Shown piece by piece: positions 1-64,000 of a DNA stretch of 64,000 nucleotides. Position 1 is the first letter of the stretch, and each line of letters starts with the position of its first letter. Source of the stretch: Opitutales bacterium (lineage in GTDB: Bacteria > Verrucomicrobiota > Verrucomicrobiia > Opitutales > JABSRG01); assembly GCA_049599475.1 (NCBI GenBank), contig JBMYOQ010000014.1, positions 14,826 to 78,825 of the forward strand, given 5' to 3'. The position numbers and the translations under genes were made by a program. The notes beneath the pieces are model-generated. The model worked only from the letters and a program-made list of their open reading frames with translations. It was not told the DNA's origin and did no database searches.

Positions 1-921
1 GTGGTCGAAGGAGATTACCGTGGCTATACCATCCAGTCGATGCCGCCGTCGAGTTCTGGAGGTGTGCACCTTATTCAGATGCTGAATATTCTCGAGGAGT
101 ATCCGATTTATAATTACGGCCACAACACAGCGCAGACAATTCACCTGATGGCCGAAGCCATGCGCAGTGCTTACGCGGATCGCTCTAAATATCTGGGCGA
201 CACTGATTTTGTAGATGTGCCGATGACGGGGTTGACTTCTAAGGCATATGCGGACGCTCTTCGCGCCAAAATCCCCTTTGACCGTGCGCGCGTCAGCGCC
301 GAACTCGGCCCAGATAATCCACACCCGTTTAATGAAAGCCCTGAGACGACGCACTATTCGGTTGTCGACGACGAGGGAAACGCCGTCTCCTGCACCACCA
401 CGCTCCGCTTTAGCTATGGCAATGGTATCGCAGCGGAAGGCCTGGGCTTCCTCTACAACAACAATATGGGCAACTTCGCCGCCAAACCCGGCACCGCCGA
501 CGCCTTCGGCCTCATAGGCGCAGAGGCCAATGCAATCGAGCCCGGGAAACGTATGCTCAGTTCCATGACACCCGTTATCGTTTTAAAAGATGGAAAGGTC
601 CACCTTGTCACAGGCTCTCCAGGAGGCTCGCGGATTATCACAGTCGTCATGCAAGTCATCATGAACGTGATCGACCACCAGCTAAATATAGCCGAAGCCA
701 CCGCAGCGCCCCGTATCCACCATCAGTGGATTCCAGATTCGATAGGCGTCGAAAAAACGCTCAACGCCGATACACGCCGCCTCTTAGAAGCTATTGGCCA
801 TACCGTCAAAGAAAGCCCTTCGGCCTCTGGAAGCACCCAGAGCATCATGCTGATCGATGGAATCTTCTACGGCTCATCAGACACCCGCCGCGAGAATGCA
901 CTGACGGTGGGTATCCCGTGA
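1..921 (+). CDS. ggt: Gamma-glutamyltransferase, C-terminal part (5' end truncated by window edge)
   Basis: PPSSSGG, autocleavage site ETTHYSVVD (nucleophile Thr), PGKRMLSSMTP, GSPGGSRII and PRIHHQW are GGT family motifs. Confidence 0.95.
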   Translation: MVEGDYRGYTIQSMPPSSSGGVHLIQMLNILEEYPIYNYGHNTAQTIHLMAEAMRSAYADRSKYLGDTDFVDVPMTGLTSKAYADALRAKIPFDRARVSAELGPDNPHPFNESPETTHYSVVDDEGNAVSCTTTLRFSYGNGIAAEGLGFLYNNNMGNFAAKPGTADAFGLIGAEANAIEPGKRMLSSMTPVIVLKDGKVHLVTGSPGGSRIITVVMQVIMNVIDHQLNIAEATAAPRIHHQWIPDSIGVEKTLNADTRRLLEAIGHTVKESPSASGSTQSIMLIDGIFYGSSDTRRENALTVGIP

Positions 922-922
922 G
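883..922 (+). repeat. 40-bp direct repeat, copy 1 (3' end of ggt including stop codon)
   Basis: acccgccgcgagaatgcActgacggtgggtatcccgtgag; 39/40 identical to 3426-3465. Confidence 0.95.
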
Positions 923-1039
923 AAGGTGTGTTTTGTTAGTTTTGTTAGACGGAGATTTGGGTCCTCAGCCAAGAGGGTCTATATAAGTCGATGAAAGGCT
1001 TGACTGTGAGGAAGTTTCCTCGCTGCGTAGGAAAACGCT

Positions 1040-3358
1040 ATGAATTTAAAGTTTTTGCCCTTATCGTGCCTAGATGCAGTTAGTTACGTTTTGCGGAAAC
1101 GAGTTGTTTTGTCGTTATGTTCGTTTCTGGCTTTCATTGGGCCTGTGGCTTTGGCGGAGATCCTCCCTCGCTTGATCGAGTCGGATCTAACGCTTAGGGC
1201 TGATAGAGAATACTATTTGACCGAAATTCATTATGTCCTGCCGGGTGTGTCTCTGACTATTGAGCCCGGAGTTCGAATTTCGACTCCTGAAAATCAGCAC
1301 GTGTGGGATCCCGCGGTCTTAGTGGTGACACGAGGGGCTCAGATATGGGCAGAAGGGACTTCTGATGAGCCGATCGTTTTTGATCAGATTTCGGGGATTG
1401 TCATTTTAGGGGATGCCTTCTCAAAGGAAAGTGATGCTGTCTATCCAGGTATAGATTACAGCGAGAACTCATTGATACAGGACGATAAATATTGGGGAAT
1501 TATGGAACAATATCCTACATTCCTAGACGATCCGTTCTTGCTTGAGTACGGGGGAGACAATCCAAGAGGTAATTCGGGTGTTCTGAAGTATGTTTCTATT
1601 AGAAACTCTCGTTATATGGGCCTATATTTTAACGATCTATGTGATTGTTGTAATACTTTTGGTTATTACCTTCCCTTGCTTTCCCTGATGGGAGTAGGGG
1701 CTGAAACGGTTGTTGATAACATCGAGATCTATAAGCCTGAAGAAGAAGCGATGCACGTTGTGGGAGGTAGTGTCGATTTGACGCATATTTTCGTGAATAA
1801 GAGCAGCGGGGAAATAGGCAAACAGGTGTCACTGAGGTTGGAAGGAGGATACACTGGAAATTTACAATATGCCCTTGTCGCCCAGTCCGATCCAGATTGG
1901 TTAGCGAGTAGCACTTTGGAAACGGTCCCTCAGAATTTGAGCGCTATCACCATTGTGGGGCTAGATGAGGATAGTGAAAATCCGGACGGAAGGTCATTTT
2001 TATCAAATGTATCTATATATATGGATAATCGCCCTGATAACAGGAGTATACCCCTTATAGATACTAGTAGGAGCGATTCAACTTTTGGAGGTATTTTAAA
2101 TTCTTCATGCGTTGCTAATTCTGAGGTTTTTTTAAGTTTAAACCTCGATGATTTAATTGTCTTTGATCAAACCTATGCCGGTTTGGTTTTATACAATTAT
2201 GGTCGCAGTGAAGGGTTCTCATTTGAGAACCTGAGTATTGATGAATCGAAGCATAATGATCCTTCAGGGCTGCTGGATCTAATTTCTGCGGATGCCAGTC
2301 TAAATGTAGTAGAGGATCCTGGGGGCAGAATTAACTCGGGTCATTTTTCCTACCTTGCGAGTGGTCCGTTGCTTGATAGGGATGCAGTGGCTATCGTACC
2401 GGTAGAATCGAAACTTGAACAGTCCGAGTTCGTGGGGGCATTTGGTCAAGAAAACTGGGCTGATTGGACTTATTCCTTTGAGACTGGAGATTGGTTGTGG
2501 ACGGAAAATACCACGTTCTCCGTGGAGGAAGCTGCCGCTGATGCATTAGATACTGATCCCTCTAGAAATCTCTATGGGAGGGGCTTTAGATTGGCCGACG
2601 GTGAAGAAAGTGATCGAGAGGATTTATTGACACTCAAGTCTCTGGATTTGGGTGAAACGGATCCTGCATATTTATCTATATTTGTAGACGGACCAAGAGA
2701 GATAACTTTTGATTATTCCCTCGTCGGTAAAGGCCAGAGCATCGGCTCCTGCGTTACCATTAATAATTTGGATGAGGTTGGATTTTATTCCTGTTCAGAT
2801 TTGAATTTTTATTACCTATTGACTGAGGAGGTGCCTCTTGTAGCGACGGATGAACCGTTGTGGAATACCTTCTCTTACCAAATTCCTGAAGGTGATTTTG
2901 AAATTAGAATTGAAGCAGAGTTATTGGACACTGGATCGCCGGAGACGACCACACTGCAGCTAGATAGGCTCATTATTTCAGACATTGATAACGCAAGCCT
3001 CGTCGAAGATATGCTGGGATTCTATGAGCCGATCTCAAACATTGAAGCGAGTGGGCTTTTAGATTCAAATTGGGGTGTCGTGGATTGGCTTGGGGTTATA
3101 GAAATTTCTTCGTTTCCATGGATTTATCATACCGAATTACGTTGGCTATACGCAGAAGAAATCAAAGACGAAGAAACTGAGGCAGAAAATCGGGCATGGT
3201 TATGGATCCCTTGCGAGGGCGGATGGTATCTATTTTCAGAAGCCGCCCAATCGTATTGCTGGTCTTCGGATCACCAAGAATGGCAATTCATTTTTTCCGA
3301 CGAAACAGGGTCTTGGATATATAGCTACAAAGATGCTGAATGGAGATTGATTGAATGA
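1040..3358 (+). CDS. Secreted/surface protein with N-terminal beta-helix-like domain and Trp-rich C-terminal domain
   Basis: Signal peptide (..GPVALA-E); LTIEPGV, LVVTRGAQIWAEGT, YGG..NSGVLKYVSI and LSLMGVG motifs typical of parallel beta-helix surface proteins; C-terminal WLG/PWIYH/WLY/GGWY repeats; visibly more AT-rich than flanks. Confidence 0.7.
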   Translation: MNLKFLPLSCLDAVSYVLRKRVVLSLCSFLAFIGPVALAEILPRLIESDLTLRADREYYLTEIHYVLPGVSLTIEPGVRISTPENQHVWDPAVLVVTRGAQIWAEGTSDEPIVFDQISGIVILGDAFSKESDAVYPGIDYSENSLIQDDKYWGIMEQYPTFLDDPFLLEYGGDNPRGNSGVLKYVSIRNSRYMGLYFNDLCDCCNTFGYYLPLLSLMGVGAETVVDNIEIYKPEEEAMHVVGGSVDLTHIFVNKSSGEIGKQVSLRLEGGYTGNLQYALVAQSDPDWLASSTLETVPQNLSAITIVGLDEDSENPDGRSFLSNVSIYMDNRPDNRSIPLIDTSRSDSTFGGILNSSCVANSEVFLSLNLDDLIVFDQTYAGLVLYNYGRSEGFSFENLSIDESKHNDPSGLLDLISADASLNVVEDPGGRINSGHFSYLASGPLLDRDAVAIVPVESKLEQSEFVGAFGQENWADWTYSFETGDWLWTENTTFSVEEAAADALDTDPSRNLYGRGFRLADGEESDREDLLTLKSLDLGETDPAYLSIFVDGPREITFDYSLVGKGQSIGSCVTINNLDEVGFYSCSDLNFYYLLTEEVPLVATDEPLWNTFSYQIPEGDFEIRIEAELLDTGSPETTTLQLDRLIISDIDNASLVEDMLGFYEPISNIEASGLLDSNWGVVDWLGVIEISSFPWIYHTELRWLYAEEIKDEETEAENRAWLWIPCEGGWYLFSEAAQSYCWSSDHQEWQFIFSDETGSWIYSYKDAEWRLIE

Positions 3359-3425
3359 GTCTAGCTATAGCAAACATTTGATAGATTAAGCTCCTTGTTG
3401 GTTACGGTTTTGCCCCGTATCGGGT

Positions 3426-3465
3426 ACCCGCCGCGAGAATGCTCTGACGGTGGGTATCCCGTGAG
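3426..3465 (+). repeat. 40-bp direct repeat, copy 2 (non-coding duplicate of ggt 3' end)
   Basis: acccgccgcgagaatgcTctgacggtgggtatcccgtgag; single mismatch to 883-922. Confidence 0.95.
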
Positions 3466-3488
3466 CCTCTTGAGCCTTGAGGCACTGT

Positions 3489-4121
3489 TTACATTTGGCG
3501 TTTCAATGCTGCTCTGCGCTCATCTTTGATCTCGAGCCAGGTCATGAATTGTTGCTGAGTTAGAATATCCTCGATGGATTCGTCCATCTCTGCGTTTAGA
3601 GACTTGAGTTCTTTGGCTATTTTGCGCTTCTTGAACATACTGGATTCTTTCAATTCTTGCGTGAGTTTCATGAGCTGGGGTTGATATACGGTCATGATAG
3701 CATCGAATGCGACGCCCTGATCTTCGTTTAGCTCGAGCCTTTCTTTTGTAATAGCAAGGGCTTCCTTGCGCTCGTCGGTACGTTTAGACTCTTTGTTGGC
3801 CTTGTAAGTAGCGTATTGCTCTTCGGTGAGGATATCTTTGATTTGTGCATCCGCGTCTTCAGAAATCTCTTTAATTTGAGCCATTAACTTAATGCGTTCC
3901 GATTTGCTCTTAGCCATTTCGATTTCTTCGGAAAGTTGCTCAGCCTTTTCTGTAGCGTTTTGTTGCACCTTCTGGAGCTCGTTGGCTTGTTCATCTGTGA
4001 GCCCAACTTTAGATTGAATCTCCTCGATGGATACTTGAGGGACCTCTGGTTGTGCCGTGAGAGACGCGACTCCTAGCATAAGTAGGGCTAGGCCACGTTG
4101 GATGGATCTTCTGTTATTCAT
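3489..4121 (-). CDS. Exported helical protein with four LTxxQ-like motifs (Spy/CpxP-like)
   Basis: Signal peptide; LTDEQ, LTEEQ, LNEDQ, LTQQQ; charged coiled-coil composition; 9 bp downstream of the RND permease. Confidence 0.65.
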   Translation of the reverse strand: MNNRRSIQRGLALLMLGVASLTAQPEVPQVSIEEIQSKVGLTDEQANELQKVQQNATEKAEQLSEEIEMAKSKSERIKLMAQIKEISEDADAQIKDILTEEQYATYKANKESKRTDERKEALAITKERLELNEDQGVAFDAIMTVYQPQLMKLTQELKESSMFKKRKIAKELKSLNAEMDESIEDILTQQQFMTWLEIKDERRAALKRQM

Positions 4122-4130
4122 GGTGATAAT

Positions 4131-7100
4131 TTATTGATTATGATTAGAAATAGCTGTTGCGGATTGCTTTCCGAGGGCAAGGCAAGCAGGTACTAGAATA
4201 AGTATGACAAAGCTGGCGAAGAGTATTCCGAAAGCTACGCTAAGTGCCATAGGTATGAGAAAGCGGGCCTGGACACTTGTTTCAGAAATCATGGGTAAAA
4301 GGCCGAGAAAGGTGGTCAATGTAGTGATGAATATGGGACGAAACCTGCGCTCAACAGCCGATAGTATATTCTCTATCTTTGTGCCTTTTCCCTCTTTTTG
4401 AAGTTGATTGAAATAATCGATTAGGACAACGGAATCGTTTACCACCACGCCCGCCAAGGCCACCATTCCGAATAGTGAAAGGAAGGACAGATCGAAGCCG
4501 AGAGCGTAATGTCCTAGAATAGCTCCTACAGCTCCAAAGGGGATGGCAAATAAGATAATCAGCGGTTGGGTGTAGGAACGTAGCTGGCTCGAGAGGAGGG
4601 CATACATGATCATGATGCCTATCAAGAGATTCCCTGCGAGTACCCGTATGTCTTCGGCTTGATCTCGTGCTTGACCATCTTGAACGAGGTAAAGCCCAGG
4701 GAATTTTGATTCGAGTTCCCCGAGGACGTTTGCCTCAAGGAAGGCGGTGACATCGTTGGGCGTCGTGATATTTTCGTCCACGTCAGCCGAAACGGTTATG
4801 ATCCTGCGTCCATCGACTCGATTAATGGATGCCGGGCTTCGGGTTTCGCCGACTTCGGCGACGGTGCGAAGATTCGCAATCGTCCCATTGGGCAAGTTTA
4901 TCTGCATGCTCGCTAGGTCTGCGAGGCTTCTCCTTCCGGCTTCGGGTAGGCGAACGAAGACGAGCACTTCGTTTCCATCTCTTTGAATGCGCTGCACCTC
5001 CTCACCGTAGAAGGCCTGGCGCACCTGTTTGGCGAGTTCACTCACAGTAAGTCCCGCGGAGATGCCTTCAGGTGTCAGGGAAAACTCCAGCTGTCTACTG
5101 CCGAGCTCACCGGTATTTTCAATTTCGACAACTCCATTAATCCCCTTGAGAGCGGCTTCGAGCTCGGCGACGGCGGCAACCAGATTTGTATCATTCGAAT
5201 GGGACAAATTGAAGCTGAGGTCGTCGCCCCCGCTCAGTCCCTCGGAAGCAAACGTCAGACTGCGCACTCCGGCGAGTTCGCCGAGAGATTCGCGCCATAG
5301 GCTTTCAATTTCGGCGGCGGTCTGGGCGCGTTCCCCAGCGGGTGCAAGCTCTAAGGTGGCGGATGCAATTTCTGAACTTACCTGGGTGCCTTCTGCGCCG
5401 AAACCCGATGTAAGCTCGCCGCCGATGGTTACGGAGAGACTTCGATAGAGTGGACTCTCTTGGCCGCCGATAGCCTGATAGCCGGCCGCGATAATTTTGT
5501 CCATTGTCCGCTCGGTTTGTTCGAAGGAGGTGCCCTTTGGCATTTCGAGGTTTACCTTAATTTCCTCGCCTTCAACGACTGGGAAGAAGACGAAACGTAG
5601 GTGACCTCCTGATAGGAGCCCAAGGCTGGCGATAAAGAGGGAGATCCCGGCCGCTATGACTAGATAGGGCATGCGTACGCTGAATCGAGTCGCAGGTATT
5701 ATGATGGTATCGCGAAAGCGATTGAGGGCGACCGTTACCCAGGCTTTGACTCGCTTCATAGGGCCGGTGGTCCAATCCCCGCCATGGGACATATGCGATG
5801 GGAGAATGAAAAATACCTCGATGAGCGATATGATCAAAACTGCGATAGCCACCAAGGGCACAGGGCGTGTGATCTGCCCTAGCATTCCACTTGAAAATAA
5901 TAAAGGGGCAAAGACCGCTATCGTTGTGAGCACTCCGACCGTTACTGGCGCGGCAACGCTAGTCGACCCCAGGACAGCTGCCCGTAAGCCCTGTTCGCCG
6001 CGCTCCTGCCGTTCGTAGATGTTTTCACCGACGACGATGGCGTCGTCCACCACGAGGCCCAATACCATGATGAGGCCGAGGAGCATGGTCATGTTGATCG
6101 TGGTGAATTGACCAAACAGAATGAAGCCGCCTAGAAACGCTACTGGGATGCCTACGCAGGTCCAGAAGGCTAGGCGAAGATCGAGGGTCAGTGCCAGGAA
6201 TACGAATACAAGGGCCAATCCCATAATCGCATTGCGCATGAGGAGGTTGATCCGGTCGCGTATGACTTCCGTTTGGTCTCCTACGAGGAATACGCTAATT
6301 CCGGCCACAGGTTGATAGGTCGCCAAAAATGCTTTTGCGGCATCAGCGACGGTGATCGAGTCTTCGTTGGAGCTGCGAGAGATTTGCAGGAAGACTGCTG
6401 GCTCGCCATTGTATGTATTGATCAACTGGGCATCTTCGAAACCGTCGCGTATGGTGGCGATATCTCCAAGCGAAACGCTGCGACCCTCAGCATCGGTGAG
6501 AATTTCTATTTCTGCGAAATCTGCGGCATTTTTGACCTCTTGGTCCGTTCTCAGGAGGATGTTGCCAGCAGAAGTGCGCAGGGTGCCTCCAGACAGGTTT
6601 ACTGAGGCGGAGCGGATGGTGTTACTGACCTGGTCAATGGATATCTCGTATTGGCGGAGTGTTGCCTGAGATACTTCGATGGATATCTCGTAGTTCCGCG
6701 CGCCCTGCAGGGTGACTGTGCTGATGTCGTCGAGCATCAGAAGGTCGCGTTCCAGGCTTTCCGCGGCCTTGCGCAAGGCCAGCTCGTCGACGGCTCCAGT
6801 AACCACCAAACGCGCAACATTGGACGCGACCGTGGTCACAGAAACCTCTGCTTCGCCCGCGTCTTCTGGAGGAAAATCAACTAAGCCATCGATCGCAGAT
6901 TGCACTTCGTCGGCGACCGTGCGCGCGTCTGCGAAGTCCGTCAGTTCGACCGTAACGGTCCCGAGCCCCTCAACGGCTTTCGAGCTTACGCGCTTGATAC
7001 CCTCCAGGCCCAAGATGGCATCTTCTGCGCGTTGGGTGATGCTGGAGGCAATTTCTTCAGGGCTGGCCCCTCCGTATTTAACGGACACAGTGATCGTGCG

Positions 7101-7256
7101 AGGATCGATCTCGGGAAAGAGATCTGAATTGGTGTTACTCATTGTGTGCCAGCCCCCCAATAACAGGCCGAACATGAGGATATTCGCAGCAATAGAATTC
7201 TGGGCGAACCAGCCGATAATGCCCGCTCGCTCAATATTTGGACCCGGGCCACTCAT
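4131..7256 (-). CDS. RND efflux permease (AcrB/AcrD/AcrF family)
   Basis: 1041 aa; GLVVDDAIVVGENI (TM4 Asp pair), RFRPIFITTLTT, GASPEEI; two large periplasmic domains. Confidence 0.95.
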   Translation of the reverse strand: MSGPGPNIERAGIIGWFAQNSIAANILMFGLLLGGWHTMSNTNSDLFPEIDPRTITVSVKYGGASPEEIASSITQRAEDAILGLEGIKRVSSKAVEGLGTVTVELTDFADARTVADEVQSAIDGLVDFPPEDAGEAEVSVTTVASNVARLVVTGAVDELALRKAAESLERDLLMLDDISTVTLQGARNYEISIEVSQATLRQYEISIDQVSNTIRSASVNLSGGTLRTSAGNILLRTDQEVKNAADFAEIEILTDAEGRSVSLGDIATIRDGFEDAQLINTYNGEPAVFLQISRSSNEDSITVADAAKAFLATYQPVAGISVFLVGDQTEVIRDRINLLMRNAIMGLALVFVFLALTLDLRLAFWTCVGIPVAFLGGFILFGQFTTINMTMLLGLIMVLGLVVDDAIVVGENIYERQERGEQGLRAAVLGSTSVAAPVTVGVLTTIAVFAPLLFSSGMLGQITRPVPLVAIAVLIISLIEVFFILPSHMSHGGDWTTGPMKRVKAWVTVALNRFRDTIIIPATRFSVRMPYLVIAAGISLFIASLGLLSGGHLRFVFFPVVEGEEIKVNLEMPKGTSFEQTERTMDKIIAAGYQAIGGQESPLYRSLSVTIGGELTSGFGAEGTQVSSEIASATLELAPAGERAQTAAEIESLWRESLGELAGVRSLTFASEGLSGGDDLSFNLSHSNDTNLVAAVAELEAALKGINGVVEIENTGELGSRQLEFSLTPEGISAGLTVSELAKQVRQAFYGEEVQRIQRDGNEVLVFVRLPEAGRRSLADLASMQINLPNGTIANLRTVAEVGETRSPASINRVDGRRIITVSADVDENITTPNDVTAFLEANVLGELESKFPGLYLVQDGQARDQAEDIRVLAGNLLIGIMIMYALLSSQLRSYTQPLIILFAIPFGAVGAILGHYALGFDLSFLSLFGMVALAGVVVNDSVVLIDYFNQLQKEGKGTKIENILSAVERRFRPIFITTLTTFLGLLPMISETSVQARFLIPMALSVAFGILFASFVILILVPACLALGKQSATAISNHNQ

Positions 7257-8404
7257 TGCGCGGCCTCCGAATTGATAATCTTTACGGGGGTCGATTCTGT
7301 GGGGTCAATTAATGGAGATACGATGATGCCTTCTCCGAAATCGAAGGGCGCCGTGATCAATTCTCCCTCATCATGAAGGCCTAGAATTTCCAAGGCCTGC
7401 TTCTTCAGGCGCCCCTCTTTGACAAACCAGACGTAGCGCGCCTCCAACATCGCTAGCTCCGGAATAATCAAGGCGTCTTCCACGACGGGCCCGCTTATCT
7501 CAACGTTCACAAATGTACCAGGAATGACACCACTGGGGTCGTCAAAGGTTACGATGGCTCCCCCGAGCCGCGTAGTGCGGTCTAACTCAGCTTCTACGCG
7601 ACTAAGGGTTCCTGAATATTCTCTCGTAAATCCTCGACTTCCTGCACGAATGACTGCTTCGCGCCCCGCTGCACCCTCCAAGGCCATGAGCATGTTCGCG
7701 TCGATAGAGACAGACACTTCTAGGCTATCCAGGGCATAGGCCTGACCATAGGTTTGGTTGGCACTAAGGCGTTGGCCGAGCTCGACTGTTGTTTCAATGA
7801 TACGGCCCGAAAAAGGTAGGGTAAAAGCGACCCTTTCGAGATTGAGTCGCGCGGAACTGAGCCGAGCTTGTGCGGATTCCAGAGAGGCTCTTGCTTGGGC
7901 GATTTGAGGTTTGCGTGCTACTAAATCGGGGACGGGTTGCCCAGGGTTTACGAGGTTCCACTCATCAACCGCGATCTCTGCTTCAGCTCGTTCGACCTGG
8001 AGGTTCGCCTTCGCAGATGAAACATCGGCTCGGGCTTGCTGCACATCCGCCTGATAATCTGCGGGGTCGAGTTTGAACAGGACTTCACCAGCTTCAAACT
8101 CTCCGCCCGATACGAGATTCGGAGAAACCTCGATGACTTGCCCGCTCACTTGAGTCGTCAGTCCGACATTGTTACGTGCCCGCACGACACCGCTCTCTTC
8201 GAGGCGAATGGGTGCGGCGAGTGACTCGGGCCGGATTACCTCGACGGCCAATTGATCGGGGCCCGTGGCACTCTGGCCGGGGCCTGAATGGGATCGGGTT
8301 AAAAGGAAATTTGCTGCGACGCCTCCCACCAAAACGACGATGATGAGGACTATTTGCAGGCTACCTTGTATGAGAGGAGATAATTTAAGTTTCACGTTTA
8401 TCAC
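7253..8404 (-). CDS. RND membrane fusion protein (periplasmic adaptor)
   Basis: N-terminal TM; lipoyl half-motifs TQVSGQV..G..GEVLFKLD and LPFSGRI; alpha-hairpin; overlaps permease start by 4 bp. Confidence 0.93.
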   Translation of the reverse strand: MINVKLKLSPLIQGSLQIVLIIVVLVGGVAANFLLTRSHSGPGQSATGPDQLAVEVIRPESLAAPIRLEESGVVRARNNVGLTTQVSGQVIEVSPNLVSGGEFEAGEVLFKLDPADYQADVQQARADVSSAKANLQVERAEAEIAVDEWNLVNPGQPVPDLVARKPQIAQARASLESAQARLSSARLNLERVAFTLPFSGRIIETTVELGQRLSANQTYGQAYALDSLEVSVSIDANMLMALEGAAGREAVIRAGSRGFTREYSGTLSRVEAELDRTTRLGGAIVTFDDPSGVIPGTFVNVEISGPVVEDALIIPELAMLEARYVWFVKEGRLKKQALEILGLHDEGELITAPFDFGEGIIVSPLIDPTESTPVKIINSEAAQ

Positions 8405-9873
8405 TATTTGGAGAGTGTCTCTGAGTCTTGAAGAGAGGATTTACCTGGGGCGAACCACGCGCCGCCGAGACTGAGATGAAGGTTGATTCGGGCTTCGAGC
8501 AAAGCTTGCTCATTGAGTAAGATATTCAGTTGTGCATTCGAGAGCCCACGCTGAGTCTCGAGTACGGAGAGAATGCTTTGAAGCCCCTGCCGATAACGGT
8601 TTTGAGCGATGCGATTGGATTGCTCGGCGGCAGCCAATGCTTTCTTTAGCTGCGTAAGCTCTTCGAGTAATCCGGTCTGTTGAGCAAGCGCAGTTTCTAC
8701 CTCGGAAAGCGCGTTTAAGGCTGTCCGTGCGTAGGCATTGGCGAGCTCCTCTGCCTCAGATTTCTCGATGCGTAAATTCGAGCGCAGCCGCCCTCCCAGA
8801 AAAATAGGTTGTGTGAGAGATGCAACGATACTGCCTAAATATTCATCGAGATCAAAGAGGTCGGATAGGTCTGAATTTTGGAAGCTCAAGGAGTTGGTGA
8901 GAGACAGCCCGGGTAAGAGATCTGCGCGTGCAGCACCGATATCTTGGAGAGCTGCATGGTAGCCCAATTCTGCAGCGGCAACATCGGGTCGTGCAGTCAG
9001 CAGAGTTGCGGGCAAGCCTATCGGCGCGAGCAAGTCGGTGTGGGGGATTAATTGGGCTCTGAAGCTCTTTGCTGTTTGCCCAGGTAAACGGCTGAGTTGC
9101 TGATCGATTATCAGGAGTTGAGTGGTTAACTGCGTCTCAATACTGGGTATCTCGGCGAGTGATGCCTCTAGATTCTGTTGCGCGATCAGAACATCCGAGG
9201 CCGAGGTATGGGAAGATCCCGCGGCGAAGCGCTCATCAGTCAATGTATAGGTCGTCTCGTAGCTTTGGGCTGTTTGAATGGCGAGGTCTAGGCGCTTTTG
9301 TAGTGTCGCTGCGGATACCCAGCTTTTCACAAACGCTGCGATCACGTTCTGTTCTGTGGCGATCAAATTCAGTTTTGCGGCCTCTGCAAAGAGTTTTGCC
9401 GATCGATGCTGGGCACGCAGGCCTCCGAACACATCGACATCCCAAGAGGTATTCACCCCCAGGCTATAGTTGGTTCCCCACGCGTATTCACCCTGAGGGC
9501 TGGGAGCTCGAGTCCTTGTTGCGCCCCCTTGAACTGTTGCCGTGGGTAGTCGCGCGCCTCCGGTTTGATGTGCGAATTCCTCTGCTTGATTGACGCGCTC
9601 GCGGGCTTCTCTGAGATCGAAGTTGTTTTCCAGGAGATGTATGACAAGTCCATCGAGTTCGGCTCCTCCAATATTCTCCCACCAGCTAATTTGTTCAACC
9701 GGCGTCGAAGGGGCCTCCACCGGCTGAAATGCAAATGCCGGGCTATCCTCGATCATCGAAACCGTAGCAGGGCGTTTCTGCTGAGGGGATAAGCTGCACC
9801 CGGTGCTTAGTAGAGAAGCTAAGCAAAGGCCCGTTATTGGGAGAAGTAATCTGTTGAAGGATGTTGCAGTCAT
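8404..9873 (-). CDS. Outer membrane efflux lipoprotein (OprM/NodT family)
   Basis: Lipobox LSTG-C; SWDVDVFG, PATLLTARPDVAAAE, C-terminal LHLSLGGAW. Confidence 0.93.
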   Translation of the reverse strand: MTATSFNRLLLPITGLCLASLLSTGCSLSPQQKRPATVSMIEDSPAFAFQPVEAPSTPVEQISWWENIGGAELDGLVIHLLENNFDLREARERVNQAEEFAHQTGGARLPTATVQGGATRTRAPSPQGEYAWGTNYSLGVNTSWDVDVFGGLRAQHRSAKLFAEAAKLNLIATEQNVIAAFVKSWVSAATLQKRLDLAIQTAQSYETTYTLTDERFAAGSSHTSASDVLIAQQNLEASLAEIPSIETQLTTQLLIIDQQLSRLPGQTAKSFRAQLIPHTDLLAPIGLPATLLTARPDVAAAELGYHAALQDIGAARADLLPGLSLTNSLSFQNSDLSDLFDLDEYLGSIVASLTQPIFLGGRLRSNLRIEKSEAEELANAYARTALNALSEVETALAQQTGLLEELTQLKKALAAAEQSNRIAQNRYRQGLQSILSVLETQRGLSNAQLNILLNEQALLEARINLHLSLGGAWFAPGKSSLQDSETLSK

Positions 9874-10256
9874 TTAAGTGGTCCAATGAGACGGCTACGC
9901 TGAGAAGTCTTTTGTGGTTACATTTTTGTTGCCCTGATTTGGAAAAAACTTACGGCAAAAATTCGATAGCGAATAAAATAACGGTTTACTGCATATTCTT
10001 AATTGCCTCACTTGAGGCATTGTCCGCTATATTAGTGATCTCGCAGTCGATTTTTGCTTAAAAATTTGAGAGTGGATTCTCAATGATTTTCGAGTCGCAT
10101 CGAAGCAGAATTAGTGGGTCTTTCGGCTCTGAGGGGGGTGACACTCGAAACTCCGGAAATTTTTTTTAGAGACATCATTCCAGGGGCGTGCGTATCTTGT
10201 TGGGAATAGTCACACCCGGGTTTGAGCTGGGCTAAAGATCGCGTATTGGTAAAGTA

Positions 10257-12017
10257 ATGACTGAGCAGAAAAAAGAGGCGAATTTATGGGTACAGCCATT
10301 GCGGTGGGCGGCGTGTTTGGCTTCGCTGTCATTTATTTGTATTGCTTTATCCCTAATTCCGACTGGTGCGCTTCCAGAGGATGCATTGGAAGGGCAGGGG
10401 CATTGGAGTTCGCTCTTGCCGCCTCTTGTGGCCGTTGTGGTGGCCATCTGTTTCCGCTCACTGGTTGTCGCGCTGAGCCTTGCGTTTGTCACGGGTGCGC
10501 TCCTTCACTTCGGGCCGAATCCCGTAGTATTCATTCCAGGAGCGTTCAAAGACTTTTTGATCGCGAATATTCTTGGGCAGTTTTCGCTTTATATTTTCGG
10601 GTTCTTGTTCGCGCTCGTGGGTATGGTGCATGTGCTCTACAAGAGTGGCGGAATCCAGGGTTTGGCGTCCATTTTCATGCGTGTCGCGAAGAGCACGCGG
10701 TCTGCAAAAATGGCAACTTTTGGAGCAGGTTTGATGATCTTCTTCGATGACTATTCGAATACCGTAGTCGTGGGGCAGACGATGCGTAGCCTCACAGACC
10801 GTTTTAAGATTTCGAGGGAGAAACTGGCCTACATTGTCGATTCTACCACTGCGCCCGTGGCTGGATTGGCGCTGATTTCGAGTTGGATTGCCTTTGAAGT
10901 ATGGTTGCTCGGCTCGACAGCTCAGGACCTAGGCATCGAAACGGGAGGCTATGAGATATTTGTGCAGATGCTTCCAGTTCGTTTCTATTGCTGGGGCACT
11001 CTGATTTTCATTTTTATAAACATCATGACACGCCGGGATTTTGGGCCGATGCTGAAGGCGGAGCGGCGCGCGCGGACTACCGGAGCCATCATTGCGGAGG
11101 ATGCGCGACCTCTATTGCGCGAAAACAGTGAACGACTCGATCCGCCGGAAGACACTCCCCATCGTTGGATCAATGCTGCTGCGCCATTGTTCACCGTCAT
11201 GGTAGGGCTAGTTGGTGGTATCCTTTTTGTTGGGGCGAGTCGCTTGATTCGTGATGGTGTCGAGCCCGACTTTTTTAGTGCGGCGGGCTTGCGAGATATT
11301 TTCGGAATCACGGTCTACGATCCGAGTCTTCCAGAAGGCGGGCCTGGTGTGCCGCTGATTCTCTTTTGGGCGGCAGTTGCCGGTGGCGTGCTCGCTATCG
11401 TAATGCCGGTAGCGCAACGAATACTGAAAGCTAAGGAAGCGGTGTATGCCTATGCGGGTTCGATTCCGACTCTGGCCGTCACTCTATTCATTCTGCCGAT
11501 GGCTTGGGCGATGAAATCGATCTGCGATGCATTAGGCACCAGCTACTATCTGCTCTCGCTGGTCGGAGATGCGCTTCCGCTCGCTGCGGTGCCCCTGCTG
11601 ACATTTATTCTGGCTGCAGGTATGGCGATGGCCATGGGCACGAGCTGGGGGACCATGGGAGTGATGATCCCCATTATGCTGCCCTTTGCGTGGACCCTGG
11701 GCATGGAGGACCCTGCGCAGATGGCTATCTTTGTTCTTACGGCAGCGGCGGTGCTCGACGGGGCGATTTTTGGTGATCATTGTAGTCCTATCTCGGATAC
11801 GACTGTGCTCTCGTCTTTGGCTACAGGCAGTGACCATATCCACCACGTCGCTACGCAGCTTCCCTATGCGGTAACGACGATGGTGATTGCTAGTGTGTTT
11901 GGCTACACACTTGTAGCATTTAGCGGAATGAATTCTTTGGTATACTTTGGACTGTTCCCGATTGCTGCATGGGTCGTTTTCCGACTCATTGGACGTCAAG
12001 TCGGGGAGGCCCGTTAG
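10257..12017 (+). CDS. NhaC-family Na+/H+ antiporter or amino-acid transporter
   Basis: [30 protein letters not shown] and [19 protein letters not shown] motifs; multi-TM. Confidence 0.88.
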
Positions 12018-12087
12018 GGTGGCATGGAGGCAAAATTCCTATGTTTTTGAAATAAAACGAGGCGTTCGTGCCTTATATGGGTATAAT

Positions 12088-12663
12088 ATGACCATGAAAC
12101 CATTCACGCGATTGAAAACCCCACGAATCGGTAAGCTCCTAGCTCTGCCGACTCTCATCATTCTCGCGCTTCTTTACCTCCAACCCTTGTCCATGATTGG
12201 AGGCGAAGGCGAAAGCCCCTTGCCGGATGAAAAGAAGGCCGAGCTCCGCGAGCGCCTAACGGACATGCAGTACAAAGTAACGATTCAAAACGGAACAGAG
12301 CCTCCATTTCGAAACAAGTATTGGAACAATAAGGAGCCCGGTATCTACGTTTGCATCATTTCGGACAAACCCCTTTTTAGCTCAACTGACAAGTTTAAGA
12401 GCGGCACCGGATGGCCCAGTTTTACGAAGCCAATCGAGGGTGGTGCGGTGAGCACAAAGCAGGATTTTTCGCATGGCATGGTGCGCACCGAAGTGCGGAC
12501 TGGAGATGATATCTCGCATCTCGGACACGTCTTTAAAGATGGCCCGGCCCCAACGGGTCTGCGCTACTGTATCAACTCAGCTTCTCTGAAATTCATTCCG
12601 GCGAGTGAGCTAGAAGAAAAAGGCTTTGGAGAATTCGCCTCCCTGTTTGCAGATACTAAGTGA
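12088..12663 (+). CDS. msrB: Peptide methionine-R-sulfoxide reductase with N-terminal export/anchor segment
   Basis: [38 protein letters not shown]; start placed at ATG 12088 (or 12094). Confidence 0.93.
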
Positions 12664-12688
12664 TTCAGGGCATTGATTGTTGAGGTTC

Positions 12689-13612
12689 CTAAACCGTTCC
12701 TCGAGATCGTGACCAAAGGGCGGCCAAGGACGGTCCAGTGATGTTGTGCCAGGCCGAGAATAGGGCGGCTGGCACTGCTGCTTCTGGTGAAAAATGAGCT
12801 ACGGCCAGCGCGGCAGCTAGGCCCGAGTTTTGCATGCCTATTTCAATGGCAAGGGTGCGCCGTTGGGGAATATCGAGACGTGTTGCCTTGCCTAGGCCGT
12901 AGCCCAATCCCAGTCCTGCGCAATTGTGCAACACCACGCCCGCGATGACTAACCACCCGATGGACGCGAGAGTCGCTGAGGATCGTCCAATGACTGCGCC
13001 CACAATCAGGGTTATAAATACGATAGATATAACGGGGAGGATATCGTTGAGCCGTTGAAGCCATTTTCCTAAAAAATGCTGCGCAAGCACACCGAGTATA
13101 ACGGGTATCAGGACGATTTGAGCGATCGCCCAGAACAAGGACGCAGCATCTGTCTGCATCCAAGAGCCTGCGATTAAGAGTATGATCGTAGGTGTGATGA
13201 TCGGAGCGAGCAGAGTGGATGCCGTGGTCATCGCCACGGACAGCGCGACATCTGCTCTCGCGAGATATGCGATGACATTGGATGCGGTCCCGCCTGGGCA
13301 AGCCCCAAGGAGAATGAATCCGATTGCTAGCTCTGGCCCAAAACCAAAGGCGCGAGCAATGATCCATGCCAGGAGCGGCATAATGATGAATTGTCCGAGG
13401 AGGCCAATAGCGACTGCCTGGGGTTTCTGTATAATGCGCTTTAGGTTTTCCAGTTGAAGCGTGGAGCCCATGCCGAACATGATTATGCCGAGCCCTAGCT
13501 TGATGTGCGGCAAAATAAAAGTGAAGGTATCTGGCCTCTGAAAAGCCACCAGGCCCGCGGCGATGGCCCATATGGGGAAACTCAGTGAAAAGAAATGATT
13601 GAGGGTCTTCAT
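12689..13612 (-). CDS. Bile acid:sodium symporter (BASS) family transporter
   Basis: IMFGMG, GACPGGTASNVIAYLA, IEIGMQNSGLA, FSAWHNITG. Confidence 0.92.
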   Translation of the reverse strand: MKTLNHFFSLSFPIWAIAAGLVAFQRPDTFTFILPHIKLGLGIIMFGMGSTLQLENLKRIIQKPQAVAIGLLGQFIIMPLLAWIIARAFGFGPELAIGFILLGACPGGTASNVIAYLARADVALSVAMTTASTLLAPIITPTIILLIAGSWMQTDAASLFWAIAQIVLIPVILGVLAQHFLGKWLQRLNDILPVISIVFITLIVGAVIGRSSATLASIGWLVIAGVVLHNCAGLGLGYGLGKATRLDIPQRRTLAIEIGMQNSGLAAALAVAHFSPEAAVPAALFSAWHNITGPSLAALWSRSRGTV

Positions 13613-13981
13613 GAATCAGGTCCGAGCAGACTGCTAGACGGCCAGTGTCAGTCGCTTCGTCGGACAGGTGTATTCAAGTGCATTTAATTTTGCACGTTCC
13701 ATTTCGCCAATTGCCACCTTCGGAGTGAAACGGAGAGCTCTCGAGATTTTGCTGCGCCCCATCTGTGCCTTGGACCCGCGATCGCCCATTCACCGGAATT
13801 CATTGTATCGAGGTTTGCAGTGTGGGTTTGAAAGGTCAGTTGAGGGCTGATTGGAGACCGAGTTTGGAATTCCAATTCATTTAGGCCTCGGCCCTGCTTG
13901 ACGGCTCTTCGCATTTTTTTAACAATTATGGTTTCTTGGACTGGCCTTTATGGGCTCCTCGAAATTGAATATTCGAATCAG

Positions 13982-14971
13982 ATGGAAACCGAAGCCTCAC
14001 TCAACGAAACATGGGACGCGCTCAGAGCATTCATCCTGGATGGACCGTGCGCGGCTATGCCATTGCGTGATTTGGAAAAGGACACGAATACGAGGCCAGT
14101 ATTCAGCGGATCGAAAAAGCGGGTAGGCACTGCGGGGACCTACGCGGAAATGAGCTATGAAGAATTGTGCGAGCACCCGGAATTCGTTAAAAGCCCCGAT
14201 CGAGTCAGCCGGTTGATCCGTCTCTTCAAGGGAATTGCATCCTTTGACATGCCCCTCGAGGGGATCTCAAAAAAAGTGGGTCGCAGAAGTATTAATATTT
14301 TCAAGATCCTGAACAACCTCAGGGATATCCAGGTTGATCCGGATCTTCCCCCTAGATTTTTGACTGTTTCCTCGACTCTGGAGAACCTGATAAAAGCAAA
14401 AGGTGTTACCTCGCTGAAAAATGTGTTTTCCATTTCCTCTGGCCTCTCCGAGGCCGCAATGAAACTTCATGAACTCGGGGATCTCGAGGGTGCTTTCCTC
14501 TCAGGCAGCCCAGAACGCATAGGGAAATACCTGCCGCTTAATCCGAGCGGTAAAGGCATAAGTCTCCAAGCGATCATGGCGAGATTCATGCAATCTCACG
14601 CGAGGGAACCCAATGCTCTGCCAGCCTTGGCTCGGGGGCTAGGGATGAAAACGAAACAGCATTCCCATATCGCTCCGGCTCCTCTGCAATTGATCGGAAC
14701 GTTCATCGTCGAGTGCACAGATTACTACGCGGCTGCAGTGGAGTTTTTTCCCGCTGAAGCAGAGGAGCTATCTTCGGTGATCCAGGATAGGACAACCTTC
14801 GACTCATCGGTGCGATTCATTGAGGACCCATATCAAAAATATTTACTGCACTACATTCTTTGCAGGTATTACGGGCAGGCTTTTCCCGCTCACCAAAGTG
14901 AAGGTCTTTTTGCGATCGGCAAGGCTGTGAACGGTCTCAAGCAGATGGCATCGGGGCTTTTTCAAAAATAG
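13982..14971 (+). CDS. Hypothetical cytoplasmic protein
   Basis: Long uninterrupted ORF filling the gap; start likely ATG 13982 (METEAS); no confidently recognised family. Confidence 0.7.
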   Translation: METEASLNETWDALRAFILDGPCAAMPLRDLEKDTNTRPVFSGSKKRVGTAGTYAEMSYEELCEHPEFVKSPDRVSRLIRLFKGIASFDMPLEGISKKVGRRSINIFKILNNLRDIQVDPDLPPRFLTVSSTLENLIKAKGVTSLKNVFSISSGLSEAAMKLHELGDLEGAFLSGSPERIGKYLPLNPSGKGISLQAIMARFMQSHAREPNALPALARGLGMKTKQHSHIAPAPLQLIGTFIVECTDYYAAAVEFFPAEAEELSSVIQDRTTFDSSVRFIEDPYQKYLLHYILCRYYGQAFPAHQSEGLFAIGKAVNGLKQMASGLFQK

Positions 14972-15088
14972 ATCAAGGCAGATGGCGTGAGGGGGCGGTT
15001 GGCTTTCGGAGGCTCCCCATGGCATATCGAATGCTGGTGTTTGGGGCGCTAAGAGGTTTTGGTATTTAAGATATAATGCAACAAGCCT

Positions 15089-15835
15089 GTGAAACTGATC
15101 CAATACGTATCCTTTATCATACTTCTATCGCTTTCCGTCCAAGCAGAATATCGTATTCTTGCTTTTGGCGATTCGAATACTTGGGGGTGGAAGCCAGATG
15201 GATCGGGGACTCGCTTTTCCGATGATGAGCGCTGGGCGGGAGTGTTGCAGGAGCGGCTCGGTGAAGAATATGCTGTCATAGTCGATGGCCTTGTGGCGTG
15301 CCGCACAAATATCGATGGGTTGGATGCGGGGCCCATTGATGGTTCCTTTTTAAACGGCGCCAAGACGCTCCCTGCGGCCTTGGCGCGGAATGCGCCCCTC
15401 GACTTACTTATCATTTTCCTTGGAACCAATGACGTCCAGTTAGGGGCCGAGCGCGCGGCGAATGAGGTGGCTTCGGCTGTTGGAGAACTCGTTGATCTCG
15501 CGAAAGGAGCGGAATCTTTACTCCACAGCAGCTACTCGGCTCCTCGCGAAGTCTGGGTTGTGGTTCCTCCGCCTCTTGGCGACCTCGCGGGCACCCCGCT
15601 CGAAGCGCTCTTCTCTCCCGGGTACGAGGCATCGCAACAATTTGAAGCGGCTTTTCAGAATTTGTCCAATGAGCGGGGTATTCGCATCTTCAGTTTTGAG
15701 GCACTAGAAGGATTAGCAACGGGAGCCGATGGCATTCATTTGACGCTGGAAGCTCACAAGTTTCTGGGTAATCACATTGCGGATACATTGGACGCAGATC
15801 GATCTGGAATGGCGCTGCCTGTAGAGAAGAAATAG
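15089..15835 (+). CDS. Secreted SGNH/GDSL hydrolase (arylesterase/acyltransferase-like)
   Basis: GDSNTWG block I, LGTND block III, DGIH block V; signal peptide; GTG start. Confidence 0.92.
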   Translation: MKLIQYVSFIILLSLSVQAEYRILAFGDSNTWGWKPDGSGTRFSDDERWAGVLQERLGEEYAVIVDGLVACRTNIDGLDAGPIDGSFLNGAKTLPAALARNAPLDLLIIFLGTNDVQLGAERAANEVASAVGELVDLAKGAESLLHSSYSAPREVWVVVPPPLGDLAGTPLEALFSPGYEASQQFEAAFQNLSNERGIRIFSFEALEGLATGADGIHLTLEAHKFLGNHIADTLDADRSGMALPVEKK

Positions 15836-15956
15836 GGTAGCGCCATTCGACCGATCCTCAGCCCCTGTCTGAGTAGGTTTAGATGTCTGTGCCCGGTAGC
15901 ATGTTTAACCCGGATTATGCATTAGATCATGGCTCCGAGCTGGAATCTGTTAGTCC

Positions 15957-18086
15957 TCAGAATAACTGCTTGAAGAGATAAGTATACTCGAGGGCTATTC
16001 GCTTGGCGCGTTCTGTTTGATTGGCTGCTGCGGAATGACCTCCGTCGATATTCTCGTAGTAGTAAAAGGGGAGGTCGGCTTGTTCGAAAAGAGCGCCCAT
16101 TTTGCGTGCGTGTCCGGGGTGGACGCGATCGTCTTTGGTCGATGTAACAAAGAAGGGAGTCGGATAGTTTTTTTCTTCCGGTGCGAAATTATGCACGGGC
16201 GAAATTTTTTCGAGGAAGGCGCGCTCTTCGGGGACCTCTGGCGAGCCATACTCATCGACCCAGCTCGCTCCAGCAAGCAGAAGGTGGTAACGCAGCATGT
16301 CGAGTAGTGGAACTTGCACGACAACCGCGTTCCACAAATCGGGTCGCTGGTTCAGCATCACCCCCATGAGGAGGCCTCCATTTGAGCCGCCCATAATTCC
16401 TAATTTCTTTGGGCTTGTGATTTTGCGTTCAATGAGGTCCTCCGCAACCGCGATAAAATCATCATAAATACGCTGGCGGTTTGTCTTTAGTCCCGCCTGG
16501 TGCCAAGCCGGGCCGAACTCACCACCCCCGCGTATATTCGCTAATACGTAGGCTCCGCCTTGCTCAAGCCACAGTTTACCTACCGTTGCGCGGTAGTGGG
16601 GGCGCAAGGATACTTGAAAGCCCCCATAGGCATAGAGCAATGTAGGAGTCGTGCCATCGAAGGGAATGTCCTTATTGCGCACTACAAAATAGGGGATTTG
16701 CGTCCCATCTTGGGAGGGGACGAAGTGTTGCTCTACGACTAATTTAGAGGCGTCGAATTTTTCGGGGATCTCTTTTAGGGGTGTAATGTTTTGGTGCTCA
16801 ACACTGTATTCAAGGACCGAGTCGGGTGTCAGGAAATCGTCATACCCTACGAATACAGAATCTTCATGCTTATCCGCGAATACCACATAGGCCGTACCCT
16901 CGCCTGGTAATTTTATTTCACTCAATGCCCAACTGTTTTGGGAGTAGTCCAAACGCAAGAGTTTACTGGATACATTTTCGTTTATGGATAGTAGGGCTGC
17001 GCCCTTGGTGATGGATACACCGTTGACGGCTTGAGTCTTGTTTGGACGAAACACTAGGGATACTTCTGGTAGTTTGCCCGACTCCCAAAATTTGCGAAAA
17101 TCGAAGGCGCACAGATCGCCTGCTTTGAGTGCGATTCCCCGGCCTTCAGGGCTCCAGTCTTCGCGTAGTGCGATGAGCATTTGGTCCTCAAACAGTCCCT
17201 CTACGTCGGATTTTTGAGGAAGGGGCCACTTGACGGGTGTTCCGTCTTGAGTGAAATGCCAATGAGTGCTGGTGAAAAATGTATCCGCTTCTGTGGCACA
17301 TTCGACAATATCTCCGTTGGCGAGCTCGAGAACCATTGGCCACACGCCGACATCTGACTTTTGGCCACGATAGAGTTCGATGGCATCGCTTAAGGGTGTA
17401 CCCCGTTTCCAGCGTTTAACGATCATCGGGTAACCAGAATCTGTGAGGGTGTCTTCGCCCCAATCTGTAGCGATGAGCACTGTATCTCGATCGACCCAAG
17501 TGATACCTTGCTTGGCCTCAGGTGTGATAAATCCACCGTCGACGAAGGCCTTGCGCTCCATATCGAACTCTCGATTAATCACCGCATCTTTTCCGCCATC
17601 TGACAGCGAGACTAGATAGACATACTTATCAGCTCCTTTGGGCTTAAAGGACTTAGCTCCTTTGAATACCCAGTTCTTGTTCTCGTCTTTGGCTAGCTGG
17701 TCGAAATCTAGAATTGTCTCCCAGGCGGGCTCCTCATTCGCGTATTCGGCTGCGGGCGTTCTTCGCCAAAGTCCGCGGACATGTGTGGCATCTTGCCAAA
17801 AATTGTAAACAAACCCATCCCTTACGCTACCGTAAGGAATCCGCTCGTTAGACGTTAGAATCTGTTTGGCTGCTGATTCAAAGCCTGGATAGCGAGGGTC
17901 CGCCTGCAGGTCAGCCAAAGAGCGCTCATTGTGCTTGCGCACCCAGGCTAGCGCTTCCTCACCCTCAACCTCCTCGGCCCATAGCATTTCATCAAAACTC
18001 GACATACCATCCTCTTCTTGCGGGCTCTCGGCAGAAACATTGTGCATTAACGAAAAGCAAAGTGAAAAAATCAAAAACCGGCTCAT
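15957..18086 (-). CDS. Secreted prolyl oligopeptidase (peptidase S9A)
   Basis: YGGF, NIRGGGEFGPAWH, GGSNGGLL (Ser), DDRVHP (Asp), GGH (His); signal peptide. Confidence 0.95.
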   Translation of the reverse strand: MSRFLIFSLCFSLMHNVSAESPQEEDGMSSFDEMLWAEEVEGEEALAWVRKHNERSLADLQADPRYPGFESAAKQILTSNERIPYGSVRDGFVYNFWQDATHVRGLWRRTPAAEYANEEPAWETILDFDQLAKDENKNWVFKGAKSFKPKGADKYVYLVSLSDGGKDAVINREFDMERKAFVDGGFITPEAKQGITWVDRDTVLIATDWGEDTLTDSGYPMIVKRWKRGTPLSDAIELYRGQKSDVGVWPMVLELANGDIVECATEADTFFTSTHWHFTQDGTPVKWPLPQKSDVEGLFEDQMLIALREDWSPEGRGIALKAGDLCAFDFRKFWESGKLPEVSLVFRPNKTQAVNGVSITKGAALLSINENVSSKLLRLDYSQNSWALSEIKLPGEGTAYVVFADKHEDSVFVGYDDFLTPDSVLEYSVEHQNITPLKEIPEKFDASKLVVEQHFVPSQDGTQIPYFVVRNKDIPFDGTTPTLLYAYGGFQVSLRPHYRATVGKLWLEQGGAYVLANIRGGGEFGPAWHQAGLKTNRQRIYDDFIAVAEDLIERKITSPKKLGIMGGSNGGLLMGVMLNQRPDLWNAVVVQVPLLDMLRYHLLLAGASWVDEYGSPEVPEERAFLEKISPVHNFAPEEKNYPTPFFVTSTKDDRVHPGHARKMGALFEQADLPFYYYENIDGGHSAAANQTERAKRIALEYTYLFKQLF

Positions 18087-18196
18087 CCGTAAAACCTCTC
18101 CATCCGGTCAATAATTTCCAATCCAAAACGCCTTTTCAGTCTCAATTAGGCGAGGGACTAAGCTACAATTAGTGGAGTGTAATGCAGCGCATCGAA

Positions 18197-18271
<75 letters not shown>

Positions 18272-18313
18272 ATCATCACTCTTCTCCACGGTGGCCGTGT
18301 GAGAAAGCGTCTG

Positions 18314-18342
18314 AGTAAGATTGGTAATCAATGACCTGTCAA
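18314..18342 (-). promoter_or_regulatory. Candidate sigma70 promoter of tRNA-Asn
   Basis: Perfect TTGACA on minus strand at 18337-18342; only a weak -10 (CTTACT) at 17-bp spacing. Confidence 0.4.
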
Positions 18343-18425
18343 ATTATTTTCGGAGAATCGTGTTTTTTCGGTCTAATCGTGCTGATGCGCAGGGCCCGAG
18401 ATGTATTGATGGCCGATAAAGTGGG

Positions 18426-19592
18426 TCAAAACTCGAAAACGATGCCGACTAGCGCGACCGTACGATCGTAGGTGAGCGTTTCGGAGGTGTTGTCTACGAG
18501 TTCGTTTTCGATTTGGGCAAATAGGGTTGATTCGGCGGATTCGAAGAGATCGAGGCTGTATTCGATATCGAATGAGAACTGCCAGGCTTCTTTACTGCGT
18601 TCGGGCTCGTCGATACCATCAGCATCGATTTCTCCGTTATCGAAGCTCCGGTCGACGTATTCGGCCTCAAATGCTGCTTCTAAGGGGCCTTTCTCGTATT
18701 CGATTTCAACGTAGTAATCCTCGGTAGTTTTATCGCTGTAGCCGTCCCCATTATCCGAGCGTTGATCGTGGGATATACCTACCGAGATTTGCCATAGATC
18801 ATTGATCTCGTATGCGATTTGTGCGCCGACCATGATGCTGTCGTATTCGAGATCGGAGCCCGCAATGCGGTCGCCTGACAGATCTTTGATACGGCGGTCG
18901 ACGTAGCTGCGATGATGAAGTTCTAAATCCCCCGAGAGAGTGAATTTGTCGGTGGCGCGATAGCGGATGCGGAAGTCGGATTCGAATTCATGGTAGTCCA
19001 GGCGATCCAGCCCTAAGGCAGCGTAGTCCTCGGTGTAGTTTTTATAGCGGTAGCCATTGTCCCAATAGAGATACCATTTTCGGTCCTTTCGGTATCTGAG
19101 GCCGAAAATGGCATCGTAGGTCCAGCTGTCGTAGCGGTCGCCCACAAGCGTGCCTCGGGAAGCGGCTTCTTCGCCGGTGCGTCGACTTGTGAATGTGCTA
19201 TCGCGATAGACAGCAGAGACTTCGATGTCGCTATCTAGTTCGCCTCCGGACCAGTCATATTCGCCGCTGATTAGTTTTAGCGACGGGTTGATGTTCCAAC
19301 GGTTGGAATCGGATGCATCGGATTCGTAAAATAGGCCCCGGCCGTCTAGGGATAGTTCTATCGCTGCTTCTTTGCCGACGGTGTGTGTGAATGTTTGCTC
19401 AGCTTCGATTTCGGTGAAGAATGCGTTGTCATAACCGTCGTTGAGCTGAAATGGATTGGAGTCGTAGCCCAGTGCTGTGGAGATCTCCGATTCGGATTCC
19501 CAGCCATCACCGATGGCGACGGATTCGGTCGCGATAGCGATCGCGAGACTGAGCGTGGGTGTGAGTGCCTTTTTCGAGATAACAGAATGCAT
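18426..19592 (-). CDS. Outer-membrane beta-barrel protein (resembles polymer-export-associated barrels)
   Basis: Signal peptide; GYDSNP near mature N-terminus; alternating aromatic/polar strands throughout; C-terminal Phe strand VALVGIVFEF. Confidence 0.8.
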   Translation of the reverse strand: MHSVISKKALTPTLSLAIAIATESVAIGDGWESESEISTALGYDSNPFQLNDGYDNAFFTEIEAEQTFTHTVGKEAAIELSLDGRGLFYESDASDSNRWNINPSLKLISGEYDWSGGELDSDIEVSAVYRDSTFTSRRTGEEAASRGTLVGDRYDSWTYDAIFGLRYRKDRKWYLYWDNGYRYKNYTEDYAALGLDRLDYHEFESDFRIRYRATDKFTLSGDLELHHRSYVDRRIKDLSGDRIAGSDLEYDSIMVGAQIAYEINDLWQISVGISHDQRSDNGDGYSDKTTEDYYVEIEYEKGPLEAAFEAEYVDRSFDNGEIDADGIDEPERSKEAWQFSFDIEYSLDLFESAESTLFAQIENELVDNTSETLTYDRTVALVGIVFEF

Positions 19593-19598
19593 GACGTC

Positions 19599-21419
19599 TT
19601 AGGGGTGGGTGCTGTCTATAAATGCGAGGGCTTCAGCGTTTTTGCTGTCGAGCGCTAGGATGCGTCTGGCTTCTTCCAGGGCTTCCTCGATGTTTCCAAC
19701 TTTCTTCAAAAGCATTGCTCTTTGATAACGGAATCTCGACTCGGCGGGTAAGGCTTTAATTGCTTGGTCAATGGCTTCGATCGCTGACTCAAATTGCTGT
19801 TGGGTGGCATAGACATCGGATAATTCCGCTGCTAAATAGCCGTCGCGTGGATGTTGGGCGATCAGAGCAGTCAATTGACTAATCGCGGTCGTGTGCGCCC
19901 CGGTTTTCGAGAGATGACGCGCACGGAGCCGGGAAAGGGTGTTGGAGGTAATCCCCGCGTTTTCGGCGGCAGCGAGCCATTGGGAGGATTCTTGGATCAA
20001 GGTGTTTTCCAGCATCCATTGAATCGCATTCTCGTAGACGTCGACTTGCGGCCGGAGTGATCTGAGTTGTTGAAAGGCATCTAAGGTGGCCTCGGTGTCA
20101 GAGGTATCGACCAAATATTGGGTGCGCAGCTGCCAGCTTCTTGCTAATTTGGGATTAGCTTCGATGTGGCGCAGGGTGCGGCCGCCGGCCTGTTCATCCG
20201 TTTCCAGAATGGCAATTTCGGTGAGGGCGAGGGCCACTGTAGGATCGCTCTCGGCTTCCAGCTGAATCAGCTCGAATTTGTTTTTTGCTGCACTGAAATC
20301 TTCTTGGGCGAAATCGAGATGACCGGCCAAATAGTTTAATTTGTAGCTATTGGCTTTGCTTGGATCGACATCGTCCAGGGTCGCCCGTGCGCCTTCAATG
20401 TTTCCCTCAATAAACTGTATAAAGGCACGGATTATCCGTTTGTCCTGAGACGACTTTAGTTTGTTGAGGAGTTTCCGAAATTGTTGTTTGGCGCGAACTG
20501 GACGCTCGAGTTGCCACTCGATGAGGGCCATTTCCCAGTATCTGTTTTGCCGGGGAAATTCCAGATTGTGGAGGGCGGCGTAGTCCTTGAGGGCGGCCTC
20601 CAGGTCGCCGCGTTCCCAGAGCAGGCCGGCTCGCATGCGCAGACCGATCCGGTAGTCGGCTTGCAGCTCAAGGCAGCGATTCAGCTCGCGGTAGGCGTCT
20701 TCCCAGGTGCTGGGTGTCTTGGAATAGGAAAGGGCAAGGAATCGGCGTGTTGATACGCTCTCAGGGCGAAGCTCGAGGGAGCGTTTGTAGTCGGCGATCG
20801 CCGCGAGGTAGATTTCTTGAGATCGAAAACAGTGGGCCCGCATCGCATAGGCTTTGGCTTGAATGGATGGCTCGCCGACCTCGATCACCCGGGTGAAGGC
20901 GGAAATGGCATCTTGGTAATCTTCAGCGCGTCGGTGAAGGATGCCCGCATTGAACAGGGCGCTTTGATAATTGGGGAAAAGCTCGATCGCGCGTTCATAG
21001 GCTTTGATCGCTTCTGCTTCCTGATTCAATTTGCTTAGGCTCAGGCCCAGGTGGTAATCGATCCGCGCATCATTAGGATATTGTTCGTTGAGCTTTTCGA
21101 GATCTGCAATCGCCTCCTTGTATTCATCTTCGGCTACTTTTTCGATAGCGGCGCGAACGGCTGCCTCTTGCTCTGGATCTTCAGAGGCTGCGGGTTTTGG
21201 GCCGCTGCGCGGACTGTCTGTGGCTTCGGTCACTTCGAGCGGGGTGGCATCCTCGGCTTCATCGTCGGGCTCTTGGCCGGTACGCGCTTCGATGGCGATC
21301 ACCTTGGGTTTGAGAATTTTCTGCCGAGCGGATTCCTCGACCGCGTGGATTGCGAGGCCTAAGGCGAAGGCGAGACCTGTGAGCAGGATCGCTCCGAAAT
21401 AAACTTTACGCTGCTTCAT
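19599..21419 (-). CDS. Membrane-anchored/exported multi-TPR protein
   Basis: N-terminal hydrophobic segment, acidic Pro-rich linker, many TPR repeats (YHLGLSL..EAIKAYERAIELFP, AIADYKRSLELRP, EEARRILALDSKN); start overlaps upstream stop by 4 bp. Confidence 0.88.
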   Translation of the reverse strand: MKQRKVYFGAILLTGLAFALGLAIHAVEESARQKILKPKVIAIEARTGQEPDDEAEDATPLEVTEATDSPRSGPKPAASEDPEQEAAVRAAIEKVAEDEYKEAIADLEKLNEQYPNDARIDYHLGLSLSKLNQEAEAIKAYERAIELFPNYQSALFNAGILHRRAEDYQDAISAFTRVIEVGEPSIQAKAYAMRAHCFRSQEIYLAAIADYKRSLELRPESVSTRRFLALSYSKTPSTWEDAYRELNRCLELQADYRIGLRMRAGLLWERGDLEAALKDYAALHNLEFPRQNRYWEMALIEWQLERPVRAKQQFRKLLNKLKSSQDKRIIRAFIQFIEGNIEGARATLDDVDPSKANSYKLNYLAGHLDFAQEDFSAAKNKFELIQLEAESDPTVALALTEIAILETDEQAGGRTLRHIEANPKLARSWQLRTQYLVDTSDTEATLDAFQQLRSLRPQVDVYENAIQWMLENTLIQESSQWLAAAENAGITSNTLSRLRARHLSKTGAHTTAISQLTALIAQHPRDGYLAAELSDVYATQQQFESAIEAIDQAIKALPAESRFRYQRAMLLKKVGNIEEALEEARRILALDSKNAEALAFIDSTHP

Positions 21420-23956
21420 GAAATATCGGGGCTGAGTTCTTTCGCGAGGACGCCTTGAAGGCCTTCTTTGCGGATGTTTTGAATTTCGATTCCTGGGCGG
21501 GCATTGATCTCAATGACAACGGGGCCGTATTCTTCGTCGATACAGATGTCGACACCTGCATAGGCGAGGGGAACGGCGCGCTGTGCCTGGCCGGCAACTG
21601 CAAGCACGCGCGACCAGCCAGGGATTCGGAAGCCCGTGACTTTAGCTCCGCTATCTGGGTGAGTGTCTGTGGGCTTACCATTGTGTTGGGCGCGGCCGCA
21701 GACACCCGTCTCCAAATCGACATCTACTCCGATTGCGCCTTGGTGTAGGTTGGATTTGCCGCCGGATTGAGCCGTCGGGAGGCGCAGCATGGCGGCCACT
21801 GGTTTTTGATTTAAAATGATGACGCGCACGTCCGGGACTCCCTTGGGGACAAGGCTATTGAAAATGGTGGTCGGCGTCATCAAAGCCTCGACGAGAACGG
21901 CATCGTTTTCTCCGCTCTTGGAGTAGGTGCCGAGGGTGATTTCCCGCATATTATGCGCGATATCCTTTAGGCTCCAGGGTTGACCGGACGATTGGAAAAA
22001 AGTGTCGCCTTCGCGCCGGACAAGGAGAGTGATGCCGTTACCTTGGGAGCCTTTGGCTGGCTTAATTACCATGGACTGGATGCCTTTAGTCAGTTCCTCT
22101 ACTTCGTCAATTTGGCGGAAATCGGTGACTGTGAACAGGGTCGCGGGGCAGGGGACTTTATGTTCTTCAAAGGCTTTTTTTGAGGCAATTTTATCGTTGG
22201 CCATTTGAATCGCAGAGCGCGTGTTGAGCTCTTGGACAATCTCGCGGTTGCGCATATTGATGCCGAGTATCGAGCTTTCCGCGTTGAAATCGGGTTCATC
22301 TTTGCGCGCTCGAATGAGGTTTCGGAAGCGGAAATACTCCGATAGGCGTAGTGCGACCCAGCAGCCGACCCAGACCTGCAGCACAAACACGAGGGCAATG
22401 AGTTCGGGAAATGTCCCGAAGAGACCGCGCAGCAGAGATGAATCGTAAACGATGTAACAGAGTAGAATGAGGACGAGGGACCAGATGGAATTTCGGATCA
22501 GGGTAGTCCAGTCGCGATCATCGATCAGAGAACTCATCCGATTGGCGGTGAAGGACAGGATGACCACAGGAAATACAGCCAGGACGTTGATATCTGCGTA
22601 GAGGCTCAGTTCCTTCCAAGACAGCAGACCTAGCATGATGATGGTAATCAGTGTGATCACGGCCGCCATTTTTGAGATGTTGTGCATCCGTAAACGCTCA
22701 AGAAGTAGATGGAAAACGGTCGCTAGAAAAATGACTACGGCGAAGATTACCATGCCGCTGGCAAGTCCGGTGTAGCGGCAGGCGCCGGCGATGAGCATGG
22801 GCATGAAGACGCCAAAGGTTTGGAAGCCGAGAATGTTTCTGAAAAATGCGGTGATCAGGGCGGCCAGCGGAAACATCAAAAACAGGCCGGAAGTCTGCCG
22901 GTCGAGTCCCAAGCCGTGAAGGAAACTCACGAGATTGAATGAATCTGTCGCTGTGACCTCTGGATTTTCGTTTTCGTGTCGCGGGGTCAGAAAGCGTGAA
23001 CCGATACGCGACTCGATTACGATAACTCCGGCGATCGACTCGGTGCTGGAACCAGAAATGGATGCGTCTCGCTTGCGCAAAAAGGTATCCGGGATCTCTG
23101 CGAAATGATTGAAGCGCAGGCAGAATGGCACCCAGTGATCTTGGATTAACACTTCGTTCCAGTAGTGTTCCCGCAATTCCGCGGTGTTTAGCAGGTAGCC
23201 GTTGGCCACGCGGCAGGGCAGACCTTTGGCACGGACGAGCGCCGCCATCGCGTAGGCATGGTCAGCGGCATTGCCTCCGCTGAGTGCAAGGGCGGTTGCG
23301 CTGTCGGTGGTGGCCGCGAGGGCGTTATACTCCAATTCGGCGCGAAGCGTATCGAAGGTAGCGCGGAGAAAATCGTAAATGCTCTGGCTCTGTGAAAAGG
23401 GCTCTTTGGCGAGCCATTCGCTGACCGTTGGGTCTTCGACGCGGATGAATGGTGTCGAGCCGATGTCGGCAGGGTTGATGGCTGGGTTTGGGCCGCTTGT
23501 CAGGGTGAGTGCAGGATCGATTTCATAACGCAGGGCAGATGTTGAGAAGCGTGCGCTGTAGCCAATTTTACGCAGTCCGGTCGGATTTATGGCTTCCCAG
23601 GTTCCCTGTAGGCCTTGGCTTGTGTCCTCTTGCGAATAGGCCATCGCCCCGGTGATGATGTCCAAGTGGTCGATCCGCTGATTGTCAGCGTTTTCGGGTA
23701 GAAAGGTTTTTACCTGAATGTCGCCGCCTTGTCCGTCTAGAACCAAGGTATATTCAAGCTCATAGACTGTTTCGGGGATGATATCTACCAGGAGCGCGGG
23801 CTCTTCGTAAATCCGATACGCGACGAGGGAAATGACAGCGATTGCCAAGCAGATGACTGTGGTGTGCAGTAGCTTGACGGTGGGCAATGGGCTTTTTGAA
23901 GGAGTCGGCTTCGCGGGCGAATCGGGTGCCTCCGGAGAGTCTTCGGTCACTTTCAC
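21416..23956 (-). CDS. Fusion: inactive transglutaminase-like domain + 7TM domain + ATP-grasp ligase (alpha-L-glutamate ligase-related, RimK-like)
   Basis: TGase fold MAALVRAKGLPCRVANG..HYWNEV..WVPF; 7TM FRNILGFQTFGVFMPMLIA, FPVVIL, FPEL, LRLSEYFRFR; ATP-grasp LGINMRN, DKIASK, VIKPAKGSQGNGI, GVPDVRVI, MLRLPT..SGGKSNLHQGAIG, HPDSG, GVD..GPVVIEINARPG. Confidence 0.88.
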   Translation of the reverse strand: MKVTEDSPEAPDSPAKPTPSKSPLPTVKLLHTTVICLAIAVISLVAYRIYEEPALLVDIIPETVYELEYTLVLDGQGGDIQVKTFLPENADNQRIDHLDIITGAMAYSQEDTSQGLQGTWEAINPTGLRKIGYSARFSTSALRYEIDPALTLTSGPNPAINPADIGSTPFIRVEDPTVSEWLAKEPFSQSQSIYDFLRATFDTLRAELEYNALAATTDSATALALSGGNAADHAYAMAALVRAKGLPCRVANGYLLNTAELREHYWNEVLIQDHWVPFCLRFNHFAEIPDTFLRKRDASISGSSTESIAGVIVIESRIGSRFLTPRHENENPEVTATDSFNLVSFLHGLGLDRQTSGLFLMFPLAALITAFFRNILGFQTFGVFMPMLIAGACRYTGLASGMVIFAVVIFLATVFHLLLERLRMHNISKMAAVITLITIIMLGLLSWKELSLYADINVLAVFPVVILSFTANRMSSLIDDRDWTTLIRNSIWSLVLILLCYIVYDSSLLRGLFGTFPELIALVFVLQVWVGCWVALRLSEYFRFRNLIRARKDEPDFNAESSILGINMRNREIVQELNTRSAIQMANDKIASKKAFEEHKVPCPATLFTVTDFRQIDEVEELTKGIQSMVIKPAKGSQGNGITLLVRREGDTFFQSSGQPWSLKDIAHNMREITLGTYSKSGENDAVLVEALMTPTTIFNSLVPKGVPDVRVIILNQKPVAAMLRLPTAQSGGKSNLHQGAIGVDVDLETGVCGRAQHNGKPTDTHPDSGAKVTGFRIPGWSRVLAVAGQAQRAVPLAYAGVDICIDEEYGPVVIEINARPGIEIQNIRKEGLQGVLAKELSPDIS

Positions 23957-24150
23957 ACGCGTTATATCGCCCGTGTCGGACGAGAGTGGAGCGCTAGCTT
24001 TGAGAATCCATTGTTATTAACGGTTCTTTTATCCGTAAACCCGTGTCAAAATCTTCGCTTGGGCTGTTTTCAGGTTTGCATGTTTGGCCGCAATCTCCAC
24101 TGTTGAGCGCTTTTCCTTACTCTGAGGAGATCTAAATACCATATATTGAT

Positions 24151-24705
24151 ATGAAAACAGTAACGCTCAACGCACAGAAACGAGAGGCCACAGGTCGTGG
24201 GAGCTCGCGTCGCTTGCGCAATGAGGGACAGGTTCCAGCAGTCGTTTACGGCAAGTCTGGAGTCGAAGGCCTCGCTGTCGACGCAGTAGCTTTTCGCGAA
24301 CTTTACTTGGAGGTCCGCGGTACAGCGGCATTCATCGATCTAAACATCGGTGACAAGTCCGTAAAGACCATCATCAAGGATATTCAATTGGACGCACTTA
24401 CACGTAAGTTCCTCCACATTGATTTCAACGAAGTCGACGATAACACAGTCATGACGGTTAACGTCCCAGTGAGAACCACCGGCGAAGCATTCGGTGTGAA
24501 GACTGAAGGCGGCATCCTCGACGTTGCCGTGAAGAACGTAACCATCCGTTGTAAGCCGGCAGATCTCCCATCTTCTATTGATGTGGATATCACGGACCTC
24601 AAGAAGGGTGAGTTCGTACACCGCAAGCAACTTCCTGCCCTGGAGGGTGTGAAGTATGTGGGCGATCCGGCTTCCGTAATCTTGGGTGTCACTAGCGCCA
24701 GCTAA
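24151..24705 (+). CDS. rplY: 50S ribosomal protein L25 (CTC form)
   Basis: SRRLRNEGQVPAVVYG, LHIDF, GVKTEGG. Confidence 0.96.
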   Translation: MKTVTLNAQKREATGRGSSRRLRNEGQVPAVVYGKSGVEGLAVDAVAFRELYLEVRGTAAFIDLNIGDKSVKTIIKDIQLDALTRKFLHIDFNEVDDNTVMTVNVPVRTTGEAFGVKTEGGILDVAVKNVTIRCKPADLPSSIDVDITDLKKGEFVHRKQLPALEGVKYVGDPASVILGVTSAS

Positions 24706-24717
24706 TTTATGATTTTC

Positions 24718-24751
24718 GCAGAGCTTTGAATCTTCAGGGCTCTGCTTTTTT
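24718..24751 (+). terminator. Intrinsic terminator after rplY
   Basis: gcagagctttgaa/ttcagggctctgc stem followed by T run. Confidence 0.75.
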
Positions 24752-24763
24752 GTTCTTTTTCAG

Positions 24764-25348
24764 ATGCATCCGGTTTGCGCGATAGTGGGCTTGGGAAATC
24801 CTGGCTCCGAGTATGCGCAAACCCGCCATAACATCGGCTTTCACATTTTGGATGCCTTGGCTGCCTCACAGAAGGCGGTATTCAAGGACGTCTCCAAATT
24901 TGAAGCGTCCGCATGTCAGGTGTCCATGGGTGAATCAAGCATTTGGCTGGTGAAGCCGCTTACTTTCATGAACCGAAGTGGGCGCTGCATTGGCCCGATG
25001 GCGCGATACTATAAGTGGCTCCCAGAGCAGATTATCGTCGTGTACGATGAGATCACGCTCGATCCAGGGAGGCTCAAGCTGGCTGTGCGCGGTAGTGCGG
25101 GCGGTCACAACGGTATTGCGGATATATTGACTCACTTGGGCAACGGATTCGTGCGATTCCGGGTCGGCATTGGACCGAAGACGCACGCGGAGATGGATTT
25201 GGCTGATCATGTCTTGGGTAAGTTTACCGAGACAGATCAAGCGTGGGTGCAAGAACACACGCCTCATTATTTAAACGCTCTGCAGCTGATCGTGCGGCAG
25301 GGGACTGAGGTGGCCATGAACCGTTTAAACCAAAAACCAAGCAAATGA
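24764..25348 (+). CDS. pth: Peptidyl-tRNA hydrolase
   Basis: GLGNPG, TRHNIGF, KPLTFMNRSG, GSAGGHNG. Confidence 0.96.
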   Translation: MHPVCAIVGLGNPGSEYAQTRHNIGFHILDALAASQKAVFKDVSKFEASACQVSMGESSIWLVKPLTFMNRSGRCIGPMARYYKWLPEQIIVVYDEITLDPGRLKLAVRGSAGGHNGIADILTHLGNGFVRFRVGIGPKTHAEMDLADHVLGKFTETDQAWVQEHTPHYLNALQLIVRQGTEVAMNRLNQKPSK

Positions 25349-25644
25349 GTCTAACTACAACCAAATACTACCGTGCATCCTTCATTTTGGATACGCGCGG
25401 ACTCGAAACTTCAGCCGAAGATCTGATCGAAGAATTCGCGGGAATCTCCTCGTCGCTCGGTGCTGAAGTCACCAAGAAGGAAAACATGGGAGTCATGCCC
25501 TTCGTGCGGGTCACGGACAAGAAGTTCCCTGAAGGCACCTTCTTCCAGCTCGAGCTTAAGGCTGAGCCTACATTCCCAGCTGCCATCAAGGATAAGCTGC
25601 ACCTCGACCGTCGCGTAAACCGCATCTTGATTAACAGCCTTTAA
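25345..25644 (+). CDS. rpsF: 30S ribosomal protein S6
   Basis: 99 aa with S6-like pattern (Y...FILD, MG..F, G.F.L); position before ssb. Confidence 0.85.
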   Translation: MSLTTTKYYRASFILDTRGLETSAEDLIEEFAGISSSLGAEVTKKENMGVMPFVRVTDKKFPEGTFFQLELKAEPTFPAAIKDKLHLDRRVNRILINSL

Positions 25645-25692
25645 TCGATTTTCACGCTTGCCTCGAGCGACGAAACAACTGAACAAATATTC

Positions 25693-26154
25693 ATGGCTTC
25701 GTTTAATAAAGTAATCCTGATGGGAAACTTGACCCGCGATCCTGAGATGCGGATGACCCCAGGCGGACTTGCAATCGCAAAGTTCGGCCTCGCTGTGAAT
25801 CGTAAATATACCACCAAGGACGGCGAATCTCGCGAAGAAGTGACTTTCGTGGATTGTGACGCTTTCGGAAAACAGGCTGAGATTATCTCTCAGTATGTGA
25901 AGAAGGGGGGTATGCTGTTCGTTGAAGGCCGCTTGAAGCTCGATCAGTGGGAATCTCAAAATGGCGAGAAGCGCAGCAAGCTCGGCGTTGTTGTGGACAA
26001 CTTCCAGTTGATGCCACGTAGCGGCGATTCTTCTGGCTCGGGATCGGGAGACCGTGGATATGAGAATGTATCCCCTCCTAGCCGCAGCCAAAGCAACTCG
26101 CGCCCTGCGGCGCCTGCTCCTGTGGAAGACATCGATGACGATGTCCCATTCTGA
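25693..26154 (+). CDS. ssb: Single-stranded DNA-binding protein
   Basis: NKVILMGNLTRDPE, VEGRLK, acidic tail DDDVPF. Confidence 0.97.
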   Translation: MASFNKVILMGNLTRDPEMRMTPGGLAIAKFGLAVNRKYTTKDGESREEVTFVDCDAFGKQAEIISQYVKKGGMLFVEGRLKLDQWESQNGEKRSKLGVVVDNFQLMPRSGDSSGSGSGDRGYENVSPPSRSQSNSRPAAPAPVEDIDDDVPF

Positions 26155-26194
26155 TTGAATCGAAATTTAAAATAACAAAATAGAAAGCATACCC

Positions 26195-26689
26195 ATGTCG
26201 GTAAAAGAAGTACTCTTGCTCCAGCCTGTTGAAGGCTTGGGCGCTGAAGGTGAGCAAGTCACCGTAAAACCGGGTTACGCCCGCAACTACCTGCTTCCTC
26301 GCAAGCTTGCTATCCCTATGACACAGGCGAATCGCAAGCAGATGGAAGCTCTCCAAGCGCGTCGCGACGCCCGTGAAGCAAAGCTTCTTGGCGAAGCTCA
26401 GGAACTGGCTTCACGCGTAATCAACATCAAGCCTGTATTCGCCGTGAAGACTGGCGAAGGCGGCAAGATGTTCGGTGCGATCACTGTCGGCGATATCCTT
26501 GCTAAGCTCGAAGAGGGCGGCATGACTTTGGACAAGAAGCAAGTCTTGCTCGAGGCACCTGTTAAGGAACTCGGAAAGCACGCGGCGACTGTAAAGCTCC
26601 ACACGGACGTAGTTGTTGAGCTATCTTTCGAAATCGTCTCTGAGAATCCAATCGAAGAAGGCGCGGAAGAAGAAGCTGCTGAAGCGTAA
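26195..26689 (+). CDS. rplI: 50S ribosomal protein L9
   Basis: VKPGYARNYLLP, GKMFGAIT, VKLH. Confidence 0.97.
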   Translation: MSVKEVLLLQPVEGLGAEGEQVTVKPGYARNYLLPRKLAIPMTQANRKQMEALQARRDAREAKLLGEAQELASRVINIKPVFAVKTGEGGKMFGAITVGDILAKLEEGGMTLDKKQVLLEAPVKELGKHAATVKLHTDVVVELSFEIVSENPIEEGAEEEAAEA

Positions 26690-26711
26690 TATCTTTCTGG
26701 ATATTTACATC

Positions 26712-26745
26712 AAAAAGGCCCAGTCGGTATGACTGGGCCTTTTTT
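26712..26745. terminator. Bidirectional intrinsic terminator between rplI and the convergent sensor-like gene
   Basis: aaaaaggcccagtc-ggtat-gactgggcctttttt perfect stem with A/T tails on both sides. Confidence 0.88.
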
Positions 26746-26788
26746 GTTTTGGGATTAAATTCGAAGCTAGGTAGCAGCGACCATCAAA

Positions 26789-27691
26789 TTACAGGGATGC
26801 TGTAAGTTCGGCTCGCGAGGCCACCTCGAAAAGTTTTACTGCTTTGTTCATCTCCTTGAGGAGAGGGACATTGTCGTCTGCGACCTGTTGGACATCGGCG
26901 AGCGTAATGGCGGCTGTTCCTTCGTTGGCAGCTTTCTCCATAGAAGGTTTGAATGCGGTCCAGAGTTCCTGGACCTTTGCTAATTGCGCATCGATTTCCG
27001 GGGTGTTGATGGAAGCGTCCAAATTCAGGGTTTCATCCCCGTTTTTGAGTCCCTGCAGTGTTTGGTCGAAAAGCTGATAGGTGCCTTTGAGATTGTTTTG
27101 GTTTTCCTCTGCGTCATGTCCCTTGGCGATGAGGACGAATTCTTTGCTCATCTTTTGGGTGAGCATGCGCTGTTTACCTGCAAGGTTGATCGTGACAGCG
27201 AAACGAGGGTCGGTGTTGCCTTCGCCAGTGCTGTATTCTTGCTCATAAAGTTTCACTGCTTTGTTCATTTCCTTTAGCAGCGGCACATTGTTTTTGACGA
27301 TCAAATTGATGGCCATTGGGTTGGCAGACTTACTGCCCGCTACTGCAGAAACGGCTTCGTAGAAAGGTTGCCAAATCATTGAGATCTTATCGATTTGGCG
27401 AACAATCGTCTTAGATTTGGTGCCGGGGAGGCCCATTTGTTGGTTCCCGTTGAGTAGACCGTCGAGCGTTGCATCAAAAAGCAGTGCGGTTTGCGAAGCG
27501 CTTTTGTAGTAATCCGCGAAGTCTGGATTGTAGGAGGCTAGGAGTATCTCCTTGCTCATTTTTTGAGTCAACATGCGCTGTCGACCTGCGATATTGATGA
27601 CGGTGCCGTAGTTAGTCTCGGCAACGAGGGTTTGTTCAAACCCGGTGAATGCAGTAATGACCGCAAATAGGGACAATGCTATTTTTCTCAT
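26789..27691 (-). CDS. Exported protein made of two tandem NarX/PilJ-type four-helix sensor domains
   Basis: Signal peptide; two copies of P-box-like IN(I/L)AG(R/K)QRMLTQKMSKE and NVPLLKEMNKAVKL(Y/F)E; no TM or output domain. Confidence 0.85.
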   Translation of the reverse strand: MRKIALSLFAVITAFTGFEQTLVAETNYGTVINIAGRQRMLTQKMSKEILLASYNPDFADYYKSASQTALLFDATLDGLLNGNQQMGLPGTKSKTIVRQIDKISMIWQPFYEAVSAVAGSKSANPMAINLIVKNNVPLLKEMNKAVKLYEQEYSTGEGNTDPRFAVTINLAGKQRMLTQKMSKEFVLIAKGHDAEENQNNLKGTYQLFDQTLQGLKNGDETLNLDASINTPEIDAQLAKVQELWTAFKPSMEKAANEGTAAITLADVQQVADDNVPLLKEMNKAVKLFEVASRAELTASL

Positions 27692-27912
27692 AATTTTGGC
27701 AGTGGAAATTGCGAAACGATGTTTTCAAAGTCCGTAGGTCGGTTGTCTGGGTGTGATATTGAACCCAGCTTCGGATACACTTCGATTGAGTCGCGAAAAT
27801 TTGTTGAGAACTCGTGAACAACTTTTCGTGGTCTTCTATTCCTCGATTGCCCATGCTGGTCTGTTAGCTTCATATCCTCGATTCCTTGCGCCAAATATTT
27901 ACTCCTTAACCG

Positions 27913-29349
27913 ATGTCAGCTCAGCCACCGATCAAATCATCATTCAAAAAACGGGGTCCCTCAGATGGGATGATAGATTCGCCTGAATTGGGTGGGCGCG
28001 TCCCCCCGCACGACCTCGGTGCTGAGGCGGCTCTTTTAGGAGCCTGTATTATGGATGGTGGGCGCGATACGATGACATTATGTGTTGATGCGCGCTTGGA
28101 TCCCGAAGGCTTTTACAAGCCAGGGCACCAGCTTGTTTTTTCAGCAATGCGTGAGTTGTACAGCGATGGTAAGCCCTTCGATGAGATTATCCTCGCGGAG
28201 CATCTACGCAGACAGGGCCATTTGGAGACTGTCGGGGGCTTGGTGGCGCTCAACCAACTCACCGAGAATATCGATGGCACGATGTACGCCTCCTATTACC
28301 TGGAGATCGTGAAGGAAAAATGGTTGGTGCGGCGCCTGATTCGTACCTCAGCTAAGACCATTGAGCGCTGTTTCGAGGCCCAGGAGAGCGTGGATCAGTT
28401 TCTTGAGGAGGTAGAACAGGATGTTTTTGGAATAAGCCAGCAACGGGTCACTGAGGCTGCCAAGCATATTAAAGAACCAATTGATGAGGTCAGCCGCCAG
28501 ATCCAGATGCTTATCCAGCGAAAAGGATCTACTTACGGGGTGCGCTCGGGCTTCAAGGATATCGATGCCATGACTTTTGGTTTCCATGGCAGTCAAATGA
28601 TCATTTTGGCTGCGCGCCCTTCGGTCGGTAAGACCTCCTTGGCGATGAATTTTGCGGAAAACTGTGTTTTGCCACAGGCAAACGAAGGAGCCGAGCCGGG
28701 GGCGTGTTTGGTCTTCTCCCTGGAAATGGGGGCTGACCAATTGGCGATGCGTTTGTTGTGCTGCCGAGCTCGGGTGAATGCCAAGCGGATTCGCGATGGA
28801 TTTTTGAACGAAGATGAGCAGCGCAAATTGGCGACATCGGCCAAGGAATTAAAAGGGGCGCCTCTCTATATAGATGATTCTGGAGGACTGACCATCATGG
28901 AGATGCGGGCAAAGGCACGTCGTCTGGCGGCTCGGGTACCCTTGAAAATGATTGTGATGGACTACCTGCAGCTCGCATCCGGCTCGGATCCGAGAATGCC
29001 TCGTGAGCAGCAGATCGCGGAAATTTCCCGTGGTTTAAAGAGCATGGCTAAGGAACTTAGTGTGCCGGTGATTGTTCTCAGTCAGCTCAACCGTGAATCT
29101 GAGAAGGAAAAACGTGACCCTCGCTTATCTGACCTCCGTGAGTCTGGTTCTATCGAACAGGATGCCGACGTGGTGTTCATGCTCAGTCGCCCAAGAGGCG
29201 ATGCAGAAGGTGAGAATGGGGATACAGGCCTGCCCGGAGACGTGGAGAAAATCAATTTAATCATTGCCAAACAGCGAAATGGGCCAGTAGGAGAAGTCCC
29301 TTTAACATTTGTCCGCCAGTACACTCGGTACGAGAATTTTACTGCCTAG
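27913..29349 (+). CDS. dnaB: Replicative DNA helicase
   Basis: PPHDLGAE, AARPSVGKT (Walker A), FSLEM, DYLQL, SQLNR, DLRESGSIEQDAD, KQRNGP; no intein. Confidence 0.97.
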   Translation: MSAQPPIKSSFKKRGPSDGMIDSPELGGRVPPHDLGAEAALLGACIMDGGRDTMTLCVDARLDPEGFYKPGHQLVFSAMRELYSDGKPFDEIILAEHLRRQGHLETVGGLVALNQLTENIDGTMYASYYLEIVKEKWLVRRLIRTSAKTIERCFEAQESVDQFLEEVEQDVFGISQQRVTEAAKHIKEPIDEVSRQIQMLIQRKGSTYGVRSGFKDIDAMTFGFHGSQMIILAARPSVGKTSLAMNFAENCVLPQANEGAEPGACLVFSLEMGADQLAMRLLCCRARVNAKRIRDGFLNEDEQRKLATSAKELKGAPLYIDDSGGLTIMEMRAKARRLAARVPLKMIVMDYLQLASGSDPRMPREQQIAEISRGLKSMAKELSVPVIVLSQLNRESEKEKRDPRLSDLRESGSIEQDADVVFMLSRPRGDAEGENGDTGLPGDVEKINLIIAKQRNGPVGEVPLTFVRQYTRYENFTA

Positions 29350-29375
29350 CCTCGCTGACATATCTCTTTTTTTCT

Positions 29376-31733
29376 ATGACCGCCTCTCGAGTTTTTATCC
29401 TGATCGTAGCTTCCTTGTTTACCGGCCTTGGTGTCGCCTGGGCACAGTTGGGGGGAGCCCCCGAGAGGGAAGCTGTGATTGTGGAGCGTGTCGATGTGCG
29501 CTTCGACGGTGTAAAATCTGTCAGTGAAGCCTACGTGCGTGGCAACATTCAGGTGCGCGCGGGCGATACGTATGACCAAGGCAAGATTGACCAGTCGATT
29601 CGCGTATTGTTTGGGACTCGCCTATTCGAGCATGTAGATGTCGATTTGGATCGCTTGGAAAGCGAGAAGGTCGTGGTGACCTTTGTGGTGCGCCCAAAAT
29701 ACAAGATCGAAACGGTCGAGTTTGTTGGAAATGAGCGGATATCCGATCGACGACTACGCCGGGAAGCTGAAATCCGTCGGGGCACCTTTTTGGACGAATT
29801 CAGTGTGGCTTCTGCTGCCGAGAAACTGGACGAGTATTACCTGAAAAAGGGCTTCTCTGACATCCAAGTGGATTATGAAGTGTTGCGCGACCGAGTCCGT
29901 GGAACTGCCCAGGTGACTTTTACGATCGACGAAGGTGAAAAGATCCGAGTGAAGGATATCGAATTCATCGGCAACGAGAGTTTTGGTGACCGCAAGCTCC
30001 GTGGACAGATGGATACACGTAAATGGTGGATTTTCTCATGGCTGACTGGCGGCGGAAAATACAAAGAGGAAGATTTCCAGGACGATCTCATTGAGCTTAA
30101 GGATTTCTATAAAAACGAAGGTTACCTCGATATTGCGATCGACGAGTCCAAAATTGATTTCGACTACGTAAAGCCCAATCGCTTGGAGCTCACTTTGGAA
30201 GTGGTCGAAGGGCCGCGTTATTACGTGGGTGATATTTCGTTCACGGGAAATACCATTTTCACTTCTGAAGAATTACAGCGTTCATTGAGACTGCGCTCTG
30301 GAGATGTGTTTTCACCCGAAAAAGTGGATGAAGCTATCCAGTCGGTACGGGACTACTTTGGGTCGCAAGGATACCTGGAGACTTTCGTGCGTGCCGAGCG
30401 TGCTCCAAACCTCGAAACCCGCGATATCGACCTCAATTTCCTCATCAATGAGAGTGAGAAGTTTTACGTAGAGTCTATCAACATCGAGGGTAATACCAAG
30501 ACGAAGAGCCGGGTGATTTTACGTGAACTGGCCCTCGCGCCTGGAGACGTGTTCGACAGCGTCCGTATGCGTAACAGTGAAGAGCGTCTTAAGAATACCC
30601 GCTTTTTTGATGAGCGTGGAGGGGTTCAACTCTCCCCTGAGGTCACGAACATACCTGGACGCAAGGATTTGCGTATCGCATTGAGGGAAGGGCGGACCGG
30701 TAATTTATCCTTCGGTGCTGGTTTCAGCAGTTTGGAAAACGCGGTATTCTTCGCAGAACTCACCCAAGGTAACTTCGACTTGTTTAACTGGCGCTCCGGT
30801 TTCCAGGGAGACGGCCAGAAATTTAGACTCAGACTTCAGGTGGGATCACGGAGTAATGAGATCGTATTGGCTTTCGAAGAGCCATGGCTCTTTGAGCAAC
30901 GTTTGGCTCTAGGTTTTGAGGTGTATCGCAGAGAGTCAGATTTCGTCTCGTCTCTCTATTCCGAAGTAAATATGGGATTTCAAGTTTACCTGCGTAAGCG
31001 CCTTTTCGAACTCGTTGAGGGGCGAATTTCTTATGAATTAGAAGAGACTTCCATTGAGGACATTACTGCAGCCGCCCGAGAAATCTACCCAGACTTGGCT
31101 GATGTTGGTAGCGAGTATTCGATTCTGTCGTCCACTGTGTCTTTGCTGCTCCTTCGAGATACCCGTAATAGCTTGGTGTTCCCGACACGCGGCTCTCGAT
31201 ATACGATTCAACAAGACTTCGTCGGAGGAGTCTTGGGTGGAGATGTCGATTACTACAAGCTAGAGCTCCGTGGGGCTAAATATTTCAGGCTATTCGAATT
31301 TCCGCTAGAGCAAAGCTTGGCCATCTTAGGCCGTGCGGGAGGCATTCAGCCCTATTCTGGAGGAACTGTTCCCTTCTTTGACCGCTTCTACCTTGGTGGA
31401 CCCGATACTTTGCGTGGTTTTGACTATCGCGATGTGGGGCCGTATGTGCGAGGCGAGCCCGTTGGCGGTAACAGCTACGCTATGGGTAGTCTAGAATACA
31501 CTGTCAAAATCGCGGATCCATTACGCTTTGCAGTTTTCTACGATGCTGGATTTGTGAACCCGAGCAGCTGGGATTACGATCCGAGTAATTATAATGACAA
31601 TTTCGGTCTTGGCATGCGTATTATGGTCCTTGGGGCGCCGCTTCGCCTGGACTACGGTATCCCGATCACAACATCTCCAGATAACGAAGACGAAGGGAAT
31701 CAATTCCACTTCTCATTTGGTTCTCGCTTTTAA
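29376..31733 (+). CDS. bamA: Outer membrane protein assembly factor BamA
   Basis: POTRA repeats (GNTKTKSRVILREL), FYLGGPDTLRGF, C-terminal FHFSFGSRF. Confidence 0.96.
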   Translation: MTASRVFILIVASLFTGLGVAWAQLGGAPEREAVIVERVDVRFDGVKSVSEAYVRGNIQVRAGDTYDQGKIDQSIRVLFGTRLFEHVDVDLDRLESEKVVVTFVVRPKYKIETVEFVGNERISDRRLRREAEIRRGTFLDEFSVASAAEKLDEYYLKKGFSDIQVDYEVLRDRVRGTAQVTFTIDEGEKIRVKDIEFIGNESFGDRKLRGQMDTRKWWIFSWLTGGGKYKEEDFQDDLIELKDFYKNEGYLDIAIDESKIDFDYVKPNRLELTLEVVEGPRYYVGDISFTGNTIFTSEELQRSLRLRSGDVFSPEKVDEAIQSVRDYFGSQGYLETFVRAERAPNLETRDIDLNFLINESEKFYVESINIEGNTKTKSRVILRELALAPGDVFDSVRMRNSEERLKNTRFFDERGGVQLSPEVTNIPGRKDLRIALREGRTGNLSFGAGFSSLENAVFFAELTQGNFDLFNWRSGFQGDGQKFRLRLQVGSRSNEIVLAFEEPWLFEQRLALGFEVYRRESDFVSSLYSEVNMGFQVYLRKRLFELVEGRISYELEETSIEDITAAAREIYPDLADVGSEYSILSSTVSLLLLRDTRNSLVFPTRGSRYTIQQDFVGGVLGGDVDYYKLELRGAKYFRLFEFPLEQSLAILGRAGGIQPYSGGTVPFFDRFYLGGPDTLRGFDYRDVGPYVRGEPVGGNSYAMGSLEYTVKIADPLRFAVFYDAGFVNPSSWDYDPSNYNDNFGLGMRIMVLGAPLRLDYGIPITTSPDNEDEGNQFHFSFGSRF

Positions 31734-31790
31734 TGGGCACTTTTTGCTAGTCCTGGAGTCTTTGTTCAAACTTTCCTCACTCACAAAATC

Positions 31791-32369
31791 ATGATTAAGA
31801 AATCAATCGCTGTCCTCATCCTGGCTGCATTCTCTGTTTCTGCTTTCGCACAGCAGGCCCCGAAGACTATCGCAGTGAACTTTGATACTCTGTTTCAGGA
31901 GTACTATGAAGTGAAGGATGCCCTAGAAAAATTCCAGTCTTCGATCGACGCAGTCGATAAAGAGCTTCAGCAAATGGCTACTGAAATGCAGCCTCAGCGC
32001 GAAAAATTGCAGGAGCTTGTCGCTAAGTCACGTAACCCTGCGCTGACTGAAGAAGCGCAAAAGGAAGCGGAAGCCGAAGCGATTCAGCTCGACCAAGAAG
32101 TCAGAAAGATGCAGCAAGAGCTTGGACAATTCCAGCAGCAGCAGCGTCAGACTCTCGGACTGCGCCGCAACGAGATCCGCAAGCAGTTTGTGGAAGAGAT
32201 TCGTGGAGTTGTTTCTCAGTATGCAGAAAGCATGGGCGCTGAGCTCGTCGTGAACATCGCACCTGAAGGTGGCAACGTTGGCGGTATCATTTTCGTAGCC
32301 GATGCGTTCGACAAGACTCAGGAAGTTCTCGCGATCCTCAACGCAGACGCTCCAGAGGCTGCCGAGTAA
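31791..32369 (+). CDS. skp: Periplasmic chaperone Skp/OmpH
   Basis: Signal peptide, IAVNF, long Gln-rich coiled coil, D.T.EVL..LN; follows bamA. Confidence 0.88.
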   Translation: MIKKSIAVLILAAFSVSAFAQQAPKTIAVNFDTLFQEYYEVKDALEKFQSSIDAVDKELQQMATEMQPQREKLQELVAKSRNPALTEEAQKEAEAEAIQLDQEVRKMQQELGQFQQQQRQTLGLRRNEIRKQFVEEIRGVVSQYAESMGAELVVNIAPEGGNVGGIIFVADAFDKTQEVLAILNADAPEAAE

Positions 32370-32398
32370 TCCCCGGATTCTCTAGAAAATTTTTTTCG

Positions 32399-32434
32399 CC
32401 CGGCTGGTCAGTGCTCTGACTTGCCGGGTTTTTT
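32399..32434 (+). terminator. Intrinsic terminator after skp
   Basis: cccggctggtcag/ctgacttgccggg stem plus T run. Confidence 0.75.
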
Positions 32435-32506
32435 ATTTACAACATTTCTCAATCGCGAAGAGGTTTAAGAGAAATAGTTTACCCACCGCCGATACCCTTA
32501 CCCATA

Positions 32507-33049
32507 ATGAAATTGATTCAATTACCCCTCGTTCTCTCGCTATCAATCCTCGTGCTGGCTGGTTGTAAGACTTTGGAGCCAGCGAAATATAGTGAGTTTA
32601 CGCGAACTACGGATTTTACGACTATTGAGAGCTTCTATATCGGAGACGTGAAGGCGTCCGAGCACAGCCGGTTTAATCGCGAAAGGGGTGTCGAAGAGGC
32701 TACCGTGGAAGCATTGGAAGCGGGTTTGACCGATTTGGGTTATAGTAGGTCGGAAATGCCAGCTGATATTTCGGTGAGTGCCCGCTGGCGATTGGTTACC
32801 GCATTGAGACTCGAAGAGCCGATGTATTCAAAGGGGCCGGGAGGAGGACGTGTGGATGCAGATCGTCGCATCGAGAAACGTTATAATTTAGTAATCGAGA
32901 TCTCAGATGAAGCAGGAGTTTTTTGGGTGTATGAGTCGGATAGGCGGCTCCAATTCTACGAACTTACTGAGGAGCGGGCCCGCAGGATGACCGCTGCAGC
33001 GATTGCACGATTCCCCACGAGTACCTTATTTGAGAACTCGAATCCTTAA
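32507..33049 (+). CDS. Lipoprotein (DUF4136-like)
   Basis: Lipobox VLAG-C; DFT..F, LTDLGY, LVIEI, VFW, ARFP pattern. Confidence 0.65.
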   Translation: MKLIQLPLVLSLSILVLAGCKTLEPAKYSEFTRTTDFTTIESFYIGDVKASEHSRFNRERGVEEATVEALEAGLTDLGYSRSEMPADISVSARWRLVTALRLEEPMYSKGPGGGRVDADRRIEKRYNLVIEISDEAGVFWVYESDRRLQFYELTEERARRMTAAAIARFPTSTLFENSNP

Positions 33050-33109
33050 ATTCTCGCTTTGCATTTGAGTATCAAGGGTGATTGATTGAGCGTTTTGAGA
33101 GTGAATCCG

Positions 33110-34213
33110 ATGAGCTTACCGAGTCTCCAGAATTTTGATGCCAATGCCCTCGCTGTTCCCGCTGTGCGGCGCATGCATGCCTATGTTCCGGGCGAGCAAC
33201 CGGACACTTCAGATTGGATCAAGCTCAATACCAATGAAAATCCGTTTCCTGCGAGTCCGCGGGTTCGGGGCGCTGTTGAAGCTGCAATTTCCGGTCTGAC
33301 CAAATATCCCTCGCCCACGAGTCAAGGCTTGAGGGAGGCGGCTGCGCGTATCTACGGACTCTCGGCGAATAATGTGATCGTTGGTAATGGTTCAGACGAT
33401 GTCCTGAATTTGTTGGTCCGAGCCTTTGCGGGTGAATTGCCCGTAGGGTCGGTAAATCCTGGATACTCGCTTTATCCAGTACTGGCCTCGATCGTGGGGA
33501 ATACGATGGAATACATTCCGCTGGACGGCCAGATGCAGGTGGACCCTGAGTTGATCAAGGCTTCGAAGGCTAATTTATTTTTCCTGACGTCTCCGAACGC
33601 TCCCACAGGAGTCGCTGTGCCGAATTCTTCGATCGCGCAAATTCTGGAGGTTTTTGAAGGCGTTCTCGTTGTGGATGAGGCCTATGCAGATTTTGCAGAA
33701 GAAAACGCCATAGCTTTGCTCAAGAAGTATCCTAATTTGGTGGTCACCCGGACATTCTCCAAATCCTATGGACTTGCCGGTTTGCGGGTCGGGTTGGCAC
33801 TCGGGCATCCTTCCTTGATCGGTGTCCTGGACAAAGTCCGTGATTCCTACAATGTCGACGGCCTCGCTCAGGCCGGCGCGGAAGCGGCGATCGAAGATCA
33901 GGCCTACTTTTCTGAGGTGATCGAAAAGATAAAGTCTATCCGTGAAACCACTCGGGCTGATTTTGAAAAACGCGGATGGTTCACCTATCCCTCGCAGGCA
34001 AATTTTCTATTCACGCGCCCGGTGAATTCGGATGGGATCTATGGTCCAGAGATCGCGAAGTCTTTATTTGAGTTTTTAAAATCCAATAAAGTCTTGGTGC
34101 GCTACTTCCCGAAATCCCCAGTCACGGACGCATTCTTGAGGATCAGTATTGGCACAGATGCCGAAATGAGCACTTTATCTGAGATCATAGACTTATGGCT
34201 GAGCAACGCATAG
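33110..34213 (+). CDS. hisC: Histidinol-phosphate aminotransferase
   Basis: [46 protein letters not shown] (PLP Lys). Confidence 0.96.
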
Positions 34214-34803
34214 CAAGCAAGACCCGGACAACGGGTGAGACGCAGATTGAAATCGAATGGAATCTCGACGGAAGCGGTGTTTCTGAGATATCTACGGGGA
34301 TCCCATTCTTCGACCATATGCTCACCTTGTTTGCCAAGCATGGCTTGTTTGACCTTAAGGTAAAAGCCGTTGGTGATATCGATGTAGATTATCATCACAC
34401 GGTTGAAGACGTAGGCCTGCTCCTTGGACAAGTGTTACGCGAGATCATAGGAGATCGTAAAGGGCTCGTGCGCTACGGTTTTTTCCTTCTTCCGATGGAT
34501 GAGGCTTTGGCGCAGGTCGCTGTCGATTTAGGCAATCGCCCTTATTTGGTATACCAAGTCGAGCATAGCACATCTGGGCCGATGGTGCGTGACTTTAACA
34601 TACACCTGTTCAAAGAGTTTTATCAGGCTTTTGCGAATGAGGCAGGAGCAAATGTGCACATCAAGACGCAATACGGCTTCGAACCACACCACTTGGCCGA
34701 AGGTTGTATGAAGGCTTTTGCGCGCGCGATCTCTGCGGCCGTTTGCATCGACCCCCGCCTAGAGGGAAAAGTGATGTCTACCAAAGGCTCTCTGAACGTC
34801 TAG
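34195..34803 (+). CDS. hisB: Imidazoleglycerol-phosphate dehydratase (monofunctional)
   Basis: [31 protein letters not shown]. Confidence 0.97.
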
Positions 34804-34805
34804 CC

Positions 34806-35462
34806 ATGAGCGCGCAAAATACAGAAGCTGCAGACATTGCAGTGATTGATTACGGCATGGGTAACATCCGTAGCGTAACCAACGCTTTGACCTTTGTCGG
34901 TGCAAACTTTCGAGTGATTTCTGGCCCCGACCAGATTGGGGTTGCCGATGGACTGCTTTTACCGGGCGTTGGCGCCTTACGCGATTGTATCAAAGCTCTT
35001 CGCGAATCTGGGCTCGATGCCGCAGTCGCCGATTGGATCGCAGCAGACAAACCTTTCCTAGGCGTCTGCCTGGGTATGCAAGCTCTCTTCGAATATTCGG
35101 AAGAGGCCGGTATCGAAGGTTTGGGGATCTTTCCAGGCAATGTTGTAAAATTCAAAGTGCCTGAAGGGCTTAAAGTGCCGCACATGGGCTGGAATGCTGT
35201 AGATTTCCAGAAAGATGATCCGGTGATGAATCGGGGGATCGAGTCAGGAAAAGATCAGTTTTACTTTGTGCACAGCTATCATGTTGAAACCCCACGGGAA
35301 GACATTGTCTGGGCGCGGGCTGATTATGGATACTCTTTCGTGAGTGCAATTTCGACGGGTCGTGTCTTTGCCACCCAATTTCACCCCGAGAAGAGTCAGA
35401 GCAAGGGGCTTCAGTTGTATCGCAATTTTGTCGAGCTCTCTGGATCTGCTGTCAGCGTCTGA
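34806..35462 (+). CDS. hisH: Imidazole glycerol phosphate synthase glutaminase subunit
   Basis: IDYGMGN, LPGVG, GVCLGMQ, PHMGWN, YFVHSY, QFHPEKS. Confidence 0.97.
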   Translation: MSAQNTEAADIAVIDYGMGNIRSVTNALTFVGANFRVISGPDQIGVADGLLLPGVGALRDCIKALRESGLDAAVADWIAADKPFLGVCLGMQALFEYSEEAGIEGLGIFPGNVVKFKVPEGLKVPHMGWNAVDFQKDDPVMNRGIESGKDQFYFVHSYHVETPREDIVWARADYGYSFVSAISTGRVFATQFHPEKSQSKGLQLYRNFVELSGSAVSV

Positions 35463-35637
35463 TAAGACAGGGTTTTGGGTTAAAGTGTTTAATGCTCAAA
35501 ATTAGCAAATTTAATATAGGTCCTGAGTGCTTGCTGTAGGTGGCTAGTGGGGGAGTTTACGATAGACATTTAGTCGAAAAATAGGATGTATATGCGGCTT
35601 CATTTTTCGCCGAAACAAGCCGTTACCTCAGCTCAAT

Positions 35638-36927
35638 ATGGACGCCTCTGCACAATTAAACATCTCAGGAAACACCTATGATTTGCCGATTATCGTAGGC
35701 ACCGAGAATGAACACGCGGTGGACGTCCGTTCGCTACGCAAAGAGTCTGGCTACATCTCTTTCGATGATGGTTACGCCAACACCGGAGCTTGCCAAAGTG
35801 ATGTGACATACATTGACGGCGAGAAGGGGATCTTGCGCTACCGCGGAATTCCGATCGAGCAATTGGCCGAGAAATCTACCTTCTTGGAGACTTCGTTCCT
35901 CGTCATTTATGGACGTCTGCCGACGGCGGCTGAGCTGGCCAAGTTCCGCCAGAAGATCCACGAGAGCATGCATATCCACACGGGCATGCAATCGCACTAC
36001 CAGGGATTCCCGGATAGTGCCCACCCGATGGCTGAGCTCTCGGCGATGCTGAACACTTTGGGGTGCTACTACCCAGAGATGGCTTCGAATGATCGCGACA
36101 AGGACTTGGAATCGTTTGACGATGCAGTCGCGGTTCTCATCGCAAAGGTTACTACGATCGCAGCGATGACCTATCGCTCGAAGCAAGGCCTGCCTTTTAA
36201 TTACCCTGATTCACGCATGCGCTATGTGGAGAACTTCATGCACTTGATGTTCACCCTGCCGTATGAAAAGTATGAGTCGAACCCAGAGCTGGTGAAAGCT
36301 CTGGATTTGTTCCTCCTATTGCATGCCGACCACGAGCAGAATTGTTCAACCTCGACAGTGCGCATGGTAGCCTCTGGTGGAGCGAATATGTTCGCTTCGG
36401 CTTCGGCTGGTGTGTGTGCCTTGTGGGGACCTCTCCACGGTGGTGCGAATATGGCGGTAATCAAGATGCTCGAGCAGATCCATGCTTCTGGAGATGATGG
36501 CAGTAAATTTATCGAAGGCGCAAAGAACGGACAGGAGCGCTTGATGGGCTTTGGCCACCGTGTCTATAAGAACTTCGATCCGCGCGCTAAGATTCTCGGA
36601 GAAGCTTGTGAAAAAATGCTCGCTAGCTTGGGAACAGAAGATCCGTTGCTCAACATAGCCAACCGTTTGAAAGATGCGGCCTTGAACGATGAGTATTTCG
36701 TGAAACGCAAGCTTTACCCGAACGTCGACTTCTACTCGGGCATCATTCTGAAGGCTGCAGGCATCCCCGTCGAAATGTTCACGGTGATGTTCGCCATTGG
36801 TCGTATGCCTGGTTGGCTAGCTCACTGGAAGGAAATTGCTGAGAATCCGAAGGGACGTATCCACCGCCCGCGCCAGATCTACACAGGCGAGGCCAAGCGC
36901 GACTATGTGCCGGTGGAAAGCCGCTAG
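35638..36927 (+). CDS. gltA: Citrate synthase
   Basis: [37 protein letters not shown]. Confidence 0.97.
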
Positions 36928-36931
36928 AGTT

Positions 36932-37354
36932 CTAGCTCCGACCAAATAACTCTTTGCCTTCGGGGCTGTTCAGATTGATCAGCGAAAACACTCCGAGGAT
37001 TGTGCCCAGTGGAACTGACAGGCAGCACAGCACTGCCGCAGTGATGCATGCGAAGTAATTGTCCTGCTTCCTGAAGCAAAGGCCAATCCAGATAAAGGAT
37101 ACGAGGTGGACTACAGTCATTGTGAGAATGCCCCAACTGAGCATCTCAAAAACCATTTTTAGGTCGATGTGGCCAGCAATCCCATAGAGCGACTCTATAC
37201 TCGAGAAGAGCTGATCGATCATGCGATGTTGCACGCTGAGGATAATGATGCCTGGAAGGGCCATGAGGCCGAAAAGGATGTAGTAGACTCCTAAACGACG
37301 CAGATTGTCCCGGGCGTTTTGCTTTTCAGCTTTCTGTAAAGGAGGTGGTGTCAT
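36932..37354 (-). CDS. Small membrane protein, hypothetical
   Basis: 140 aa, 3-4 hydrophobic segments, C-terminal [14 protein letters not shown]. Confidence 0.7.
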
Positions 37355-37387
37355 GTCCTAAAATTCGGATATGAACCTCCAAAGATT

Positions 37388-37421
37388 AAAAAAACCGCAT
37401 ACGGTTTATACCGTATGCGGT
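37388..37421 (-). terminator. Intrinsic terminator after zinc metallopeptidase gene
   Basis: accgcatacggt-ttat-accgtatgcggt perfect 12-bp stem preceded by A run (U tail on minus strand). Confidence 0.85.
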
Positions 37422-37449
37422 CTGTTAAATCTAGAAATCTGACGGAAGC

Positions 37450-38145
37450 TTAGTCTCTGCTGCTCGTGAACATTAACACGTAGTAAAGGAGAGTCGCCAA
37501 GCTACTGACGAAGGCAGCGACATAGGTCCAGCCCGCAGCATTCAGGGTCTGCACTACGCCTTGGCGTTCATCTGGCTGTATAATCCCCAGGCTGAGCAGG
37601 TGCTCCCGCGCCCGCTTCGATGCGTCGAACTCCACAGGGAGCGTGATCAATTGGAAGATCGTGAGTACTAGGTAGGCACCGATCACTGCAAAGAGGAGAA
37701 GTTTGGAAAGTCCGAGTCCGATGAAGCCAGCTCCAAAGATGCTGATAATCAATAGGACAGGAAGCGCTTTGCTGGAGAATGAAGTTACGGGCACAAGTGC
37801 CATGCGTGCTTCTAGAGCTGCATATTTTTCCTTGTGCTGGATGGCATGGCCTGCCTCGTGCGCTGCGACGCCCAGTGCGGCGAGCGAAGTGCCATGATAA
37901 TTGTCCTGGCTCAGTGCGAGGCGGCGTTTGGACGGATCGTAGTGGTCTGTCAATTGACCCCCAATTGCAACGATTTCGACGTCGTGGATGCCGGCCTGAC
38001 GCATAACATAGGATGCTGCTTCCGCGCCAGTGATGCCTCCACGTGAACGGACTTGGCTGTATTTACGATAGGTGTTCATCACCTTCGATTGAGCCCAGAA
38101 CCCGAGGATGAATGTTGGAACAATGAGAATTAAGAATGGTATCAT
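37450..38145 (-). CDS. Membrane zinc metallopeptidase (YugP-like)
   Basis: LTDHYDP, AAHEAGHAIQH (HExxH), TLPVEFDASKRA, LNAAGWTYVA. Confidence 0.93.
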   Translation of the reverse strand: MIPFLILIVPTFILGFWAQSKVMNTYRKYSQVRSRGGITGAEAASYVMRQAGIHDVEIVAIGGQLTDHYDPSKRRLALSQDNYHGTSLAALGVAAHEAGHAIQHKEKYAALEARMALVPVTSFSSKALPVLLIISIFGAGFIGLGLSKLLLFAVIGAYLVLTIFQLITLPVEFDASKRAREHLLSLGIIQPDERQGVVQTLNAAGWTYVAAFVSSLATLLYYVLMFTSSRD

Positions 38146-38342
38146 CGATTTGTGTCTATCACTAGGTTGAAACAGGAATTAGCAGCGGAGGTTCCAATCC
38201 TACTCACGCTACCCCTATCTTCCATGGTATCAATGCAGGAGCGCTGCGCAAGCTGAGGGCGCCGAATTCTCGGCGAAATCGTGGCGTTTTGATCTGAGAC
38301 ATGTTGTGCCACTTTGTGAGTGTGATTGCACAATTTTGTCTC

Positions 38343-38588
38343 ATGCACATGCTGTCTTTTGTGGAACTGTTGCGGATGGCAGGAGTGGTGGTGGTGATCC
38401 TATCGTGTACTTATGTGCTCTGGGATGCGCGTCGGTTGAGCTTATTGTCGATGCTCTCACTGTGTTACCTCGTCAACATTCGGAGAAGACGTCGTTGGTG
38501 GCTAATATACCTATTTGCTTACCGGATCATTGGAATCTATGGAGTCTGCATGGGTTTATGGGTTGTTTTCACAAAACTTGGTAGCTAA
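38343..38588 (+). CDS. Possible small membrane protein
   Basis: Hydrophobic segments separated by an Arg cluster (RRRRR); stop 9 bp before udg start; a competing frame exists. Confidence 0.4.
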   Translation: MHMLSFVELLRMAGVVVVILSCTYVLWDARRLSLLSMLSLCYLVNIRRRRRWWLIYLFAYRIIGIYGVCMGLWVVFTKLGS

Positions 38589-38597
38589 GCATTTGAA

Positions 38598-39566
38598 ATG
38601 CGCTCAGAGGTCGAAGCATTAGTCAAAGAGTTGGAGGTCATGAAAGAGGAAGGCGTTACGCACGTCTCTCTGGATGCATCCTCATTGGAGACTCTGGAGA
38701 ATGCTGTATCGCCGAACTCAGTTGTTCCTGGAGAGGCAGCGGCTCCAGAGGTAGCCCCCGAGCGTACTATTCTGCAAGTCCGGAAGCGCGATCGGGATGG
38801 CCCTAGCGTGTTTGAGACGATGATGAACGAACCTACACCCAGCGAACTGACAAAGAGTTCTGATCGCCCGGCGAAGGACACCTCTAAATCTGCTCCAGCT
38901 GTGAAAAAGCTGCTGCCGGATCCACCGTCGATCGAATTGCCAGAAGGAAGCAAGCAGGAGCGTTGGGATTGGCTCAAGGCGCGTGTGGAATCCTGTGAGA
39001 CCTGCAATGGGCAGTTGAAGGCAGGAAAGAAAGTGGTCTTTGGTATTGGCAGCCTGGACGCCGAGTTGTTCCTTTGCGGCGAGGCTCCTGGAGCTGACGA
39101 AGAAGTCCAAGGTGAGCCGTTTGTGGGGCCAGCTGGGCAACTCTTGAATAAAATTCTCGCGACAGCGGGTTGGAACCGAGACAACGTTTACATCGGAAAT
39201 ATCATGAATTGGCGACCCGATACGGGGGCAGCATTTGGCAATCGGCCTCCGACGGACGAGGAGCTTCAGTTCTGTTTGCCATACTTGAAGGCTCAGCTTG
39301 AGATCGTGAAACCTAAAGTGATTTTAGCCCTGGGCAAAACTGCGATCAAAGGCCTCGTGTATCCTAATGAGAGTGTGACGATGGGACGCGTTCATGGTCG
39401 CTGGCATGATTTTGAGGGTATTCCCTTAATGCCTACGTATCACCCCTCATACCTTCTACACAACAATACCAACCGAGCAAAGCGTGCAGTATGGGAGGAC
39501 ATCTTGATGGTGATGGAAAAGTTGGAAAAGCCGATATCGGAGCGTCAGCGCGGTTTCTTTCTATAG
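38598..39566 (+). CDS. udg: Uracil-DNA glycosylase family 4 with long N-terminal linker
   Basis: GEAPGADE, PFVGPAGQLL, NRPP, TYHPSYLL. Confidence 0.92.
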   Translation: MRSEVEALVKELEVMKEEGVTHVSLDASSLETLENAVSPNSVVPGEAAAPEVAPERTILQVRKRDRDGPSVFETMMNEPTPSELTKSSDRPAKDTSKSAPAVKKLLPDPPSIELPEGSKQERWDWLKARVESCETCNGQLKAGKKVVFGIGSLDAELFLCGEAPGADEEVQGEPFVGPAGQLLNKILATAGWNRDNVYIGNIMNWRPDTGAAFGNRPPTDEELQFCLPYLKAQLEIVKPKVILALGKTAIKGLVYPNESVTMGRVHGRWHDFEGIPLMPTYHPSYLLHNNTNRAKRAVWEDILMVMEKLEKPISERQRGFFL

Positions 39567-40498
39567 GGCTTAATCGCAGTCACTAAGAGCGTTTCGAAGT
39601 AGGGCTCTTGTTCCTCTTTGGCGACGATATGCGATTCTACATCTGTGAACCCTGCAGCTTCTAGCCAAGAAATTAGGGTGCGCTCGGAAAACCCGAGCCA
39701 GTTATCTGCGTAAAGGTCTCGAGCTTTCTCAAAAGTATGCTCCTTGAGATCCATGATCGCGATCCGGCCTCCTTCGCTCAGGATGCGGAAGGCTTCGGAG
39801 ATTGCACGGTCGGGATGTTGAGCGTGGTGCAATGCTTGGCTTAAGAGGGCGAAATCGAAAGATGCCTCCTCTAAGGGTACCTTTTCGATATCTCCCAGCT
39901 TGTAAGTCAGATTCTCTATCTGGTTCTTCTTGGCCAGCTCAGCGCCAAACTCCACCATTTTGGGGGATGAATCGACACATACTACGCTCTCCGCGTGCTT
40001 CGCTAGCAAGTGGGAAAGCATGCCTTCTCCAGCCCCGAGATCGACTATGCGGATTTTGGGTGTAAGTAGTAACAGGCAGTGCCCCATGGCTTCCCAGGAG
40101 CGTCCTGGGCAGTAATTTTTCCCGAGTCGGCCCGCAATCGTGTTGAAATATTGCTCACTGACTTGGCGGCGTTTTTCGAGGATTCGGTCAAGATTTTCGG
40201 CATCCTCGCGGATATCCTTATTGGAAACCGTCTCCGCGATACTCGTATCGACTATCTGGTTCCACGCTTCTGGAAGCTTCGAATTCAGCCTGTAGAAGGT
40301 CTTTTTCCCGTCTCTGCGGTCGGTGACCAAGTCGCCCTGTTTCAAGTGAGCCAGATGAGAAGAAATCCGCGACTGGCCCATATCGAGGACCTCTTGGATC
40401 TCGGCAACTGAAAGTTCTTCGACCTTGAGCAGGTGTAAAATTCTTAAGCGCGTGGCATCCGCGAGGAGTTTGAGCAGTTCGAGCACATCACCGGGCAT
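39545..40498 (-). CDS. ArsR-family HTH fused to class I SAM-binding domain (SahR-like regulator)
   Basis: [38 protein letters not shown] motif; QALHH; WLGF. Confidence 0.9.
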
Positions 40499-40551
40499 AT
40501 CCGGAAAACTCCGATTAGAATCGCAGCGGGACAAGGCGAAAACGAATAGGG

Positions 40552-40578
40552 ATCTCAATTTTAGCGAAAAATTGGGAT
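40552..40578. promoter_or_regulatory. 11-5-11 imperfect palindrome in divergent promoter (candidate ArsR-family operator)
   Basis: atctcaatttt-agcga-aaaattgggat, 10/11 complementary. Confidence 0.4.
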
Positions 40579-40595
40579 ATTTCCGTTGTCGAAGA

Positions 40596-42635
40596 ATGGA
40601 AAGCGATCAGCCTAAGCGCCTTATGGCCAATCGATTAGCTAACGCATCCAGTCTCTATCTCAAGCAGCACGCTGACAATCCTGTCGATTGGTGGCCGTGG
40701 TGTGAGGAGGCATTCGAGGAGGCAAAGAAGCGAGATGTCCCCGTGCTCATATCGATCGGATACTCGGCCTGCCACTGGTGTCATGTAATGGCTCACGAGT
40801 CCTTCGAATCGGATTATATCGCGAAGCTCATGAATCGGTACTTGGTCAATATCAAGGTCGACCGCGAAGAGCGCCCGGATGTCGACCACATCTATATGGA
40901 GGCCGTGCAGATGATGAACCAGAGTGGTGGGTGGCCTTTGAATGTCTTCTGTTTGCCGGATGGACGTCCATTCTACGGAGGTACCTACTTCCCGCCGGAC
41001 GAAAAGCGAGGGATGCAAGTTATGCCGTGGCCGCAAATGGTTATGCGGGTGGCAGAGTTTTATAAAAAGAGCCGAGAGGATTGTGAAAACAACGCTGAGG
41101 CCGTCGTGAGAAACTTAGAGCACCTCAGTGATGCCTATGTCCGCCAGGCAAAGCCATGGGACCCGCAGCTTTTGTTTGATGCCGCCGATCACATCAATCA
41201 ACGCCATGACGACGAATACGGTGGATTTGGTGGAGCGCCCAAGTTTCCTCCATCGATGACTTTGGATTTCCTCCTTGCTATTCGGAATACGCGGACCTGT
41301 TCCAATGACACGGAAAAATCGGAACGTATTGATAAGGTTGTGAACACGACTCTTCATGCTATGGCGCATGGAGGGATTTTTGATCAGTTTGGAGGAGGCT
41401 TCTGCCGCTACTCGGTGGATAAGTATTGGTTGATACCTCATTTTGAAAAGATGGGATATGACAATGGGTTGCTTCTCGATGTATTCGCGAAGGCTTTCCA
41501 TCAGTATCAGGATGCGCTTTATCCCTTGATAATGGAGGAGACGATCGGATGGTTGGTCCGCGAGATGGCCTCTGATAACGGAGGGTTTTACTCGGCGATT
41601 GATGCTGACGCAGGAGGTGAAGAGGGTGTTTTCTATTGCTGGAATCAGGATCAGATCAAGGAAGTGCTGGGTGACGAACTTGGAGCCACTGTCTGTGAGA
41701 CTTACCTTATCACCGAGAAAGGTACGTTTGAAGGAGGGCTCTCCAATCCTGCATTAGCCACGAGCGATCTTGAGCAGCGTCAAAAGCTCTTTGATGCGCG
41801 CATGCAATTGCTGGCTCAGCGCGAAAAGCGTGAGAAGCCAGGCGTGGACACCAAGCGACTCGCATCTTGGAATGCTCTGTTGATGCGAGGGATTGCTGAG
41901 GCGGGGTTCGCCCTCGGGCGCGCAGAATGGGTTGGGCTTGCCGAGGCCACGGGAGAATGGCTCTGGGCTGAGATGATTGATAGCGAGGGGGAAATTTTCC
42001 CTGTTGCTTATGCTGATGGTCCTACTGGTGTGGGCACCCTGAATGACTATGCCTACATCGCGGAGGCTTTTCTGTCCTTAGCCTCCCGCATAGAACTGTT
42101 TGCGCCAGGAAGTTCAATGAAATGGGTGGATCGGGCTCAGGTGATCGTCGATCGGGCCATTGATAAATTTCACGACTCCGTAAATCCCGGTTTTTTCCTT
42201 TCTAATGAAGGCCAACCGAACTTAATCGTTCGCAAGAAGGAATGGCATGATAGCGCAATCCCTTCGGCGAATGCTGGGATGTTGCATGCTCTATCATCAC
42301 TCTCAGCTATAACAGGCGATGGGCGTTATCGGGAAATTTACCAGAACGTAGTAGACCTCTATCCGGCGTTGATATCACAAGTATCGAGTGCGGCGTCTCA
42401 CGGGATGGCGGCAATTGTTCGGGACCTTACCGGAGTGGCGGTTGTGCGGACTAATGGTGCTGAGCAGTATTACGCGGATATTATCGAAGGGATGAGTGCC
42501 AAGCCTTGGAGGCGGGTGTTTTTCCTTCCCGCTGAGAATCTGGATCAAGCCGACGGATTCCAGCTATGTGTGGGGCAGCATTGTTCGGTCCCTACAACGC
42601 AAATAGATCAACTCTTCGAGCAATTGTTGGGTTAA
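40596..42635 (+). CDS. Thioredoxin-domain protein (YyaL/SSP411 family)
   Basis: [57 protein letters not shown]; start 40596 or 40623. Confidence 0.93.
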
Positions 42636-42850
42636 GTGTTCAGACCTCCGCCCGTAATTGCTTTTGATAATGCAATATATGGGAATGAAGTTTTTGGGAG
42701 ATGAGCAGATGCTTTACTTTCTTTTTACAAAAAAAAGAGATTTTACTTGTCAGTGGCTTGCGCTGAGTAGATGCATAGTAACGTCGCATTCCTCTCTTTC
42801 CTCCCCTGTCTTTCTGATTCCCTGTCATCTCGACCGAATTACCTCCGCTC

Positions 42851-43909
42851 ATGATTAAAGCGAAAGCTAAAGGCGTATACCTTTGCGTGACTGAACAAAC
42901 AGTTTTCGGTGCGAGGACCTCGGCTGGTAGTGCTCCCTTCGAGATCGAGGAGGTATTTTCGATTCCGAAGGATGAAAAGGAGAAGGTCGCTGAGAAAATT
43001 TCTGGCTTCGTGGATGCAAAATCGAACAATTACGTAGTGAGTAACGTCGGTGTTTCACCGCTCAGTCGCTTCATTCGTGTTTTCGATTTGGATACAAGTG
43101 CGCGGAAGAAAAACGCCGACTACTATACTGATCTTCTGAAATCTCAATTCAGGATCGATCCGGAGTCGCATGCTGTTGGAATAATAGAGGCAGACTCAGG
43201 AGCTGAGGCCGACTTGGACAAAGGTGTCATCAAGCGCCTGATGTTTTGCGGTGCATCCAGCGAAGAGTTGAGTCAGCAGCAAAATGAATTGGTGGATATG
43301 TATGTGTATCCTCAAACATTAGAGATCTCTTCGATTTCTACGCTGGGGGCGATTGTGGATTACACGAAGCGCTTTAAGGTGGATGGCGCGATCTTGATGC
43401 TTGAGATGTCTACCGAGTCGAGCCAGGCCTTCATTGTTCGCGAAGGTCGGGTTGATGTTACACGCCCGATTCCTTATGGCATCAATAGCATGATACCCGT
43501 GGTTCGCCAAGAGCTCGGCCTCAAGGATGAAGAGTCGGCGAAGAAATTGTTTTTCTCGAACACCTTCGATTTCACTGAAGTCGGCCCGAAACTGTTGCGT
43601 AAACTCATTCGAGAGCTTCAGGCCTCGACTGGATTTTATGAGGTGCAAACAGGGCAGACCATCAGCAAGCTTTTCCTTCCCCAGCTGCCCACCAAGTTGT
43701 CGTGGGTTCGTCAAGTTTTGGCGGAAACTCTGGGAGTCGAGGAGCTCGACATGCAATCTTTAGAATGGCTGAAACAACATGGAGTGGAATTAGGGGCACA
43801 GGTCGACCCTGATACATTCGATGATGAGTGGTTTGGCCTCGTTTCCCTAATTTGCCCTTTCCAAGAAGCAGTCCCAAATGGCGAAGAAAAAGCAGAACAG
43901 CCATCTTAA
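42851..43909 (+). CDS. PilM-like type IV filament assembly protein (divergent)
   Basis: First gene of an MNOPQ-like operon; TRPIPYG, LIRELQASTGFYE, ETLGVE are actin-fold PilM-like segments. Confidence 0.7.
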   Translation: MIKAKAKGVYLCVTEQTVFGARTSAGSAPFEIEEVFSIPKDEKEKVAEKISGFVDAKSNNYVVSNVGVSPLSRFIRVFDLDTSARKKNADYYTDLLKSQFRIDPESHAVGIIEADSGAEADLDKGVIKRLMFCGASSEELSQQQNELVDMYVYPQTLEISSISTLGAIVDYTKRFKVDGAILMLEMSTESSQAFIVREGRVDVTRPIPYGINSMIPVVRQELGLKDEESAKKLFFSNTFDFTEVGPKLLRKLIRELQASTGFYEVQTGQTISKLFLPQLPTKLSWVRQVLAETLGVEELDMQSLEWLKQHGVELGAQVDPDTFDDEWFGLVSLICPFQEAVPNGEEKAEQPS

Positions 43910-44495
43910 CTGGCATCCAGATTTCCGGGTAGAGTCTGAGCTGCCGGATATCAAAATTGTAAGGACCGATTTTATCGTAAATGGAATCGCGGGTTTTGTC
44001 GCGCTAGTTGCCTTAGTATTGGTCGTTACGCGCGAAGTGGACCTTCGTTCAATGCATGGTAATTTGAGCGATTTGAAGGCGGAGGTGGCATCTCTCGAGC
44101 AAGGGAACGCCGAAAATCTAAAGGACAGTAAATTGTTCAAGGACACGGCTCCGTTGATCACGGATATAGAGAAGTTTAAGCTATATTCAGTCGAGCCAAT
44201 CCAGACTGTCATGGCAATTTCTGAAATATTACCAGATGGAGTTCTGTTAGAGAGCCTGAGATTTAATGAGGTCTCACGCCAGGTCAAGAAACGCTCCTTT
44301 CCTGCTTATCGCCTTAAGCTTTCCGGCGTGGCACCTAGCCTGGAGGCAATAACTGTTTTGAAAGAGTCTTTGGAAGTGTTGGAGTTGTTTTCAGGATATC
44401 CGAGCAATGTCGTCGAACGTCCCTCTCCACGTGACGAGGCTACTGGTTTCTTCAACTTCCAAATCGATGTATCCATAAACCCAGAATTTAAATGA
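43878..44495 (+). CDS. PilN-like protein
   Basis: Single TM, coiled coil, ISEILPDGVLLESL, LKLSGVA, ferredoxin-like C-terminus. Confidence 0.75.
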   Translation: MAKKKQNSHLNWHPDFRVESELPDIKIVRTDFIVNGIAGFVALVALVLVVTREVDLRSMHGNLSDLKAEVASLEQGNAENLKDSKLFKDTAPLITDIEKFKLYSVEPIQTVMAISEILPDGVLLESLRFNEVSRQVKKRSFPAYRLKLSGVAPSLEAITVLKESLEVLELFSGYPSNVVERPSPRDEATGFFNFQIDVSINPEFK

Positions 44496-45064
44496 ACGCT
44501 CAAGACATACTTAGAAAGATTTTGAGTTACCCCATTGCCTTGGGGTCTGTAATTTTGGCAGTAGTATTGATCGCGATATTTGTCTTCAGGGGATTGGGTA
44601 TCGAAGAGCTGGAACAATCGATTCTCGATAGTAAAAGAACACGTGATACATTAAGTTCGAATCGAAAAAATTCTTTTGGGCTGAAAGAAGATCTCGAAAA
44701 ATTGAGTGAGCTAGAAAGCTTGATCGATGATATGTCTTTGGTCTCTGAAGAAAGGTCTGCAAACATCGCTTACTTCTATGATTTTGAGGAGAAGCAAGCT
44801 GCTGACATGGTATCGATCTCACAGAAGGGCGTGATCGCCCCGAATAGCAATACATCTATGTTTACTAACTTAGAGTCTAGGGCACTAATCCCTTTTGATT
44901 TGAGTATAACTGGCACATTCAATGAAGCTTTGTCCTATGCATATAATCTAAGCACAGGCGAAAAGATCGCTCGAATAACAGCAATCAATTTGGGAACATC
45001 ACCGAGCCTTGACGGCACGGTGAGTATGGATTTGAACGTATTAATACTAGGAGAAGGAAAATGA
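44492..45064 (+). CDS. PilO-like protein
   Basis: N-terminal TM, coiled coil, IPFDLSITGTF..L; ATGA overlap with pilN-like gene. Confidence 0.75.
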   Translation: MNAQDILRKILSYPIALGSVILAVVLIAIFVFRGLGIEELEQSILDSKRTRDTLSSNRKNSFGLKEDLEKLSELESLIDDMSLVSEERSANIAYFYDFEEKQAADMVSISQKGVIAPNSNTSMFTNLESRALIPFDLSITGTFNEALSYAYNLSTGEKIARITAINLGTSPSLDGTVSMDLNVLILGEGK

Positions 45065-45621
45065 AGTCTCTGGTATGTCTGGTATCATTGTTTGTTGGTT
45101 TTCTGGCCGCGGGTGTAGTTTTCGCTGAAGAGGAAAAAGTGATATCGCTTCAAATACGGCTATCGGGTTCGAAAAACCAGGTCGTTAGCGCGAAACAGCG
45201 GGCTCGTGCTTTAGAAATTGTAGAGTCCGCCCTGCAGAATGTGCACTTAAAAGGGGTCGATTCGATGGACGGAGTCGTTGATCCCTTCTACCCCGAACAG
45301 CCCGAGGAAGAGGTTGTGGTAGTTGTGCGCGAAGTCTTGGAAATCGAGCCTGAGCCTGAACCCGTTGGAATCGATCCTATGGATGTGCTCAAATCTGCGG
45401 GAGAAGAGTTGAAGGGGAGGGTTCGCGGTACCCTTTCGGCAGGGGCGAATACCTTTATCACCACTGCTGATGGAAGCTTTATTGGAGTTGGTACAGAAAT
45501 TCCCTACAGATTCGAGGACGAATCATTTGTATTAACTGTAGACCAAGTATCAGATAAATTTTTCACCATACGTCTCGAAAATGTGCGGCGCCGAGTTAGC
45601 ATACTCGATGCTGCTAGATAA
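45061..45621 (+). CDS. PilP-position exported protein
   Basis: Signal peptide, DPF motif, beta-rich C-terminal domain; lies between pilO-like and secretin genes. Confidence 0.6.
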   Translation: MKSLVCLVSLFVGFLAAGVVFAEEEKVISLQIRLSGSKNQVVSAKQRARALEIVESALQNVHLKGVDSMDGVVDPFYPEQPEEEVVVVVREVLEIEPEPEPVGIDPMDVLKSAGEELKGRVRGTLSAGANTFITTADGSFIGVGTEIPYRFEDESFVLTVDQVSDKFFTIRLENVRRRVSILDAAR

Positions 45622-45642
45622 CACCTCTTCCCGCCAAGTGAT

Positions 45643-47745
45643 ATGAATTCGCTACCTTGTAATTCGATGCTCAAAACACCCAAACTACAAATCGCTCGCA
45701 CTATTGCTGTGGCTTGCGCTACTCCAATAATTCTCTTTGGGCAGACTGAGAAAAATGCCCCTGCGGAGGAGGAAATTCTCATTGAATTACCTCAGATCGC
45801 AGAGACGCCCACTCCTGCTGTCGAGCAAAACCAGGCCCCTGAAGCAGTTGCAACTGAGCCTATTCCGGTGAATTGGGTGGGAGAAGAGACGCCTTCTGTC
45901 GCTCCGGTAGTGATTGACGCAACTCAACCTGATGCTTCTCCTACTGTTACACCAGAAATTGTGAATATACCTGAACTTGCGCCTCAACTCTCCCCTGAGG
46001 AGGAGGTAATCATGCAGCTTCCGCAAGGTGGCGCCCCGGCGCCAGTATTCGGTGATGAAGAAACGATCTCTGTAAATTATCTCGATGAAGAAGTCGCAAC
46101 CGTTTTGCGAAATGTAGCCCTTTTATATGATCTGAATCTGGTGGTTCCCGATTCGCTCGCGGGTCGAATTTCGTTGAAATTGAGCAACGTCACCTGGCGA
46201 CAGGTCTTCGAAGTTGTCCTCGAGTCGACTGGTTTTACCTATATTGAAGAAGCGAACATTATCAAAATAAGGAGTATTGAAGACTTAGCCGTAGAGCCCG
46301 TGGATACTCGCGTTTTTATAATTAACTTTGCGAATGCTACCGAGATATCTAGTTCAGTGTCTCCATTGATAAATACCGGAGCGGGTGGACGGATCCAAGT
46401 GGATAACCGTTCGAATGCGTTAATCATTACAGAGCGTCCTTCGAGGATGAATAAAATACAGGAAATTATTGAGCGCTTGGACCGCGAAACACTACAAGTT
46501 AAGATCGAATCGAAATTCATTGAGGTGACTGACCGGGATGCCTCGAACATTGGCCTTAATTGGACATCTCTGAATGGTTTTCAGGTTGGAACGAGTCCTC
46601 TGACTAGAACCCTGACGAGTGGAGTGGAAGAAGTTGTTTCGTTTACCAATAATGGACCCTCTGAGAATTGGGTTTTTCCGGGACAGGAATATGCAGACAG
46701 CGTTGCTGCGGGACGAGGAGGCGCCCCTTACTATCTCCCTGAGGATCAGTATTTTTATTCAGAATTTGAACGGGTAGATGTTTCGGCAGTGGATGGTGAC
46801 GGAAATTTCCTACGTGATGATGCAGGGGAAATCATCACCGAGCCTGATATCGAATATACCTTGGGTGCTTACACTCCTCCAGTATCGAGCTTAACCAACA
46901 CGCGATCATTCGCTAGGACGGATTCGGTAGTTATGACAGCCGACGGTTTTAACGTTGTCTTAAGCGCGCTCGAAACTCTCACAGACGTTAAGCTCGTTTC
47001 TAATCCCACTATTGTAACTCTCAATAACGAGTCAGCACTCATTTCTATTGGTGAGCGCTTTCCGATACCAAGCTACACGTACAACGATGAGCGCGGTACT
47101 TATGAAATCAGCAATTTCGAATATGAAGACATTGGTATTAATTTAGAGGTTACGCCTCAGGTGAATAGTGCCGGATTTATCAATCTGGATATTTTGCCAG
47201 AGGTTTCGTCGCGCCAAGGAACGGTTGCTTTTGGCGGGGCCAGTGGAGCTGAAATTCCAATCATTGCGAGCCGTCGAACTGAGACTAAAGTGACGATTAA
47301 GGATGGTTACACATTGGCTCTAGGCGGTCTTATGGAGACCGAAACATCCAAAGATGGAACAAAGGTTCCGATTCTCGGAGATTTGCCTCTTTTGGGTAAG
47401 CTTTTCCGTAGCGAGTCGAATTCGATGCAGTCTCGTAATCTTATCATCTTTATTACCGCGAAAACACTTTCGCCTGACGGTAGCGACTATCGCGATGTGA
47501 TCGATCCTCGGATGCTAAATGCGATGGGTATCCGCGAATCCGAAATCCCTGGATACTCGCTTACGGATGATGAGCGCCAGGCGCTTAATAGTATCCAGCG
47601 TTCGCGCGACGATATTGACTTGCAGAAAACGATCGCTGCGCGCCGCGCAGAGCTTGAGAAATTAGAAGCCGCTCAGACATACATCCAGGAGCAGAAAGAT
47701 GGAACTGCTGAGGAGATCGATGAAGAGTGGTGGAGAAAGGACTAA
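45643..47745 (+). CDS. Secretin (PilQ/GspD family)
   Basis: N0 (ISVNY..V..VLR), N3 (DNRSNALII..IERLD), QVKIESKFIEV, SNPTIVTLNN, GINLEVTPQV, KVPILGDLPLLGKLFRS. Confidence 0.93.
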   Translation: MNSLPCNSMLKTPKLQIARTIAVACATPIILFGQTEKNAPAEEEILIELPQIAETPTPAVEQNQAPEAVATEPIPVNWVGEETPSVAPVVIDATQPDASPTVTPEIVNIPELAPQLSPEEEVIMQLPQGGAPAPVFGDEETISVNYLDEEVATVLRNVALLYDLNLVVPDSLAGRISLKLSNVTWRQVFEVVLESTGFTYIEEANIIKIRSIEDLAVEPVDTRVFIINFANATEISSSVSPLINTGAGGRIQVDNRSNALIITERPSRMNKIQEIIERLDRETLQVKIESKFIEVTDRDASNIGLNWTSLNGFQVGTSPLTRTLTSGVEEVVSFTNNGPSENWVFPGQEYADSVAAGRGGAPYYLPEDQYFYSEFERVDVSAVDGDGNFLRDDAGEIITEPDIEYTLGAYTPPVSSLTNTRSFARTDSVVMTADGFNVVLSALETLTDVKLVSNPTIVTLNNESALISIGERFPIPSYTYNDERGTYEISNFEYEDIGINLEVTPQVNSAGFINLDILPEVSSRQGTVAFGGASGAEIPIIASRRTETKVTIKDGYTLALGGLMETETSKDGTKVPILGDLPLLGKLFRSESNSMQSRNLIIFITAKTLSPDGSDYRDVIDPRMLNAMGIRESEIPGYSLTDDERQALNSIQRSRDDIDLQKTIAARRAELEKLEAAQTYIQEQKDGTAEEIDEEWWRKD

Positions 47746-47790
47746 GCCTGTCCTCTTCAACTTCGCAGTAACCGCGCGATGTTAAACATT

Positions 47791-47826
47791 AAAACCCGAA
47801 TGAGCTCTGGCTGATTCGGGTTTTTT
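47791..47826. terminator. Bidirectional terminator between secretin gene and mqo
   Basis: aaaacccgaat..attcgggtttttt. Confidence 0.82.
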
Positions 47827-47870
47827 GTTGCATTTATTTTCCCTCAAAACGCACGGCTTGAGGATATCTC

Positions 47871-49352
47871 TTAAGCCTTCAGACCGAGTTGTGTATCCAC
47901 TTTTTCATGGATCTCTGCGAAGGTTTCTGGGTCGTCTGCGAGCTTAGTGCCGTATGAGGGAACAAGTTCCTTCATTTTCACTTTCCAAGCGTCCGATTTC
48001 AATTCTTCGGTAAAACATTTCTCCAGAAGCTCGAGCATGATTGAGGTCGCAGTGGACGCTCCAGGGGATGCTCCAAGAAGCGCTGCGATCGATCCATCTC
48101 CGGCTACGACTTCTGTCCCGAATTGAAGCACGCCGCCCTTTTTCGGATCCTTTTTAATGATCTGCACGCGTTGGCCTGCGTTTTCCAAACGCCATTCATC
48201 GGACTTTGCATCAGGGAAAAAATCGCGCAGAGCGTTCATGCGGTCTTCGTGAGACTGCATGACTTGCCCAATCAGATACTTCGTGAGGTCCATGTTGTCC
48301 TTGCCCACTGCGAGCATCGGTATGATGTTGTCGGGCGTGATGGATAGGAAAAGGTCTAGATTGGAGCCTTCCTTGAGAAACTTCGGAGTCCACCCTGCAT
48401 AGGGGCCAAACAGAATTTCACGCTTGCCGTCGATCACACGAGTATCGAGGTGTGGGACAGACATCGGTGGTGCGCCGACTTCGGCCTTCCCGTAGATCTT
48501 AGCGAAGTGTTTCTCGACGATTTCTGGATTCGAACAAATGAGCCATTGTCCACTAACAGGGAATCCACCAAAGCCTTTACCTTCCGAAATGTTGGACTTT
48601 TGAAGGAGTTTTAAGGCTCCGCCTCCACCTCCAATGAAAACGAATTTGGCCTTCACAGTCTGAGTGCTTCCAGCCTTCAGGTCCTTTACGCTTACATGCC
48701 AGATTCCACTGATCTTCTTGAGATTTGTTACCACGTGGCGGGTTTTAAGCGTCACGCCATCACGCGATTCTAAATCCTCGAACAACGAACGTGTGAGTGA
48801 GCCGAAGTTCACATCCGTTCCACCTTCAATCGTTGTTAGTCCAAATGCTTCAGAGCGATCGCGGCCATGGGTCAGGAGAGGTGCCCATTTCTCTGCAGTT
48901 TCCCAGTCGGTAGTATATTCCATGTCTGCGAAGAAATGATGGGCCTTCATTGCAGTGTAGCGGTTGTAGAGAAATTTCTGACTAGCTTCTCCGCGGACGA
49001 AACTCATGTGAGGCACTCGATTGAGAAACGACGCTTTGTCCTTCAACACTCCTTTGTTCAGAAGGTAGCACCAGAACTGTTTCGACTGCTCAAATTTCTC
49101 GTAGATACCGATCGCTTTGTTGATGTCTACGGAGCCGTCCTTGTTTTCTTTGGTGTAGTTCAGCTCACACAAAGCGGCATGGCCCGTGCCTGCGTTGTTC
49201 ATGGCGTTTGAGCTTTCGAAACCTAATGTATCTAGTTTCTCATAGATCTTTATGGTAAAACTGGGCTCAAGCTCTTTGAGCATAGTTCCGAGCGTTGCGC
49301 TCATGATGCCTCCGCCGATCAATACGACGTCTGTTGCGGTTTCGTTAGCCAT
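47871..49352 (-). CDS. mqo: Malate:quinone oxidoreductase
   Basis: [64 protein letters not shown]. Confidence 0.97.
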
Positions 49353-49412
49353 GATTATTTCAAGAAATGGGAAGCTTCAGCTATAGCAAATATCGGACAA
49401 TAAATTGTGTCT

Positions 49413-50450
49413 TTAGAAAGCGTTGCAAGTGCAGCAGTGCAATGTGCCGCCTTCTTCTACGAGCAATCGGCAATCGATCCCGATTATTTCACGCTTCGGA
49501 AAGAGTTTGCCGAGTATGTCTCGCGCTTGGGTATCCTTGTCTTCTTGGCCGAATTGGGGGACCAGCACCGCCCCGTTGATCACTACATAATTGAGGTAGC
49601 TCGCGGGAATAGGTTTCTCTTTGCTCGGAAACGGGTCGGGCAGGGGCATCTCCGTGATCTCGGGCATTTTGCCATGCATGTGGATGCCCTCCAGCTCGAT
49701 CTTGTTGCGGCGAAGGCTTTGGTAGCTTGGGTGGTCGCGGTCTTGTGTTGTTGCGATCACAATGTGTCGGCGTTCAACGAAGCGCGCGACGTTGTCGATA
49801 TGTCCATCGGTGTCGTCGTTGGCTAAGCCGTCTTCCAGCCAGATGAATTCATCGACACCGAGAGCGTGGTGAAAAATGCGCTGATACTCAGATTCGGTAA
49901 GGTCGTAATTGCGGGCTTCGTTTAATTGAACGGAGCGTGTCGTCATTAGGTAGCCGCGACCGTTGGTTTCAATGGCTCCACCTTCGAGACAGAGGGCATA
50001 TCTATAGCGGGGAATGCCAAGGGCGTCTGCAATCGCCACGGGGACTTTATTGTCCTGAGCATAGTCTGGAAACTTATCGCCCCATGCATTGAATTCCCAA
50101 TCCGTGACTGCGAGCTGACCATTGTTCTCATGTTTAATGAACAGAGGGCCGTGGTCTCGAATCCAGACATCATCCGTGGGTATATCGAAAAAGCGGATAT
50201 TGCCCATTTTGGCCTCTGCAGCTTCCAAGCGTTTCTTAACTTGGGCCTTTTCGGGGCCGGCGCAGTTAATATGGACGGGTTGAAAGCGCGCAGCTTGCTT
50301 TGCGATCTCTACGAAGGTCTCCGTTATTTCTTCGATACGGCCGTCCCACCATTTCGGGTTGAGTGGCCACGATAGCCATAGAGCGCTTTGTTTTTCCCAT
50401 TCAGCGGGAAGCACGTATCCTGAAGATCTTGGAGATTTGGGTTTTCTCAT
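49413..50450 (-). CDS. aguA: Agmatine deiminase family protein
   Basis: PAEWE, WIRDHGP, FNAWG, LEGGAIE, DTDGHID, ASYLNY, GGTLHC (catalytic Cys). Confidence 0.92.
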   Translation of the reverse strand: MRKPKSPRSSGYVLPAEWEKQSALWLSWPLNPKWWDGRIEEITETFVEIAKQAARFQPVHINCAGPEKAQVKKRLEAAEAKMGNIRFFDIPTDDVWIRDHGPLFIKHENNGQLAVTDWEFNAWGDKFPDYAQDNKVPVAIADALGIPRYRYALCLEGGAIETNGRGYLMTTRSVQLNEARNYDLTESEYQRIFHHALGVDEFIWLEDGLANDDTDGHIDNVARFVERRHIVIATTQDRDHPSYQSLRRNKIELEGIHMHGKMPEITEMPLPDPFPSKEKPIPASYLNYVVINGAVLVPQFGQEDKDTQARDILGKLFPKREIIGIDCRLLVEEGGTLHCCTCNAF

Positions 50451-50478
50451 ATTTGCAAAGAAGGCCTACGTTTAGGGC

Positions 50479-51351
50479 CTAGTCGTTAGAAAGTTGGGTG
50501 ATTGGAGTATAGGCGTCTACGCGGCGATCACGGAAAAATGGCCAAGTCCGTCGATGGGATTCAAGGGCTTTGCGGTCGCAGGTCTGGATCAGGATATCGT
50601 CCTTGTCTACCGGTGCTCGTTGAAGGATCTCTCCAGAAAAATCACTGATAAAGGACTGTCCCCAAAAAGCGATAGGGGCCTCGACGCCGTGCCGATTGAC
50701 TGCAGCTACATAGGAGCCATTGGCTACTCCGTGCCCGCGCTGGACGGCCTCCCAGGCCATATGCTGTCTGCGAATGTTTTCCGGAGATTCGCTCGCCAGT
50801 CCCCCAATGGCGGTAGGATAAACGAGGACCTCCGCACCTTGCATGGCCGTCAGGCGTGCTGCTTCCGGGAACCACTGATCCCAGCAAATAAGCACACCGA
50901 TTTTTGCGAATCGAGTTTCCCAACAACGGAAGCCTTGGTCGCCGGGAGTAAAATAGAATTTTTCCTCAAAAGCCGGATCTTGAGGTATATGCATTTTGCG
51001 ATAGGTGCCGAGGAGGCTGCCGTCTGCGTCGATAATCACGGCGGTATTGTGATAGATTCCGGCCATACGCTTTTCGAACAGGGAGCCCACGATGACAACC
51101 CCTAGCTCTTGCGCCAAAGCACATAGCGCGTCTGAGGTGGGGCCTGGGATTGGTTCTGCGAATTCGAATGCCTCTTCATCCTGTCGGACACAAAAGTAAT
51201 CCGACACAAACAGCTCTTGGGTTATGATGACATTCGCCCCGCGCTCAGCGGCATCGCGAATCTGTCTCACTGCTACTTCGAGATTTTTCTCTCGAGTGCC
51301 GCGTGAGCTGGACTGCAATAGGCCAAGCGTGAATGTAGAGCTTTGAGTCAT
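50479..51351 (-). CDS. aguB: N-carbamoylputrescine amidohydrolase (carbon-nitrogen hydrolase)
   Basis: Triad QELF / YRKMHIP / ICWDQWFPE, EKFYFTPGD, WPFFRDRR; adjacent to aguA. Confidence 0.9.
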   Translation of the reverse strand: MTQSSTFTLGLLQSSSRGTREKNLEVAVRQIRDAAERGANVIITQELFVSDYFCVRQDEEAFEFAEPIPGPTSDALCALAQELGVVIVGSLFEKRMAGIYHNTAVIIDADGSLLGTYRKMHIPQDPAFEEKFYFTPGDQGFRCWETRFAKIGVLICWDQWFPEAARLTAMQGAEVLVYPTAIGGLASESPENIRRQHMAWEAVQRGHGVANGSYVAAVNRHGVEAPIAFWGQSFISDFSGEILQRAPVDKDDILIQTCDRKALESHRRTWPFFRDRRVDAYTPITQLSND

Positions 51352-51441
51352 TGGATTAGGTCGCCGAAAAACGAAGCAAGGGAGTAAAAGCAAGGGTCTT
51401 GGGTTGCGCAATAGGCGAATGTAGGTAAATGCCATTCTAGC

Positions 51442-51843
51442 ATGCGTGAATACCCGACGCACCTCTTTGTCTATGGCACCTTGATGGTCCCTGAGGTCCT
51501 CAGGCGACTCCTTGGGTCGACTCTGCGTATGGAGGGTGCTCAGCTGGAAGGCTATTCGCGCTTCCGGGTGAAAGGTGCAGTGTATCCAGGGATCGTGTCT
51601 GCTGGTGCCAAAGATATAGTCTCCGGTGCCGTTCTCAGCGGTATGACCACGGCGCAGTGGAAAACCCTCGATGCCTATGAGGGCGATGAATACGAGCGCC
51701 TGATGGTCGAGGCGCGATTGCTTTCAGGGCAGACGATGGAAGCTGCGACATACGTCTACCGCGACCCTCTTAACCTGACTGACGAGCCGTGGGACGACAG
51801 TCAGGTCCTCGAAACTTTAGGCGAGCTCGGGCTCGGTGAATAA
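51442..51843 (+). CDS. Gamma-glutamylcyclotransferase (AIG2-like) family protein
   Basis: LFVYGTLM, YPGI, LDAYEGDEYER. Confidence 0.9.
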   Translation: MREYPTHLFVYGTLMVPEVLRRLLGSTLRMEGAQLEGYSRFRVKGAVYPGIVSAGAKDIVSGAVLSGMTTAQWKTLDAYEGDEYERLMVEARLLSGQTMEAATYVYRDPLNLTDEPWDDSQVLETLGELGLGE

Positions 51844-51857
51844 TGAGTGTAAGCTGC

Positions 51858-52985
51858 TTACTCCTGGCCGCTTCCACCTAACTTGATCACCATATCCTCG
51901 ACGTTAAGAATATCGGTCTCCAGGGAGGATACTGTCACGGATTTTAGCTGAAGCCCCTCTATGGCCTGCATGGCTACGATATTTGCTCCACCAGAGCCCG
52001 AGAGAGCTTGAGCCTTCAAGTATTCCCCTTCGGCCGACGCTGTGCGCTCAAGTAGCCCGCCTCGAGCTATGAGTTCGTTGGCATACAAATCGGCATCTGA
52101 TTTTGTCCGTCCGGCTTCCAGTTCTGCCTTTGCTGCGATCTCCGCGATTTGACGATCGGTTTCCGCTTTCATCCTGAGCTGTTCCGCGTTTTGCTCTTGT
52201 TGGATCACGCGAACCATCGCCTCAGTCTCAGCGAGGATAATGTTGGTTTCACCTTTCTTCTCCTCGGAAGTCGCAAGGGATTTATTCAGTTCGACGTCCT
52301 GGTCGGCTAGTTTTTTATCTAGGATTTTTCGCTCGTAAGATGCATCGAAACTGATGTCGCGAATCAGGATGTTTACCAATTCCACATACAATCCATTCAG
52401 CTCTTCTCGTAGCTCCCCGATGGCCACTTCTGTTTTTTCACGGCGAACCATCGGGTTGTAGAATTCTTCGGTGCGCATCGATCCGAATACCTTACGTAGA
52501 ATGTTCTGGACTTGGTCGCGAACGATTCCTTTGTATCGCGCTTCTGTATTGAATTTTTGGTACAGTTCGTGTGCGTTCTCGGGCATTATACGGTATTTGA
52601 CCGTTACATCGAGTTTTACAGTGTATCCATCTTTTGACTTCAATTCGATTCTCTCGGGGCCAGTAACTGGATAATTACTTCGACTGCTGGCAAATGATAG
52701 AAATTTATAGCGTTGCTGAGCACTTTCCCGTTCCTCGGAAGTTGTAAACTCCGTAGTCTGGACAGTCGCATCAAACGTATTCCATGAATCGATGAGGGGA
52801 AGATTGCGGTGCCAACCAGGACCAAAAGCTTTGTCGACGACCCCTTTTTCTCCAAAAAATGCATACTGTTGCGTGCGGACACCGACTTCGCCGACTTCGA
52901 TACGCTTCATAAACATCGTGACGCATAGGAACACGCTGACGATCAGAGTGATAACAAATATAAAGAAGATATTGAAAATTTTCAT
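51858..52985 (-). CDS. SPFH/band-7 domain protein (paralogue 2)
   Basis: N-terminal [26 protein letters not shown], long AE-rich coiled coil. Confidence 0.88.
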
Positions 52986-53006
52986 ACTGCTTAGATGGCT
53001 CAGTGG

Positions 53007-54113
53007 TTATTTGTTGGCGGCTTTGCGAGCAGCGGCAGCACTTTCGTCTGATACGGCTATGCGTTCAGTTTTATTCTCAATGGAGAAGGGTTGAGCTTCG
53101 ATGCTGAGATTATTCAGGCGTTGCGCATAAGCGAGCTTCACCAAATTCAGACCGCCTTCTCCATCGAGCGCCTTTGCGCGCTCCTCGGTTGCTTTGGCTT
53201 CTGCAGTGGCTTGCGCTAGAATGGCCTTGGCGTTCTGTTCCTTTTCGTAGAATTCGCGGTCGCCTTCGGTGCGGCGTTCGATTGCGTAAGCTTCGGCCTC
53301 TTTTACAACCCGTTCAGCCTGTGCTTCTGCGTCGACAATTCTTTGCCGCATCTCACCGCGATATTCGGCAAGTAAGACTTCCTTCTTTTTATCCGCTTCT
53401 ACAGTGCGGAATATTTGATTCTGGCGAGCAGCGTTAGCCTTGGATACCTGCTCCTCCACGGATTGGTCTGCGAGTTTCTTTGCTCGAATTTTTTCCTCGT
53501 ATTCTTGGTGAAAACGGAATTTTTCGGCGATGACTCCAGTTACGTCGATGCCGAAGGGATTTAGCAAATTGTTGAGCTCGATTTCGGCTTGCTGTGCTTT
53601 GCTGCCACGTTCGCTAGCATCGTAAAATTGCTCCGTGGTCATTTCACCAAAGACAGTGCGGCAAATTGAACGCGAATAGTCGCGTATCCATTTCACCTTA
53701 TAGGCATCGTAGAGCCCGGAAGTTGTGACAATTTCTTCAATACGATCTGGGCGGACTCGATAGTTTATAGTTAGGTCGAGATAGACATCGCTGCCATCCA
53801 CAGTTTTGATCCTTAAATCGTCCTTAGAGTTTCTGTCTCCACGGTCGCGCGTCGCGGTCATTTCAAGACGTTGGACAGTATTATCTAAAAGGTAGAAGGA
53901 GTGTAAGAATCCGTTGTATATATTGGCTCCAGATTCACGGATTATTTCGATTTCACCGGTCATGTTGTTGACCTTAACGCCAACCTCAGTTCCGGAGACG
54001 TGTTCGACGCGGACGGTGAAGAGCGCGCCTGCGACTATCAGCAATAGGGCGATAGCAAAGAGCACTATTGTAATGCGCGGACTGTTGAGTGGATTGCTTT
54101 TGATAGGGTTCAT
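53007..54113 (-). CDS. SPFH/band-7 domain protein (paralogue 1)
   Basis: N-terminal [33 protein letters not shown] coiled coil. Confidence 0.88.
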
Positions 54114-54122
54114 GAGAGTGTT

Positions 54123-54938
54123 TTAAAAATCGATTTTTTGAGGGTCAGGGTGTTTTGCCTTCAATGCACGGAACATCGCGAAGGCGCTTCCAAAAATCGC
54201 AAATGGCATCGCTATTATGAATGGAACACGGAGGAACACTGCGACGAACGCGAGGGCAAAGAAGACTATACTGCGAGTGACGCCTCTAAGAACCCTCGCC
54301 TCGAGTTCATCTTTGCGTGAGTTGGGCAGGCTGCGGATGAAGGCCTCGTTGCGCTTAAACACGTCAGACTCGTAGGTGAAATTCGGTGCGCTGTAGTGGT
54401 AGCTGCCATCGCCCTTTTCGTCGCTGAGTGAATATATGTGCATGCTTGCCAATTGTTTGAGGAACTTCTCCGTCTGTTTGAGAGTAAGGCGGGTATGTCC
54501 TGCGATATAAGCGACAGCGAGCGCACGTTCTGTGTGAGACGTTACGAATAAGAGCTCGTGCTGCCATAGCGCTTCTGACGGCCATCCGTTTTGCTCGGCA
54601 AGCTGCTCTAGCTCGGGCCTTAATTCCTCGATTACCGCTGGATGCACGATGCCCTGGGTTCCTTTTTCGAGAGCTCGTTCTGAGTACACGCATGTATCGA
54701 AATCGAGGGCTTCCGGAGCTTTATCGAAAAATTCGGGCATCCAATAGCGCAGGAGTTCGGAATCCTCGTCGCGCTGCACATGAGGGCTCTCGGCCATGAC
54801 ATCGAGGCACTCGATAATCATTGACAGGGAGAGAGGGAGTTGCGCCGCGATTTCCGCGGGATAGAGGGCGCCTTGGTTGGCAGCAGCTATGCGTTCTGCG
54901 ACATTTTCAACCAGCGCCTGGATTTTAGAAGAGGCCAT
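54123..54938 (-). CDS. Hypothetical protein with two helix-turn-helix-like segments and two C-terminal TM helices
   Basis: LYPAEIAAQLPLSLSMIIECLDVM and LAVAYIAGHTRLTLKQTEKFLKQL; C-terminal hydrophobic hairpin; 9 bp upstream of SPFH gene. Confidence 0.7.
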   Translation of the reverse strand: MASSKIQALVENVAERIAAANQGALYPAEIAAQLPLSLSMIIECLDVMAESPHVQRDEDSELLRYWMPEFFDKAPEALDFDTCVYSERALEKGTQGIVHPAVIEELRPELEQLAEQNGWPSEALWQHELLFVTSHTERALAVAYIAGHTRLTLKQTEKFLKQLASMHIYSLSDEKGDGSYHYSAPNFTYESDVFKRNEAFIRSLPNSRKDELEARVLRGVTRSIVFFALAFVAVFLRVPFIIAMPFAIFGSAFAMFRALKAKHPDPQKIDF

Positions 54939-55296
54939 CGTATCAGGTTATGTGACACTGAAGCGTCACCAGTGGCTCGCAATGTTTAATTGTTGAGACC
55001 AATCACCTTTGAAACGCTGGCTGCCTATAACCGAATTCCTATACTTTAATCGCGCTCAGTCATGAACAAAGTAAATTTGTATGGTGTTCTCAGGGCCTTA
55101 ATTGTGTCATTGAATTTGAACCTATTGATCGCCCTCAGGAATTGGTTTTCCGATCGGCCAAGAGTTGTTTAACTTACCTTTTCCACCGAGGACCGTTACG
55201 TAAAAGACATCCTCGGCCGTTATTAGAATGAATCCGCTACTGAAGCCTTAGTATTCGGATAGCCGTAAAAATATCCTACCATGGGTCCTTTCGAGT

Positions 55297-58200
55297 ATGC
55301 GATTAGAGTTTAAGTGGAGTCAGTTTTGGCTGGTGTGCTTGCTACCTCTCTTTTCCGGAGCGGCTGAGCCTTATGAGCCAATTTTTGCGGATCCATTGCT
55401 AGAGCCGTGGCGGTGGCGCGAGATGACTGAGCTCGCAGAGCTAGATATCCTGTCCATCGACGAGGCTTCTGATGGTACTATGTGGTTTGGCTGCATCGGT
55501 GGATTGGCGAGGTATGATGGACATCGGATCGAGCGCATTCCTTTCGATGCCCGGCTATTGGAGACTATCCAGGTGAATGCAAATCGAATGCCTTGGGCGA
55601 AGCGCGTACTTTGCATGCGAGATGGTGGACTCCTAATCCTTATGGAAAATAGCCTCATTTTGTTTAAAGGCGGAGAGTGGGAGGTGATACATTTAGATGT
55701 GGGCCGTTCTGCGTTCGACAGTCAATTGGAGCAGTCAGAAGATGGTGCGGTCTGGCTTCTAATGCCTGATGTATTTTGGTGGTTAAGCGAAGATTTAACC
55801 CGTCAGGATGTGATATTGCGTGCAGGGAAGTCTCGGACTCTCAATTCATTTTGCCATGATCTTAATGGGGATGTTTGGGTCGTTCGCTCGGGGTTTTTGG
55901 AGCAATCAGATCTGCTTCATATACCTCTTCAGAAGGGTCAGGTGAGTCAGGAAGACAATTGGAAAACCTATCCATTGGATATTCAGAGCAAGCGAGGACG
56001 AAACCTCCGTATCTGCGCGGACTTATCTGGGAGAATTTGGTGTGTCGATAATCGTATGCGTGATGTACTAGTGTTGGATCCATCCGAGGGCTCTTGGGAA
56101 ACAATTCCTCAGGCAGAGGGTGGGTATAATTTTATCACGCGGGCTCGGGATGGGGGAATCTGGGCGGCCGGTATGGGAACGCTTAAGGCTCTGGATCGCT
56201 CTGATGATCCGGTGCATTCGAGTATTCAGCTCGGTCTGCCCAACGTGTTTCTATCGCTTTTCGAAACGATGAACGGGATGTGGTGGATACTCGAACGCGG
56301 AGGCAAAGTGCATACCTTGGATGTCGGGGCAGATCAGTGGCTCACCTATGAAGGGCTTCATTTTGAGTGCGAAACGAACGATGGGCGGCAGTGGTTTCTC
56401 ACAAAAAAGCGGCGTGTTGTCTCGTATGATCCTAGCTCCGACCTTTGGCTGATACATTCTCGTGGGGGCGGGCTTATCAACTTGCCGCGTTCATTGCACG
56501 TATCCAGCCACGGCTTGCTCTGGGCGGTGGGTAGCCACAATGGTAATGCTGCTTTTTGTGTATACGATGGGGCTCGTTGGACCCTGCATGAATTACCTGG
56601 GTTTGCATCATGGATTTGGACCGGAGGCTGGTTTGAGGACGAAGAGGGTACCGTTTGGGTCGGCGCTATGGGGGATGAGTTGGGTACTCTTGGCGCTGGT
56701 GGAGCTATTCGCTATGAGGTGCTGGATGACTACTCTATCCGGCAATTAGAGAGATTTTCCCCTCCTCAATTCCCCTACGCAATACATCGGTTTTCCCAGT
56801 CTCGTGATGGTCTCTTGTGGGTCGGATCACCGACAATCCATGTTTTCGATAATGAGACCCAGGAGATGCAGTTGGTTTACGAGCTTCCTGGATTGTTCAC
56901 GCATGATTTGGTCGTGGATGGGTCTCAAGATCTTTGGGCTGCCAATGGATTGTCAGGAGTCTATCGAAAGGAGGAAGAGGGGTGGCGTCATTTTTCGGAA
57001 GAAGAGGGATTGGCTGGCCGGCTGGTCGTCGATTTACTGCCAATGCGGGATGGGACTCTGCTAGCCGCCTCCGATGGAGGTATCAGTCGCTTCGATGGTA
57101 AGAGTTGGGCCAGTGCGGTGTTTTCGGACGACTTCGGCATGTCGAATCGCGGAGGCAGTATGCGGGAATCGCGCGATGGTGCTATGTGGTTCAATTTCAA
57201 TGACAGGGACGCTCGGTCGTTGCGGATGAGTGTCAATTTGTCAGGGAAGGATCGATTTCGGACAGTGCGCTATTTGCCGGATCATATCGCACCAGATACA
57301 CTCATTGTCGATCATCTTGATAGAGTGGACTCAGCGGGAAATATCTATGTTTCTTGGTTAGGCCGAGATGTTTGGCTGAATACACCATCGGAGCAATTGC
57401 AGTATTCATGGCGATTGAATATGGGAGAGTGGTCGCCATTTTCAAGTAACACTGACCATGCATTTGTGGGTTTGGATAGTGGTGTCTATACCTTGGAAGT
57501 TCGTGCTAGGGATCGAGATTTCAATATAGACCCAACGCCAATGATGAGCGAATTCATAGTTGTTCCGGCAGTTTGGCAGCGACCATGGTTTATCGCAATG
57601 GTGTTGTTGATCGGGGGCGGGGCAGTCGGGCTTATTTGGATGTGGGTGTATTTTAATAACAAGCGCTTGAGGGATCGCGCTTTGCATCTGGAGGAAATTG
57701 ATCAGATGAAAACGAGTTTCTTTACGAATATTTCCCACGAGTTGAATACGCCTTTGGGTTTGATCAAGGAACCGCTTGGACGTCTGCTGAAAAAAGAGAA
57801 CGACTCGAAAAAGGAAGTGCTGATCGACATGGCAATACGCAATACAAGTCGTATCGAAAATTTGGTGTCGCAGATTTTAGATTTCCGCAAACTTGAATCG
57901 GGAAGCATTCAGATGGAGGCCGCTCAAGGAGATATTGCCGAACACGTGAGAGAGACTGTTGAGCTTCTACAACCGATTGCTCTGAGGGCCGGCATTTCTT
58001 GTCAGTTTGAGGCTGAGGACGGTTGTGCTGGTTGGTTTGATCGAGACAAGCTCACGAAGATCGTTTCCAATCTAGTTGGCAATGCTCTCAAGTATACCTT
58101 GGAAGGCGGAAGGGTTGTGATACGCTTAAAAATCGTCGAGGAAATGTCTCAAGGCCGTATGATGACCTTGTTTGTCGAAGACACAGGCCCGGGGATCGAT

Positions 58201-58434
58201 CGTGAGCAATTGTCGCTCATTTTTGATCGCTTTTATCGTATTCCTGAGAAATCCGTTGTGGACGGATCTGGTATTGGCCTAAACCTGACTAAGGAACTTG
58301 TCGATCTATGGGGCGGAAAGATCCAAGCCGAGAGCCCTATTCACAACGATTCAGATGCCCCAGGGGCGCGCTTTACAGTGCTGCTTCCTATCGAACCATC
58401 CTATATTTCAAATTTTAGAGAAACCCATGATTAA
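55297..58434 (+). CDS. Sensor histidine kinase with periplasmic beta-propellers and Y_Y_Y domain
   Basis: Repeated (D/S).DG.(L/M)W propeller blades, QYSWRL..W..YTLEVRARD, TM, H-box FFTNISHELNTPL, NLVGNALKYT, DTGPGI, GSGIGL. Confidence 0.93.
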   Translation: MRLEFKWSQFWLVCLLPLFSGAAEPYEPIFADPLLEPWRWREMTELAELDILSIDEASDGTMWFGCIGGLARYDGHRIERIPFDARLLETIQVNANRMPWAKRVLCMRDGGLLILMENSLILFKGGEWEVIHLDVGRSAFDSQLEQSEDGAVWLLMPDVFWWLSEDLTRQDVILRAGKSRTLNSFCHDLNGDVWVVRSGFLEQSDLLHIPLQKGQVSQEDNWKTYPLDIQSKRGRNLRICADLSGRIWCVDNRMRDVLVLDPSEGSWETIPQAEGGYNFITRARDGGIWAAGMGTLKALDRSDDPVHSSIQLGLPNVFLSLFETMNGMWWILERGGKVHTLDVGADQWLTYEGLHFECETNDGRQWFLTKKRRVVSYDPSSDLWLIHSRGGGLINLPRSLHVSSHGLLWAVGSHNGNAAFCVYDGARWTLHELPGFASWIWTGGWFEDEEGTVWVGAMGDELGTLGAGGAIRYEVLDDYSIRQLERFSPPQFPYAIHRFSQSRDGLLWVGSPTIHVFDNETQEMQLVYELPGLFTHDLVVDGSQDLWAANGLSGVYRKEEEGWRHFSEEEGLAGRLVVDLLPMRDGTLLAASDGGISRFDGKSWASAVFSDDFGMSNRGGSMRESRDGAMWFNFNDRDARSLRMSVNLSGKDRFRTVRYLPDHIAPDTLIVDHLDRVDSAGNIYVSWLGRDVWLNTPSEQLQYSWRLNMGEWSPFSSNTDHAFVGLDSGVYTLEVRARDRDFNIDPTPMMSEFIVVPAVWQRPWFIAMVLLIGGGAVGLIWMWVYFNNKRLRDRALHLEEIDQMKTSFFTNISHELNTPLGLIKEPLGRLLKKENDSKKEVLIDMAIRNTSRIENLVSQILDFRKLESGSIQMEAAQGDIAEHVRETVELLQPIALRAGISCQFEAEDGCAGWFDRDKLTKIVSNLVGNALKYTLEGGRVVIRLKIVEEMSQGRMMTLFVEDTGPGIDREQLSLIFDRFYRIPEKSVVDGSGIGLNLTKELVDLWGGKIQAESPIHNDSDAPGARFTVLLPIEPSYISNFRETHD

Positions 58435-59263
58435 GCGAGATGATGAATCGAAAAGTCTTATCGACGAGCAGGAAAATACTCCGGTGATTCTGGTTGTTGA
58501 GGATGAAGCCGATTATCGTTTATTAATTGGCTCTGATCTTCAGGATGAATTTGAGGTCGTGGAGGTCATGAATGGTAAGATCGGTCTCGAGAAAGCGTTG
58601 GAGATTATACCGGACTTGGTTGTGACTGATTTAATGATGCCGATCATGGATGGTATCGAGCTCTGTCGTCACCTGAAGGCGAGGGAGGAGACTGCGCATA
58701 TTCCCGTAGTCATGCTGACGGCTAAGGATACGGTTGAAAGCCAGGTAGACGGTTTTGAGACAGGTGTAGATGACTATGTGACCAAGCCGTTTAATATGGA
58801 TATACTCCGTGCTCGGATCAGCAATCTACTGCGAACACGCAGCCTTCTGAGAGCAAGTTATCAGCGCCAACTGACAGAGCATGTCGACGGGGATCCTGCA
58901 TTGGCGATGCTCGATGTATCTACTTTGGACAGCCGCATGGATAGAGAATTCTGGGAGCGCGTTGGCCTTATTCTACGAGATAATCATGCGAATCCTGAGT
59001 TTCAGGTCGATTTGATGGCTTCTAAGTTGAATATGAGCCAGCGATCTATGCAGCGCAAAATAAGGGCCTTGGTTGATCTGACGCCGGTTCAGTTGATAGC
59101 AGAATATCGCTTGATTAAGGTGGAGTCTTTATTGAAGGATTTGCAGCTAAATGTAACTGATATCGCGTTTGAGGTGGGTTTTGGTGATCTTAGTCATTTT
59201 TATCGAGTTTTTAAAAAGAAGCATGGAATGTCGCCCTCTCAATATCGCGATGTAAATGCATAG
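58427..59263 (+). CDS. Response regulator: receiver + AraC-type HTH
   Basis: ILVVEDE, DLMMPIMDG, LTAK, KPF; C-terminal IAFEVGFGDLSHFYRVFKKKHGMSPSQYR. Confidence 0.93.
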   Translation: MIKRDDESKSLIDEQENTPVILVVEDEADYRLLIGSDLQDEFEVVEVMNGKIGLEKALEIIPDLVVTDLMMPIMDGIELCRHLKAREETAHIPVVMLTAKDTVESQVDGFETGVDDYVTKPFNMDILRARISNLLRTRSLLRASYQRQLTEHVDGDPALAMLDVSTLDSRMDREFWERVGLILRDNHANPEFQVDLMASKLNMSQRSMQRKIRALVDLTPVQLIAEYRLIKVESLLKDLQLNVTDIAFEVGFGDLSHFYRVFKKKHGMSPSQYRDVNA

Positions 59264-59466
59264 GCGTATCGACTGTTTGGATGCAGGTGAATGAGGAACG
59301 ATATTGTGCGAATTACTGAGATTTTTGAGTCTCTTGAAATTGTAGGCCTCAGCTCGTCTGAGTGCAGCTATAATTAAGATAAGCGTTAACGCAGCGGTGC
59401 TCAGGCGAGCTGAGGTCCTACAACAATAGAGTTCGTGGTATCTCCTATCTAGTTGGATTTTATTTT

Positions 59467-59503
59467 TGTCGGAAATTGCAGTGTAATTGGCGGAAAATAC
59501 AAG
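59467..59503 (+). promoter_or_regulatory. Direct-repeat pair, 21-bp spacing (candidate AraC-family site 1)
   Basis: TGTCGGAAATTGCAG at 59467 and TGGCGGAAAATACAAG at 59488. Confidence 0.6.
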
Positions 59504-59628
59504 GCAGCGCTGAGAATGATCTGAGCAATTACTTGAGTGGTAGTTCGGAAGTGCCTCGAATCGAGTATTCATTTAGCATATATTCTCTCCCCGCCTTTTG
59601 AGATCAATCGATCTTTGGATGGTTTGAA

Positions 59629-59666
59629 TGGCGAAATACGCAGTCCTTTTGTCGGAAATAGCGAAG
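59629..59666 (+). promoter_or_regulatory. Direct-repeat pair, 21-bp spacing (candidate AraC-family site 2)
   Basis: TGGCGAAATACGCAG at 59629 and TGTCGGAAATAGCGAAG at 59650. Confidence 0.6.
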
Positions 59667-59767
59667 TAAAAAACACTCCCGTATGAGAGTATAGTAGAGG
59701 CGAAGATGATGGTTCCGTGTGTCTCTGTTCCTCCTTTTTGCGCCAATAAATCTCTTAAGCACAGGAT

Positions 59768-60499
59768 ATGATTAAAAAGACTTCAACTATAGTATTCGCT
59801 ACTACGCTTGTGGCTACGTTTTCACATCTGAACGCGCAGGTGCTCGTGGATGTTAACGATATCGGTTCAATCGCAAGTAGCTCTTCTACAATCTCTGGTT
59901 TGAGTGGAACAGTTGTGAGCAGTAATGTTGATTTTAATGCAACTGGTTCTGTCACTTCATCGGATGTTGGTGAGTCCGAGACTTTTTCTTTTACTGTATC
60001 AGGCGTTAGCGACTGGGACTCTGCGGCTGCAGGTCTTTCTGAAGATCTTGGCGCGTATTTGAGTGGTCGAACCGCTGATACTCTCGGCGGAAATGACTCA
60101 GGTTGGGGCGTTGGTGGTAACTCCATTAGCTCTGGGGAGGCAATTCTTGTGAATTTTGACCTAAGCAATTTATCTGTATCGAGTCAGGCAAGTTTCAGTC
60201 TTGAGGGTTTTACCGCTTCAAGATGGGACGATGGCGATGCGCTTAATTACATGGTCATTGACAGCGAGGGTAGCATCACTGCCTCAGCGTCCGGTGTGAC
60301 GGATGCGATTTCTACATTAGGGGTTTCTGTTGGTAGTGGCGATACCCTGGTTGTTGGTTTTGACGCTGGAGATACATTCAGATTTGCTGATTTTACAGTC
60401 GATGTGGTTGCTGTTCCCGAGCCATCATCGGTGGCATTGATTTTTGGAGCTGGCGCTGGTGTATTGGTGATGATGCGCCGGCGCTCAACCAAGAGTTAA
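59768..60499 (+). CDS. PEP-CTERM sorting-domain surface protein, Ser/Gly/Asp-rich
   Basis: Signal peptide; C-terminal VPEPSS + TM + RRR. Confidence 0.93.
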   Translation: MIKKTSTIVFATTLVATFSHLNAQVLVDVNDIGSIASSSSTISGLSGTVVSSNVDFNATGSVTSSDVGESETFSFTVSGVSDWDSAAAGLSEDLGAYLSGRTADTLGGNDSGWGVGGNSISSGEAILVNFDLSNLSVSSQASFSLEGFTASRWDDGDALNYMVIDSEGSITASASGVTDAISTLGVSVGSGDTLVVGFDAGDTFRFADFTVDVVAVPEPSSVALIFGAGAGVLVMMRRRSTKS

Positions 60500-60510
60500 A
60501 CCGAAAAATA

Positions 60511-60567
60511 CAGCGGCCAAGAGTGAGGGGAATCTGGTAACAGTGCTCTTGGTCGCTGACTTTTTTT
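60511..60567 (+). terminator. Intrinsic terminator after PEP-CTERM gene
   Basis: cagcggccaagagt/gctcttggtcgctg stem with large loop, followed by T7. Confidence 0.65.
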
Positions 60568-61381
60568 AATCTTGTATCGGATATTTGGAGTGCTGGTCAG
60601 ATCAATCATATCCTGAAGGGGTGTGCTTGGGGTTATATATGAGAGACTAAGGTCTCAATCGATCAAAATTCACAATGGGTTAAGCTAGGCCGCTTGGGGG
60701 CCGTGAAAAGCAAAGGCGGGTAGGAATAAATCTTATGGATCTTATTTTCTGCCTGTATTTGAGCGTCTTTTGGCTGTTGTGTTAGCATTTCTTGAAAATT
60801 AATTGCTTTCAGTGTTGGGTGATTTGGTAGTTTTGTAATCAAATATAAAATACGTAATATAGGAATCGTAGCCTAGGTAGGCGGTGATCGCTGAGTGTGT
60901 TTTATTTATGACAAAAGTATTTGAATGTTTATGATTTAAGTGAGCCTTTATGTGCTAAAAGAATATATGTATTTGTAGTGTTTTATTGAAACTTATCGGA
61001 AATTGAGGCGTGTTATTTATTTGTCAACAGACGTACTTCAAAATGTAGTTATAAAAACGATATAAATACAAAGTGTGCCCTGAGATATTATACCTTAAAT
61101 TGTTGAGTTGCTTGGTAAATCCTAAGCATAGATATCTTCGATCTATTTATGTTTCGGAGGTCAACTATGATCGGTTTTCAGGGAGCAGAATTAGATCTTG
61201 TTTTTCGATAAATCACTCTGCGAAAAACGCACCTTGGATGCTTGTGTCTGAAGTGGGGACGTTTCTAGGCGGGCACAGAGGAAATCAGATTGGCTTGTTA
61301 ATCGCTATGGTGAGGCAATGGGCCGCTGTTGAGGTTTAGTGCAATCTTTTCAAATGAATGAGCAAGGAGCGAACCTAAATT

Positions 61382-62779
61382 ATGCTAAAGAGAATTAAAA
61401 TTTGTGCATTCTTCGTATCTATTTGTGTCGCACAATTGCATGCGGTAGATAAGCCCAATTTCGTTATAGTTCTGGCTGATGATGTGAGCTGGTCGAGTTT
61501 TGGCTGTAATGATTCGGGCTTGTATACCCGCACGCCAAACATTGACAGGTTGGCGGACCAGGGAATGCGTTTTACGAATTTTTCGGGTTCTGTGGCTATG
61601 TGTGGGCCACTCCGTCATGAGCTGTATACCGGCTTACTTCCACCGTCTTCCAGTGTTTATTCGAATGGTAGTAAACGAGCCGGAGAATATAAGAACATGG
61701 TCAGCTACCTCGGAGAGTTGGGGTATAATGTTGGACTGGCTGGAAAAGCGCATTTTAGTTCAGATACTCCGTTTCCAGAAATTCCAGGATTTACACACGG
61801 GGCGAATGAGAAGGACCCCACTTGGGAATTGAGCGGAGTCGAGCAATTTATTGAAGGGGCTCAGGCGGAAGGTAAACCATTTTGTGTCGTTTTGGGTTCG
61901 GTGCACGCACACCATCCGTGGACGATCGGAAATGTTTCAAATTTTCCTCTAGATAAGATGGTTATACCGCCCCATATGGTGGATACACCGATGACTCGGG
62001 AGGCTCTGGCGACGCATGCTGCTGAGGTTGAGGATCTGGATAACCAGGTAGGTGCCGCTATGAAACTGGTGGACGATCTGGGTTTGGCTAACAATACAGT
62101 CTTCATTTTCCTCAGTGAGCAGGGGACTGCTTTGCCCAACGGTAAATGGTCGATCTATGACTTTGGAACGCGAGCCCTGTGCCTCGTGCGCTGGCCGGGA
62201 AAGATTGAACCAGCCACTGTCACAGACGCCGTTGCAATGTATTGTGATATCATGCCCACTATGGTGGACATTGCAGGCGGAAAAGTTTCTTCGACCGATG
62301 GTAAGAGCATGCTATCTGTTTTAAAAGGAGAGACGGATAACCACCGCGAGCATGCGTATCTGATTCATCAGACGGGCGGGTTTACGCAGCGTGCTATTCG
62401 CAATAAAAAATTTAAGCTTATTTGGACTCCAGAGCAGGAAAATACTTACTACCTCGATGTCATGATGGCGCCCAAGAGCGGTAAGACTTTTGCCAGAACT
62501 TGGAGAGAATGGTTGGTTGAAGCCAAGAGCAACCCTTCGGCTGAAACACAAATCGACCGAGTCTTAGTGCACTCGGAGTTTGAGCTCTATAATATTCAAG
62601 ATGACCCGTGGGAGTTGAACAACTTAGCTGACAACCCCGAATATGCTAAAGTCGTTAAGGAAATGCATGCGCAGATAAAAGCCGATATGGCGAGTCTCAA
62701 CGATGTATTTTCGACGGTAGATCCCAAAGCAGAAAAACGAGAGCGGAAGGGAAAAGAGAAAAAGAAGAACAAAAGTTGA
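61382..62779 (+). CDS. Secreted formylglycine-dependent sulfatase
   Basis: PNFVIVLADD, TPNIDRLA, CGPLR (CxPxR), AGKAH, ELYNIQDDPWELNNLA. Confidence 0.93.
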   Translation: MLKRIKICAFFVSICVAQLHAVDKPNFVIVLADDVSWSSFGCNDSGLYTRTPNIDRLADQGMRFTNFSGSVAMCGPLRHELYTGLLPPSSSVYSNGSKRAGEYKNMVSYLGELGYNVGLAGKAHFSSDTPFPEIPGFTHGANEKDPTWELSGVEQFIEGAQAEGKPFCVVLGSVHAHHPWTIGNVSNFPLDKMVIPPHMVDTPMTREALATHAAEVEDLDNQVGAAMKLVDDLGLANNTVFIFLSEQGTALPNGKWSIYDFGTRALCLVRWPGKIEPATVTDAVAMYCDIMPTMVDIAGGKVSSTDGKSMLSVLKGETDNHREHAYLIHQTGGFTQRAIRNKKFKLIWTPEQENTYYLDVMMAPKSGKTFARTWREWLVEAKSNPSAETQIDRVLVHSEFELYNIQDDPWELNNLADNPEYAKVVKEMHAQIKADMASLNDVFSTVDPKAEKRERKGKEKKKNKS

Positions 62780-62795
62780 AGGAGACAGTAAGGCT

Positions 62796-64000
62796 ATGAA
62801 ACATAGAATAAAATCATACATGGGCTTTTGGGTCTCTTTAGTCACTGCTTGTGCCGCTGTTACCGCGAACGCTGAGCTTCCCAATGTTGTCATTATTTTC
62901 AATGACGACCAGGGATATCAGGACCTTAGCTGCTATGGCTCACCGGATATCAAAACGCCGCGAGTCGATCAAATGACCGCGAACGGGATCAAGTTCACGA
63001 GTTTTATGGTGGCGTCTTCTGTATGCTCACCCTCGCGTGCAGCATTGCTGACAGGTTGCTATCCTAATCGAGTGGGGGTGCCGAGTGTCTATTTTCCAGA
63101 TCGCGGCAAGGGTGGGCTGGATCCTAAGCATGTGACCATCGCTGAAATGCTGAAGACTGTGGGCTATAACACGGCGGCAGTTGGGAAATGGCACCTAGGT
63201 GATGAGGTGCAGTATTTGCCTACAAATCAGGGCTTCGATTCATATTATGGAATCCCTTACAGCAATGATATGTTTCCTGCGTCCACGATGAAGTATGCGG
63301 ATGATTGTCTGTTTCTCGAAGGGCAAAGTCATGAAACATTGAAAGCCGCCTTCGCTGGTAAACTGCGTAACGGAAACCCGGCATCTATGAAAAACATGGT
63401 GCCACTGATGCGAGGCGAAGAGTGCATCGAGTTTCCAGCAGATCAGACGACGATTACTCGTCGTTTTACGGACGAAAGTATCGCATTTATCTCAAAGAGT
63501 GTTCAGGAGAAAAAGCCGTTCTTTCTGTATTTGGCTCATTCGATGCCGCATATCCCTCTGTATGTATCTCCTGAATTTGAAGGTAAAAGCGAGCGTGGTC
63601 TATATGGCGACGTAATCGAGGAGATTGATTTTAATACAGGCCGTATTCTGGATCACCTCAAAGCCATGGGTATCGAAGATAATACCTTAATTATTTTTAC
63701 CTCAGACAATGGCCCATGGTTGGTTAAAGAAGAGGCCGGTGGAAGTGCTTTGCCGTTATTTGAAGGGAAGATGACAACCTTTGAGGGCGGTCAGCGGGTT
63801 CCATGTGTGATGCAGTGGCCCGCGCGTATTCCCGCTGGTATCGTTTCTGATGAGTTGGCTACTACTATGGACTTGATGCCGACGCTTGCCTCGATCACTG
63901 GTGCCGCGCCGCCAACGGTTCAGCCCTTGGATGGAAAAGATATTCTCGACCTGATAACGAACAAGCCGGGGGCCAAGTCACCTTATGATTATTTCTATTA
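62796..64000 (+). CDS. Secreted sulfatase (arylsulfatase-like), runs off window end; absent from the ORF track
   Basis: Manual translation from ATG 62796: MKHRIKSY..ELPNVVIIFNDDQGYQDL..TPRVD..VCSPSRAALLTG..VGKWHLG..GIPYSNDM..FTSDNGPW. Confidence 0.93.
   Translation, partial: MKHRIKSYMGFWVSLVTACAAVTANAELPNVVIIFNDDQGYQDLSCYGSPDIKTPRVDQMTANGIKFTSFMVASSVCSPSRAALLTGCYPNRVGVPSVYFPDRGKGGLDPKHVTIAEMLKTVGYNTAAVGKWHLGDEVQYLPTNQGFDSYYGIPYSNDMFPASTMKYADDCLFLEGQSHETLKAAFAGKLRNGNPASMKNMVPLMRGEECIEFPADQTTITRRFTDESIAFISKSVQEKKPFFLYLAHSMPHIPLYVSPEFEGKSERGLYGDVIEEIDFNTGRILDHLKAMGIEDNTLIIFTSDNGPWLVKEEAGGSALPLFEGKMTTFEGGQRVPCVMQWPARIPAGIVSDELATTMDLMPTLASITGAAPPTVQPLDGKDILDLITNKPGAKSPYDYFY

Follow-up and report, generated by a model that had tools for sequence, protein, structure and literature searches.

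Related systems

The RloABC operon was described in Pseudomonas aeruginosa (Lormand et al., mBio 2025; PMC12239564). RloA is a secreted retropepsin that cleaves runs of at least eight glutamates and has no genome-encoded substrate, and the loss of rloA is rescued by the deletion of rloB or rloC (PMC12239564). This specificity and this rescue point to an extracytoplasmic, glutamate-rich product made by RloBC. In Pseudomonas, RloB and RloC influence cell shape, biofilm and the susceptibility to antibiotics, and the Rlo phenotypes include hypo-osmotic and cell-shape defects; polyglutamylated proteins were left open as RloA substrates (PMC12239564).

The core of synthase-dependent export comprises an inner-membrane synthase, a periplasmic TPR protein and an outer-membrane barrel of 16–18 strands (PMC9601211). 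The synthase in the Alg8/AlgK/AlgE, BcsA/BcsC, PgaCD/PgaA and PelB systems is a glycosyltransferase. The TPR protein of the alginate system, AlgK, is a lipoprotein of the outer membrane; in BcsC, PgaA and PelB, TPR and barrel are one fused protein. RimK makes poly-alpha-glutamate and extends the terminal glutamates of ribosomal protein S6. The CapBCA/PgsBCA systems contain a small polytopic membrane partner that exports the glutamate polymer, and CapB is a Mur-type ligase. Slam barrels are 14-stranded.

Organization of the cassette

The window, a stretch of 64,000 nucleotides from an Opitutales bacterium (contig JBMYOQ010000014.1), contained three minus-strand genes and a tRNA gene, which is a flanking feature outside the conserved cassette:

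21416–23956, minus strand: fused ligase gene, ORF of 846 aa with a GTG start
19599–21419, minus strand: TPR scaffold gene, ORF of 606 aa
18426–19592, minus strand: gene of the predicted 16-stranded barrel, ORF of 388 aa
18197–18271, minus strand: tRNA-Asn(GTT), found by ARAGORN, 154 bp beyond the barrel stop

An earlier note on this DNA had described three minus-strand genes with a 4-bp overlap and a 6-bp gap, and the ORFs bore this out: the ligase and TPR genes overlapped at 21416–21419 (ATGA), and the TPR and barrel genes were separated by positions 19593–19598. The ligase start was uncertain because a second in-frame GTG two codons downstream is the start of an 844-aa database record (P0001). 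A sequencing run from an independent study covered 29 of 30 bins with no substitutions or indels listed, which indicated that the reading frames were not an assembly artefact; a 1282-bp joint in run X2, with a 22-letter side, was set aside. The single RNA run gave short pieces only, one of them within the barrel gene, and these do not count as evidence of transcription. The promoter and terminator scan of the locus gave signals at or below the shuffle level. A link to the neighbouring ribosomal genes was rejected: other loci did not share such neighbours, and the S6-like ORF next to the cassette (25345–25644) ends in RILINSL, without terminal glutamates.

The ligase carried PF01841 Transglut_core (residues 189–278, E-value 7e-13), PF14402 7TM_transglut (345–547, 1e-34) and PF14397 ATPgrasp_ST (569–838, 4e-65). 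These domains agreed with the polytopic membrane protein with a C-terminal ATP-grasp that had been proposed, and they added a transglutaminase-fold domain, probably periplasmic, that the earlier description had omitted. Judged by the helix count and the positive-inside pattern, the protein would consist of an N-terminal membrane anchor (~25–51), the periplasmic transglutaminase-fold domain (~60–320), seven membrane helices (353–531) and a cytoplasmic ATP-grasp (~560–840). The ATP-grasp residues were K589, K632, E690, D709, R711, R725, N736, D803, E816, N818 and R820, and arginines at 373, 473, 537 and 543 of the 7TM domain were kept in 92–97% of 191 rows. The AF2 model had a pLDDT of 91 and a pTM of 0.87. 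The fold matches were 3isr (Z 22.3), ArgX (Z 18.6) and RimK (Z 17.0), in whole-ligase searches whose match lists were filled by the soluble domains and bear on the fold of these domains. An ESM Atlas search with the 7TM domain returned PF14402 clusters only.

The solved structures closest to the ligase by sequence were RimK proteins, which share the ATP-grasp fold and whose NLHxG, D-x-R and E-x-N motifs align with those of the cassette ligase. However, RimK is a soluble enzyme with ribosomal protein S6 as its target, whereas the cassette ligase is fused to a membrane domain and shares ~20–22% identity with it; the window's ligase scored 67 bits against TIGR00768 (RimK; cut-off 143).

The second protein matched many TPR families in Pfam. 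It started with a basic N-terminus, a hydrophobic segment (~9–28) and a conserved Glu, followed by a short beta-type motif, an acidic linker and the TPRs. Nearly all TPR homologues listed had the N-terminal hydrophobic segment, and two natural ligase–TPR fusions, P0053 (a cluster of 18 members) and P0154, retained the membrane segment inside. This suggested that the TPR protein has an inner-membrane anchor and faces the periplasm. The exported multi-TPR protein proposed earlier was therefore right as to the repeats, but the N-terminal segment and the fusions make it look membrane-anchored rather than freely exported; a cytoplasmic location, which had been raised as an objection, is disfavoured by the same segment, which would place the TPRs in the periplasm. 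A complex prediction of the TPR protein (80–606) with the barrel (27–388) scored 0.01 against a mark of 0.32 and says nothing either way.

The third protein, proposed as an outer-membrane beta-barrel, was modelled as such by AF2, with 16 long strands and a mean pLDDT of 91. It had an N-terminal signal-like segment and a C-terminal Phe. Pfam matches were weak (DUF2490, 3e-5, below the cut-off; PF13557, 5e-5), and the family, which is unnamed, was marked in its alignments by conserved G42-x-D44-x-N46, R153, Y186, R228, Y230, R278, D280, Y375 and R377, with a set of Arg and Tyr kept at the strand ends. In 54 of the 78 rows, the inferred lumen positions carried a net positive charge. The barrel of the window was the most acidic among the 78 rows (net −46), with 17 K/R vs. 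37 D/E in its inferred lumen, and this strong acidity is awkward for the passage of a polyanion.

Conservation of the cassette

The same gene order was repeated in dozens of unrelated genomes, so the arrangement of the trio is more than chance. Among the loci with room on the contig, the TPR gene directly followed the ligase in all 67 genome loci and in 62 of 64 metagenome loci, being missing in two; the barrel followed the ligase–TPR pair in 32/62 genome loci and 40/49 metagenome loci, and was undetected in the other nine. The neighbourhood survey suggested by the earlier note thus found both partners co-conserved with the ligase. The barrel-bearing genome loci belonged to at least 11 named families. 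Cultured carriers of the cassette include Marinifaba aquimaris, Pseudomaricurvus alkylphenolicus and Aliikangiella species such as A. coralliicola. The 30 of 62 genome loci that lacked the barrel formed two tight groups, 26 Hyphomonadaceae-like and four Kangiella, and a search of five barrel-less genomes, run without a positive control, found no barrel. The barrel is dispensable in these two lineages.

The barrel family belongs almost entirely to the cassette. Among 350 genomes from the class of genome G253, three of the four full-length barrel matches lay inside the cassette, as did both strong matches in the window's own order (301 genomes); locus L280 had a full-length barrel relative without the ligase. 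In a single record (P0064), the ligase was fused to a barrel-like region. No OPX, Wzz, substrate, regulator or transporter gene was conserved beside the cassette loci.

Relationship to RloABC

Gene 1 is, judged by sequence, a fused relative of RloB and RloC. At the domain level, the two systems have in common the 7TM_transglut domain, the putatively periplasmic transglutaminase-fold domain and the ATPgrasp_ST ligase, and 55 positions were conserved in both groups of ligases, with consistent differences at only three. RloB and RloC are separate in RloABC and form one polypeptide in the cassette. The window's ligase scored 252 bits against TIGR02291 (RloC; cut-off 314) and 79 bits against NF052267 (RloB; cut-off 900), the latter in the TM part only. 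The fused ligases formed their own branch separate from RloC (SH-aLRT 98). A nesting of RloC inside the TPR-associated ligases, seen in a midpoint tree, was dropped: the outgroup branches of a rooted quick tree (43 rows) were long, and a single clade of the TPR-associated rows was not rejected by the AU test (p 0.8), in which the constrained tree scored better.

The TPR and the barrel are added in the cassette, and no RloA protease was found in the window's locus or genome. Canonical rloABC control loci contained RloA in 20/20 cases and a TPR or barrel in 0/20, and RloA was found in 1 of 152 cassette loci. The window's own genome (96.6% complete) had no match to PF05618 (0/1) or to an RloA profile built here. 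In the cassette, unlike in RloABC, the transglutaminase core (PF01841) is whole, and Cys-His is present as a rule: the pair was retained in 148 of 152 cassette domains. The catalytic Cys was missing in the window protein, P0002, L017 and P0054, and the window and L017 still had the TPR and the barrel. The catalytically inactive domain of RloABC has a counterpart in the window protein, in which Cys is replaced by Ala230, His264 is kept and Asp is replaced by Cys279. With this triad not intact and RloA unmatched, no trimming enzyme was evident in the genome of the window.

The earlier note had known of no described system with such a composition. Its core proved to be a relative of RloB and RloC, and the ligase–TPR–barrel trio itself had no description in the literature searched. 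A 2009 study by Iyer et al. is said to be the source of these Pfam families and may already show the cassette neighbourhood. CfmP (PMC13419641) was rejected as a related system, as it belongs to a different ATP-grasp family.

Comparison with export systems

The claim that the locus has the trans-envelope architecture of synthase-dependent export held for the three-component layout, which corresponds to the published definition (PMC9601211); the synthesis of a polymer, its translocation and its passage through the barrel would follow by analogy. The cassette has the same three core parts as the Alg, Bcs, Pga and Pel systems, and its 16 predicted strands lie within the range of their translocons (PMC9601211). 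It differs in the synthase, where no glycosyltransferase family was matched in Pfam or NCBIfam and an ATP-grasp stands in that place, and in the TPR protein, which appears to be anchored in the inner membrane and is sometimes fused to the enzyme, unlike AlgK, BcsC, PgaA and PelB.

The barrel fold itself does not point specifically to export barrels, as general porins (Z 19–20) outranked PelB (17.8), AlgE (17.3), BcsC (16.8) and PgaA (16.5); no sequence match to barrels of the AlgE, BcsC, PgaA or PelB type was found. Its distant kin were BBP2_2 (PF10082, polysaccharide export), Slam barrels and SlipAM. Weak profile matches reached both BBP2_2 and Slam/T11SS (PF04575) with E ~1e-9 to 1e-13, but they were partial and far weaker than matches within the family (1e-64 or better); PF04575 itself matched one of 50 barrel rows (E 0.006). 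Three of the six weak relatives inspected adjoined OPX or chain-length genes, and one was Slam. Slam has the barrel and an N-terminal TPR in one protein, whereas the cassette has a separate gene for a TPR protein that is probably membrane-anchored.

CapBCA/PgsBCA and the cassette are alike in having a cytoplasmic amide ligase with a polytopic membrane part, for which an export role is presumed in the cassette; CapBCA/PgsBCA has no TPR or barrel, and its ligase is of the Mur type instead of the ATP-grasp type. Of the 44 split 7TM proteins, two had PF14102 (CapC) as their best outside Pfam match, albeit weak (E 0.006); PF14102 had no match in the window's own genome (0/1). An hhalign comparison of the 7TM domain with CapC, using tandem CapC-like proteins instead of Bacillus CapC as templates, gave E 0.002 out of register with small profiles and 0.014–0.056 with larger ones. 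Twenty unrelated membrane controls went down to 0.018; the match was no better than this best control, and homology to CapC was not established.

Proposed function

The cassette has the layout of a machine for polysaccharide export and recurs widely, which suggested that it may make and export a peptide polymer. We tentatively propose, at somewhat less than an even chance, that it exports a polyamide in the synthase-dependent manner, with poly-alpha-glutamate as the probable product. The three proteins would form one envelope-spanning machine in which a RimK/RloC-type peptide ligase replaces the glycosyltransferase. Using ATP, the cytoplasmic ATP-grasp would couple amino acids to one another, and the resulting polyamide, short or long and most likely poly-alpha-L-glutamate, would cross the inner membrane via the fused 7TM domain. 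The transglutaminase-fold domain would receive the chain in the periplasm, where homologues with Cys-His could trim or transfer it and the lineage of the window, without the catalytic Cys, could only bind it. The anchored TPR protein would then steer the chain through the periplasm to the 16-stranded barrel, from which it would be released at the surface. RloABC would be a sister version whose product stays in the periplasm and is cut by RloA. The full scheme, a synthase-dependent secretion of a non-ribosomal polyamide in Gram-negatives in which the ligase polymerises glutamate or a different amino acid and threads the chain through its own seven-helix channel and the TPR passes it to a dedicated barrel, is possible at a lower level of confidence.

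Another explanation, rather unlikely, is a system for tagging or cross-linking: a short amino-acid or peptide unit made by the ligase would cross the membrane, and the transglutaminase-fold domain would join it to an acceptor in the envelope, be it protein, peptidoglycan or glycan. The TPR protein and the barrel would hold or export this acceptor, in the manner in which Slam handles proteins. It is consistent with the Cys-His pair retained in nearly all cassettes, with the best fold matches (ArgX, LysX and RimK ligate amino acids onto proteins), with the Slam and the TPR–barrel fusion among the barrel relatives, and with the polyglutamylated proteins considered for RloA (PMC12239564). However, the surroundings of the cassette show no conserved substrate gene, the TPR and the barrel persist in the window and in L017 despite the loss of the catalytic Cys, and the barrel has two more predicted strands than those of Slam.

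The ligase and the TPR protein might instead produce a polyanion that stays in the periplasm and serves osmotic or envelope homeostasis, a role also conceivable for RloBC, with the barrel as an accessory vent or anchor and not the chief route. The invariant ligase–TPR pair, the two lineages without the barrel, the Rlo phenotypes and the rloABC loci, which have no barrel, all fit this explanation; it is nevertheless improbable, as the barrel is kept at tight spacing in most independent lineages over several phyla and its full-length form is almost never found away from the cassette. Inward signalling or uptake, in which the barrel would act as receptor or porin, the TPR would pass its state on to the 7TM domain, and a cytoplasmic target would be modified by the ATP-grasp, is more doubtful still: histidine kinases adjoin a sister barrel family in 15 of 18 loci, the top fold matches of the barrel are uptake porins and an ATPgrasp_ST homologue (P0170) is fused to a receiver domain, but the cassette has no conserved regulator or transporter gene beside it, the S6-like neighbour lacks a glutamate tail, and the genetics of Rlo connect the cytoplasmic ligase with a secreted protease for polyglutamate (PMC12239564).

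Implications

In the cassette, the ligase and the membrane domain of the RloBC type are a single polypeptide; the protease that would degrade the product is left out, and a candidate pore for its exit is present. A three-gene construct taken from a harmless marine isolate should therefore let the product accumulate, so that it could be identified. If the proposed export is true, the principle of alginate, cellulose and PNAG export would apply to peptides as well as to sugars, and what RloBC makes would come to light. An exported polyamide would represent a new use of the synthase–TPR–barrel design and, in many bacteria of marine and sediment habitats, a surface or extracellular polymer that has so far gone unrecognised.

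Organization of the Cassette

Three minus-strand genes in the window form a cassette, in which the first two overlap by 4 bp and the third follows after a 6-bp gap. These ORF positions bore out the arrangement described in the earlier note. The cassette was placed between a tRNA-Asn gene and a divergent block at 24151–26689, which by sequence likeness we take to be rplY-pth-rpsF-ssb-rplI.

Features of the cassette and Pfam domains of gene 1
21416–23956, minus strand, gene 1, fused RloB/RloC-like ligase, 846-aa ORF
Gene 1, residues 189–278, transglutaminase-fold domain (PF01841)
Gene 1, residues 345–547, 7TM_transglut (PF14402)
Gene 1, residues 569–838, ATPgrasp_ST (PF14397)
19599–21419, minus strand, gene 2, TPR protein, 606-aa ORF
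18426–19592, minus strand, gene 3, outer-membrane barrel, 388-aa ORF
18197–18271, tRNA-Asn, after the barrel gene

A sequencing run of another study covered 29 of 30 bins with no listed differences, and the best-matching runs were seawater or marine metagenomes. The GC content of the cassette was unremarkable. The fused ligase gene was present in only one of 60 relatives, which likely reflects patchy inheritance or transfer. Its nearest named homologue among the matches listed came from an Opitutales MAG (locus L017, 41%). Downstream of the tRNA-Asn gene, a secreted-type prolyl oligopeptidase (S9) was encoded on the same strand (15957–18086); homologues lay a few kb from the ligase only in loci L077 and L082, and this proximity is probably due to chance. 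A 357-aa ORF at 13898–14971 had no match in Pfam or NCBIfam.

Co-conservation of the Three Genes

Two scans of other loci were made, both retaining the best query matches and thus non-random. The species-genome scan gave 72 loci from the best 80 of 179 matches; four with less than 600 bp past the ligase and one without the ligase end were left out. The TPR gene directly followed the ligase in all 67 usable loci, and a barrel was found in 32 of the 62 long enough to hold a third gene. The barrel-bearing loci spanned at least 11 named families, and the 30 barrel-less ones formed two tight groups, 26 Hyphomonadaceae-like (at least 82% to locus L050) and four Kangiella (at least 89% to locus L025). 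The metagenome scan, run with the split form, contributed 80 loci, the top 80 of 535 matches; 16 of them were set aside as too short or because they had no ligase. The TPR gene occurred in 62 of 64 usable loci and the barrel in 40 of 49 by profile A8, built partly from these same barrels; profile A4, which is independent, recovered 30 at full length. In loci L157 and L173, the barrel directly followed the ligase and the TPR gene was absent. Within these best-match lists, TPR and barrel were co-conserved with the ligase, as the reading in the earlier note requires. In split-form loci L148, L149, and L153, a very long TPR protein (940–995 aa) had no adjacent barrel detected.

Extension of 20 canonical rloB loci, drawn from the 30 with the highest scores, served as a control: RloA was present in every one, and a TPR or barrel gene in none. 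An RloA-like gene occurred in one of 152 cassette loci (L121). A reciprocal search of the class to which genome G253 belongs (350 genomes) gave four full-length barrel matches (≤1e-64; next match 1e-12): three were encoded some 3 kb after a 7TM gene, and the other was a solitary TPR-barrel fusion. The window's order, searched across 301 genomes, yielded just two strong barrel matches, each inside a cassette.

The Fused Ligase and its Relation to RloABC

Gene 1 comprises four parts, an N-terminal membrane helix and the three Pfam domains. Its AlphaFold2 model was confident (pLDDT 91, pTM 0.87). The seven helices in the model span 353–531 with basic cytoplasmic loops, from which we infer that the transglutaminase domain lies outside and the ligase inside. 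In fold, the periplasmic part matched 3isr, a transglutaminase-like protein from bacteria (Z 22.3), and the C-terminal part ArgX, LysX/ArgX, and RimK (Z 17–18.6). The ATP- and metal-binding positions were intact and the same as in RloC; alignments of 145 cassette rows and 20 RloC rows had 55 conserved ligase positions in common and three at which the groups differed.

The transglutaminase triad of gene 1 was broken (Ala230, His264, Cys279). Of 155 cassette rows, three were gapped and 152 scored; Cys-His was retained in 148, where the third place was Asp in 111, Cys in 19, and Gly in 18. The catalytic Cys was lost only in gene 1, locus L017, and homologues P0002 and P0054.

The ATP-grasp membrane enzyme recognized in the earlier note stands as such, but its core was already known: it is a fused relative of RloB-RloC (NCBIfam; PMC12239564). 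The cassette uses this core, yet does not belong to RloABC because it has no RloA and scores below the cut-offs for NF052267 RloB (79 bits, cut-off 900) and TIGR02291 (252 bits, cut-off 314). In two trees, the fused ligases including gene 1 formed one branch and RloC another (support 99 and 98). The RloA family PF05618 was found neither in the window's genome nor in three of four further genomes with the cassette; in the fourth, it is encoded on a different contig.

Other ligase fusions (P0130, P0156, P0157, P0162, P0121, P0131, P0168, P0173, P0177, P0146, and P0170) carried prenyltransferase-like alpha/alpha toroids, subtilase, MATCAP-like carboxypeptidase, RimB/RloA-like protease, or receiver domains. 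The 7TM-ligase core is a platform for several partner sets, often with a peptidase. A further 7TM_transglut subfamily of about 545 aa (loci L282–L285) had no adjacent ATPgrasp_ST gene and an RloA/RimB-like protease close by, often on the opposite strand.

The TPR Protein and the Barrel

The N-terminus of nearly all listed TPR homologues has a hydrophobic segment together with a conserved Glu, a short motif of beta type, and a linker that is acidic. The natural fusions P0053 and P0154 carry the hydrophobic segment at the junction from ATP-grasp to TPR. The 1558-aa P0053, from a cluster of 18 members, reads transglutaminase-7TM-ligase-TM-TPR. Most likely, then, the segment stays uncleaved and anchors the protein in the inner membrane, although the window's copy might be cleaved; either way, the TPR region is predicted to be periplasmic. 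The TPR protein, called exported in the earlier note, appears to be membrane-anchored instead of freely exported. The fusions also argue that ligase and TPR work in one complex. In a single record, P0064, the 7TM-ligase runs on into a barrel-like region. Several split-form loci (L128, L130, L131, L143, L145, L167, and L288) had an additional TPR protein, CpoB/YbgF-like and carrying a signal of the lipoprotein type, inside or just before the cassette.

The third gene was supported as an outer-membrane barrel by a 16-strand model. General porins came first in the fold search (Z 19–20), with export barrels slightly lower (PelB 17.8, AlgE 17.3, BcsC 16.8, PgaA 16.5), so the modeled fold does not discriminate a barrel class. 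Sequence kinship is weak, yet more informative: of six weak matches with fetched surroundings, three adjoined OPX or chain-length/kinase genes (two being BBP2_2), one was a Slam, and two had no assignment. At the strand ends, the family has a cluster of conserved Arg and Tyr residues (R153, Y186, R228, Y230, R278, Y375, R377), all present in the window. With lumen positions assigned by alternation rather than coordinates, the lumen had a positive net charge in 54 of 78 rows, but the window's barrel was the most acidic of all (net -46; 17 K/R and 37 D/E at the lumen positions).

The solitary TPR-barrel fusion (L280:10847–12502), a 551-aa protein, joins a short stretch of TPRs to a barrel of the cassette type (E 5e-65) in a Slam-like layout, with no ligase in the fetched 18 kb. 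A sister barrel family in the window's order (loci L180–L197 and L295–L297; 55 weak matches in 301 genomes) is found beside histidine kinases. Its genes are flanked on one side by the gene for a small helical protein, secreted and highly charged, and on the other by the kinase gene, which was adjacent in 15 of 18 loci; this looks like an unnamed envelope signaling or export module.

Possible Function and Novelty

Synthase-dependent export, as defined in PMC9601211, combines an inner-membrane synthase, a TPR protein, and a 16–18-stranded barrel. The cassette shares this three-part layout with a peptide ligase as the enzyme, and is not a polysaccharide synthase system because it lacks a glycosyltransferase. 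The trans-envelope layout proposed earlier thus stood; for the polymer, we tentatively suggest that the ligase would make a polyamide, most likely poly-alpha-glutamate, which the cassette would export.

PMC12239564 describes a seven-helix, inactive transglutaminase (RloB), a cytoplasmic ATP-grasp (RloC), and a retropepsin, RloA, that is secreted and cleaves runs of at least eight glutamates. Loss of the RloA proteases impairs hypo-osmotic survival, shape, and biofilm, deletion of rloB or rloC rescues this loss, and no genome-encoded substrate was found. From the specificity, the rescue, and the missing substrate, we draw the simplest inference, which is not a conclusion of that paper: RloBC places a product rich in glutamate beyond the cytoplasm.

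The two systems split almost exclusively: a Cys-His domain with TPR and barrel and without RloA, versus a dead domain with RloA and without TPR or barrel. This suggests comparable trimming roles for the active transglutaminase-fold domain and RloA. Such domains are predicted to reverse ATP-grasp tags in another system (PMC3495828). A tagging or cross-linking system, whose acceptor TPR and barrel would handle, is less likely than export. The window is an exception to the split, with a dead domain, no RloA found in its genome, and the export arm retained, which fits export better than transglutaminase-dependent tagging. A product kept in the periplasm, the barrel being optional, appears improbable, and inward signaling more so.

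Large membrane proteins carrying a tandem pair of CapC (PF14102) domains, with open frames of about 660–1120 aa, were observed in Gram-negative genomes (loci L089–L092 and L198–L205; 4 of 201 and 8 of 301 genomes searched). They possibly represent a diderm poly-gamma-glutamate-type system.

The earlier note knew of no system of this composition. This held for the whole cassette, which was not described in the literature searched or in the available text of PMC8939145, PMC12096838, and PMC13419641, but not for the core, known from RloB-RloC. Iyer et al. (2009) may show the neighborhood. The cassette is real and widespread, apparently a so far undescribed variant of a system that is known but not yet solved.
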